From: a virus
Taxonomy: Duplodnaviria; Heunggongvirae; Uroviricota; Caudoviricetes
Direction: 5' to 3' (one strand)
Length of the DNA: 43,025 bases
Virus record (IMG/VR): IMGVR_UViG_2700989413_000006
Span: 64,001 to 107,025 of that record
The notes beneath the pieces were generated by a model. That model was not told where the DNA came from, searched no databases, and saw nothing but the letters and a program-made list of their open reading frames with translations. A program made the position numbers and the translations under genes. This document shows, piece after piece, positions 1 through 43,025 of the stretch; positions within the stretch are counted from its first letter, which is position 1, and each line of letters starts with the position of its first letter.

Positions 1-497
1 TTAACGAAAGCTGTCTCACCTACGTTGTAAACAAAAGAAGCCAGTGCATCGAATTGATTTTGCGACACCTTCACTTTCACACACTTATCAAGACATGCAT
101 CAACCCACTTACAATCGTTTTTGAGCCATTCTTCTGCTTGAGCGCGTGTGCAGGTATCACCCATTCTGACAGCCTTGCCATTTGGATATTTGATTGTTCC
201 GAACCCGATAGTCGGTACACTGCCTGTATCCAGATATGCCGTATTCCTGAAACCTTCAAATCCACGAATAAGTTCATATCCTTTTTCGGAAATATCCCAT
301 TGCCCTGTAACGCCAGATTCAAGTTTGTAACCAATGAGTTTGGCAAAAGTTTCTAAACCCGCTTTTTCAATGATCTCATCACCAGCGGTTACTTGTTCTT
401 GCGTTAACTTTCCTCCTGACATCGCCCGAAGCCAAGAATAAGTTTGTGCAATCTGGGCCATTTGCACTGATGCAAGCGTGGATACCATGCTACTCAT
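1..497 (-). CDS. Endolysin, GH24 (T4-lysozyme-like) muramidase, truncated by the window edge
   Basis: Not in the ORF track; translated by hand from ATG at 497, which overlaps the holin stop (TAATG): MSSMVSTLASVQMAQIAQTYSWLRAMSGGKLTQEQV...LIRGFEGFRNTAYLDTGSVPTIGFGTIKYPNG...QNQFDALASFVYNVGETAF. Contains the E-x8-D-x5-T catalytic triad. The GGKLTQxQV N-terminal extension resembles Acinetobacter prophage lysins. Confidence 0.93.
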   Translation of the reverse strand, partial: MSSMVSTLASVQMAQIAQTYSWLRAMSGGKLTQEQVTAGDEIIEKAGLETFAKLIGYKLESGVTGQWDISEKGYELIRGFEGFRNTAYLDTGSVPTIGFGTIKYPNGKAVRMGDTCTRAQAEEWLKNDCKWVDACLDKCVKVKVSQNQFDALASFVYNVGETAFV

Positions 498-889
498 TAA
501 TCTTTAAACTCCTTCAGGTCGTTTTTAATATCAGTTGCAACTTCGAAAATGTCGGAACCCTCCTTCTTTTCGATATAGTTGAAAATCCAACGGACAATAG
601 CCCACCCCGGCAAGCCACATGTGAAGAAGAAACCGCCAAGAGCGATCATTCCCCATACGTCTGTTGCCCAAGCGTGAAGGTTAAATTTGATGATGATGAA
701 AGAGCCGCCAGCCAAGCTTGAAATTACTGTGGTAATCAAGCCAACTCCCCACTCTCTCGGAGATCTCGGCATCCGCATCATGAGCACTACAGCCGCAACT
801 GCCATCACACAGATTGCGACTACGATAGTCATGCCAAATGCCTTCCAAGCAGCGAATCCACCGATAGTAGTTGATACTGGTTCGGTCAT
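497..889 (-). CDS. Putative holin (three predicted TM helices)
   Basis: 130 aa with three hydrophobic stretches and a charged C-terminus; directly upstream of, and translationally coupled to, the endolysin. Confidence 0.75.
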   Translation of the reverse strand: MTEPVSTTIGGFAAWKAFGMTIVVAICVMAVAAVVLMMRMPRSPREWGVGLITTVISSLAGGSFIIIKFNLHAWATDVWGMIALGGFFFTCGLPGWAIVRWIFNYIEKKEGSDIFEVATDIKNDLKEFKD

Positions 890-942
890 GATTTTCTCGC
901 CTTAGATTAGTTGAGAAAATATAACATTTTTACTATATTTTA

Positions 943-960
943 TAAATAAGCACTTACTAA
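943..960. promoter_or_regulatory. Degenerate copy of the 18-bp palindromic box (TAAATAA-GCAC-TTACTAA)
   Basis: Lies in the AT-rich divergent gap between the holin and the 1013 gene; one mismatch to the relaxed consensus TMARTMA-N4-TKACTKA. Confidence 0.4.
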
Positions 961-1012
961 TAATTTATGAGTGTGTAAAAATTATCGTTGTTTAATTTTT
1001 AGGATGTTTACT

Positions 1013-1216
1013 ATGGCATTAAAGCAGATCACGAAAGATGAAGCTAACCTTTTGAACGTTCTTTTAGGGCAAGTCAACTTGCTCGAAGGCCAAAATGGAA
1101 AGCCGGTTGAAAACTTGACCTTGATTTACGATCGGAAGACTCCTGGTCTAGCTTTGGTCGGACTGGTCTATGCAGATGAAACCACTACTACTGAAGAAAA
1201 TGGCGGTACTGCGTAA
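1013..1216 (+). CDS. Small acidic hypothetical protein (67 aa), moron-like
   Basis: AGGA RBS at 1001-1004 before ATG 1013 (MALKQITKDE...); followed by a terminator; opposite strand to its neighbours. Confidence 0.65.
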   Translation: MALKQITKDEANLLNVLLGQVNLLEGQNGKPVENLTLIYDRKTPGLALVGLVYADETTTTEENGGTA

Positions 1217-1231
1217 CCATTCGACTTCATT

Positions 1232-1259
1232 AAAAAGGCTTTCTTGAGAAGCCTTTTTT
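1232..1259. terminator. Bidirectional intrinsic terminator
   Basis: AAAAAGGCTT-tcttgag-AAGCCTTTTT between convergent genes. Confidence 0.8.
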
Positions 1260-1348
1260 ATTACTTAAATACAAAGTAAATCATAACAGAGCAGACTAGA
1301 ATAACGGCACTTTAGCAAAGGTCCTTACTGGTACAAACTTCTGGTTTG

Positions 1349-1600
1349 TCAGCTAATTTCTTTACCATTCCATAAAATTTTCGGCATTTCGGGTCGGTTC
1401 AATTTAACTTCTTGCTTTACACATTTCATGATTACTTTGTCATAACCCTTTAGCTTTTCCATATGCGCTTCATTACTTGCCATTTCGACAGCTATTTCGG
1501 CCCTTTCAGCGGAACAGGCACTTTCTGTTTTAAATTCCCCAGCAATTACGCTATTAACTTCAGCCCCATTCAAAATCAAAGTAAGTATTAATAAATACAT
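1349..1600 (-). CDS. Small protein with hydrophobic N-terminus and two Cys; possibly exported
   Basis: MYLLILTLILNG N-terminus, TESAC...KCV; AGGAG-type RBS upstream; last gene of the tail operon. Confidence 0.6.
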   Translation of the reverse strand: MYLLILTLILNGAEVNSVIAGEFKTESACSAERAEIAVEMASNEAHMEKLKGYDKVIMKCVKQEVKLNRPEMPKILWNGKEIS

Positions 1601-1609
1601 AACGACTCC

Positions 1610-2344
1610 TTAAGTTGGCATATAACCTACATAAATAGTTGTTACCCAAGATCTGGTATCTGTATCACCGATAGCAGGTTCACTTAATCTCAGTTGCAAA
1701 TAGAGAGTTGTATCTTTAAAACAAGCTAGTAAGAAATTTTGTGTAGGAGGAAGTGGGTACAAATCACCCCCTTCGCCGTTGAACCAGAAGAAATTTATAC
1801 CATCAACCCATATCCACATCTTGCCCGGAACACCGTTAGGTATAACGTTTGCTTTCCATTCATCAATTCCAACCATTTCTTCAAATGTTCCAATTTTAAG
1901 AATTCTTGGAGAATTCATGAAGGTCTGCAAATCCCATACAATTTCATTGTTAGCATTTCGTACTTCTAAATATGCGGATGAAGATGAGCTTATAGCTAAG
2001 GCTTCTGTATACTGACGGCAGTATATAGTCTGCCGTCCCTGATGAATGCCTTGATATAAACCTGGTTGGTATTGAGAATCTCTACCTGTGAATGTTTGCG
2101 GGTTAAAAATTACAGCATCGTCAGCATGCCACCAGTTTATTTGATCATCCCTTGCTAGTTTATATGGCGCTACGAACAGCGTTTCGTATTTTCCAGTAAC
2201 AGGGTTACGAGCACCTGTTGCCCAATTAGAACTGGTCATATCTTGTGCAGTCCATACGATTTCACCAGCTTTTACTAAGACTTTGCTTTCACTGTTGAGA
2301 ACAACTTCACCAGTATCGTCTTTAATTTCAATACCTATGGGCAT
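1610..2344 (-). CDS. Tail-tip accessory protein downstream of J
   Basis: Start refined to MPIGIEIKDDTGEVVLNS (AGGAG RBS upstream). The G-I-E-I-x-D-x-x-G-x-V-V-L strand is typical of proteins encoded after siphovirus central fibres and recurs internally (YLEVRNANNEIVWD). Confidence 0.65.
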   Translation of the reverse strand: MPIGIEIKDDTGEVVLNSESKVLVKAGEIVWTAQDMTSSNWATGARNPVTGKYETLFVAPYKLARDDQINWWHADDAVIFNPQTFTGRDSQYQPGLYQGIHQGRQTIYCRQYTEALAISSSSSAYLEVRNANNEIVWDLQTFMNSPRILKIGTFEEMVGIDEWKANVIPNGVPGKMWIWVDGINFFWFNGEGGDLYPLPPTQNFLLACFKDTTLYLQLRLSEPAIGDTDTRSWVTTIYVGYMPT

Positions 2345-2357
2345 AACTGCGTAGCTC

Positions 2358-2672
2358 CTAGTGATGAAATATTTTAAATGTGTTTGTTTCTGGAGGTAGG
2401 CCCCAATCATGCTTTGCATAAATTACAGGTGCTCCACCAGTAGTTTTTCCAAAGGTGATTTCTACATTAAAGATTATGTATCTACCATTGGTGTAGATGG
2501 CGTCAGTTGGAACAGCCCACCTAGGTCCATCATTAATTCCTGCAATGTTTTGCTTGCTGTAAGAACTTTGTTGAATCGTTACAGTAGTGACAAAAGTAAT
2601 TACATGATCCGTTGTCGAATCATAAGCGATTGAGTTATCTGGATACCTTATTTCAAGTCTAGCGTTTGCCAT
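2358..2672 (-). CDS. Small tail-tip accessory protein
   Basis: MANARLEIRYPDNSIAYDSTTD N-terminal motif related to the next gene; abuts the J stop codon. Confidence 0.65.
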   Translation of the reverse strand: MANARLEIRYPDNSIAYDSTTDHVITFVTTVTIQQSSYSKQNIAGINDGPRWAVPTDAIYTNGRYIIFNVEITFGKTTGGAPVIYAKHDWGLPPETNTFKIFHH

Positions 2673-5600
2673 TTACCAAATCCCTAATCTAATACGTGCC
2701 ACGTTGTTATCGTCATAAACGGTAGTCAAACTACCTGTAATAACCATTCGCGCTCCATTAGGCTTCGTTGGATCCTTAAGTGTGGTTAAAGTTCCAAGAT
2801 TTGCGCTAATTGCACTTAAACTTGAGGCATTGATTTTTTCCGCGTTGATATAGCCGATTGACGCATTGTCCAAATACAGTCCGGCAGGTACGACTGTTCC
2901 ATTTGGCAACGTTGTGGCTGTCGGTTGATAAACAAATGCGTATTTAGGCGCTACAGAACCCGCTGCGGCATTAGATGGTGGAGCGATGGCGAACTTGTTA
3001 GCCTGAATAATGAAATCAACGGTTTTGCTATCGTTCTCAATCCCAACACCGCCAATTAAATTGCCGGATTGCAACTTCAAAGTTGCTCTTGATTTCAATC
3101 CATCAATTGATTGTTGCTGCGATTGAATTGACGCCGTATGTCCACCCACAGTTGTTTGCAGATTGGTAATACTTGTCGCCTGAGTTGAGACTTTTCCATC
3201 AATCGTTGATACCTTGGCATCAAGTGAAGATAGCGCTGAGGCCTCAGCTTTATTCGATAAGCCATCACTCAATGCTTTAATGTCCTGAGACCATGCGAAC
3301 CACGAGTTGTAATCAGCACTTCTTCGTTCAGCAGTAAAAGCCGAAGAAGAACCTCGTGCAATTTGAATGATTGGGCCACCAGATGGGTCAATCCAATAAA
3401 CGTATGTTTCAAGGGAGACATATGTACCCATGCCAGTCAAACCTAGCACAGAGGCTTGCTTGAACTCGCGAACGATACGCAATGGATAGTTTGACCAATA
3501 CCACGATGGAGGCTGATTAGTAGATCGAGTATCGGATACTGCAACATCCTTTAATAAGCCATTCACAGATGCATTCAGCGAAGTAATACTTGAGCCTTGA
3601 GAGGTAATTGCACCTTCGGTTGTAGTTACGCGGTTGGCGAGGTTTGTTAGAGCCGAACTATCTGCTTTTGTTGCTAACGTGCCGTTAATATTGGTGATGC
3701 TATTGTTTAGCGAGGTAATACTACTGCTATGTGAAGCAATATCCTTACCTTGTTGAGTCACTGTGTTCGACAATGACGAAATGGCAGAAGCATTTGCATC
3801 CAGTTGAGTGGTTAAAGTTCGGGAGTCACCTAAACCTACAGGTACACCATTCACAAAACTAAGCGGGTATTCAATCCACTGATTAGGAACAGTCGAATCA
3901 AACATACCGAGAATACCATTGCCTGCATCTAGGTCTTTGCGTCCTACAAAAATAGGAAGAGCATTCCAGTTCCAAGATCTGAAATATGTGTCGCCAGCAC
4001 CAGAAGCAAGTAAAAGCGCACGTAAATCAGTATTTGGGTTTGAATTTCCAACTGAGCCAATGTTATCTGTACCCACGATTGCAAAGTAAGTTCCCGATGC
4101 AAGCGCCTTGATAGCGGCATAGATGGCGTTACATGCAGATACGATGTCGCCATAGGTGTCATATTGCGTACAGCTTTCAACATCCCCATTTTTAAACACA
4201 ATGAGATTTAAACCGCGCCCAAATCCATATAATCGCGTATTGTTTCCAGTGTAGACGCCAGCCGCCTTTGGCATGCCAACGGCAGAGCCGTTACGGAAAG
4301 TCACCAGCGAATATGACTTCGTGTTACCGATTTGATTAGTGAGCGAGGTAATGCTGCTGCTATTTGATGTAATAGTATTGCCTTGCTGACTTACTGTATT
4401 AGTAAGATTTGCGATAGCAGCGGCATTTGCATTGCTATCAGGGATATAATCATATGGGCTTGGAATCCAAGCATCAGTCGTGAGTACATCGCCTTTTACA
4501 AGCACCGCCCAATAAACCGTACCAACGCTACCCTTGTCGGCTGTCGGACGGTTGAGCATGTAGAAGTGGATAATTGGGCCAGAGGCAACTGCGCTGTTTT
4601 TAACAAAGGTAACTTTGCTGACAACCTTACCATTCGTATTTACTACGGCTTGCAGATGTTGTGAGCCACCACCTGCGTATACAGCAAGTGATGAGTTTGT
4701 ATCGCCAGTCCCTCGTTTATGTTCAGCACACCAAATTAAAGTATATGTAGCCCCAACTTCCCAATCTTCACCGAGTTTGTATGTATGGTGTGGGTATGAG
4801 ACACCATCATAAGTGCCAACTACATTGGATTTGATGAGAAGGTTTGTGCCCGCCTTTCCACTAACCGCTAGGGAATTAGTCAATGAGGTAATTGAATTAC
4901 CTTGGCTTGTGATATTCCCCTCCGCAGTGGTTACTCGATTAGAGAGCGAATTTAAGGCTGTCGCATCTGCCTTCTGGGCGAGGGTGGCATTGATGTTTGT
5001 AACGCTATTGTTGAGCGTAACGATATTATTTGATGCCGAAGTTAAACGACCGTCGATGTTTGTAACTTTTGAAGTTAAATCAGTTACGGCGGACGAGGTT
5101 GCTTGCAAGTCGGTTGCTAACTTCTTATTACCTGTAATGTTACGTACTTGAATGTTCGTAACATGCCATTGCTGCCCCGCTGCTTCTGACGCAGCAATAC
5201 TTACTTGAAGCCAAGGTCGAATATCAACCATGCCATTTGGCACAGTGAAATAACCTTCCACCATACCCCAAGCATTTTTGTCCGTAGACTTAATGGCAAC
5301 GCTATACCAAGTGTAAGTGCCTGCGCTGTTCCGAGTATTGAAACCAAGCACGGCAGAAGCGGTTGCTGATGTATTTGGCGTCGCAAACCAAGCCGAAACA
5401 TAGAACATGTCGCCAACATTACATTTGACGAAAGGACCGTAATAACTATCACGGTTATTCAGTCTTAATGCTTTTGCAGAAGGCGGGTTAGGCGCTGCGT
5501 CAGTCGCATCAACAATTACGCCAGATGTCCAATCGCTTTTCGGGTCTACGAAATCAGGATTAAGAACAAGATTCGATAAATCATTGTTAGTAATCTTGTT

Positions 5601-8600
5601 GGTTAAGGTGGTAATAGAATTACTGTGAGAAGTAATTGTATCGCCCTGTTGAGACACAGTATTTGTCAGATTACTAATTGCAGAAGCAGTGGCATTAAGC
5701 GTTGTTGAAATGTCTAATAAAGACGGCTCAATGATTGCAGAAATGCCATTAGATGCGAGGTCTGCCTCAGCCATGAAACTAGCTGACCAACCATCGGCCC
5801 AACTATCTGGTGGAGTTGTGTAGCCAATTTCAGCGTCGATATTGAATTTTGGATATTGCCAGTAAGCGCCTGGTGCCTGAGAAGTTAAAATAACGACTAC
5901 TGTGCCATTTCGGACACCCATGCGAACTCGAATTGGCATGGTGCCCGAATTTACCACTCCATGTTGAAGCAGAGAGGTGCCCGAATATGCATAGCCCCCA
6001 ATGTTCAGATTAATTTCATTCTTAGCGGCCAAGTAGTTATAGCCAGTAAGTGAAAGTCGGAACATTTTATTTGTGAAGGTAATTGGCGTTTGGATTACGA
6101 TATTGCCAGTTAGATTTGCGCCGTTTTGCTGCCATACAAGAACGCCTCTAAATAACTTAGCTGCGCCAGTACCGCCCTGAATCTTAGGCAATGCAGCGTT
6201 CGCTGTATTGGTTGTAACCGTTAAGCTGTTACTTAAATTAGTAATCGCATTACTTTGATTGGTTAAACCATTTTCAGCAGCCGTCATTCTCGTTGAAAGA
6301 CCGCTTAGAGCCGAGTTTGCCGCTGAGATATTCCCTTCTGCTGCACTCATACGAGAGTTAAGCGAAGTGATTGAATTTGTTGCTGTCGTTAAGCGTCCAT
6401 CAACTTCTGATACTTTGGTATCAAGAGCGCTAATCGCTGATGCATTTGCATCATTGCCAACAATTGCCTCTGCATCTTCCAGAATTAGGTAATCAAGCTC
6501 AACAATGCCCGTTTGCGCCGAATAGTTTGCAATAAACATCGGCGTGATGAAGCCTGCTTGTTGTGAAACAGTACGTGGGCTTGTTTTTGAGCCTGAACCC
6601 GATGCTGCTCCTGCTGATCGACCTTTGATATACGCAACGATTTCTTGCCATTCATCGATCGCAGGTGCGTGCGCATTAACAACATAGTTAGAAGACCCCA
6701 TATCGCCCGATAATGCGTTGGCTGTTGTTACGTATAGTGCCTTGTCTGGGGTTTTCTGAGAGACACCGAGGTAAATTGTGCCTGTTCCGGCACGACGGCG
6801 ATACCGCGCACGAAGTCGATATGTCTTAGTTGCATCAAAAGGAATGAAGTTATTCGGATGCATCCAAACAATATCATTGCCAGCATTATTTCCAAGTTGA
6901 ATAACACGACCCGCTTGGCCATCCGCTTGTGCAACAATTGAGTATTCGCCTGACGTATTAAAGAATGTCCAATCGCCCTGTGCATTACCCGCATTCATTG
7001 AAATGCTTGAAGTAGCGTTGCTTAAAGTTGAACTTAAAGCTGTAATGGCATTGGTATTTGACGTTACTTTGCCATCGACATTCGTAACTTTCGTGTCGAG
7101 GTTTTGAAGCGCAGAAGCATCAGCCTTTTTGTTTAAATTGCCTTCTGTGGTCGTCATGCGACTTTCGAGGCTAGTGACGCGTCCCGCAGTCGCGGCGTTT
7201 TGGCTAGTGGCTGTGTTGAATAAATCAGTCGCCTTGGCTTGCGTTGAAAGAATCATTCCGGTTGGGTCGCTACCTGCAATCCAAGCCGAAGGGGTTGTGT
7301 TGTTGCCAACTTGCCGTTCAAGCATCATTCTTTCGATATTGATAACTTGTCCCGCAGGTTTGCCTGTAGGGTTTCCGATTAACAGCATACATGCAGCGGC
7401 ACCACCAGCGGGCACCGTGAACACCCCGCTATAGCGGGTTAATGTTGCGGTAATATTAAAGCGCAGGCGTGTACTATCTACATTGTAGAGTTGCCACTCA
7501 ATAGCATGCGGTGGTGTCCCGCCAACAGTTTTGGCAACAAAACTAAAAATGTATGTACCTTCTGTTAGCCACTGTCGCGGAACTTGGCCGCCACCAATGT
7601 TGAAGTAAGTGCCGCTAGTGGTGTTGGCAGGCATCGTGAATTGGAACGCACGCACATTCACCGTATCTGGTGATTGAATAACTTCAAATGGAAGACCTGA
7701 AATCCAATTTGGCTTTTCGATTGGGTTGGAAATTTCAGGGCCGAGCAAGTTCACGCCTTGATTTGGAATTCCCTCAAAGCTGCTTTGCAACGCTGTTAAT
7801 GCAGAAGAGTTAGATGTAACTTTGCCGTCGATTAGTGTTACTTTTGAATCAAGCGACTGTAATGCGCTCGCATCCGCTTTACTCGAAAGTGCGCCGTTGA
7901 TGCTTGAAATGCTGTTATTTAGTTGAGTAATAGAATTACTATGGGAAGTAATGGTATTACCCTGCTGGCTGACAGTGTTTGACAGGGTGTTAATCGCATT
8001 CGCATTGGCTGCAATAGCATCGCTATAAGCTTTTGGAATGGTGTCGTTTACAGCCGTTACATCAAATACTTCGTATGAAGCAAGAATCACAAAGACTGGA
8101 TTATCAACCGTTGGTACTGGCGGGTTAGTACCGGCAATTACGCGGAAATGACCTTGAATAGTAGAGCCACTTAAATCAGCCCCACCTTGTACGACAGAGT
8201 AGTACGTTTCAAATTTGCCAGTTCCTAGATCATTACCCAAGATTCGGATGTATCCACCCGTACCCGTAGCATTACCGATGGCTTGTAATTTTGTGCCTAC
8301 TGGCATCTTAATAATTTGTTTAATTAAGAATGTCTTATTAGCAGTAAGCACGAGCGTTGGAGCAGTTGGATACCAACCACCACCCAACGCTTGAGTTGCC
8401 TTAATAAGCATTTCATGGGTTGAGCCAGTTGGGTTGTCTGTTGACTTGGCTTGCTTAATCCATGAGGTTCCCGCAGGGAAATTGTATGCAGACAAACCGC
8501 CCGAAGAGGTAGTTTTAAAAGTTGGATCCTCGCGTAGAGGCTTACCAAGCGATAACAGTCGCGCCAGAACATTTACGTCGTTCAAGTTGCTGTTTGTTAG

Positions 8601-11600
8601 ATCAAGGCTATTGCTAAGCGAAGTAATCTGCCCGCTTTGACTTGAAATCTTGCCCTCGGCTGTTTCCACTCGGCTAGTTAAGTTATTGACCGCGCTTGAA
8701 TCGGCTTTGTTTGCCAGTGTTCCATTGATTGAGGTGACGCTATTTTGTAGCGATGCAATTGAATCACTTTGATTGGTGATCTTGCCCTCAGCGGTTGCCA
8801 TGCGTGTCGAAAGTCCACCAACCGCAGTATTTGTGCTGTTGATATTTCCTTCGGCTGTAGACATGCGCGAATTTAGTGACGTAATCGAATCTGTAGCAGT
8901 GGTTAGCCGACCATCGATATTGTCAACTTTTGTTTGGGTCGTTTGAATTGCAGAAGCATTGGCGTCAATTGCAGCCTTTGTATCACGAGGGCTTGGACTC
9001 CAAGCGGTAGCCTTTGTGCCCGCTTCAATTTGTAATTTACGAATCGTCGGGATACGGCCAGTTCCATACGTTCCATAGAACTCAATTGTCGAAACAGTTG
9101 TACTTGCCGTATGCGCTTTTGGACTAACTGTTACTGAATATTTGGCAAATTGATTTACGATAATTGCATTAACGGAAGTAACGAATTGGTGAGCAGAACC
9201 ATTTGACGAATAAACTTGAACCGGTCCAGCCACAGGAACGCTCATTTCAAACGAAATCGTGATTGGCTTCTCAAGGTTTTCGTCATAGAACGCTTTTAAT
9301 TCGGCGCTACGTTCATACAGTAAATATTCGCGATTCGTTGCGGCAGTTGAAGTGCGAGGAGCTTCGGAGTTCGCAACAACGTTTACACCACCAATCGTCA
9401 ATTGACTGTTGAACTTGTCGATTGCGCCAGAGGCGGCAGAATCAGCCTCAGTTTTTGTGTAGTAGTTGTTTAATGCAGACGCGTCAGCTTTAGTTGAAAG
9501 CCCCTTCTCAATGCTGGAAACACTGCCCTGAAGCGAGGTAACGGCATTGGCAGTACTTGTTACTCGACCATCAATTTCTGATACTTTTGAATCCAAAGAA
9601 TTGAGAGCGCTTGAGTCAGCTTTGGTTGAAACGGCTTTGTTGGTAGATGCTAGATCGTTTTGAAGAGAGACAATTGACGACCCTTGTGATGAAATTTGCC
9701 CCTCAGCATTAGAAACGCGAGTTGTTAATGCATTTAAAGCCGTAGCATCCGCTTTGTTTGAAAGGGTTCCATTAATCGTATTAATGCTGTTGTTTAGTTG
9801 CGTGATCGAATTGCCCTGAGATGTAATTTTCCCCTCGTCGTTCGAAACGCGTGTAGTTAGGTTGTTGATTGCTACAGCGTTTGTATCTAAGGCATTCTTA
9901 ATCGCATTTAGATCAGCAGGACCCGCCGTCCACGTAGAAGCAGGCTTTTCGGAACCGACAGACTCTTCTAGCATCAACATATCGATGAGGTATTCGCCGG
10001 CAGAAGGCCCCGAAGGGTTGCCTACAACATAGACGGTTGCGCCGATTGTGTTTGCAGGTGAGTTGACTGGTTTAAAGGAATAACGTTGACCGTTAGCGTT
10101 TGGAGCAACGTAAGAATCTGTTTGACCTTGTGGAAAAATGATTCCGGCATTTGTTGTGATGTTTCCAGTGCTAGGGTCACGAATAAACCACATGATGTTG
10201 AAACGGAATGATGGAACGGCCGTTGATAAAGCCTTCAACCAAGCGCTAAATGTATAAGCGCGCCCCGCCTCAACTTGCATCGCCATTTGTGATGGCGCTA
10301 GAGCGGCCTGAGCGGTGCCGAAATACACATAATGAGCCGCCGCCGTGAATGACACTTTGTAAGCCTTACCGTTTCGACGTAACGCAGAGTCCACTAAAGC
10401 TACGGTACGACCTGCTCCACCTAGAGCTGGAAGTTCTTGTGGGTCCGAGAAGGGCGCAACAATGTTATTAATGCCTTTTCCGCTGCTTAATTCTGATTTA
10501 AGAGCTGTAACGGAGTTTGCGGCAGCGTTAGCCTTGTCTACCGCTGTACTTGCGGTTTGTTGAGCTGTAGCAGCAGAATTAATCGCTTCGGCGGTTTTGC
10601 CCTCGTTTGTGGTCAAACGGGAATCAAGCGACGTGATTTTCTGAGCATTGGCATCTGTATTCGTGGCGTTCGTTGTGATCTGCTCTTGCAAGCTAGATAA
10701 CGAGCCTTTAGTGCTTGATTTGAACGTCTCAATGTTGCTTAACAACGCAGCGTCTTCTGACTTGCGTTGAGTTGTTTCTGTCGTGAGACCGTCTTTCAGA
10801 TTAGAAATTGCCACTGTGCGTGCATCTGCTTCATCGGCGATTTTTTGGTTCAACTGATTTGTTGAGGTTGTTAAATCGCTGGCAACTTTTGACGCTGCGG
10901 ACGCTGCATTATTCGCGGTTGTTTGTGCGTTCGTTGCGGCTGTATTGGCTTTCGCTGCCGCTGTAGAAGCGCTGTTCGCCATCGTTTGCGCAGTAGTTGC
11001 AGCTGAAGTGGCCTTATCTGCTGTGTCTTTGGCTTGGTTTGATGCGGCAACGGCTTGATCTGCGGCGGTCTTAGCGGCATTTGCTTGGTTTTGAGCGGTC
11101 GCGGCAGTGCTTTGAGCCTCTTTGGCTACGTTTTGCGCTAAATTTGCCGTGTTCTTAGCGGTAGCCGCTGCATCTTTTGCGGCATTGGCAGTTTGCTCAG
11201 AGGTATCAATTTTTTCCTGTAAGGCAGTATCTAAAACGCTTTCGTCAATATGCCCAGAAATAACTTCAAGTACTTTATCCGGGTCAATATCTGGTGCAGC
11301 CGATACAACATCAGACCATTCGCCAGAGATTCCGAATTTGTCCACTAAGCGAGCGCGGAACCAACGCGTATCACTCAGGTTTAAACCTGTCACTTGGTGG
11401 GCTTTCATTGGGTCTGGATATGTGCCTAGTAGAGCAAAGTTAGCTTCTAATGAGTTGTCTAGGCTCATTTGAATCTCTACGTGATCAACGCCTTTGGTGC
11501 CCGGCGCGTATTCCCATGCAAGGTCAATGGCAAACATTGCAGGCGTAGCTTTAAATAAGCCTAGTTTTGGCAATACCGAAGCTTGGCCATTAACTTTTGT

Positions 11601-13823
11601 AGGAATAGAGTAGGTTGCTGGTGAACGGCTGCCAGTGGACGAAATAGCTACTACTTGAGCCACATATTCACCCTCGTAGACATTCTCAATCTCTACGCTT
11701 AATCCTTTTGTAATTGGAAGTGTGAACCAGTTACCTTCGGTTTTCTTATACTTAACTTCGTAAGAAACAGCGTTCGGCACTTGCTCCCAATTGATCGACA
11801 TGTTTCGAACCGTAATACCCTGTTCGATACGTGCTTCTTCAATGATTTCAACATTCTTTGTCGCCTCAATGAGTGACGGCGAAATGATTGTCACATTCGG
11901 ACTATCAAGCTGAATGTTGCTTTCGATGAAGTCGAATTTGCTTGGGTTGTGAGCGATTGTAGTGATCGTGTAAGTTCCCGGAGCATCCTCGCTGTCACCA
12001 ATGGCAACTACACGCGCAAGTTGAGGCTCTAACTCTGGAGACTTAACAATCCAAACGGCGTTATCCGTTGGCAATGTAGAAAGCGCAGTATCCCAGTTGA
12101 TAACCGAGTTGCCTGTTGCTAAGTCAGTGCCAATGGTCTTGATGTTACGTTCGACAAAATCACCACTCGCCAAGCGCAACATGATTGATGAGTTTTCGTT
12201 GAGAATAATTTCAGAATCGAGAGTTGCTGAAGTTGCAGTTGCGCCAATTAAACGACCGCCCATTCGTTTGCCTGAGCGATTAGGGTCTGCAATCTGTACA
12301 ACGTCACCCGGAAGCACAAAGGAAGAATCAACACCAACTTTGAAGGAAATGGTGCGTGACTGGTTACGCTCTGTATAAAGCAACCATTTACCGATACGAT
12401 GCGCCTGACCGCGTGATGTACAGCCGAATGATGTAATTTCAGCTTTACGCACGCCGTAACGTTGAATGAGTTCAGGGTCTTCAACATATTCAACGGCGCG
12501 TTGATAGTTGCGTTCAGGGTCGTTCCAAGTAATCAAAGCAACTGAATGCATGTCTTTTCGAGACGCGCCCGAATAAACAAACTCACCATTAACAACGTTT
12601 GAGGCGTTGTAAAGCATGGTCGGCTGAGTTGGCATGTCGCACATGTAGCCAAATTGAGAGCCAGACCAGTAGGCCATGCCGTTGAATACGGAAGTGATGT
12701 CGCTAATTAATTGATAAGCATCTGAAATGCTATTGATTACGGTATTTAATGTGAAACGTGGTTCCTTTCCGCCAAAACCATCATCGACCATTTCGTCACA
12801 ATATTGACCAATCACATATAAGCGAGCAGGGTTTGCATATGCAGGGTCAACAAATTGACCTAAGCCATAACGCTCGTTGGTAATAACGTCGTAAAGAATC
12901 CATGCAGGGTTATCGCTTGGAGCGAGTTTGAAAGTGCCGTTCCAAGTACCTTCGTATTTACGCGTTTTGTAGTCATAGTTAGACGGAACGCGAATGAGTA
13001 AACCGTCAACTAAGTAAGAACGGGTTGGAATGCTTTGAAATTGTTCTGACGAAATACTCAATCCAAAAACGGCTGAGTTTGGATAAGACAAACGCGAACC
13101 GATAATTACCGAATAACTATCAAGGTAAATATCGTTTGAAGTTGATGATTCATTACTCTCAGGACTTACGCGCTCAATCTTGATCGTCCACATTGTTACG
13201 CGTGTGCCGTCTTCCGTTTGTTTTGGAAGCGCATACTCGTATTGACGCTGATAACGCGAGCGTGTCTTACCTGTGATTTTGCCTTTGCCGATCTCAACAA
13301 AATGACTGTTATTCAGCGAGATAGAGAATTTGTACTCGACTGATGAGCCAACAATGTCGCCACGACTGGTTGTACTGATCAAAGATGGTGTAGAGATAAT
13401 TACACGCGCTCTATCTGCATTTGGGTCTGTAATTGAGAAAGTTGCAGGAGAATCGCGGGTAATAAGCTGCCCAACCGAAGTAGAAGACTCAACAGTGTCG
13501 AAACCTTCACCTAAAGATGGCTGGTCTTGGGTTCCTTTAAGCATGGCCCAAGTTACGTTTTGGAAGTTGTACTCCCCTGCCGCGTTCACCAAAGGCGTAT
13601 CGTTAAGGAAGATTGACTTAGGGCTGTCATCTACCAAGCCACCAATTTGCCCCTCACCGAGCAAATCAATCAAAGACAGGAACGATTTCGATTCAAGATC
13701 GTCGTCTGATTCACTGCCCCCTTTGCCACCACCGCCACCGCCTGCGCCTGCGATGACTTTAGGGGCCTTATGTACATCTTTAATAGCTTGATTAATAGTT
13801 TGTAGGTTGGTTACTGCTTCCAT
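2673..13823 (-). CDS. Giant central tail fibre / host-specificity protein J (3716 aa)
   Basis: Lambda-J-like N-terminus (SDNPAWILYD, RYGLG, GCTSRGQAHRIGKWLL), FNIII-like repeats, an Ala/Thr/Asn coiled coil, about ten globular modules, a DUF1983-like region (IGGVGIENDSKTVDFIIQANKFAI) and the J-type C-terminus (LSAISANLG...RIRLGIW). Confidence 0.93.
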   Translation of the reverse strand: MEAVTNLQTINQAIKDVHKAPKVIAGAGGGGGGKGGSESDDDLESKSFLSLIDLLGEGQIGGLVDDSPKSIFLNDTPLVNAAGEYNFQNVTWAMLKGTQDQPSLGEGFDTVESSTSVGQLITRDSPATFSITDPNADRARVIISTPSLISTTSRGDIVGSSVEYKFSISLNNSHFVEIGKGKITGKTRSRYQRQYEYALPKQTEDGTRVTMWTIKIERVSPESNESSTSNDIYLDSYSVIIGSRLSYPNSAVFGLSISSEQFQSIPTRSYLVDGLLIRVPSNYDYKTRKYEGTWNGTFKLAPSDNPAWILYDVITNERYGLGQFVDPAYANPARLYVIGQYCDEMVDDGFGGKEPRFTLNTVINSISDAYQLISDITSVFNGMAYWSGSQFGYMCDMPTQPTMLYNASNVVNGEFVYSGASRKDMHSVALITWNDPERNYQRAVEYVEDPELIQRYGVRKAEITSFGCTSRGQAHRIGKWLLYTERNQSRTISFKVGVDSSFVLPGDVVQIADPNRSGKRMGGRLIGATATSATLDSEIILNENSSIMLRLASGDFVERNIKTIGTDLATGNSVINWDTALSTLPTDNAVWIVKSPELEPQLARVVAIGDSEDAPGTYTITTIAHNPSKFDFIESNIQLDSPNVTIISPSLIEATKNVEIIEEARIEQGITVRNMSINWEQVPNAVSYEVKYKKTEGNWFTLPITKGLSVEIENVYEGEYVAQVVAISSTGSRSPATYSIPTKVNGQASVLPKLGLFKATPAMFAIDLAWEYAPGTKGVDHVEIQMSLDNSLEANFALLGTYPDPMKAHQVTGLNLSDTRWFRARLVDKFGISGEWSDVVSAAPDIDPDKVLEVISGHIDESVLDTALQEKIDTSEQTANAAKDAAATAKNTANLAQNVAKEAQSTAATAQNQANAAKTAADQAVAASNQAKDTADKATSAATTAQTMANSASTAAAKANTAATNAQTTANNAASAASKVASDLTTSTNQLNQKIADEADARTVAISNLKDGLTTETTQRKSEDAALLSNIETFKSSTKGSLSSLQEQITTNATNTDANAQKITSLDSRLTTNEGKTAEAINSAATAQQTASTAVDKANAAANSVTALKSELSSGKGINNIVAPFSDPQELPALGGAGRTVALVDSALRRNGKAYKVSFTAAAHYVYFGTAQAALAPSQMAMQVEAGRAYTFSAWLKALSTAVPSFRFNIMWFIRDPSTGNITTNAGIIFPQGQTDSYVAPNANGQRYSFKPVNSPANTIGATVYVVGNPSGPSAGEYLIDMLMLEESVGSEKPASTWTAGPADLNAIKNALDTNAVAINNLTTRVSNDEGKITSQGNSITQLNNSINTINGTLSNKADATALNALTTRVSNAEGQISSQGSSIVSLQNDLASTNKAVSTKADSSALNSLDSKVSEIDGRVTSTANAVTSLQGSVSSIEKGLSTKADASALNNYYTKTEADSAASGAIDKFNSQLTIGGVNVVANSEAPRTSTAATNREYLLYERSAELKAFYDENLEKPITISFEMSVPVAGPVQVYSSNGSAHQFVTSVNAIIVNQFAKYSVTVSPKAHTASTTVSTIEFYGTYGTGRIPTIRKLQIEAGTKATAWSPSPRDTKAAIDANASAIQTTQTKVDNIDGRLTTATDSITSLNSRMSTAEGNINSTNTAVGGLSTRMATAEGKITNQSDSIASLQNSVTSINGTLANKADSSAVNNLTSRVETAEGKISSQSGQITSLSNSLDLTNSNLNDVNVLARLLSLGKPLREDPTFKTTSSGGLSAYNFPAGTSWIKQAKSTDNPTGSTHEMLIKATQALGGGWYPTAPTLVLTANKTFLIKQIIKMPVGTKLQAIGNATGTGGYIRILGNDLGTGKFETYYSVVQGGADLSGSTIQGHFRVIAGTNPPVPTVDNPVFVILASYEVFDVTAVNDTIPKAYSDAIAANANAINTLSNTVSQQGNTITSHSNSITQLNNSISSINGALSSKADASALQSLDSKVTLIDGKVTSNSSALTALQSSFEGIPNQGVNLLGPEISNPIEKPNWISGLPFEVIQSPDTVNVRAFQFTMPANTTSGTYFNIGGGQVPRQWLTEGTYIFSFVAKTVGGTPPHAIEWQLYNVDSTRLRFNITATLTRYSGVFTVPAGGAAACMLLIGNPTGKPAGQVINIERMMLERQVGNNTTPSAWIAGSDPTGMILSTQAKATDLFNTATSQNAATAGRVTSLESRMTTTEGNLNKKADASALQNLDTKVTNVDGKVTSNTNAITALSSTLSNATSSISMNAGNAQGDWTFFNTSGEYSIVAQADGQAGRVIQLGNNAGNDIVWMHPNNFIPFDATKTYRLRARYRRRAGTGTIYLGVSQKTPDKALYVTTANALSGDMGSSNYVVNAHAPAIDEWQEIVAYIKGRSAGAASGSGSKTSPRTVSQQAGFITPMFIANYSAQTGIVELDYLILEDAEAIVGNDANASAISALDTKVSEVDGRLTTATNSITSLNSRMSAAEGNISAANSALSGLSTRMTAAENGLTNQSNAITNLSNSLTVTTNTANAALPKIQGGTGAAKLFRGVLVWQQNGANLTGNIVIQTPITFTNKMFRLSLTGYNYLAAKNEINLNIGGYAYSGTSLLQHGVVNSGTMPIRVRMGVRNGTVVVILTSQAPGAYWQYPKFNIDAEIGYTTPPDSWADGWSASFMAEADLASNGISAIIEPSLLDISTTLNATASAISNLTNTVSQQGDTITSHSNSITTLTNKITNNDLSNLVLNPDFVDPKSDWTSGVIVDATDAAPNPPSAKALRLNNRDSYYGPFVKCNVGDMFYVSAWFATPNTSATASAVLGFNTRNSAGTYTWYSVAIKSTDKNAWGMVEGYFTVPNGMVDIRPWLQVSIAASEAAGQQWHVTNIQVRNITGNKKLATDLQATSSAVTDLTSKVTNIDGRLTSASNNIVTLNNSVTNINATLAQKADATALNSLSNRVTTAEGNITSQGNSITSLTNSLAVSGKAGTNLLIKSNVVGTYDGVSYPHHTYKLGEDWEVGATYTLIWCAEHKRGTGDTNSSLAVYAGGGSQHLQAVVNTNGKVVSKVTFVKNSAVASGPIIHFYMLNRPTADKGSVGTVYWAVLVKGDVLTTDAWIPSPYDYIPDSNANAAAIANLTNTVSQQGNTITSNSSSITSLTNQIGNTKSYSLVTFRNGSAVGMPKAAGVYTGNNTRLYGFGRGLNLIVFKNGDVESCTQYDTYGDIVSACNAIYAAIKALASGTYFAIVGTDNIGSVGNSNPNTDLRALLLASGAGDTYFRSWNWNALPIFVGRKDLDAGNGILGMFDSTVPNQWIEYPLSFVNGVPVGLGDSRTLTTQLDANASAISSLSNTVTQQGKDIASHSSSITSLNNSITNINGTLATKADSSALTNLANRVTTTEGAITSQGSSITSLNASVNGLLKDVAVSDTRSTNQPPSWYWSNYPLRIVREFKQASVLGLTGMGTYVSLETYVYWIDPSGGPIIQIARGSSSAFTAERRSADYNSWFAWSQDIKALSDGLSNKAEASALSSLDAKVSTIDGKVSTQATSITNLQTTVGGHTASIQSQQQSIDGLKSRATLKLQSGNLIGGVGIENDSKTVDFIIQANKFAIAPPSNAAAGSVAPKYAFVYQPTATTLPNGTVVPAGLYLDNASIGYINAEKINASSLSAISANLGTLTTLKDPTKPNGARMVITGSLTTVYDDNNVARIRLGIW

Positions 13824-14412
13824 GCAAAAACCCTTTTACTTGATTCGTTTGAGTGGTTGTAAAAGCTGACAATTCGTTGACAGTCATGCGTACGGAAATA
13901 GGCGAAGCACCCGTTTTGATTCGTCCGTAAATCAAAGGAACGGGGTCGCCTTGCTGCACCGTATTGGTGGCGCCTTGAAAGTAATGAGAGGTTCTGGTTG
14001 AGCCAGTTTTGACCTTCGGAGCTAGAAGCTCACTTACCCCGCTCATAACAAGCGCAAGTCCGGCTTGGAACGCCATTGGGCCAAGCCAGTAGGAAGCGAC
14101 CATCAAAACCACACCGGCGATGATTTTTCCCCACTTACCTGAACCCGTAACGACAGGAGCGAAGTGAACGGATTGAATGTTGTTTGCCGAGAGCAAAGTG
14201 TCTTTCGTCAAAAATTCCTTTTTGCCGTTCTTGAAGATGCAAAACACTCGGTAGTTTTTGTACTTTTGAAGATTTGCTCGCATCCAATGAAACAAACGTC
14301 CTGTGTTTGCATCAATGAGAGCTAATGCTTCGCGTGGAGTTTTGATAGCTAGGTTCCATTCCTTGCCAAACTCCTTGCCCATTGGGCCATGAAGATGAAC
14401 GCTAACTAGCAT
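13792..14412 (-). CDS. Tail assembly protein, lambda gpI-like
   Basis: V.LHGPMGKEFG N-terminus (ubiquitin-like), hydrophobic middle and C-terminal QG.PVPLIYG motif; lies between K and J. Confidence 0.88.
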   Translation of the reverse strand: MLVSVHLHGPMGKEFGKEWNLAIKTPREALALIDANTGRLFHWMRANLQKYKNYRVFCIFKNGKKEFLTKDTLLSANNIQSVHFAPVVTGSGKWGKIIAGVVLMVASYWLGPMAFQAGLALVMSGVSELLAPKVKTGSTRTSHYFQGATNTVQQGDPVPLIYGRIKTGASPISVRMTVNELSAFTTTQTNQVKGFLHGSSNQPTNY

Positions 14413-15160
14413 TTACGTGTCTCAATCGTCTGATGGTGTGCTTTTCCCAATAGCCGCCGTAGGTATCAATGGTTGATAAGCGACCTTGAACGTGATGAAG
14501 AAATTGATTGTTTCCAATGTAGACGCCGACATGGTTTGCGTGACCGCTGGCGTCCGTTTGAAACATCAAAACATCGCCCTTTTGAAGCTCTCCTTCGATT
14601 TCGAAAAGACCTTCATTGGCGAAGTGGGTGTCGAAAAAATTTGTCTCATCCTTGAGCCAAAAGTTTTCAAGTCGTGGATAGTTGTTGCTGATCTCAATGT
14701 TTAATTCGCGTTTAAGGTAATCAACAACGAGTGACCAGCAATCAAACGTGCCGTACACATATGGACGACCAACGTAAGGTTGTTGGTATCCAGTCGGCTC
14801 AAAGTAAATAAGATCGGAAAATTCAAAGCAGTCTGAGCGCTTATAAATGCCCATCAAGAACCACGGCAATTCACTTTCTTCGCACGCAGCTAAATCTGCT
14901 GGTGTTGGTCGTGCCGGCTCTTCAACATGGGTATGCCAAACGCCTAAAAGCTCACCTTCTTGCTCCGCTTCAGCCCAAGCGCCGGGATTCATTAAGAAGT
15001 TAGTGCGTTTGTTGTGTGCTTCATTTTGCTTTTCGATAACGAGAGTCTTCTTGCCCACCCCCACAATGAAGCCGCAAGCTTCGTATGGGTAACGAAGCTC
15101 AGCAATTTCACGGATTCGGGCAGCAACAGACTGACGAGCTTTAGGATTAATCGTCGCCAC
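14402..15160 (-). CDS. Tail tip protein, lambda gpK-like (JAB/Mov34 + NlpC/P60)
   Basis: YPYEACG and WHTH...P.P..AD JAB motif; FDCWSLV Cys and NHVGVYIG His of NlpC/P60; GTG start at 15160 inferred from the RBS. Confidence 0.9.
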   Translation of the reverse strand: MATINPKARQSVAARIREIAELRYPYEACGFIVGVGKKTLVIEKQNEAHNKRTNFLMNPGAWAEAEQEGELLGVWHTHVEEPARPTPADLAACEESELPWFLMGIYKRSDCFEFSDLIYFEPTGYQQPYVGRPYVYGTFDCWSLVVDYLKRELNIEISNNYPRLENFWLKDETNFFDTHFANEGLFEIEGELQKGDVLMFQTDASGHANHVGVYIGNNQFLHHVQGRLSTIDTYGGYWEKHTIRRLRHVNAS

Positions 15161-15857
15161 GTTGAACCCCCGGCATTCCACCAAACGTCAAAACAACATC
15201 ACTACCTTGTCGGGCTTTGCAGGACGTAAACCGCTTTGGGCAACAGTCCTTATTGATGTCGTTTGTAGGCTGGTCAAACTCGTCGTAATAGCCACCTGAG
15301 TAGCCACATTCAGGGCCTCGATACCGCCATGCGCATGAGTTCTTTAGAACTTGTCGATAAGGCAGTTTGATGCCGTCGAAATCAAATGCTGAAGCCAGCT
15401 CCCATTCGATGACATCTTTGGTTTCGGTAGCTTTACGATCAACCAGCCACATTTCGTCTGGTAAATGTTGGTCGGGGTTCTCTTCTGGATTGCCGTTGCG
15501 GAAATTGACAGCATCAAGATAGCGAGCAAAAGTTCGTTTGCGAGTGATTCGAGCGCCCACCAGATCGTCCATTTGGATGACCATAGCCGAGAACAAACCG
15601 CCCACATTGGCAATTTTTAGCTTAGGGCGTGGCAAAGTGCCTTGAGCTGTCTTGTCAAAACCGCTGCTTTCGATTGGCATAGGCTTGTAATTCAAGCCTT
15701 GCCAAACGATGTCTTGATAGCCCTGCGCGATTCCTGAGTGGAAACGCATAATTGAGCCGTTTTCAAACATTGTGGTGTCGATTACAAACAACTCCACCAA
15801 AGCTGACGGAGAAAGCGATTGAATCTCCGTCTGAATGTTTACAACTGGAATGTTCAC
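15147..15857 (-). CDS. Minor tail protein, lambda gpL-like
   Basis: VELFVID, FDKTAQGTLPRPKL, RTFARYLDAVNF, and C-terminal Fe-S cysteines (CAWRYRGPECGY...CPKRFTSCKAR). Confidence 0.92.
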   Translation of the reverse strand: MNIPVVNIQTEIQSLSPSALVELFVIDTTMFENGSIMRFHSGIAQGYQDIVWQGLNYKPMPIESSGFDKTAQGTLPRPKLKIANVGGLFSAMVIQMDDLVGARITRKRTFARYLDAVNFRNGNPEENPDQHLPDEMWLVDRKATETKDVIEWELASAFDFDGIKLPYRQVLKNSCAWRYRGPECGYSGGYYDEFDQPTNDINKDCCPKRFTSCKARQGSDVVLTFGGMPGVQRGDD

Positions 15858-15865
15858 GAGTGTCC

Positions 15866-16195
15866 TTACTCAAATACCTGTTCGAATACCCCCGTTATCT
15901 GAAGTACTCCGAACCCGACTTGTTTACTTTTCCAAGACCGGCAGACGTATCGTCCTAATTCGCCTTCTGGATCAACCCACTCAAACGCCTTAACTGCTCC
16001 ATGCTGTTTAAGGAAAGCCCGAATTTTTCGGTACTCGTCTAAGTTCTTCGTGAACGTGACAGTCCATTTATTCGGTTGGGAGTTAATTCCTGTTGCCAGT
16101 CTTGCTTCATATCCATCGCCAAATTTCGTGACTGTAACGAGCGGGGTTTCATCCCGCTCACAGCCTAAATCTGGACTCCATTCAAATTTTAGCAT
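15866..16195 (-). CDS. Minor (distal) tail protein, lambda gpM-like
   Basis: FEWSP, KFGDGYE.R...GIN, FLKQHGAVKAFEW, F.QVFE motifs. Confidence 0.92.
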   Translation of the reverse strand: MLKFEWSPDLGCERDETPLVTVTKFGDGYEARLATGINSQPNKWTVTFTKNLDEYRKIRAFLKQHGAVKAFEWVDPEGELGRYVCRSWKSKQVGFGVLQITGVFEQVFE

Positions 16196-16197
16196 AG

Positions 16198-16215
16198 TAA
16201 GTCAGTCCTGACTGA
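16198..16215. promoter_or_regulatory. 18-bp palindromic box (TAAGTCA-GTCC-TGACTGA)
   Basis: Intergenic, between the tape measure and gpM genes. Confidence 0.7.
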
Positions 16216-16231
16216 TTTTTTTGATTGATTT

Positions 16232-19200
16232 TTACTGGTTTGTTGAACGCAACATACCGCCTGGTCGTTTTTGCTTCACGATCTCTTCCTGAACTAATGA
16301 CTTGACTCTGTTAGACAAGTCTTTCCAGTTGGATTCGTTGTCTCCGCCTTTTGAGCTTTCTGTTGTTGTATCTCCATTGTTGTTGACTTCAATGTTGATG
16401 CTTACAACCGTGCCCTCACCAACTGGCGCGCCTCCGTTTAGAGCAACCCCTAAACGTCCTGAAGAATCACGTTGCAATGGCATGACCGCTTCTGGCCCAG
16501 CTTCTCCCATTACGCCGTTTGCAAATCCGCCACCTTTGGCAAACTTGAAGTAGGTTGGTGAATCGTAAATCCCATTGGTAAATGCCCCGCCGTTAGCAAA
16601 AGCATGTGTACCAGCGCCAAAAGCGCCACCGTTAGCAAAGAAAGAGGAAGCGATAGATGCAGCCGCACCAATCCAGCCACCAGCACCTCCCATACCTCCG
16701 CCAGCTCCACCGCCACCGCTAAACAAACCACTAATGGCACTTGCTAGGCTGCTAAAAATTCCACCACCGCCAGCGCCTCCACCGAACAAGCTGCTAAATG
16801 CACTGCCGATAGAACTCATTAAGCCACTGCCGTTGCTGAATAAATTAGAGAAGCCCGACTTGATTGTTGAGAAGATGCCGCCACCCGCTCCCTGTCCGAA
16901 GATGTCCATGAAGCCAGATTTGATCTGCGCAAACAGACCACCAAGCACTCCACCTTCTGCGCCTTCTAGCGAACCCCCAACGCTTTTATCCATCAATCCG
17001 CCGTTGAGGAAGCTAGGTAAGTTAGGGTCCATACCGGCACCACCTTCAAACCCGCCGGCTAGATGGTCAAGGAAGCCACCAGAACCATTGACATAATCAA
17101 TAGCCCCAACATTTTCAGGCCCTAGTACTGCGCTTGCGAAGGTTGTTAGGTCTTCACCACCAACTGATGATGCAACACCACCAATGACACTAGAAATGCT
17201 TTGGCCACGGAGTGCTGCTGTGAGGTTTTGAATTGCTGCGGTGTTGGCATTTACCGCGATTGTGTTAGAAGCCTCCGCCGAGTCTGCTGAAGAGTCACTT
17301 GACGCCACCCCAGTCAAACCACGGATTTTGTTTAGCCACTTTCCAACAAATCCACTTTCATCAACGGCCTCGCCTTTGAGTAAGGATTTGCCCATTGAGT
17401 AAAGGTCGGTATTAGCGCCATCACCAAGCGCGCGTTTAGACATGTCTTGCCACACGTAGCGGAAAGCGCCTTGTGAAATTTTAGATGCGCTCTCAGACAA
17501 GATGCCGCTTAGGGAGACGTCATCGCCTTTCAGGAACTTATTAAAAATGCCATCCGACATTTCAACGCCAAGATCTGAAATGGTTTGACGATATGTGGTT
17601 TCGTAATCCCGCCATTTGATCATTGCCTGATCATAGGTGGACATTAGCTCACGGCGGCGCTTTTCCTCTTGAATGCGGTAAAACTCTGAAAACTCTTCTT
17701 CAAAGTCTTTGCGTGTCTGCAATAACTTCGCATACAAGTCCTCTTGTTCTTGAGTGCGTTGCTGTACGGCGTCTAAAGAGGCGATCTGCTCGTCAAGTTG
17801 AGATTGAATCAACTTGTATGGCTTGATCAGGTCGTCATACTTTTTATTTACCGCTTGTTGGTTTCGCGCGTATTCATTGTCGACAAATACAGATGAATCT
17901 TCGGAGTTTGAGTTTTTCGCCTTTTTCGCGTAACCCAAATAATCTGAAGCTGTTTGCATTGCGATAGATGCATTTTTATTTGAAACGTAATTAGGGTCGC
18001 CGTATGCGAACGGATTCTTCGCTTCAAATCGCGCAAATTCACGACGTAATGCAGCCAAAGCATCACTTTGATTGTCTATGTCATTTGTTGCATCTTCGAG
18101 TGAGTCTTTGAAGTTCTCATTTGCATTTGCTGATTTAGAAACCGCAAATTGAACCGACTTATGCATGTCTTCAAGCTGACGAACTTGAGCCATGTTTTTG
18201 AGAATCTGCTCAACTGAAATACCTGTTTTTGGATCTACGGCGTTCCAGTCAATATCCTCTTGCTTCCATACGCGCCCTTTTTGGTAGCTGCGGTTAGCAA
18301 ATGGGCGATTCTTAGGGTTTCTGCCATCGTCAAAGTTGCCTTGCATCCACTCTTTGATAAATGAAAGCTTGGCGAGTTTGTAGTAATCTGGCGCGCCTTT
18401 TTCCAAAACTGAATCATCAAGAACATTCAGCTCCGCAATTTTAGCTAACAGACCTTCATTAACCCCCATGACTTTGCTTTCAAAGTCACGAGTTGAACCA
18501 CCAGAGCCTCGATCTTTTTTAGGCTTGGTAGCAAGCGTTGGAGAGCTAATATCGTGATTACCAGTTCCCGGCATGAAGCCAGCTGGGGTAGCTGAAGTGT
18601 GGTTGTCTTTGTCAGTAGTTGCAGATGTTTTCTTCTGTTCGTCCGAAGTTAAGCCATAGTTCTTTTTGACATGCCCCATCGCTTTGTCGTATTGAACCTT
18701 AACTTCATAAGGCATACGTGGGGCTTTGACGTCAGTATGGCCATAACGAGCCCCAGATTGGCTGTACTCGTAAGCGTTAGCCCAGTTCTTGACGCTATCG
18801 GTAACTTTAACTCCCTTAACCGTATCGCCAACTTTTGCACCTTTAAGCAAATTCGCGTAACGCTTGGTTACTTCGGTTGAGATGTTATTAACCTTTTCTT
18901 GCTTTTCGCCTTCCGTAACTACATGAAGACGCTCTTGCTGCTCCTTAATCTGACGGCGCGTTTCTTGAATTTCAGCGCGGGCCTGTAATTGCTCACCTGT
19001 AAAGAACTCTTTAAAGGATAGCCAAGCGCCTTTAAGAGAGTTGATCATCAAATCCCAATTGGACACGATGTCATTGACAATATTTTGGATGTGGGTGTTA
19101 ATTTCTGTTCCGCCCACTTTGAGCGAGCCGATCCACTTACCAATCGCCCAACCAAATTGCCCCGCCAAGATGAGCCAACCAGCCCAATTGACCACAGAAC

Positions 19201-21976
19201 CCAATAGGCGAAGTGCGCCCCCAGCAAATACCTTAACTGAACCCAAGTGGCCAGATAGCTTGCCTGCAAATCCTTTTACGCCTGCATTGGCGCGTTCTGC
19301 GGATTTTTCAGCTGTTGTGCCGAAGGATGTAAATTCAGATGCGGCTTTTCCGACAGTATCTTTGGTTGCGTTGATTGAGGTTTTGGCCGCCCCTGATGCC
19401 GTCCCTAAGTTTTTCATTGAAGAAACAATGTTCCCCAAAGATTTAGGCATCAACCCCAACACACCCAATAACATTCGAATAGGCGAGAGCGTTGCCATAA
19501 TAGTAACTTTGAGCAGGCCAAACCCTACCGTCATCAAAGAAAGCGTGGCTAGAGTTGGATTGTCCTTACCAAATTCACTGAATGAGCGAATGATGCTTGC
19601 AAAGAACTTAGGAACTTCGGCTAACTTAGCAAGAAGAGGCTCAAAGGTGACAGCAAAATCAGCCAAAGAAGCTTTTAGAATGTCCATGTTGGCATTCCAG
19701 TTCTCGGTTAGATTTTGCATCGCCTCAAGTTCGCCTTGAGATCCCATTGCTGTTTCAGCTGCGTGGTTTGAACGCTCCACAAAACTGCGGTTCATGGTCA
19801 ACAACATACCGTCAATGGTTTTGTTGGACATGCCCGACTGTGCAAAGAAACGCTTAAATGCTGCGTTTTCAATGTCATCTTGTGTGCGCTGATCTACCAG
19901 CTGACCATTTGCACCGATCATTCGCCCTTCGGCGTTGTAGCTATGCTTAGGCGTATTTGCACCAAAGAACTTCTTGAACTGTGCGTCTTGCATCATGTAA
20001 TCGAGCAATTGACCACGCAATCCAGCAAAGAACTTGATAGGGTCCTTCGACATTTCCTTGACGTCTTTGAAGCCAGCTGTTTTCACAGCTTTCATCATTG
20101 CGCCTTGAATTTCTCGCGAGTTCTGGAATTGTTGCGACGTACCATCGGCGAATGCGTCGTTCATAACGTCCGCACCAAGCAAATTGAGAGCCGCCGTGTT
20201 GGTTATTGGCTTGCCTGATGCATAAAGGCTCATCATTTTAAAGATGGTACCAACTGAGGAAACGCCACCACCGCCACCGTTTCCGCCGCCAGCTGTCTTA
20301 AACTGCTCCATTACTGCGGCGAGTCTAATCCACCCTTCAGAAGACATGGTTTGGCGCAAATCACCAATATTACGGGCCACCGTCTCAATGTCGGCCATCT
20401 TGATTTTGCCGCCTGAAGCAACGGCCATTCTGCGGGCAATATCAAATGACTTATTGACTTCGTTAGGGTCATCCATCACCTGCCTTGCTTCGGCAAAACC
20501 ATATAGATTTTTTACGACGTCTGAATGTGTGCCGTTTTCATAACCCAAAGAACGCAAAAGATATGCATTTCGAGAAGCGCTCGATATGGTTTTGTCGATC
20601 GTTGGCTCTTTGTTGTAGCCAATTGCCGTCAGAGCATCGAGACGGGTTTGCATTGCTGCGGTTCTGGATAAGTATTTTTCAGTACTTGCCAAATCCCATG
20701 ACTTCTCCTTGAAGCGATTAAACTCTTCAGGAGATAAGTTAAGCATGCGAACGCGATCTTCGACATCTTGATAACTCGCCGCTTCATGTACACCCGCAAC
20801 GGTTGCCGCGCCAGCTCCAACAGCAGTTACCGCTGCGGCCGCTTCGGCATTCGCGCGGTTGATTTCAGCAGCTTCGCGGCGTCGACGCGCTAGTTCCGCT
20901 TGGTGGTTACGCTCCTTTAAGCGTTCAAGCCGATTTAAATCGCGCTCTTCTGCTTTGATCTTTAATTCAGCCGCTCTTTGTTCCTGTTTGGAGTTGGCGA
21001 TCTGTTGTTTTGATTCACGATCTTTAAGGGCGGCCAATCCACGTTCGGCCTTTTCGACGTCCTTAATAGCACGAATGCGTTCGCGCTCTGTATCATTGCG
21101 TTTTTTGGCTAAGTCATTTTGTTCTTTTAAAACATCACGCTCTTGGCGTTCCAGACGCAAGCCATCATCAGTGATTTTGATTGCGTTTTTAAGCTCTTTG
21201 TTCCGCTCCCGCAACATGGAAACAGACTGTTCAATTGCGAGCTTGGTTTGGCGAAGGGTTGTTAATTGCTCTTCCGCAGCGTTTGCTTTGCCGGAATGGT
21301 TTTTATATGCCGCTAAACCGCGCTCAGTTGTCGCTGTGGCGAATTTATTAGCTTGGCTAGTGGCATTGCGCTTAACAGTCTCTAACTTGCGCTCTAGGGC
21401 TTCGTATTGCTTATAAAGCTGCTCGCGAGATTTTAAGGACTGTTGGTTTGCCTGCTCTTCCTCAGCGAGAATGCGGCGACGCTCAAGCCAACGTGTTTTT
21501 TCCTTTTCCGCCCCTTCGCCAGCATGTTTGATGCGAGACTTGCCTAGTCGCTCTTCGGTTTTACGAACGCGATCAAGTACGGGGTTTAGACCATCAATGG
21601 TATTGCCGTAATGGTCGGTGAGTTCTTTAAGGGAAGTGATGGCGCTTTTTTGCTGAGTAGCCGCACCTGTCAGCTTTTCAAGCTTGCGCGAAAGCAAGTC
21701 GACGTTCTTGGTAGTTTCGCCAACTTTCTTTTGAGCATCAGTAAATGTTTTGCTTGTGGTGCCTAGTGTTTTTTCAGCATCGCTAAAACGACGATTAAGC
21801 TCGACCATCCCCTGCTTTGTATCAGCAAGTTTTGAATCGAGCTTAGTTGACTGTTTACCGAGGTTGTCTAATTCCTTCTCAAGCGCGATTGCCTTTTTGG
21901 TGGCTTGCTCAATTGCGGAATCAAATTGCGATGCATCTAACGTGAGGCTGTTTTTAACTTCGCCGCCGCCGATCAT
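16232..21976 (-). CDS. Tape measure protein (1914 aa)
   Basis: Long helical/coiled-coil protein with central hydrophobic segments, Gly-rich periodic-Phe repeats, FANGGAF repeats and the C-terminal MGEAGPEAVMPL motif; follows the G/GT chaperones. Confidence 0.93.
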   Translation of the reverse strand: MIGGGEVKNSLTLDASQFDSAIEQATKKAIALEKELDNLGKQSTKLDSKLADTKQGMVELNRRFSDAEKTLGTTSKTFTDAQKKVGETTKNVDLLSRKLEKLTGAATQQKSAITSLKELTDHYGNTIDGLNPVLDRVRKTEERLGKSRIKHAGEGAEKEKTRWLERRRILAEEEQANQQSLKSREQLYKQYEALERKLETVKRNATSQANKFATATTERGLAAYKNHSGKANAAEEQLTTLRQTKLAIEQSVSMLRERNKELKNAIKITDDGLRLERQERDVLKEQNDLAKKRNDTERERIRAIKDVEKAERGLAALKDRESKQQIANSKQEQRAAELKIKAEERDLNRLERLKERNHQAELARRRREAAEINRANAEAAAAVTAVGAGAATVAGVHEAASYQDVEDRVRMLNLSPEEFNRFKEKSWDLASTEKYLSRTAAMQTRLDALTAIGYNKEPTIDKTISSASRNAYLLRSLGYENGTHSDVVKNLYGFAEARQVMDDPNEVNKSFDIARRMAVASGGKIKMADIETVARNIGDLRQTMSSEGWIRLAAVMEQFKTAGGGNGGGGGVSSVGTIFKMMSLYASGKPITNTAALNLLGADVMNDAFADGTSQQFQNSREIQGAMMKAVKTAGFKDVKEMSKDPIKFFAGLRGQLLDYMMQDAQFKKFFGANTPKHSYNAEGRMIGANGQLVDQRTQDDIENAAFKRFFAQSGMSNKTIDGMLLTMNRSFVERSNHAAETAMGSQGELEAMQNLTENWNANMDILKASLADFAVTFEPLLAKLAEVPKFFASIIRSFSEFGKDNPTLATLSLMTVGFGLLKVTIMATLSPIRMLLGVLGLMPKSLGNIVSSMKNLGTASGAAKTSINATKDTVGKAASEFTSFGTTAEKSAERANAGVKGFAGKLSGHLGSVKVFAGGALRLLGSVVNWAGWLILAGQFGWAIGKWIGSLKVGGTEINTHIQNIVNDIVSNWDLMINSLKGAWLSFKEFFTGEQLQARAEIQETRRQIKEQQERLHVVTEGEKQEKVNNISTEVTKRYANLLKGAKVGDTVKGVKVTDSVKNWANAYEYSQSGARYGHTDVKAPRMPYEVKVQYDKAMGHVKKNYGLTSDEQKKTSATTDKDNHTSATPAGFMPGTGNHDISSPTLATKPKKDRGSGGSTRDFESKVMGVNEGLLAKIAELNVLDDSVLEKGAPDYYKLAKLSFIKEWMQGNFDDGRNPKNRPFANRSYQKGRVWKQEDIDWNAVDPKTGISVEQILKNMAQVRQLEDMHKSVQFAVSKSANANENFKDSLEDATNDIDNQSDALAALRREFARFEAKNPFAYGDPNYVSNKNASIAMQTASDYLGYAKKAKNSNSEDSSVFVDNEYARNQQAVNKKYDDLIKPYKLIQSQLDEQIASLDAVQQRTQEQEDLYAKLLQTRKDFEEEFSEFYRIQEEKRRRELMSTYDQAMIKWRDYETTYRQTISDLGVEMSDGIFNKFLKGDDVSLSGILSESASKISQGAFRYVWQDMSKRALGDGANTDLYSMGKSLLKGEAVDESGFVGKWLNKIRGLTGVASSDSSADSAEASNTIAVNANTAAIQNLTAALRGQSISSVIGGVASSVGGEDLTTFASAVLGPENVGAIDYVNGSGGFLDHLAGGFEGGAGMDPNLPSFLNGGLMDKSVGGSLEGAEGGVLGGLFAQIKSGFMDIFGQGAGGGIFSTIKSGFSNLFSNGSGLMSSIGSAFSSLFGGGAGGGGIFSSLASAISGLFSGGGGAGGGMGGAGGWIGAAASIASSFFANGGAFGAGTHAFANGGAFTNGIYDSPTYFKFAKGGGFANGVMGEAGPEAVMPLQRDSSGRLGVALNGGAPVGEGTVVSINIEVNNNGDTTTESSKGGDNESNWKDLSNRVKSLVQEEIVKQKRPGGMLRSTNQ

Positions 21977-21992
21977 GTGTGTTTAACCATCC

Positions 21993-22337
21993 TTATGTCA
22001 TATTTCGGAGCGCTTCGAATCCAGCTTCGTCTCTTTCGGTGTTTAAAATTGGGTTGTTATCTCCCTTGATTACTTCGCCAACTTCCTTTCTAAGAGACTC
22101 CATTAGGTTCTCAATGCCCTCTTGAGTTGCGCCCATGCTTCCTGCCAGCGCAATTTTTAAGTGTCGGAGATCTCTTTGAGCCTCGATCCGTTCAACACTG
22201 TTGCTAAGCAACCAAAATGTTTTGATTGGCATAGCGAGTAGAGATTGATAGGTTTCTGAGTAAAAATGCATTACGCGACAAAACAGGAATCCAAAATCTA
22301 AAGATTCAAGCTTTGGCGCAGAGGCACTTACTTTCCC
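21993..22337 (-). CDS. T segment of the G-T tail assembly chaperone (read via -1 frameshift)
   Basis: The -1 frame is open from the slippery site: GKVSASAPKLESLDFGFLFCRVMHFYSETYQ..., continuous with track ORF 21993..22271. Confidence 0.85.
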   Translation of the reverse strand, partial: GKVSASAPKLESLDFGFLFCRVMHFYSETYQSLLAMPIKTFWLLSNSVERIEAQRDLRHLKIALAGSMGATQEGIENLMESLRKEVGEVIKGDNNPILNTERDEAGFEALRNMT

Positions 22338-22651
22338 TCTTTGTCTGCCGCCTCATCAGCCTCTTCAGAGTCATTGTCTTGTCCGCTAACAAACGCAACA
22401 ATTGCTTGAAGTTGAGGAAGTTGAAGCTTTTCGATTTCCTCAACAGGAACGTCTGGAAGGGCAGAGCTAACAACTTTGATGGCAAATTCAAGTTCACGAA
22501 GAGGGTCACGCGAAGCTGCAATTTCACGAGCATCTTTGACGAATTGAGTAAATTCCCCAACGCTCATGATTTTGAGTTCATGTTTTTTGCCAGCGATTTC
22601 GATAAATCGATCACTTTTAACTGAGATGTTTTCAATGTTTAATAATTTCAT
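22328..22651 (-). CDS. Tail assembly chaperone, gpG-like
   Basis: 107-aa acidic protein between the tube and tape measure genes, ending ...GAC AAA GAG GGA AAG TAA. Confidence 0.85.
   Translation of the reverse strand: MKLLNIENISVKSDRFIEIAGKKHELKIMSVGEFTQFVKDAREIAASRDPLRELEFAIKVVSSALPDVPVEEIEKLQLPQLQAIVAFVSGQDNDSEEADEAADKEGK
22331..22337 (-). other. Programmed -1 ribosomal frameshift slippery site G GGA AAG
   Basis: Identical heptamer to the lambda G-T site, in the correct frame immediately before the G stop codon. Confidence 0.9.
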
Positions 22652-22675
22652 TTTTGCGCGTCTCGAATCTGAGAA

Positions 22676-22696
22676 AGCCCTGCGAATGACAGGGCT
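22676..22696 (-). terminator. Hairpin / probable terminator after the tail tube gene
   Basis: AGCCCTG-7nt-CAGGGCT followed by TTTCTC on the minus strand. Confidence 0.55.
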
Positions 22697-22713
22697 GTTA
22701 GGAGGTTGTTAAA

Positions 22714-22731
22714 TCAGTCAGTAATGACTGA
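22714..22731. promoter_or_regulatory. 18-bp palindromic box (TCAGTCA-GTAA-TGACTGA)
   Basis: Perfect half-sites; intergenic after the tail tube gene. Confidence 0.75.
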
Positions 22732-22739
22732 TTTATAAA

Positions 22740-23267
22740 TTAAGCCTTACCAGCTGCCGGATCACCAATAGAGAACAGTTTGCCGTTCTCGTCTGGATAC
22801 GCGTTGAACTCAGTGTTAAACAAACGCTCATCTTCCAGCTTGTAGCCGAAATCCAATGCGCCAGCAGTTGCCGCACGTTTAACAACAAAGTCGTCAGATT
22901 TGTCGGTATCAGGCTTGCCAATTGGGTGCAATACCAATTCTTTTGCGAAGTCGAGCAAGTTGATACCAACGCCAGTAGGAACATCTACGCGTTTTTTAGC
23001 AGGGGTTTGAGCGTCAGTAACCAAAGTGGCACCAGGCATGATTTTTACCAAGTTTTCCAAAGTGGTTTCTGCGAGAGGGGCTTTTACAACTACGGTACGA
23101 CCGAGAATGTATTCATTGATTGGTGTTTGGCCAAACTGGTCAACTTGAACCTTGTGGGTTTCAGTTGAGACAGTTACGTCAACGCCGCCTTTTGTAAAAC
23201 CTAAGTCCACTCCATCGAACATGATTTTACAAACACCAAGCTTGACGTTTTTAACATCGCTTGCCAT
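22740..23267 (-). CDS. Major tail tube protein
   Basis: Start MASDVKNVKLGVCKIMFDGVDLGFTKGGV (AAGGAG RBS); beta-rich tube-type motifs; position upstream of the chaperones. Confidence 0.85.
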   Translation of the reverse strand: MASDVKNVKLGVCKIMFDGVDLGFTKGGVDVTVSTETHKVQVDQFGQTPINEYILGRTVVVKAPLAETTLENLVKIMPGATLVTDAQTPAKKRVDVPTGVGINLLDFAKELVLHPIGKPDTDKSDDFVVKRAATAGALDFGYKLEDERLFNTEFNAYPDENGKLFSIGDPAAGKA

Positions 23268-23292
23268 TGTCATCTCCTTTGCAAAGGCATAT

Positions 23293-23310
23293 TCAGTCAT
23301 CCATGACTGA
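23293..23310. promoter_or_regulatory. 18-bp palindromic box (TCAGTCA-TCCA-TGACTGA)
   Basis: Perfect half-sites upstream of the tail tube gene. Confidence 0.75.
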
Positions 23311-23336
23311 TTTTTGGCAATCTATCATAGAGGGGG

Positions 23337-23837
23337 TTATTTGTCCAGTTTCTTGATTTCTCTAAGAACTTGTGCGCGAATATCCTTCTGAATCTCTTTG
23401 GCGTGGTACATGAGCGCTCTATCCATGAAGCGCCCGCCGGCATGAACTCCATTTGCTAATCCCGCCGCCACTGATCGTTCCGAAGGCATGATTGACATGC
23501 GCACATTTCCCCAGCCCATGTGTTCGTGTATTAACCAAGCATATTCCCCCACAAAAGCTTCTTTTTTACCGCCGCTTGTAGGTTGGGACATGTTGACATA
23601 CACCTCCCATCTGGATTGCCCTCGACTAAATTGCCCCAATTTATTTGTACCACCGCCAATTCGACGCACCTTAATTGAACGTCGAAGGTCGCCCTCGTCA
23701 ATTGGTGTCATATTGATGGCGGTTTCTTTTACCTTGTAGGCACAGTCACGCAAGGTTGTTGCAGCTACTTTTTCGGGCACTTCTGAAAGAGCTTCCAGTC
23801 TTGCTCGCAGTCTTCCAAAATTTCCCTTTTTGAACAT
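23337..23837 (-). CDS. Tail completion / neck protein, HK97 gp10-like
   Basis: TPIDEGDLRRSI, YAWLIHE and GRFMDRAL motifs. Confidence 0.8.
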   Translation of the reverse strand: MFKKGNFGRLRARLEALSEVPEKVAATTLRDCAYKVKETAINMTPIDEGDLRRSIKVRRIGGGTNKLGQFSRGQSRWEVYVNMSQPTSGGKKEAFVGEYAWLIHEHMGWGNVRMSIMPSERSVAAGLANGVHAGGRFMDRALMYHAKEIQKDIRAQVLREIKKLDK

Positions 23838-24227
23838 TTACTCTCCTTTAATTTCATAGCCACAAACGCTGTATTCTGCGGCGAGTTCAATTAAGTTCCC
23901 CGCAGACATTGGGTATGCGTTAGGTCGTGTTTTTGGTCGACAATAGTTGAAGTGGAAGTCTCCGACAGTTGTGTCATTGAGTGTGAGAACTTCACTCACC
24001 CTTTGCATCCTTTGCTCAGCCAGATCAAAGGAAGTATCTCGGACAATGACTACGAATCCTGTTTTGAAATATCCGGGAAGCTCGTAATCGATTTCCGTTC
24101 CGGGTAAATCATTTCTCAACAACACGCCTTTTGGGGCGGAAATTGGAATCATGTTGACAAAGATGGTCTGCCCCGTAATGCCAACCTGTTTAGTCTGAAG
24201 CAGCTTAGCTAGTGGTAGTAGATTCAT
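23838..24227 (-). CDS. Tail terminator-like protein
   Basis: Start refined to MNLLPLAKLL (GGAG RBS); IFVNMIP, F.VIVR, E.AEQR motifs; position in the neck cluster. Confidence 0.65.
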   Translation of the reverse strand: MNLLPLAKLLQTKQVGITGQTIFVNMIPISAPKGVLLRNDLPGTEIDYELPGYFKTGFVVIVRDTSFDLAEQRMQRVSEVLTLNDTTVGDFHFNYCRPKTRPNAYPMSAGNLIELAAEYSVCGYEIKGE

Positions 24228-24570
24228 TGTCGCTCCAATAACTGCAACCAACTTCAAAATGGTCTAGGCGACCACTGATTGCAAAACGTGGCTCTTTTGA
24301 AACAACGCGAAAATCATGGCTATGTAACTCAATTACACTGTCAATGTCCGCAGTTGTGTTGGGGCTCATCAAGAAGATTGCATCCGCTTGTTGCTCCCGT
24401 GCATTTCCTCGTGTTGCGGAAGAGTCGGCTCGCACAGAAGACTTTTCATTCTTGATGACGTAGCGAACGATTGCGCATTTTTCCCTTTTGCGCTTTCCCT
24501 CTTGTGGTTGGCCATAAACGCTGTAACCAGCAATCGAACGAACCACGCAAGTTTGATTAGGTCTGAACAT
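24205..24570 (-). CDS. Head closure / head-tail stopper-like protein
   Basis: Small beta-rich protein ending G.LDHFEV, in the neck cluster. Confidence 0.6.
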   Translation of the reverse strand: MFRPNQTCVVRSIAGYSVYGQPQEGKRKREKCAIVRYVIKNEKSSVRADSSATRGNAREQQADAIFLMSPNTTADIDSVIELHSHDFRVVSKEPRFAISGRLDHFEVGCSYWSDNESTTTS

Positions 24571-25033
24571 TTCCCTCCCCTGAAAAATGATGAGTCATGA
24601 TTTCCTCAACTAGCCGAGATGGGTCGCTCCACCCACGCCCATGCTTGTCGATCACGCGCAAGTCCAGTTGGCGCATTTTTCGCTGAATTAATTGCCCCTG
24701 TGCGCCATGCACATTCGAACCAAGCAGCTGAGCCGCCTTGTTTGAGTAGCCACCTGCAATTGATGCGTTTGCTTGACGAATTAATTGTGTGGTGACGTTG
24801 ATAATTTTCGCCCGTGTCTCTTTGGACATAGGGTGTGAAGGATTAAGCAACTCCCCTACCGCACTAAGATATGTATATGAGGCGATCTGAACATTGATCT
24901 TCGCTCTTTCAATGTCTTGAGGGGTGGGCTTGGACTTATTGCCGCGAACAGTGAAGAAGGCGCCATTTAGCGCCATAACGAAAGTTTTGGTTAGCGCTCC
25001 TGCCTGAGCGATGTCAATGTCGTGTTTATTCAT
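24557..25033 (-). CDS. Hypothetical virion protein, weakly minor-capsid (SPP1 gp7-like)
   Basis: DKHGRGW motif resembling the D.xGRxW motif of minor head proteins; shorter than expected. Confidence 0.4.
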   Translation of the reverse strand: MNKHDIDIAQAGALTKTFVMALNGAFFTVRGNKSKPTPQDIERAKINVQIASYTYLSAVGELLNPSHPMSKETRAKIINVTTQLIRQANASIAGGYSNKAAQLLGSNVHGAQGQLIQRKMRQLDLRVIDKHGRGWSDPSRLVEEIMTHHFSGEGNVQT

Positions 25034-25806
25034 TAAGCCCGTCCAATTCGCTTATTTGTCGAAATGAACCCACTCAAATAACGCATGGTCAATTTAGAGA
25101 CTACTAAATCTAATGGCATGCCTTTTTGATAGGTTTCATGAGTTTCGCCAATTGTTTGTGAGAGCAATCCTTGCTTCCGGCTCATCAATGTGGACTCTCC
25201 ACCGCCCAAGATTGCATCTGCTTCGGCTACTTGAGCCTTTTTGAGCGCATCGACAAATCGAGCGTCCAAAGCTGAAAAATCTTTCGGGGAAAGAAGGTCG
25301 AGGTTATCAACTAAAGTAAAACCTAATTTACAAATGCGCTCGTAGGCCTCAATTAATGCGCTAATCTTCGAATCGAGACTCGCTTCATTCCATGCGCTCA
25401 ATGCACTGATTGAAAGGGAGCTTAAAGTTGCCTGACTCATCGTTTGGAAGCTGTTAAGTCCGGCAATTAGAGGATCTCTCAATCGAATCGCATAAGCGAG
25501 GTTATGCGGTACGATGTTGCCGTCTTGTAGGGTTAGCTCAAATTCAACAACGCGCACTTCGCGAGTGCGAAAATTCAATTTGTTGTCAGTGGTGATGGCA
25601 TTAATGTCCAGAGCGGCAATGGTGTTGATTTCTGAAGGGATTGTCAGCTCGCCAAGTGTTGTGTCGAATGACCGCATTTGAAGTAACTCTTTGGAGTCTT
25701 GGTCAACAACACGGTACTTTGCTTCGGTGACGGCGAGAGGGTTGCCGTCACTGTCGCTGAAATCAACATTTAGCTTAACTGGTGTGCCAACTAAGTAAAT
25801 GTTCAT
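25033..25806 (-). CDS. Head-tail adaptor/connector with an N-terminal beta domain
   Basis: C-terminal KISALIEAYERI...LKKAQVAEA...SQTIGETHETY pattern of gp6/gp15-type adaptors. Confidence 0.6.
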   Translation of the reverse strand: MNIYLVGTPVKLNVDFSDSDGNPLAVTEAKYRVVDQDSKELLQMRSFDTTLGELTIPSEINTIAALDINAITTDNKLNFRTREVRVVEFELTLQDGNIVPHNLAYAIRLRDPLIAGLNSFQTMSQATLSSLSISALSAWNEASLDSKISALIEAYERICKLGFTLVDNLDLLSPKDFSALDARFVDALKKAQVAEADAILGGGESTLMSRKQGLLSQTIGETHETYQKGMPLDLVVSKLTMRYLSGFISTNKRIGRA

Positions 25807-26303
25807 TAGGCACCTGCAACTTCCAAGATGCGCTCAATCAACACCACAATCGAACCACCCTTTACGCCAACTTCGGTAGCTACAGCGCGAAGACCTGCTA
25901 ACCCACCTTCTTCTGCAATGGCTTCAAGTTCTTCACGGGTGTATTTTTTGCTTTCAGGTGTAGGGAGTTTGGCATCGGGGTCAGTTGTAGCGACAATGCC
26001 AAGTTGTGCCACTTTATTTAGATGCTCTTCAGCTTTGATTGCATCATCAATTTGAGCCTCAACCATGCGTTGATCGTATTCAGAAGCTTCCTGTGAGTTT
26101 AATGCGCTCGTATTTGCGTTGGACACCAACAATTCAGCCGGGTTGGTGGATTGTCCATTTTCCCACTCGGCGCCAATTGTGCTGCCAATGCGTACCGCAT
26201 GGACTGGCAATACATCCATAGCAGAAAGACCGTTTTCGAAATAAACGGCGCCCATATGCCCAGTGAAGTTTTCATAGCCCTTAGCTGTTAATCGTAGTTT
26301 CAT
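25806..26303 (-). CDS. Hypothetical protein after the capsid gene with a C-terminal HeH/Rho-N-like helical domain
   Basis: YTREELEAIAEEGGLAGLRAVATEVGVKGGSIVVLIERIL. Confidence 0.6.
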   Translation of the reverse strand: MKLRLTAKGYENFTGHMGAVYFENGLSAMDVLPVHAVRIGSTIGAEWENGQSTNPAELLVSNANTSALNSQEASEYDQRMVEAQIDDAIKAEEHLNKVAQLGIVATTDPDAKLPTPESKKYTREELEAIAEEGGLAGLRAVATEVGVKGGSIVVLIERILEVAGA

Positions 26304-26373
26304 CTGACTTCCTTGTCTTAGTAGATTTTTGAATGATAAGTTATTGGTGATCTTGCATCAATTGAAACACAAC

Positions 26374-26399
26374 AAAAAAGGGACTAAATAGTCCCTTTT
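26374..26399 (-). terminator. Intrinsic terminator after the major capsid gene
   Basis: AAAAGGGACT-aaat-AGTCCCTTTT; T6 tract on the minus strand. Confidence 0.85.
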
Positions 26400-26403
26400 A
26401 TTG

Positions 26404-26421
26404 TAAGTCAGTAGTGACTGA
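26404..26421. promoter_or_regulatory. 18-bp palindromic box (TAAGTCA-GTAG-TGACTGA)
   Basis: Between the capsid stop codon and its terminator. Confidence 0.72.
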
Positions 26422-26425
26422 TTTA

Positions 26426-27328
26426 TTAGATGTTGGTAACACCTTTTAAACGCGCTAAAGACTTAGTTGATTTCAAGACTAAACCAACATACCACTTCAA
26501 ACGGATACGGGTTGCGTCTTTGTTTTGTACAGTACCGATGTTTTCAACAACGATACCAGCAGGGCCACCGCCGTAGATGCCATGAAGGCCGTCTACTTCG
26601 TTTGCACGGATTGCGTAAATTGAACACGTTTTGGTATTAGTGCCCATCACTTCGTCAGCTGGTAAGAACTCGTTCATCACAATTGGCACACCGTTGTGTG
26701 TCAACATTGGACGACCAAAGTTTTCAACCATCTGCATAACAGCGTCAGTACCCGATGTTACACGGAGTAAGTTACGGTACGCGCGAATTGTACCGCGACG
26801 CATTACTAAACAGTCAGCTCCATGAGGAACCTTGTCGAGTAATTCATCTAACAACGCTAAAGTGATACCGCCACCATCTGGGCCGGCGCTAATTGTTTGC
26901 TCTTCAGTTACAAGTTTTGCGATACCGTCAAATTCTTTTGGATTAACAGAAGCATCACCAGTAGCTAAAGTTTTGTGGAATTTACGACCTACACCCTTCG
27001 CCTTTTGCGTCACTTGGATCGCCATTTGGTTGTTGGTGTCATCCATAGTGGAATCAAGGAATTTGTCAATGTCGACGTCGCCAGCCAAAATACGTAACTT
27101 GGCAGTGACTTCTTCGAACGTTGATGCAGACTCTTTGATTTCTTCGTTTGGATCTAAGAAATCAGCGTCAGCTAACGTTTTTTCACGGTTATAGACGTAT
27201 GCTTTCCCTTTCACGCCTACAAATGGAAGAAACGCAAACATTTCGTCCTTATCGATAATTTCCTCGACCACACCCGAAACGAGTTGGTTATTACTAAGCT
27301 TCGCAGCTTCTTCACGTAATAGTGGCAT
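26426..27328 (-). CDS. Major capsid protein (HK97 fold)
   Basis: 300 aa; LPFVGVKG...YNRE, GD.DIDKF, EFDGIAKL, LDELLDKV, RIRLKWYVG; follows the scaffold gene. Confidence 0.9.
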   Translation of the reverse strand: MPLLREEAAKLSNNQLVSGVVEEIIDKDEMFAFLPFVGVKGKAYVYNREKTLADADFLDPNEEIKESASTFEEVTAKLRILAGDVDIDKFLDSTMDDTNNQMAIQVTQKAKGVGRKFHKTLATGDASVNPKEFDGIAKLVTEEQTISAGPDGGGITLALLDELLDKVPHGADCLVMRRGTIRAYRNLLRVTSGTDAVMQMVENFGRPMLTHNGVPIVMNEFLPADEVMGTNTKTCSIYAIRANEVDGLHGIYGGGPAGIVVENIGTVQNKDATRIRLKWYVGLVLKSTKSLARLKGVTNI

Positions 27329-27430
27329 TTAACTACTCCATTAGTTAATTTGCTCAATGAGATTGTCGGATTTACTAACTCTCTCTAGCCACCGATTGAT
27401 CGAGAATCCTACTACAAAGGATTCAAAAGA

Positions 27431-27448
27431 TCAATCAGTAATGACTGA
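27431..27448. promoter_or_regulatory. 18-bp box (TCAATCA-GTAA-TGACTGA) overlapping a putative -35 of the capsid promoter
   Basis: Minus strand reads ...ctgaTTGATC-16nt-TAGGAT upstream of the capsid gene. Confidence 0.65.
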
Positions 27449-27462
27449 TTATTTTTGCTGAA

Positions 27463-27488
27463 ATGCCCGAACTGTAAGGTTCGGGCAT
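27463..27488 (-). terminator. 10-bp hairpin between scaffold and capsid genes (weak U-tract)
   Basis: ATGCCCGAAC-tgtaag-GTTCGGGCAT. Confidence 0.55.
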
Positions 27489-27498
27489 CATTTATGGG

Positions 27499-28350
27499 TT
27501 ACTGATTAGCAAACAGCTCACTCAAGCCATTTGAAATTTTGGCAGTTGAAGACAATTTAGCTTCTGGTTTAGGCGCGCCTTGTTTTGGATTTGGCTGTGA
27601 ACCAGCTCCTTGTTTTGATTTGGCTTTGATCATGTAATTTGCATCAGGGTCCATTGATACAATTTTTTCTAAAGCTTTATCAAAATTTACAGGGTTGCCA
27701 TGACTATCGACGATCTTAGTTCGCTCTGCCGCGCCGCGAGGTTTGTCATAACCAACCACTTTGCCATCTTCAATTTCAAAGTGATTACCATATAACGCAC
27801 GTAACTTAGTTGGCGTGTAAATTAAATCTTGTTTGATGTATTGAGATTGGTTGAATTGAGCGCCAACCGTCAGGTCATTGATCATTTGAGACTTCGAAGC
27901 ATTGGCACCTTCAAGCTCTGCGATTTTTGCTTTTAGGGCATTTACTTCTTTAGCATGCTCTTCGGCCATACGCGCTTTCAGACGTTCAAAATCACCCTTC
28001 GCTTCAAGCTCTTTGGTTTCTTTTTCCTTCTGTTCGTTAATTGCCTTGCGAGCGATTTCAGGGTCGATGTCGATATATCGCGCCTTCAGTTCTTCAAGCT
28101 CCTGCTTCACTTTTTGAGCTTCGGCTTTTTTCTTCATTACTTCTTTGAGTAATTCAGCTTCTTTGTCAGTCGGCTTGTTTTTACTTTCATCGTCGGCTTC
28201 TGAGTCTTTTTTAGTAGGTTCGGTAGGCTCTTTTTTCTCGTCACCTTCCCCGCCTTCGCCGCCTGAGCCGCCTCCTAAATCAGAACCTTCACCATTGGCT
28301 TCTTGTCGAAGTAAGCCGCCATTCATTAAAAGTTGCATCCATAAAGGCAT
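27499..28350 (-). CDS. Capsid scaffolding protein
   Basis: GGG-rich acidic N-terminus, long coiled coil (LEAKGDFERLK), C-terminal AKISNGL; lies between portal and capsid; no protease gene is present. Confidence 0.85.
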   Translation of the reverse strand: MPLWMQLLMNGGLLRQEANGEGSDLGGGSGGEGGEGDEKKEPTEPTKKDSEADDESKNKPTDKEAELLKEVMKKKAEAQKVKQELEELKARYIDIDPEIARKAINEQKEKETKELEAKGDFERLKARMAEEHAKEVNALKAKIAELEGANASKSQMINDLTVGAQFNQSQYIKQDLIYTPTKLRALYGNHFEIEDGKVVGYDKPRGAAERTKIVDSHGNPVNFDKALEKIVSMDPDANYMIKAKSKQGAGSQPNPKQGAPKPEAKLSSTAKISNGLSELFANQ

Positions 28351-28399
28351 ATCGATCTTCCTTGTGCTAGTCTCTTAGCTACAGTCGTTCCCTTGACTG

Positions 28400-30100
28400 T
28401 TACTTTGTTTGTTCGGTCACTTGGCCTTGACGATTATTCTTTGTCGCTTTGGCCGCTTTGTTTCCTTGAGGGTTTTTTGCTTTAGCAGCGGTCTTATCTT
28501 CCGCTCCGTCATCATTCTTTTTGATGCTGGTGCGGTTTTTAAGTTGGCCCGTGCTGGTTCCGTCTGTGATTTGTGACGCCAATTCAAGTGGGTCAACCGG
28601 CCAATCCTTCAGCTCTTTAAGCATCTTCTCTTTGAGTTCCTTAGCTAACTGAGGGAACAACTTATCAATCACAGCTTCCATTTGAGTACGTCTTACCGTG
28701 TCTGGCGCTTCGATCAACATTAGGCGTGCAGAAATATCAAATTCGTCATACAAGCCACGAGTATCGAAGTTGTCAGGGTATGAGACGTATGAGTCTTTAT
28801 CGTCGATTCTTTCGCCGTTCCATTTGGCAACGAGTCGAACGATCTTGTTTTCGATTGTTTCAAGTGAATCAGCTTTCGCTGTAAGCAAGGCGTTTACACG
28901 TTCAAAGTCATAAGCTTTCGCTACGCCCGAACTGTTGTCGATACCTACCGCATTGTCCTGTTTTGTGCGCTCTCCTGCTAAACCGACAGTGTGATAAATT
29001 TCTCCAATGATCTTATTGATAGTGGTCATCAAAAGATCAGCCTGCTTTACGTCTGGCGATAGATAGAAAGGTTGAGATCCACCCTCTCCATCATAGAGGA
29101 ACACTCGTTTAGTCCCCATTTCCAAGAGCTTGTCATGGCTCTCTTCACCCGGCATTAGGTTTTGGGCCGGCATCGCAAGTTGACTGAAGGTTTGGTCTTG
29201 AATGATTGCATCCAAGTTTGAAAGGTAATTGGCTGTAGCGCGGTCAAGATAAGCAATGTCATCAATAAGTGCCGGAGCTGAATATTGATCATCACCAATA
29301 ATGTTATCCGCCAAAATAACAGGTACTTCGCCGAGATCATGATTGCTCGAATCAACCAAACTCACGGCAACTTTTTTACCTTTACCTTCTTTTACTTCAT
29401 AAAGCGCCCAGTGCTGCTTCGTCCAAAGTCTGAAGCGATTTACCGGCTTTCCTGAAGAGTCAAATGGGTCTTCGTCGTCACGCCCGATTTCATGAATTAA
29501 AATCCAATTTAATTCGCCGTTTTCATCAAATGAGTAATCCAAGAGTCGTTGCGGCTCAACAATGTAACTGTAAGTGTGTAAGTTGGCTTCAACCTCATCT
29601 TGGCGAGAAACAATTTCCATGTCGGCGCGGCTTCTATCGACAACGATACCCACTCGCCCAAACAAAGAAGTTTTCTTACTAACTTGACGAACAAAATCAT
29701 TGATCGTTAAGTTTCCTTTGGTTGCTGACTTCCAAAAATCAATAACACATTGAGGCGCATCTTTATCATTACGAGTGATAGCCTGCTTGAACAGGTACTT
29801 GTTAATTAAATCAACAACTTCACGCGTGTGATTGAAGCGATAAGCACGCTCAATTCGATTTTTGAACTCCTTGTCACCCTCTTTGATGTAGCGAAAAATA
29901 TTGGAACTAAACCATTTGCGCCCGCCGTTGTATGTTTCCTCCATGAAGTTCCAGTGAGCAACTAACGCTTCGTACTTTGGATGCCGTCTCTCGATCAAAG
30001 TGCGTAAACGTGCTGGGTCACTGATAACGGAAGTGGCGTTTTGCTTCGCTTCTTCAGCTTGCAAATCAATTACTGCCGATTCTCCGTGTTTAAGATTCAT
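28400..30100 (-). CDS. Portal protein
   Basis: 566 aa after terL; Y.GG, RA...NHT..VV, LGEVPV, SGVAKAYDF motifs of SPP1-like portals. Confidence 0.88.
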   Translation of the reverse strand: MNLKHGESAVIDLQAEEAKQNATSVISDPARLRTLIERRHPKYEALVAHWNFMEETYNGGRKWFSSNIFRYIKEGDKEFKNRIERAYRFNHTREVVDLINKYLFKQAITRNDKDAPQCVIDFWKSATKGNLTINDFVRQVSKKTSLFGRVGIVVDRSRADMEIVSRQDEVEANLHTYSYIVEPQRLLDYSFDENGELNWILIHEIGRDDEDPFDSSGKPVNRFRLWTKQHWALYEVKEGKGKKVAVSLVDSSNHDLGEVPVILADNIIGDDQYSAPALIDDIAYLDRATANYLSNLDAIIQDQTFSQLAMPAQNLMPGEESHDKLLEMGTKRVFLYDGEGGSQPFYLSPDVKQADLLMTTINKIIGEIYHTVGLAGERTKQDNAVGIDNSSGVAKAYDFERVNALLTAKADSLETIENKIVRLVAKWNGERIDDKDSYVSYPDNFDTRGLYDEFDISARLMLIEAPDTVRRTQMEAVIDKLFPQLAKELKEKMLKELKDWPVDPLELASQITDGTSTGQLKNRTSIKKNDDGAEDKTAAKAKNPQGNKAAKATKNNRQGQVTEQTK

Positions 30101-30113
30101 CCTTTCCTCTTTA

Positions 30114-30131
30114 TCAGTCAGTAGTGACTGA
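30114..30131. promoter_or_regulatory. 18-bp palindromic box (TCAGTCA-GTAG-TGACTGA)
   Basis: Between the terL stop codon and the portal RBS. Confidence 0.75.
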
Positions 30132-30139
30132 CTGTTACC

Positions 30140-31384
30140 TTAAATTGAAATCCCACCAAAGTCGATTTTGCGTACTGGAAACTCAAGTTCGATTGCGTAC
30201 CCTGCTGCGTCAGCACTATGTTCTACACCAGCCGACTTGTCGACGTCTCGAGAACCAGGCTTATAAATGGTTTGCTCGAAGGAGTTAATGAGATGTTTGC
30301 ACTTCTCATCAATTCTCATTCGAATAGAGCCATCTGCTGACATTAGCATTCGGTTTACAGCGTTGACCCTATCAGCAATCATTGGATGCTTTTTGCGATA
30401 CTTGATATTCTTGAAACCCATTTCTCTTAGGATGTCCAAGTCTGTCTCGCCTCGCGCATGCTGCCTTTGTCCGCCAGCTGGGTCGGGGTAAATAACAATC
30501 CGCGATCTGTGCTTCCAAAGTTTTTCATCTAAAGCTCTACACATGTCTTCAGTGTTTGAGCCAAACTGAACAACTTCATCAACCGCCCAAAGCTCACCGT
30601 TTTCTTGAGGTTGAAACAAAACGGCGCTCATTGGGTCAATGTTGAAGTCCATCCCAACCCAAATCGGCAAATTAGGGTTAATTTCGTATTTCCCTACATG
30701 CAGATTTCGGTCAAATGGATAGTAAACACGACCACTCATGGTTTCGAATGACGCTAAAAACTCCTGTTTGAAGGATTTTTCATCCATATCTGCTTTAGCG
30801 GCGGCTAATTCAGACAATGGAATGAATGGGGATGTAATCGTTGGAAACTGCCATGACTCCCATTGACCAGATCTAACTTTTTTAGGGTCTTGCCCTAATT
30901 TGTAGACGGTGTAGAGACAGTTGTAAGCTTTTGGCGTACCGATGAAGATGGCGTGACCGCCTGTATCTGCCAGCGTAGGACGTAACACTTTTGTCCAAGT
31001 GTCTTCGTCCATGTCTTGAAACTCATCGAGAACTAGAAAGTTGATACCGACACCACGTAGGGAGTCGGCTTTGTCAGCACCCTTCAGCTCAATTCGTGAT
31101 TTATTAACCAATCGGATTGAAAGGTTTGACTCGTTGACCTTCGCAATCCAAGATTTAGGGATGGCGTCAAGCAGATCATTCCACATAATCTGCTTGGCCA
31201 TCTTGTATGTTGGGGCAACATACCAGACCTTTTGCTTTGGAATGCGCGCTTTGGAAATCATCAAAATCTTTGAAAGTTGACTCTTACCCCAACGACGCCC
31301 CGCCACAACTACGCGGAAACGCGCCTTTGATTGGTACACCTGCATTTGTTTAGGATGCAGACTGAGTTTTTCTTTGATTCCCAT
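30140..31384 (-). CDS. terL: Terminase large subunit
   Basis: Walker A VVVAGRRWGKS, Walker B FLVLDEFQDM, FIGTPK coupling motif, nuclease residues GMDFNIDP and HSADAAGY. Confidence 0.95.
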   Translation of the reverse strand: MGIKEKLSLHPKQMQVYQSKARFRVVVAGRRWGKSQLSKILMISKARIPKQKVWYVAPTYKMAKQIMWNDLLDAIPKSWIAKVNESNLSIRLVNKSRIELKGADKADSLRGVGINFLVLDEFQDMDEDTWTKVLRPTLADTGGHAIFIGTPKAYNCLYTVYKLGQDPKKVRSGQWESWQFPTITSPFIPLSELAAAKADMDEKSFKQEFLASFETMSGRVYYPFDRNLHVGKYEINPNLPIWVGMDFNIDPMSAVLFQPQENGELWAVDEVVQFGSNTEDMCRALDEKLWKHRSRIVIYPDPAGGQRQHARGETDLDILREMGFKNIKYRKKHPMIADRVNAVNRMLMSADGSIRMRIDEKCKHLINSFEQTIYKPGSRDVDKSAGVEHSADAAGYAIELEFPVRKIDFGGISI

Positions 31385-31386
31385 TA

Positions 31387-31977
31387 CTAACTTGATTTAA
31401 CTTCCACTGTCTCCTGTACTGGTTCCGTCCCTTCAATTTCGAACTCGTTAAAATTACGCTCACGTAATTCCTCGATTTCGTCAGCCGTCAGCTCGGTAAT
31501 CTCCAACGTAGCAAGCTCGTTGGTATCTACGGCATCTGGTCGGTCAAGACCCAATACAGACCATCGTTCCATGCGGGCTTTGGCAAGCGCTGTGATAGCA
31601 ATATCTAACGCTTTAAGATTTGGAGCTGCGGTTGCGAGCGGCTGGTTATTCTTCTTTGCTGTAAGAACTTCCTGCCAAACCAGCTTTGCAATATTTTGAG
31701 ATATTGCGTAATGCTCGTTCTTCGTCTCACGGATTCGCTGAGCATGTAACGACGCCTCTTCCGTTGCGGCTTGCTGAACTGCGTCGGCAATCTTTGCCCT
31801 GTGCTGCTCGGCATTTTGTCGGTACTTAACGCCTGCTTTTGCCATGTGCTGTTGAACGGCAGACTCCGATACGCCCAACTTCTTTGCAATTTCCTTGCGA
31901 GTCGCATCACCATTCGCCCAGAGTGCTTCTGCCTCCGCCCATTTCTTCAATGGAACGGATTTGCGTTGGTTGGTCAT
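31387..31977 (-). CDS. terS: Terminase small subunit (N-terminal HTH)
   Basis: WAEAEALWANGDATRKEIAKKLGVSESAVQQHM HTH followed by a helical region; directly upstream of terL. Confidence 0.75.
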   Translation of the reverse strand: MTNQRKSVPLKKWAEAEALWANGDATRKEIAKKLGVSESAVQQHMAKAGVKYRQNAEQHRAKIADAVQQAATEEASLHAQRIRETKNEHYAISQNIAKLVWQEVLTAKKNNQPLATAAPNLKALDIAITALAKARMERWSVLGLDRPDAVDTNELATLEITELTADEIEELRERNFNEFEIEGTEPVQETVEVKSS

Positions 31978-32045
31978 TCGCTTTCCAAGAAGTTGAAAAG
32001 GGGTGGCTCCTACTTCCTGTCTGAATCACCCCGTCGTTTTGGCTG

Positions 32046-32074
32046 AGGATACTTATAAATTTAAATTATGTCAA
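32046..32074 (-). promoter_or_regulatory. Sigma70-type promoter for terS and the late operon
   Basis: TTGACA (32074-32069), exactly 17 nt, then TATCCT (32051-32046). Confidence 0.7.
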
Positions 32075-32088
32075 TCAGTAGTGACTGA
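32071..32088. promoter_or_regulatory. 18-bp box (TCAATCA-GTAG-TGACTGA) overlapping the terS -35
   Basis: Shares four bases with the TTGACA hexamer. Confidence 0.75.
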
Positions 32089-32096
32089 ACTTTTAA

Positions 32097-32492
32097 TTAA
32101 TAAAAATAAGAAAGTGCATACCATAGCACACACGCTAGGGCTTCATTCTCGCTGTCAAACGGTCTAGTTACGCATTGTTCACCGCCAAAACAGAAGAGTG
32201 CAGCAAATTTATGTTCGATGTCTCTGGCTGGCTTGTGCGTCTTTTTAGCGCTATAAGGGACAGCTGGAACAATAAGGGGGTCGATTTTAAGTTTTTCTAG
32301 TTCAAGCTTTGTAATTTCAATATCTTCAGAGTATCTAGGGGCCTCAAAACATCCGGTGTCATCACATCGAATAGGCTTTCCATCAAAAAGCATTGTGTCG
32401 TGTCCGAGGAGCGAATCAATATCCGTATCTGTATCCGCTCCCGCCTCGTAATCGTAACCGATGATGAGGGCTTTGTGTTCATCTAGGGTCAT
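32097..32492 (-). CDS. Hypothetical protein, weakly phage ABA-sandwich / DUF2591-like
   Basis: PRYSEDIEIT and C-terminal EALACVLWYAL pattern. Confidence 0.45.
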   Translation of the reverse strand: MTLDEHKALIIGYDYEAGADTDTDIDSLLGHDTMLFDGKPIRCDDTGCFEAPRYSEDIEITKLELEKLKIDPLIVPAVPYSAKKTHKPARDIEHKFAALFCFGGEQCVTRPFDSENEALACVLWYALSYFY

Positions 32493-32531
32493 TGGGAATC
32501 CTATTCTTAACCGCTATCAATTATTACTTAG

Positions 32532-32549
32532 TCAGTAACTAATGACTGA
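32532..32549. promoter_or_regulatory. 18-bp box (TCAGTAA-CTAA-TGACTGA)
   Basis: Intergenic; one mismatch to the perfect palindrome. Confidence 0.6.
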
Positions 32550-32594
32550 ATATATTAATATAATGATGAGCGTAGGAACACCCAAGTCACCCAA

Positions 32595-32921
32595 TTAAAT
32601 TGCGGTTGAGTCATCTTCGACCAGTGCGGTTTTTAATCCAGTAGAACCGCTCGGCTTAGGCATGTACTGTTGCGCCATATATTCACCTGTTGGTGTAGCA
32701 ATGTATGTGACATGTCTACGGCCACGGCGTTTTTCACTGCCTTTGGTGATGTACTTATGGTTTTTGATGAGCGACCGTATGGAAAACTGCAATGCCTGTT
32801 TCGTCGGCTTGTAGCTTAGCTCATTGAGAAGTTGATCTAGGTCTAAGTGAGTGCCGTCGGTATTCTTTTTAAATACCAGCAAGAGAATTTCAACTTGCTT
32901 CGGCGTCAAATTAACTGTCAT
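32595..32921 (-). CDS. Winged helix-turn-helix DNA-binding protein
   Basis: LTPKQVEILL...LDQLLNEL...TKQALQFSIRSLIKNHKYITK...TYIATPTG, a MarR-like wHTH pattern; start overlaps the GNAT stop. Confidence 0.7.
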   Translation of the reverse strand: MTVNLTPKQVEILLLVFKKNTDGTHLDLDQLLNELSYKPTKQALQFSIRSLIKNHKYITKGSEKRRGRRHVTYIATPTGEYMAQQYMPKPSGSTGLKTALVEDDSTAI

Positions 32922-33861
32922 AAGCAATGTCCTTTTCGCTTATTGCGTTGAGATTTAACGGCTCGTTAGGTAACTGGTTTTCAAACGCCATCAAAGGCAG
33001 ACGGATTGGAAGTTTTGGTTTGGTTCCCGCTTCTTTTGCCGCTTTAACGTCGGGGTTTACGTACACGCCGTATAACGGCGAAGCAAACACTAGCTGTTGC
33101 GTGTTTTTTAAGAGCTTTTCAATCGAGAGTGAGTCGACTCGCTTCGTTCCATTCATGCGGTTGTCTCCTGATTTCTCCATCGAACTAAAGGAATAGTAAA
33201 ACTTACGCATTTCGGCCACGCATTTTTCCCGAACTGGCGCGGGCATTTTTTCGATTTCCTGCATTACGCCAACAAAATCAGTCGGAATCGACTCGAACCA
33301 ACGACGGAAAAATTGTAATCCGCGTTCATAATTGGTGGCTCGTTTTGGTGGGGCGAACTGAATGCCGGCTTTAGCGGCAAATGGGTTGAATTTTGACATC
33401 GAGCTTTGAAACTCAATTAACAAACAACCACTCATACGCATCATTAAATTTTGCGCACGATAAGCAATCCCAGCGCCGCGATACATGGTGTCTAAAACCA
33501 GTCGCGAGTTTGTGCAGGCGTTGTTATTTAACCATAGGGCGCGGTGTCGATTGATCAAACGTGAATCTTTACCGTTGGTATTGGGGCGCAAATGTTCAAA
33601 CAGTTCATTTCTGCCTGATAGCAGCATTTTTGGAACCGTCATAACGCCGACGCCGATAGTTTGGCCATGCAAAACAACACGCCAATAACGCGGCCCGATG
33701 CCTAAAGTGTCCGCCTTGTAGTGGAGTTCATGCAGAAGCTCCCAATCCTCCTTTGTACCAGGCTCAATGTAGATTTCATTAAGCAGTGAAAGAAGGTGGT
33801 TAGTTGGAATCGGTTTTCGAACAATGAGGGCATCCTGATTGTCCATCAGAATTTCTTGCAT
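32911..33861 (-). CDS. GNAT-fold acetyltransferase (C-terminal half of the COG2401-type ABC-acetyltransferase pair)
   Basis: LHY motif, acetyl-CoA motif A RLVLDTMYRGAGIA, and E.QSSMSKFNPF..KAG. Confidence 0.72.
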   Translation of the reverse strand: MQEILMDNQDALIVRKPIPTNHLLSLLNEIYIEPGTKEDWELLHELHYKADTLGIGPRYWRVVLHGQTIGVGVMTVPKMLLSGRNELFEHLRPNTNGKDSRLINRHRALWLNNNACTNSRLVLDTMYRGAGIAYRAQNLMMRMSGCLLIEFQSSMSKFNPFAAKAGIQFAPPKRATNYERGLQFFRRWFESIPTDFVGVMQEIEKMPAPVREKCVAEMRKFYYSFSSMEKSGDNRMNGTKRVDSLSIEKLLKNTQQLVFASPLYGVYVNPDVKAAKEAGTKPKLPIRLPLMAFENQLPNEPLNLNAISEKDIAYDS

Positions 33862-33881
33862 ATTTCATCCCTGAAAAGAAA

Positions 33882-33899
33882 GTGGCCCGTCTGGGCCAC
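33882..33899 (-). terminator. Intrinsic terminator between thioredoxin and GNAT genes
   Basis: GTGGCCC-gtct-GGGCCAC followed by TTTCTTTT on the minus strand. Confidence 0.7.
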
Positions 33900-33904
33900 C
33901 GTTT

Positions 33905-34258
33905 TTAGAAGCCCCAGCTGTCCATTTGGGGAATGATGTTTGCTGGAGCGCCCATCAATCGCGACACTTCCTTGTCGGCTTCAAAAACAATCGTGACCGG
34001 CACCTGTCGAATACCCAATTCCATGAACTGGTCTTTGGTTTCATCTGACAGTTCCACCTGAATCACTTCAACGCCGCGCTTCTCTGCCTCTTCTAACAAG
34101 AGCGGCTTGTATCGTTTACACGGCCCGCATGTTGGGCTTGTGAAAACTTTGATGTAGCGTTTAGGCGCTGTTGTTTCTGCAGCTTCGGCAGTGTCTTGAA
34201 CTTGAATTTGTTCTTCAGTTGTCACAGCCGTTGCTGTTTTAGTTGTGCGTGGTGGCAT
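33905..34258 (-). CDS. Thioredoxin-like protein (CGPC)
   Basis: FTSPTCGPCKRYKPLL and the cis-Pro motif GIRQVPVT; low-complexity N-terminal extension; AAGGAG RBS before MPPR at 34258. Confidence 0.85.
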   Translation of the reverse strand: MPPRTTKTATAVTTEEQIQVQDTAEAAETTAPKRYIKVFTSPTCGPCKRYKPLLLEEAEKRGVEVIQVELSDETKDQFMELGIRQVPVTIVFEADKEVSRLMGAPANIIPQMDSWGF

Positions 34259-34268
34259 CGATTTCTCC

Positions 34269-34925
34269 TTAAATCGTTGATTTGTATTCATCATTTCGGT
34301 GGATTACGACCTTTTCACGGTATTTTTTGACGATCGTGACATTCGGCGCTAGGTCTTCCACCATATCGTCGTGAGTAGTCGCCACTAAAACGGTGGCCCC
34401 GACTTTTCGAGCGATTTTCTGAAGGTTGTAAGCGATAACTTTTGCTGTAGTTCGGTCGAGAACAGCTAAAAATTCATCTGCAACCCATACTTTGGCTTTG
34501 GATTCAATGAGTTTGGCTAAGCAAAAACGGTATCTTTGACCGTCAGACAGCTCATTTGGTTTGCGGATAAACAAATAGGCGTCGTTTAACCCGGCAATTG
34601 ATAGAAGATTTAATGCCTCGTTCAGATCCTTACCGATCTGGTCAATCAAAGGCTTATCTTCAAACTCAATAGCATTAATATCTGACACAGAAAGGCCGTC
34701 AGCTGACATAGCTTTTGATAGTTCGCGTAAAATAGTGGACTTGCCACTACCTGATTGACCTGTAATGTAAACAATGTCGCCTTGATCAATTGGCAGATCC
34801 AAATTATCAAAGACAACAAAGGTTTTATCATCAAGGCCAAGACCAAACGCTTCAGCGACTTCCAGAACGCGTTCACTTCGATTCACTTCCGTGTCAAATT
34901 TTTTGTCTATTCTGTATACGGTCAC
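34269..34925 (-). CDS. Stand-alone ABC-family ATPase with no membrane partner (N-terminal half of the COG2401-type pair)
   Basis: Walker A GQSGSGKST, signature LSDGQRYR, Walker B VWVADEF, H-loop VATTHDDM. Confidence 0.9.
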   Translation of the reverse strand: MTVYRIDKKFDTEVNRSERVLEVAEAFGLGLDDKTFVVFDNLDLPIDQGDIVYITGQSGSGKSTILRELSKAMSADGLSVSDINAIEFEDKPLIDQIGKDLNEALNLLSIAGLNDAYLFIRKPNELSDGQRYRFCLAKLIESKAKVWVADEFLAVLDRTTAKVIAYNLQKIARKVGATVLVATTHDDMVEDLAPNVTIVKKYREKVVIHRNDEYKSTI

Positions 34926-35563
34926 TGTGCCACCTGATTTTTGATGTACTCAATGAATGCATCCGCCCCTTCTAGGCCTGTTTCGCCTTCTGCCACAGCC
35001 ATAAACTGAGCGACAAATCGTTCATCCTTGCCTTTGATCTCTTTGAAGCCCAAAGCCTTATCGATCCGAACAGCTCGCGCGTCCGTTTCTTCGATCTTTT
35101 TGATGGTTTCTTCTGTTTGTTTGGCGATTTCACTGTCGAGATCCAAAACAATTGAATCCACATTCATTCCCGACAGGTCGGCAACTACGAAGTTGAGTTC
35201 CTTTTTGTCGAAAATGCCTTCCAAATCAAAGTTAAGGGTCTGAAGTTCTTTTTGGAGAAGGTCAGTGTCGATGTCACCAATGGCAACGCGGTTGTCGGCC
35301 AAGCGTGCCGCGCGAACTTGATGTTCATCAAGGTCAGATCGAACTAGAACTGGAACAACTTTCAAGCCAAGAAGCAAAGCCGCCTCGCGACGACCATGCC
35401 CCTTGATAATTACGCCTTCCTTGTCCACGACAATAGGTTGATCCCAACCAAATTCTTTAATTGACTGAGCGATTCGTTCAACTTGTGCTTTGTCGTGGAT
35501 TTTTGCATTCAGTTCGTATGGCTTAACTTCATCAACATTCCATTGTTGAATAATTAATTCCAT
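34922..35563 (-). CDS. ParB/Srx N-terminal domain protein (phage ParBc type)
   Basis: PYELNAKIH...IAQSIKEFGWDQPIVVD..GVIIKGHGRR...VPV...RLADNR; start refined to MELIIQQW. Confidence 0.88.
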   Translation of the reverse strand: MELIIQQWNVDEVKPYELNAKIHDKAQVERIAQSIKEFGWDQPIVVDKEGVIIKGHGRREAALLLGLKVVPVLVRSDLDEHQVRAARLADNRVAIGDIDTDLLQKELQTLNFDLEGIFDKKELNFVVADLSGMNVDSIVLDLDSEIAKQTEETIKKIEETDARAVRIDKALGFKEIKGKDERFVAQFMAVAEGETGLEGADAFIEYIKNQVAQ

Positions 35564-35570
35564 AGAGTGC

Positions 35571-36092
35571 TTATTCCTCTTCTTCGTCGGACTTGGTGTG
35601 AATGGCAATGCGCGTTTCGAGGATGTCTACGTAATCTGCCAGTACATCAAGTTGGTCTGCCATTTGGAACCACTCAACTTCAGTCACATCATCAGGCTTA
35701 CCTTTCAACATAAAGGCGTGAAGTTTATCGCGACGCTCTACTTGTTGAGCTAATTCTTCATAAAGGCGATCCAAGAATGTTTTGCCGTCCTCTAAAGCTT
35801 GTTCATAGAGTTTTTGGCAAAGTAAGTAACCTTCTAACTTCCAAATTTGACGACGGGCATTTTCAAAAGCCGCCTGTTCGCCTAATTCTTGGACGAAATT
35901 ATCTGGATGCGCACACGCAGACTCACCAACGATTTCAAAGCCATTTTTTAGCGTCAAAACACAAATTGTTAGCTTGCCCCCTAATACATGAAAGGCTTTT
36001 TTAACAATCTTTTCGTCGATTTGCTCTGGTGATAGGCGCGGCGCGGTACGTTGCAACTCCTGCAAACGCTGTTCAATTTCTTGTTCGTTCAT
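35571..36092 (-). CDS. Gp49-like (Phage_gp49_66) domain fused to a crAss001_48-like helical domain
   Basis: LTICVLTLKNGFEIVGESAC.HP.NF..ELG...A..NA..QIWKLEGYLL, then RLYEEL..Q..R.DKL..F...QL.VL..YVDIL.TRI. Confidence 0.75.
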   Translation of the reverse strand: MNEQEIEQRLQELQRTAPRLSPEQIDEKIVKKAFHVLGGKLTICVLTLKNGFEIVGESACAHPDNFVQELGEQAAFENARRQIWKLEGYLLCQKLYEQALEDGKTFLDRLYEELAQQVERRDKLHAFMLKGKPDDVTEVEWFQMADQLDVLADYVDILETRIAIHTKSDEEEE

Positions 36093-36103
36093 TCTCAGTG
36101 TCC

Positions 36104-36742
36104 TTACTTGAGTACGATGTGGGCTAAAGCGTCCCCTGCGTTAATCATTGGGTCGTCATCGTCATATCCTTGTGACTTAATAACGGCCTGAATGCGATCA
36201 ACTACTTTGTCCACTTGCTCCACAGGGACTTTGAAACGCATGATTTGGTGTGTTTGAACCGCCTTTCCTGAAGGCAATTCAATGTCTTCTTCTGGCAAAT
36301 TGAGATCAGCTAGAGCATCTAGGGCTATAGTTGAATTAGAGAAAATCGTGTCGATGTCAGAAGAAGTGAAAGGCATGAACGTAGCGAGGTCTTCGGGAGT
36401 ACCAATGTCCGCAAAGATTTCTGCCAATTTTAGTGCGTCGTCAGAACCGTACCGCCCGTTATCGAGCAGTCCAATTTCTTTTGCTTCAACGTCGCTGATT
36501 TTTCCAAGATTGAAAGCGGGCACCTTGTCCACTTTCATTTGTTTTGCGACTAGAGCGCGATGTTCCCCTCCGATAATTTGGAGAGTGCCATTGTTGAGTT
36601 GACGCACAACAATTGGCTTGAACATCCCACGACGCTCGATGGATGCCTTTAACTTAGCTTCATTTTCTGGCGACACGATGTTTGAGTTCCACGGGTTAGG
36701 CTGCAACTGTGCAGGGTCAACCCATATGAGTTCGTGTGTCAT
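36104..36742 (-). CDS. Second ParB/Srx-domain protein with a putative C-terminal dimerisation domain
   Basis: LQPNPWNSN...LKASIERRGMFKPIVVR...IIGGEHR; start refined to MTHELIWV because the upstream codons contain the operator box. Confidence 0.85.
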   Translation of the reverse strand: MTHELIWVDPAQLQPNPWNSNIVSPENEAKLKASIERRGMFKPIVVRQLNNGTLQIIGGEHRALVAKQMKVDKVPAFNLGKISDVEAKEIGLLDNGRYGSDDALKLAEIFADIGTPEDLATFMPFTSSDIDTIFSNSTIALDALADLNLPEEDIELPSGKAVQTHQIMRFKVPVEQVDKVVDRIQAVIKSQGYDDDDPMINAGDALAHIVLK

Positions 36743-36755
36743 AATTACTAGAAGA

Positions 36756-36773
36756 TCAGTCAGTACTGACTTA
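36756..36773. promoter_or_regulatory. 18-bp box (TCAGTCA-GTAC-TGACTTA) at the divergent ParB/helicase junction
   Basis: Lies in the 72-bp divergent gap. Confidence 0.72.
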
Positions 36774-36814
36774 TACTTTGCCATAAATATAAGTCTTTTG
36801 CAAAAGGAATAAAT

Positions 36815-38530
36815 ATGTCAGAGGTAGTTACGATTGCCGCCGACGCGGTAAATGCCGTGCTGAGTCAGCCCAGCACAAAAGTAAAACTAATCGTTCAAAA
36901 GGCGCTTTCGTACCAAGTTGACGGCGCTGAAACAATGGCTGTTTTTAAACAGCATAAGTGGGATGGCCGTTCGTCCTTCTTTGTGTATAAAAATTGCTCC
37001 TTCCCTGCCGGCTTTCTTCATTTCGTCGCTGCCAATCTTCGCCGTGAGGGGTACAAGGTCAATATTGTTCGCAAGCCCTTCCCTGCCCCTTTAGGCCCTG
37101 AGCGCCCACAGGTAGACGCTTTTGGTTATGACTCTAAATATGATTACCAACCAGAGGTTATGGACAGGTTGGTAAAACATGGCCAAATCATTGCTCAGAT
37201 TGCTACAGGTGGCGGTAAGTCACGTATTGCCCGTCTTTGTTTCGCTCGTATTGCTCGCCCTACCCTCTTTCTCACCACGCGCTCAATCCTGATGTATCAA
37301 ATGAAGGATGCGTTTGAGAAAGATATGGGCATTCCATGTTCTGTCTTTGGTGATGGGCAATTTGGCAACGTGAACGCTCAAGGTCAGACGACTATCAAAA
37401 TGATGTCGGTTGGCACAGTACAGACATTCATGAGCAAGTTGGAAGTCACCACAATTCAGGAAGAGTTCAATGTTCTGTTCAATGCCGTGCAGGAGAAGTT
37501 CAAAAAAGAAATTGTGGCATTGAAGGGCAAGTTAGCGAAAGCCAAGAAAAGTACAGCTGAAATTACAGCTGCTACAAATGATCTGATTTCTAAACAGCAG
37601 GCATGGTTGAAGGCCAACAATCAAGACATGGCCAATAAGGCCAAAGCCAAATTTGACGAAAAGAATATCGAGCGTCAAAAAACCATCAAGCTTCTTTCCA
37701 TGTTCGAGTTCGTAATTTTGGAAGAGGCGCATGAAGCTTCAGGTAATTCTTACTACGAAATCTTGCGCTATTGTAAGAATGCTCATTACCGCTTGGCATT
37801 AACCGGTACGCCGTTTATGCGTGAGAGCGAAGAGTCGAACATGCGTCTAATGGCATGCTCTGGCCCGATCGCAATCAAAGTCACTGAGGAAATGCTAATT
37901 CAGCGCGGTGTACTTGCTAAGCCTTACTTCAAATATATTGAGCTTCGCAAAAAGCCAGATCACCTTCTCCGCACTACTGGTTGGCAATCGGCATATAGAT
38001 TGGGTGTCACAGAAAATGAAGAACGCAATTTAGCTATTGTGAGTGAGATTATTCGAGCCAAAGCTTACGGTTTGACGTCGATGATTCTTGTGCAACATAC
38101 ATCGCATGGCGAGCATTTAAACGAGCTTTTAACGCAATATGGTTTACGTGCTGAGTTCATTAAGGGTGAAAACAATCAAGCTGAGCGCAAACTAGCGTTG
38201 AACAAGCTTGCCAGTGGTTCGGTTGATGCGCTAATTGGTACAACCATTTTGGATGTGGGAGTAGACGTTCCAGCTGTGGGTATGATTATTCTTGCGGGCG
38301 GCGGTAAGGCTGAAATTGCATTGCGTCAACGTATTGGTCGCGGTTTGCGTGCGAAGAAGATTGGTCCAAATGTGGCGTTCATTGTCGACTTTACAGACCA
38401 TTGGAATACACATACCAAAAAACATGCTACGCAGCGACGCGAGATTGTTTTGCATACTAAAGGTTTCGGAGAGAACATTGTTAATGATTTCAATTTTGAA
38501 CAATTAGGCTTCACCAGATTGTCTGCATAA
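36815..38530 (+). CDS. Superfamily 2 helicase (DExH/ResIII-like)
   Basis: Motif I IATGGGKS, motif II variant LEEAH, motif III LTGTP, motif V ILDVGVDVP, motif VI QRIGRGLR. Confidence 0.92.
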   Translation: MSEVVTIAADAVNAVLSQPSTKVKLIVQKALSYQVDGAETMAVFKQHKWDGRSSFFVYKNCSFPAGFLHFVAANLRREGYKVNIVRKPFPAPLGPERPQVDAFGYDSKYDYQPEVMDRLVKHGQIIAQIATGGGKSRIARLCFARIARPTLFLTTRSILMYQMKDAFEKDMGIPCSVFGDGQFGNVNAQGQTTIKMMSVGTVQTFMSKLEVTTIQEEFNVLFNAVQEKFKKEIVALKGKLAKAKKSTAEITAATNDLISKQQAWLKANNQDMANKAKAKFDEKNIERQKTIKLLSMFEFVILEEAHEASGNSYYEILRYCKNAHYRLALTGTPFMRESEESNMRLMACSGPIAIKVTEEMLIQRGVLAKPYFKYIELRKKPDHLLRTTGWQSAYRLGVTENEERNLAIVSEIIRAKAYGLTSMILVQHTSHGEHLNELLTQYGLRAEFIKGENNQAERKLALNKLASGSVDALIGTTILDVGVDVPAVGMIILAGGGKAEIALRQRIGRGLRAKKIGPNVAFIVDFTDHWNTHTKKHATQRREIVLHTKGFGENIVNDFNFEQLGFTRLSA

Positions 38531-38531
38531 G

Positions 38532-38566
38532 AAAGGTTGCCACTTTAATGAGTGGCAATTCTTTTT
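38532..38566 (+). terminator. Terminator after the helicase
   Basis: TTGCCACT-ttaatg-AGTGGCAA followed by TTCTTTTT. Confidence 0.7.
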
Positions 38567-38622
38567 GTGACAAAGGTTTATGTATATAATTACTTGCGAC
38601 AAGACAGTTTTTAGAGAAAGTT

Positions 38623-38901
38623 ATGCCATCGTTTGATTCAAAGAAGTTCTATGACGAAAAGGGTTTGGTACGTAAGCCATTCACTGTGACGCAAGAAGCC
38701 TCAGAGATTATTGCTCGTTTCGCTGAGAAGTACCCTACCCTTACGCAAGGCGATATTGTCTCGGTTTTGGCAGGTTTTCTTGAAGATGATCGCATGAGCT
38801 ATGTAGTTGAAGAGGCTTGTGCTAAATTCGCTGAAGCCAAACCACCAAAAATTCATGCGAGAGCTGGTGGGCGGCCAAAAAAGAAAACAGAAGATTCTTA
38901 A
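38623..38901 (+). CDS. Small putative DNA-binding protein (RHH-like, with an AT-hook-like GGRPKKK tail)
   Basis: RKPFTVTQEASEIIARFAEKY..LTQGDIVSVL strand-helix-helix pattern. Confidence 0.55.
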   Translation: MPSFDSKKFYDEKGLVRKPFTVTQEASEIIARFAEKYPTLTQGDIVSVLAGFLEDDRMSYVVEEACAKFAEAKPPKIHARAGGRPKKKTEDS

Positions 38902-38937
38902 TACTTTATAAGGTAAAAAATATGATGGTGTGGACTC

Positions 38938-39198
38938 CTACAATTGAAGCGCGTAAAAATTCTGAATAACGATATTGAGTATGCGGGAATCAGGCTTTCC
39001 GACAAGGATGTGGAAGTATAAGGACTCATTCTCCGGCAGCCAGTCCTGAAAATATAAGGACGTTATAGGAGGTCGGAGATTTAGGAAGGCTATGCATCCG
39101 GGGTTGAGCGAAATCTCTAGGACTTCGCTACTCTCTGTCAATTTAAAACTATGCGCTTGTTTGTATGTTCGATATATGTGCATAAGAGCGCGAGACAC
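38938..39198 (-). CDS. Hypothetical protein (start uncertain)
   Basis: Open frame filling the gap; no clear RBS. Confidence 0.3.
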   Translation of the reverse strand: MSRALMHIYRTYKQAHSFKLTESSEVLEISLNPGCIAFLNLRPPITSLYFQDWLPENESLYFHILVGKPDSRILNIVIQNFYALQL

Positions 39199-39335
39199 AC
39201 ATAAAATATAAACGTCATAGCAAAATACAGCTTTGCAAAACTCAATGACACTTCACCGCTAACTGTATAAAACACCATTACAGCAAGCATGATTAAAACG
39301 AACACATTTATGATAATAATTATTAATGTTTTCAT
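39138..39335 (-). CDS. Small two-TM membrane protein
   Basis: Two long hydrophobic stretches; AAGGTG RBS; downstream of a box. Confidence 0.55.
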   Translation of the reverse strand: MKTLIIIIINVFVLIMLAVMVFYTVSGEVSLSFAKLYFAMTFIFYVCLALLCTYIEHTNKRIVLN

Positions 39336-39368
39336 AGCATCGCACCTTACAAGCTACTGACCGCTTAT

Positions 39369-39386
39369 GCAGTCAGTAGTGACTGA
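39369..39386. promoter_or_regulatory. 18-bp box (GCAGTCA-GTAG-TGACTGA)
   Basis: Intergenic; one mismatch. Confidence 0.68.
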
Positions 39387-39394
39387 CTTTTAAA

Positions 39395-40096
39395 TTAGCG
39401 TTTTTTCTCGATAGTGAATGTTTTAAACATTTCGACTATTAACGCGGTCACGTCTTCACTTGTAAAGCTGACCATACCGTGTTTTTCACCTTTCACAAGG
39501 TCGCATATATTGAACATTTGTAACATTGCTTTAGTTGAACATGTTTGAGTCGGTGCGGTATTCATGCCCGTACTATGATACTGTCTAACGCGTTTAACGT
39601 TCTCTAACCCGTCTTTGTTCTCTATAGCAGCACACAAGCAACGTTCAAGCTCAAAATGACGTAATTGTTTAAACTCGATTAAATTACGCAAAATAGAACG
39701 TGTGTACGGGTCAATCTTCATGCAGTTGTTTTGTGCAATTGCTTGCATGAGCTTGCGACACTTAACAATTGCTTTGCTTGCTAAATAACCGTCTTTACCT
39801 TTTATATCTTCACTGTAATTACCGATAATGTCAGCGAATGCTTTTAGCTCGATACCTTTAATTAAACATTGCTCTATAGTTGCTAAACCTGCATCAGTAG
39901 AGAAAAAGTTAATTTCACTTACTATGTCGCGTGATAACGGTTGATGCACCTTGCGTATCTCAAGGTTCGCAAGAATAGTCTTTTGTATGTTCTTAGCGCG
40001 TGCTTTGAAGTTTGTTTTAACTTCTTTTTTAGCAGTAGCAGCGTTTTCTATAGTTGTTTCAGCAGCTAAAAGATCAAGGTTTGCTTTAGTATTCAT
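39395..40096 (-). CDS. Hypothetical protein, possibly with a C-terminal winged helix
   Basis: Start refined to MNTKANLDLL; AT-rich; the TAPTQTCSTKAMLQMFNICDLVKG segment resembles a recognition helix plus wing. Confidence 0.65.
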   Translation of the reverse strand: MNTKANLDLLAAETTIENAATAKKEVKTNFKARAKNIQKTILANLEIRKVHQPLSRDIVSEINFFSTDAGLATIEQCLIKGIELKAFADIIGNYSEDIKGKDGYLASKAIVKCRKLMQAIAQNNCMKIDPYTRSILRNLIEFKQLRHFELERCLCAAIENKDGLENVKRVRQYHSTGMNTAPTQTCSTKAMLQMFNICDLVKGEKHGMVSFTSEDVTALIVEMFKTFTIEKKR

Positions 40097-40184
40097 AGTA
40101 AAAATCTCACATCGGTTAAGTTGTTTTAGATACCGTCTAACTTTTTCGAGTAAGTTGTTTCGGTATGAGTACATATTAGCACAA

Positions 40185-40207
40185 AATTGACTTGTTACAA
40201 GTCAATT
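40185..40207. promoter_or_regulatory. Second operator family, copy 1: AATTGACTTG-TTA-CAAGTCAATT
   Basis: Perfect 10-bp inverted repeat overlapping a putative minus-strand promoter (TTGTAA-16-TAATAT). Confidence 0.7.
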
Positions 40208-40220
40208 ATTAAAAATAATT

Positions 40221-40257
40221 TGTTTATTTGTTTAAATTTTGATCAAACAAATAAACA
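40221..40257. repeat. Perfect 13-bp inverted repeat with an 11-bp spacer
   Basis: TGTTTATTTGTTT-aaattttgatc-AAACAAATAAACA. Confidence 0.8.
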
Positions 40258-40270
40258 TGCTTTAAAATGC

Positions 40271-40300
40271 AATAAAACGCCCTTTTTAGAGCGTTTTATT
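40271..40300. terminator. Bidirectional terminator-like hairpin
   Basis: AATAAAACGC-10nt-GCGTTTTATT after the 40331 gene. Confidence 0.65.
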
Positions 40301-40330
40301 CAAAATGGTATGATCTATCGACTATAGTGC

Positions 40331-40657
40331 TTAAATCACTGTTAAGCGTATGTTATGCACGTTTAACGCAATGCTACGGTACTGCATAAAGTTAAGCATG
40401 TATCTATTAATAAAATCATTCATAAATGCGCTTTTAGATACCTTTAAAACTTTTTTGTGCTTAGTGATAGCTGTTAAGTATTCAATGCGCTTGTTTTGTC
40501 TCTCTATGCACTTATCAGCGTGAACTATTGCGCGTTGCTGTATTAAATGCATGTATGCGCGTTTACCTTCTAATACACTATTAAGCAATTCACTATCATT
40601 GTTTAATTCATTAGCAAGTTTAGCTATAGCATTTTTACGCATAATTTGAGTTGTCAT
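40331..40657 (-). CDS. Hypothetical basic helical protein
   Basis: GAAGG RBS, own upstream promoter unit, downstream terminator. Confidence 0.65.
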   Translation of the reverse strand: MTTQIMRKNAIAKLANELNNDSELLNSVLEGKRAYMHLIQQRAIVHADKCIERQNKRIEYLTAITKHKKVLKVSKSAFMNDFINRYMLNFMQYRSIALNVHNIRLTVI

Positions 40658-40734
40658 GATAAAACCTTCTATTTAGTTAAGTTGTGTTTGTCGGTTTGTT
40701 TCGAGCTAACCGACTGAGTGAATAATTGCACCTA

Positions 40735-40757
40735 AATTGACTTGTTGCAAGTTAATT
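40735..40757. promoter_or_regulatory. Second operator family, copy 2: AATTGACTTG-TTG-CAAGTTAATT
   Basis: Near-identical to 40185-40207; upstream of the 40657 start. Confidence 0.7.
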
Positions 40758-41057
40758 TTGAACGCAAAATAATCACTCGTTAAAAATAAAAACGAAATTA
40801 GAGTCAAAATCAATGAAAACCTTATGGCACAAGGGTTGGCGCGATTTTTGGGTGATCACGTCCGAGGCAATTCCTATCAAAAATTGGATTGCCGTGTGGC
40901 TCTTCCACGGCGGCACTGAGGCGAGTGGCAGCTCCTTATGCGAGCGTGCGGGTGTTTTAGGAAAATTCTATAGTTCAGCCGAGGCAACGCCGTTTTTCAC
41001 TCTTGGATGGGGCGTGGATCTGCTTTGGATTGTCCTAGGCATGTTGCGTACGATAAT

Positions 41058-41082
41058 AAAAAACCGCTCAAGTTAGAGCGGT
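41058..41082 (-). terminator. Intrinsic terminator (ACCGCTC stem)
   Basis: ACCGCTC-aagtta-GAGCGGT with a T6 tract on the minus strand. Confidence 0.75.
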
Positions 41083-41179
41083 GCAGTCATGTCCATGTTG
41101 AGTGAGCATCAGCGCTGTTCTACACAGCATGAAGGCGGTCAATTAAGCTCAACCGCGTTCACTTAATCAATGTGTCAGC

Positions 41180-41677
41180 TTAATTGTGCAAGTCGTCGTA
41201 TGTTGCTTTGCTTCCATCAGAAAATTCTATTACACAATTTTCTAGGTCCACTATCATGCTATCAGTGCGCTTTAGCTCACTTCGATAATGTTGGATTTCT
41301 TCGTCATCTTCTTCATCTATGAGGTCAATTACATGTGCGCAGTAGTCTGTAATGTCGTTAATCTCTGCAACTGCTGCATATAGCGCTTTGTGTTGTTCGT
41401 GATTAAGATGTGATAAATCCATTGTGCTGAAGTATTCGTAGAAGTCCTTAATTGTCAAACCGTCGACATACGTATAGTTTTTAGCTGATAGGTTTTTATT
41501 ATCCGCATCTTCTTTAGAGTGAGAGCTATAGCGAAAAACACCCTCGTCATTCTTGTGACTTGGACCGCACAGAGGAGATACGTTGTGTAGATATAAAGAT
41601 ATTATGCACGGTCGATCGAATCCTATAATTACTGCGTCATATCCTGATCTCGCTATACGGTGTGCTGTAACTTTCAT
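41180..41677 (-). CDS. Hypothetical acidic protein
   Basis: 165-aa ORF preceded by the repeated leader unit. Confidence 0.65.
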   Translation of the reverse strand: MKVTAHRIARSGYDAVIIGFDRPCIISLYLHNVSPLCGPSHKNDEGVFRYSSHSKEDADNKNLSAKNYTYVDGLTIKDFYEYFSTMDLSHLNHEQHKALYAAVAEINDITDYCAHVIDLIDEEDDEEIQHYRSELKRTDSMIVDLENCVIEFSDGSKATYDDLHN

Positions 41678-41684
41678 TTTTTAA

Positions 41685-41717
41685 CTCTATGTTGCTTGTT
41701 TCGATAGAGCTATTTTC
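41685..41717 (-). repeat. Repeated promoter/leader unit (GAAAAT-AGCTCTAT-CGAAACAA...ATAGAG hairpin), copy 1
   Basis: 22 nt (41696-41717) identical to 42293-42314; CTCTAT/ATAGAG stem. Confidence 0.8.
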
Positions 41718-41876
41718 TCAATGCGTTTGTGGATATATAACACATGGCTTAGGCGTTGTGTGCATGTTGCCTATGGGGGGTGGCCGCGCCGTGGATGTGC
41801 CGAGGATTGGCCTCATGAAAAATGCCTAGGCCTGTGCCTAAGTGAAAATTGGATTGGCCTAGGAAACAATATGATC

Positions 41877-41903
41877 AAAAGAAAACCGCTCATACAGAGC
41901 GGT
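41877..41903 (-). terminator. Intrinsic terminator (same ACCGCTC stem as 41058)
   Basis: AACCGCTC-ataca-GAGCGGTT followed by TTCTTTT on the minus strand. Confidence 0.75.
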
Positions 41904-41911
41904 TCAGAGTG

Positions 41912-42277
41912 TTAGCGTTTAAAGTTTAAGTGTGTCAATTCTTGCATTTGCTCACACATAAATTGTTGAGCTTCGATATAAGTCGTAAATATTACTTGTC
42001 GAGTTATCTTTGAGACTTCATACACAAAGTCATCGGTCTGTGAAAGGTTATACGCTTCAAGTTTTTCATGCTTATCTGCGTCCACTTTGCAAACGTTTAC
42101 TAAATAATGAATCTCTTCTTCATTTTCATGCACAGACAAATGAAGCGCATAAGCATCAATTCCAGAGTTCAACAAGATGATTTGACCGTAATGTACGTTT
42201 AACACATCTAAATCAGCTATATGCGAAAAGGTCCAGTCGCTTTTCTTTACTTCATCGTTGCTGTCATAAGTTTTCAT
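41912..42277 (-). CDS. Hypothetical protein
   Basis: Start refined to MKTYDSND because the upstream codons are the leader repeat. Confidence 0.62.
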   Translation of the reverse strand: MKTYDSNDEVKKSDWTFSHIADLDVLNVHYGQIILLNSGIDAYALHLSVHENEEEIHYLVNVCKVDADKHEKLEAYNLSQTDDFVYEVSKITRQVIFTTYIEAQQFMCEQMQELTHLNFKR

Positions 42278-42285
42278 AGCTCTAT

Positions 42286-42314
42286 CTCTATGTTGTTTCG
42301 ATAGAGCTATTTTC
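42286..42314 (-). repeat. Repeated promoter/leader unit, copy 2
   Basis: TTGTTT-17-GAAAAT, then the CTCTAT-CGAAACAAC-ATAGAG hairpin. Confidence 0.8.
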
Positions 42315-42370
42315 ACAAGCTGATTTTGGACAAACAATTTAAGGACTTGGAGACGTTAAGTCTTTTTTGC

Positions 42371-42664
42371 TCATATCTTCAACTCCGCTGTGTCGGTTTG
42401 TTTTGGATAACAATTGCAGCCTATCGACAATTCCTCACTGACACCGCCCCACTCTGCCACTATATCTAGGTCGCTGTGATTGTAGGCTTGATTGTGACCG
42501 CAAGGTTTCCATGTATTTAAACCGCGTGGGCGTAGCTTACCTCTAAACATCTTCCAAACAGAGCCTTTTATAGCGAATGTGCCATCACCGTTTACTTCGT
42601 GAACTGTAACTCGGCTACCGTTGCGTGTGCGGTAGTCGCCTGCTTTAGTTATTAGTTGAGTCAT
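42371..42664 (-). CDS. Hypothetical protein (small beta-rich phage domain)
   Basis: Start refined to MTQLITKAGDYRTRNG; the G.YRTRNG..V.V...W...G...DLDIVAEW pattern is seen in small phage proteins. Confidence 0.65.
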   Translation of the reverse strand: MTQLITKAGDYRTRNGSRVTVHEVNGDGTFAIKGSVWKMFRGKLRPRGLNTWKPCGHNQAYNHSDLDIVAEWGGVSEELSIGCNCYPKQTDTAELKI

Positions 42665-43025
42665 GATTAAACCCGTTGTTCGTTTCGATATGTATTGTGA
42701 TATTTCATAGCTGGATATGCACCGCATGGCATAGGCAATATTCATCAATCGCCTATTCCGATTAACCGCATGTTTGTGCCGAGGACATGCCAGTTTTTGC
42801 GTGGAACATTCCGAGGATTCGCCGTGATATTTTGAATTGGCAGCTGTGAGGAATAGCCTCGGCGCGAAAATTTTTGTTCCACTTGCCTGTGTGTATGTGT
42901 GATTTTTTAGGAAATATTTAGTTCAGGAAATTTGTTGGGATTTTTCATTTTCTCTATAAAGATTTTAAGTCATGACCATTCCGATGTGAAAACGCTAGAA
43001 GAAGTGAAAATGCCCCCCCTTCCCC

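Follow-up and report, generated by a model that had tools for sequence, protein, structure and literature searches.

A conserved, terminase-linked ParB/ParB/ABC ATPase/GNAT module of an SSU5-like phage-plasmid as a candidate system for acylating phage DNA

In an SSU5-like phage-plasmid of Acinetobacter baumannii, ~107 kb in size, the minus strand carries, ahead of the packaging genes, a seven-gene set whose functional core consists of four genes, encoding two ParB-N proteins (ParB1 and ParB2), a permease-less ABC ATPase and a GNAT-like protein. Judged from its sequence, this module is a conserved enzyme set which most likely tags phage DNA chemically. More specifically, we tentatively propose that the four-part system acylates phage DNA before or during packaging, a reading to which we give a little less than an even chance. 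Features are listed in Table 1; the window is the whole 43,025-nucleotide stretch of DNA that was analysed.

Table 1. Features in and around the module, in order of position in the window.
Feature	Position	Strand	Match or context
Portal	30100-28400	-	assigned from position and annotated relatives
TerL	31384-30140	-	Terminase_6C/6N, phrog_2
TerS-like HTH protein	31977-31387	-	phrog_867
Second box copy	32073..32086	.	abuts -35 of terS promoter-like site
orf131, acidic, five cysteines	32097..32492	-	phrog_3134, E 4.4e-69; between wHTH gene and terS
Basic PadR/MarR-like winged-helix protein (wHTH), acidic tail	32595..32927	-	phrog_900, E 2.9e-37
GNAT-fold acyl-CoA transferase-like protein, 316 aa	32911..33861	-	phrog_886, E 3e-147
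GC-rich hairpin then T-run, terminator-like	33881..33900	-	between thioredoxin and GNAT genes
Thioredoxin, CGPC	33905..34294	-	PF00085, E 7.4e-8; phrog_22; between ABC and GNAT genes
Soluble single-NBD ABC ATPase	34269..34925	-	PF00005, E 4e-14; phrog_293, E 8.7e-57
ParB2, second ParB-N protein	34922..35563	-	PF02195, E 1.4e-7; phrog_930, E 1.7e-99
Gp49/Sf6 gp66-family protein, crAss001_48-like C-terminal domain	35571..36092	-	PF13876, E 7.7e-25; PF21825, E 1.1e-11
ParB1, ParB-N (CTPase-fold) and acidic C-terminal half	36104..36742	-	PF02195, E 1.8e-11; phrog_723, E 5.7e-69
Perfect palindrome (box) AGTCAGTACTGACT, operator-like	36758..36771	.	between TATAAG -10-like hexamer and ParB1 start
SF2 helicase (DEAD/DEAH, XPB/Res-like)	36815..38530	+	NCBIfam helicase matches; divergent

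An earlier note on this DNA had described seven co-oriented, mostly overlapping genes with intact motifs and no permease, and its observation was confirmed. All seven ORFs and all quoted motifs do exist, the junctions are tight, the stop of ParB2 overlaps the ABC start (shared GTGA), the GNAT and wHTH ORFs overlap, and the seven proteins and their neighbours match no membrane or permease family. Its placement of the set upstream of terS-terL is right as to position but not as to immediate adjacency, since orf131 intervenes; this gene, which lacks a Pfam match and occurs in 21 of 78 related loci, is a neighbour and not part of the core. At the other end, the SF2 helicase gene is found in every related locus reaching that far and is not seen beside distant fused forms of the module, and is thus a constant neighbour within its own phage group only.

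The co-occurrence that the note expected in related genomes holds for the four core genes, all of which are present in 61 of 61 spanning loci (related viral contigs that span the whole region; other counts use 75 or 78 loci), far beyond chance, and likewise in SSU5, nickie and RHEph10. It fails for Gp49 and thioredoxin, and the proposed single seven-gene system therefore narrows to these four genes, with Gp49, thioredoxin and the wHTH protein outside the core. The four parts form one machine because fusions of them exist. Many ABC(N)-GNAT(C) fusion proteins of 450-550 aa were found, and their homology to the two proteins of the window is direct at the sequence level, the ABC ATPase being 41-48% identical to their ABC domains and the GNAT-like protein being homologous to their C-terminal half. 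The two correspond to the halves of a COG2401-type protein ('ABC-type ATPase fused to a predicted acetyltransferase') and are the ATPase half and the catalytic half of a split ABC-GNAT enzyme. Furthermore, the ParB-N proteins are tied to this enzyme by ParB-N/Zn-ribbon/ABC/GNAT fusions of ~670 aa (P0139, P0059, P0086 and P0097), which match both ParB alignments (hhalign probability 96.9-97.8%, E 1e-10 to 8e-13), and the ABC-GNAT fusion P0082 adjoins a ParB-N gene.

The coupling to the terminase genes also recurs in unrelated phages: in one, a ParB-N/Zn-ribbon/ABC/GNAT fusion lies directly upstream of a terS-like 158-aa gene, terL, portal and MuF, and in one prophage an ABC-GNAT gene overlaps the terL end. 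Elsewhere, ABC-GNAT occurs inside a replication module as a fusion with the C-terminal portion of a family B DNA polymerase, adjoins DNA pol III alpha, or is fused to TFIIB repeats. A place beside the terminase genes would be just as natural if the target were a protein of the packaging machinery, and the enzyme might accordingly acylate one of the packaging or virion proteins (terS, terL, portal), or else a protein of the host, with the ParBs as NTP-dependent regulators or adaptors. Among the solved GNATs that match the model at Z 10-11, most have protein or small-molecule substrates, and phages are known to have GNATs acetylating host proteins, such as Rac of phiKMV-like phages (quoted in PMC7824862). 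However, the fusions to ParB-N, the Zn ribbon, the DNA polymerase B fragment and TFIIB repeats indicate DNA-bound processes, the GNAT subunit is basic, and ParB2 is akin to the ParB domain found in fusions with DNA methylases, so that we consider a protein target improbable, if the strongest of the alternatives.

The remaining genes of the set vary among relatives. Gp49, present in 4 of 75 related loci and in two different slots, is an accessory insert outside the core. Thioredoxin is a frequent yet dispensable accessory insert, found in 55 of 75 close-relative loci and missing from the module loci of SSU5, nickie and RHEph10; its identity among relatives is 28-40%, as against 61-75% for GNAT, and reaches 80% in the near-identical contig L004. 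The hairpin beside its gene (8-bp stem, 6 GC pairs, tail TTCTTTT) would fit either insertion of a thioredoxin cassette or attenuation, and the ribonucleotide reductase, whose large subunit is encoded in the genome, could be the user of the thioredoxin. In RHEph10, the slot between ABC and GNAT holds a Tad2-like (Thoeris anti-defence 2) gene. As this slot gathers anti-defence-type inserts, a counter-defence role not involving DNA would fit too, in which the system acts on a small molecule or nucleotide, for instance by acylating or depleting a host immune signal or an NTP, and the locus is an accessory hotspot before the late genes. The variable Tad2-like, Gp49 and thioredoxin genes in the module slots are in keeping with such a role, as are a structural lead to the Druantia protein DruA and the capacity of ParB/Srx-fold proteins to be NTPases binding ATP, GTP or CTP (PMC12704722). 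Nevertheless, it appears distinctly unlikely: every spanning locus has all four core genes, whereas true hotspot cargo varies, terminase adjacency recurs in unrelated phages and with fused forms, and Pfam, phrog and NCBIfam profiles gave no match to a sponge or signal-degrading family.

The ABC ATPase, a core component, carries the motifs GQSGSGKST, LSDGQ and VWVADE and an H-loop. In a 40-sequence alignment that also takes in ABC domains from fused proteins, conservation extends to Walker A, the signature, Walker B and the H-loop, with D150 of Walker B invariant and E151 nearly so. Its nearest solved relatives are transporter-type NBDs and not the DNA-acting Rad50/MutS/UvrA class, which counts against DNA acylation.

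The GNAT-like protein, likewise a core component, has no Pfam or NCBIfam match, and its fold was recognized from an AF2 model (pLDDT 88). The structural comparison gives VIA at Z 11.4, and the best 50 of the 144 chains matched at Z of at least 8 are all GNAT-type acyltransferases or domains thereof; the database label 'ABC transporter' for this protein is thus a misnomer. A helical domain is inserted within its fold, and its C-terminal tail is conserved. The protein has the YRGAGIA motif, R128 and G131 are invariant in 29 homologues, and the invariant residues (H47, Y48, R84, R120, R128, G131, E150) include the CoA-binding RGxGxA motif. Foldseek matches of the model include Mom of phage Mu, a GNAT-fold DNA adenine N6-carbamoylmethyl transferase expressed late, and TmcA and NAT10, which are tRNA/rRNA cytidine N4-acetyltransferases; TmcA and DruA are the top Swiss-Prot model matches. 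Together with a pI of 9.3, the lead of TmcA and the appearance of Mom, NAT10 and DruA hint at a leaning toward nucleic acids. The TmcA, Mom and DruA matches have low TM-scores (0.25-0.38), not clearly above generic protein or small-molecule GNATs, and this weakness counts against DNA acylation.

Acetylation of RNA (for example tRNA or late mRNA) in the manner of TmcA/NAT10, with the ABC ATPase replacing the helicase domain, would account for the prominence of TmcA, to which roughly half of the best structural matches in Swiss-Prot belong, aligned through the GNAT and next helical region, and for TmcA, NAT10 and Kre33 among the PDB matches. Phage nickie moreover has tRNA-Met and tRNA-Asn genes ~2 kb from its module, but the whole 107 kb genome studied here has no tRNA gene. 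With TmcA-type TM-scores of only 0.25-0.32, and links to ParB, terminase and DNA polymerase that have no obvious RNA logic, an RNA target is very unlikely.

Both ParBs are core components. The ParB1 ORF is open to 36784, with M15 as the start in homologues, and the ParB2 ORF is open to 35608, with homologues beginning at MELII. The ParB1 profile matches Noc/ParB CTPase domains in the PDB (E 4e-12), its GGEHR motif aligning to GERR and DNGRY to ENLQR, while the ParB2 profile has ParB/PadC matches there, and GHGRR and DNR are invariant in the ParB2 alignment. The GxxR and DNxR motifs of both proteins thus align with those of CTPase-type ParB/Noc. The kinship with phage DNA methylase fusions that the earlier note had drawn is evident for ParB2, which matches the N-terminal 165 positions of phrog_498 (ParB-MTase) at E 1.2e-37. 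Alignments of ParB1, ParB2 and close-relative GNATs contain no invariant or nearly invariant cysteine, which likewise lends no support to a single seven-gene system. Both ParBs are acidic (pI 4.8 for ParB1, 4.1 for its C-terminal half, and 5.0 for ParB2), and Pfam finds no HTH_ParB domain, nor is a DNA-binding domain recognisable, in either; this observation counts against DNA acylation.

The database names 'ParB/RepB/Spo0J family partition protein' and 'ABC transporter ATP-binding subunit' would suggest an ordinary maintenance and transport gene set, with the ParBs in plasmid partition or centromere binding and the ABC protein as a transporter subunit. This is contradicted by a distinct ParA of 225 aa, located 48 kb away and paired with an overlapping 142-aa partner, by the acidic, HTH-less ParBs, by carriers not known as plasmids (nickie, RHEph10), by the missing permease and by the GNAT fold of the supposed 316-aa transporter. 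The ParB1 and ParB2 genes are not partition genes, and we regard this reading as scarcely credible.

The wHTH protein (pI 9.7) matches PadR/MarR wHTH proteins in its AF2 model (pLDDT 82), so that this fold, like that of the GNAT, is borne out by structure prediction. It was found by sequence in 70 of 78 loci, with a diverged copy in both inspected of the remaining eight, and none lies beside the distant fused forms. The palindromic box occurs 8 times in the window (0.15 expected) and 28 times in the genome (3.8 expected), and its position at the operon head is retained in diverged relatives. The ParB1-headed operon, the terS operon and other operons carry this common box; before terS, a promoter-like TTGACA-17-TATCCT begins at the final bases of the box, in relatives likewise. 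In 2-3 lineages, the recognition helix of the wHTH protein changes together with the half-site of the box. The protein is lineage-specific and is probably an operon regulator binding the genome-wide box.

For the proposed DNA acylation, we infer the substrate, the acyl donor, what ATP and the ParBs contribute and what the phage gains, as follows. The core operon would be expressed from an operator-controlled promoter with the type of box found at the head of the packaging operon. Phage DNA would be contacted by the basic GNAT subunit, and ATP-driven ABC dimerisation would power substrate engagement or base presentation, comparable to the acetylation of RNA cytidines by TmcA/NAT10, which is driven by their NTPase domain. 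The acidic, HTH-less ParB-N pair, as an NTP switch, would activate or load the enzyme on double-stranded DNA, in parallel to the phage ParB that works with the thymine dioxygenase 5mYOX176. Finally, once phage DNA has been replicated, an exocyclic amine on one of its bases would receive the acyl group of an acyl-CoA, which might shield the DNA from host nucleases or mark it for packaging. The invariant CoA-binding and ATPase motifs, and the CTPase-type ParB motifs, suggest catalytic competence. In a literature search, we found no modified base reported for any module-carrying phage and no paper testing the module, which counts against DNA acylation.

Among known systems, TmcA/NAT10, in which an NTPase is coupled to a GNAT domain acylating a nucleic-acid base, resemble the module in this coupling and are its best structural matches among reviewed proteins; they differ in their same-chain helicase-type NTPase and RNA substrate, the module having a separate ABC NBD, and TmcA has no sequence-level relationship to the window's GNAT, with low TM-scores. 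Mom (8bv8_B) aligns with the GNAT model at Z 10.4 over 157 residues, but this match is no closer than those of generic GNATs and has no sequence counterpart. To our knowledge, Mom has neither ATPase nor ParB partners. ParB176 provides a precedent for activation of a DNA-modifying enzyme by a phage ParB: this protein, whose N-domain binds NTP and which lacks a DNA-binding domain, is encoded next to the post-replicative DNA-modifying enzyme 5mYOX176 and is required for the action of that enzyme on double-stranded DNA (PMC13229309). The partner there is an Fe/2OG dioxygenase and not an ABC-GNAT enzyme, and the module has two ParB paralogues and an ATPase, with ParB activation being putative. Similarly, ParB-N domains fused to phage DNA methylases, of the type to which ParB2 belongs (phrog_498; PMC12704722), join ParB-N to a DNA-modifying activity near late genes, but the module is without a methyltransferase domain, no N6_N4 methylase was found in the genome, and the catalytic partner is the ABC-GNAT pair.

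The closest counterpart is the GNAT and ABC system of Iyer, Zhang, Burroughs and Aravind (NAR 2013; restated in PMC7824862 and PMC8256090), in which the two catalytic domains, the ParB-N companions and the terminase adjacency are alike. DNA acylation with a ParB loader is their computational prediction, and the DNA-modification mechanism is therefore not new; that system stands as a prediction only. Compared with it, the enzyme described here is split, two ParB paralogues are present, and the wHTH, Gp49 and thioredoxin genes are interleaved with the core.

The seven ORFs described in the earlier note, together with the motifs quoted for them, were all confirmed in the sequence, on the minus strand. 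Pfam recognizes ParB_N in two of the proteins, Phage_gp49_66 and crAss001_48 in another, and ABC_tran and Thioredoxin in one each, and PHROGs assigns every one of the seven to a phage family. The 4.2 kb stretch of the locus shows 100% identity with 27 Acinetobacter baumannii plasmid records of 104-114 kb; megablast of the locus DNA against phage records returned no match, and the source record of the window is a virus genome of 107,025 bp. Relatives at the protein level are carried by Salmonella phage SSU5, by SSU5-like phage-plasmids of Klebsiella and E. coli, and by phages of Pseudomonas (nickie), Rhizobium (RHEph10), Stenotrophomonas and Xanthomonas, and a single search pattern retrieves 389 viral contigs with the module.

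Gene co-occurrence was determined by mapping the window proteins onto 80 fetched related viral contigs. The locus scan was seeded from the closer alignment, A2; the diverse alignment, A1, has no sufficiently conserved stretch. As a result, the 80 loci all belong to one phage supergroup, and only the few distant fused forms described below provide independent evidence. ParB1, ParB2, the ABC ATPase and the GNAT-like protein are present, in constant order, at each of the 61 loci that span the interval from the divergent helicase to terL. In SSU5, nickie and RHEph10 the order is ParB, (small), ParB, ABC, (small), GNAT, (small), terS, terL, where small genes occupy the bracketed slots. The earlier claim that all seven genes form one system thus stands for these four core genes and falls for Gp49 and thioredoxin, which are accessory, while the winged-helix (wHTH) protein is more likely a regulator.

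Thioredoxin is encoded at 55 of 75 loci and, apart from one near-identical contig, is 28-40% identical to the window copy. Gp49 is found at only 4 of 75 and in two different slots, and SSU5, nickie and RHEph10 have neither gene at the locus. The alignments of ParB1, ParB2 and the close-relative GNAT proteins contain no invariant or nearly invariant cysteine, and a terminator-like hairpin lies 3' of the thioredoxin gene. Ribonucleotide reductase is the usual client of phage thioredoxins; its large subunit is encoded elsewhere in the genome (see table), and it could well be the ordinary client of the thioredoxin encoded in the module. On the grounds of the cysteines and the reductase, we rejected the idea that thioredoxin serves the core proteins as a redox partner, and patchiness, slots, missing cysteines, reductase and hairpin together lead us to read both genes as accessory inserts. 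The interior of the module is a hotspot at which accessory or anti-defence genes insert. In RHEph10, the slot between ABC and GNAT holds a Tad2-like (Thoeris anti-defence 2) gene.

Coordinates of the features discussed (positions in the window, unless preceded by G000, the whole 107 kb genome, or by the handle of a fetched contig, L003, L091 or L096)
Feature	Position	Strand	Detail
Seven-gene locus	32595-36742	minus	ParB1 to wHTH
SF2 helicase gene	36815-38530	plus	adjoins ParB1
ABC ATPase gene	34269-34925	minus	residues 17-33, ERVxxVAEAFG(L/I)G(L/I)D(D/E); F27, G28 invariant
GNAT C-terminal tail	32911-33030	minus	residues ~278-316, LPLxAFDNQxxxEPLxL
orf131	32097-32492		phrog_3134
Box 14-mers	16200, 22716, 26406, 27433, 30116, 32073, 36758, 39371		
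Ribonucleotide reductase, large subunit	G000:C1:24673-26196		PF02867, E 4.5e-158
Partition-like cassette	G000:C1:51417-52519 (L091:1418-2520)		
Tad2-like gene, RHEph10	L003:5402-5704		PF11195, E 5e-23
PolB-ABC-GNAT fusion P0133	L096:5111-7486		

The unity of the core is most evident from its fused forms. An exhaustive, profile-free phmmer search with the GNAT-like protein yielded 180 representatives, many of which are proteins of 450-550 aa with an ABC domain in the N-terminal half and the GNAT match (E 1e-11 to 1e-4) in the C-terminal half. The ABC and GNAT proteins of the window are homologous to these two halves, which bears out their assignment to the COG2401 type of ABC ATPase plus acetyltransferase. 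Four proteins of ~670 aa possess an extra N-terminal domain and a Zn ribbon in addition to ABC-GNAT. In profile-profile comparisons this domain is a ParB-N, matching the ParB1 family at 96.9% (E 1e-10) and the ParB2 family with a probability of 97.8% (E 8e-13), so that ParB-N, ABC and GNAT are found within a single polypeptide. We read the core as a single machine. Two further homologues, P0068 and P0048, have other additions, a LAGLIDADG-bearing intein in the ABC domain of one and C-terminal TFIIB repeats in the other.

The known surroundings of the distant forms are few in number and derived from metagenomes. In a freshwater-sediment phage that is not related to SSU5, the triple fusion P0139 immediately precedes a 158-aa gene, terL, a portal gene and a MuF-like gene, and the prophage-borne ABC-GNAT fusion P0095 overlaps the end of terL. 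The homologues P0082 and P0056 adjoin a ParB-N gene and a DNA polymerase III alpha gene, respectively. Furthermore, P0133 is one continuous ORF in which ABC-GNAT is fused to the C-terminal portion of a split family B DNA polymerase, within a neighbourhood of RecA, ligase and PolB genes; no ParB-N domain was found in its linker. Such independent settings link the enzyme with packaging and DNA transactions. The previously noted association with ParB-N and terminase genes is thus seen at all 61 spanning loci as well as in the triple fusion upstream of terL and the ABC-GNAT fusion abutting it.

The 316-aa GNAT-like protein has no match in Pfam and belongs to phrog_886, whose label, 'ABC transporter ATP-binding subunit', is wrong. 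Its identity, originally read from a motif, is settled as GNAT by structure prediction: a model built with 29 homologues (pLDDT 88) gives a VIA-align Z of 11.4, with 144 chains at a Z of at least 8, and the best 50 of the 144 are all GNAT-type acyltransferases or their domains. The structural alignment covers residues 26-270, and a helical domain (~178-259) is inserted ahead of the last strand of the fold. R128 and G131 of the CoA-binding motif are invariant in the homologues (n=29), as are H47, Y48, R84, R120 and E150. Foldseek matches of the model include Mom, TmcA (structure 2zpa) and NAT10. In a structural search of Swiss-Prot, TmcA models lead and Druantia DruA has the best TM-score, 0.38; the TmcA and DruA matches are weak leads. 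A tail motif at the C-terminus, with conserved P285, A292, F293 and Q296, is common to the split phage GNATs and missing from the fused ABC-GNAT and the short stand-alone forms. This tail is a candidate peptide for docking to ABC, ParB, wHTH or terS as a partner.

The ABC protein (PF00005, E 4e-14) retains Walker A, signature, Walker B and H-loop, all invariant across 40 sequences, including fused forms with 41-48% identity to the window protein. Its N-terminal signature (see table) is found in the fused forms, double and triple, as well as in the split ones, and could be used as a clade marker. All operon proteins are soluble folds, and no membrane permease was detected among their neighbours with Pfam, PHROGs or NCBIfam, in agreement with the earlier observation. 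A role as transporter subunit was rejected on these grounds and because the partner of the ABC domain in the fused forms is a GNAT.

ParB1 and ParB2 are the only ParB_N genes in the whole genome. Their N-domains match CTPase-type ParB, Noc and PadC and retain the phosphate-binding motifs: GGEHR and GHGRR align to GERR, and DNGRY of ParB1 to ENLQR. In the family alignments the box II arginine and the DNR of ParB2 are invariant and DN-R is conserved. By these sequence features both proteins have the ParB-CTPase fold and are predicted NTP switches. ParB2 also matches the N-terminal region of phage proteins that fuse ParB to a methyltransferase (phrog_498). Both proteins are acidic (pI 4.8 and 5.0; C-terminal halves 4.1-4.4), and the GNAT and wHTH proteins are basic (pI 9.3 and 9.7). 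Database annotation would make the locus a set of partition or transport genes. This we regard as very improbable, since Pfam detects no HTH_ParB in either protein, a separate ParA with its own small partner is encoded 48 kb away, and a permease is lacking; a ParABS role for ParB1 and ParB2 was rejected accordingly. The partition-like cassette consists of a small ParA of 225 aa (AAA_31/CbiA/VirC1) and an overlapping 142-aa gene, whose product matches no known family.

The 110-aa protein gives a weak Pfam signal for wHTH, and its model (pLDDT 82) has a winged-helix fold like that of PadR/MarR. At the head of the operon stands the perfect palindrome AGTCAGTACTGACT, placed between a -10-like TATAAG and the start of ParB1. 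The corresponding box, (TC)AGTCA-N4-TGACT(GA), has 8 copies in the window, where 0.15 are expected, and 28 in the 107 kb genome, where the expectation is 3.8. Its copies lie at inter-operon junctions, in both late and replication regions, and the 4-nt spacer, NNAC on the coding strand, is homogeneous inside each related genome. One copy abuts the -35 of a promoter-like site of terS, and diverged relatives keep the box ahead of ParB1 and of terS. The shared box shows that one type of element controls both the module and the packaging genes. The interval from the wHTH gene to terS contains orf131, present at 21 of 78 related loci; it encodes an acidic protein with five cysteines that matches no family of known function.

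The usual recognition helix of the wHTH, TKQSxQFSIR, accompanies the half-site AGTCA, and the variants TRQAITCSLN or S/TIHALAFSVR accompany AGTAA or AGTAG. This covariation, seen in two to three lineages, is a lead pointing to the wHTH as the probable box binder. As for an alternative box-binding repressor, the ORFs at ~38.6-40.7 kb match no family. Beside the distant fused forms, neither the wHTH nor terS nor other window proteins were detectable; for the wHTH, this absence together with the covariation makes a regulatory role more likely than an enzymatic one. A bolder possibility, which we consider a long shot, is that the two ParB-N proteins, which lack an HTH, join with the wHTH into a 'split ParB'. 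Some 22 boxes across the genome would be read by the wHTH as parS-like loading sites and the ParB-N switches would load, spread and carry ABC-GNAT, so that the whole genome would receive a novel acyl base modification, read at packaging or shielding from host nucleases.

Folds, intact catalytic motifs, the unity of four parts and a recurrent setting among terminase and DNA-enzyme genes are the observations from which we tentatively propose, with somewhat less than even confidence, that phage DNA receives acyl groups with the help of ATP and ParB, either ahead of packaging or in its course. We infer the substrate, the acyl donor, the work done by ATP hydrolysis and the mode of ParB action. The GNAT would take the acyl group from acyl-CoA and place it on the DNA. 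ATP might assist as in TmcA, where its role was reportedly described by Ikeuchi in 2008 and Chimnaronk in 2009. The ParB proteins might assist in the manner of ParB176, which activates 5mYOX176 on dsDNA (PMC13229309). Acylation of a protein instead of DNA is an unlikely reading, and a counter-defence role in which the enzyme acts on a small molecule is more doubtful still. RNA acetylation appears quite improbable, as the whole genome contains no tRNA gene.

If acyl transfer to DNA is true, it would represent a DNA modification of a chemical class new to phages, give a role to an ABC ATPase plus GNAT enzyme type that has been functionless in annotation since it was catalogued as COG2401, and provide a second, independent case of ParB-fold activators of DNA-modifying enzymes. 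Knowledge of the modification would be relevant to sequencing, restriction and cloning of the carrier elements, and to their movement between hosts. The idea of DNA acylation is already in print as a computational prediction (Iyer et al., 2013, as quoted in later papers), and the window locus is a further member of the predicted kind. Since the module resides in genetically tractable systems, this thirteen-year-old prediction is directly testable. Our literature searches found nothing on COG2401, 'ABC-type ATPase fused' or phage N4-acetyldeoxycytidine, and no experimental study of the module or report that it acylates DNA bases. A paper about nicks in the genomes of Pseudomonas phages was discarded as a lead, as it concerns unrelated 45 kb phages. 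The present analysis adds the ParB-N/Zn-ribbon/ABC/GNAT triple fusion, set among terminase genes, and the PolB fusion; it also reclassifies Gp49 and thioredoxin as accessory and connects the wHTH with a genome-wide box.

Among known systems, Mu Mom gave no sequence match in a PDB search, and its structure (8bv8_B) aligns to the GNAT model with a Z of 10.4, which lies within 1 of dozens of unrelated GNATs. In TmcA/NAT10, a helicase-type NTPase is fused N-terminally to the GNAT and a tRNA-binding domain follows at the C-terminus, whereas the module employs a separate ABC NBD, and the resemblance is structural only (TM 0.25-0.32). By analogy the module enzyme may work like TmcA, although its architecture places it outside the TmcA/NAT10 family. 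The ParB activators of the 5mYOX type, which a neighbouring DNA-modifying enzyme requires, combine a ParB NBD with a C-terminal domain and have no DNA-binding domain (PMC13229309), an architecture that ParB1 and ParB2 fit.
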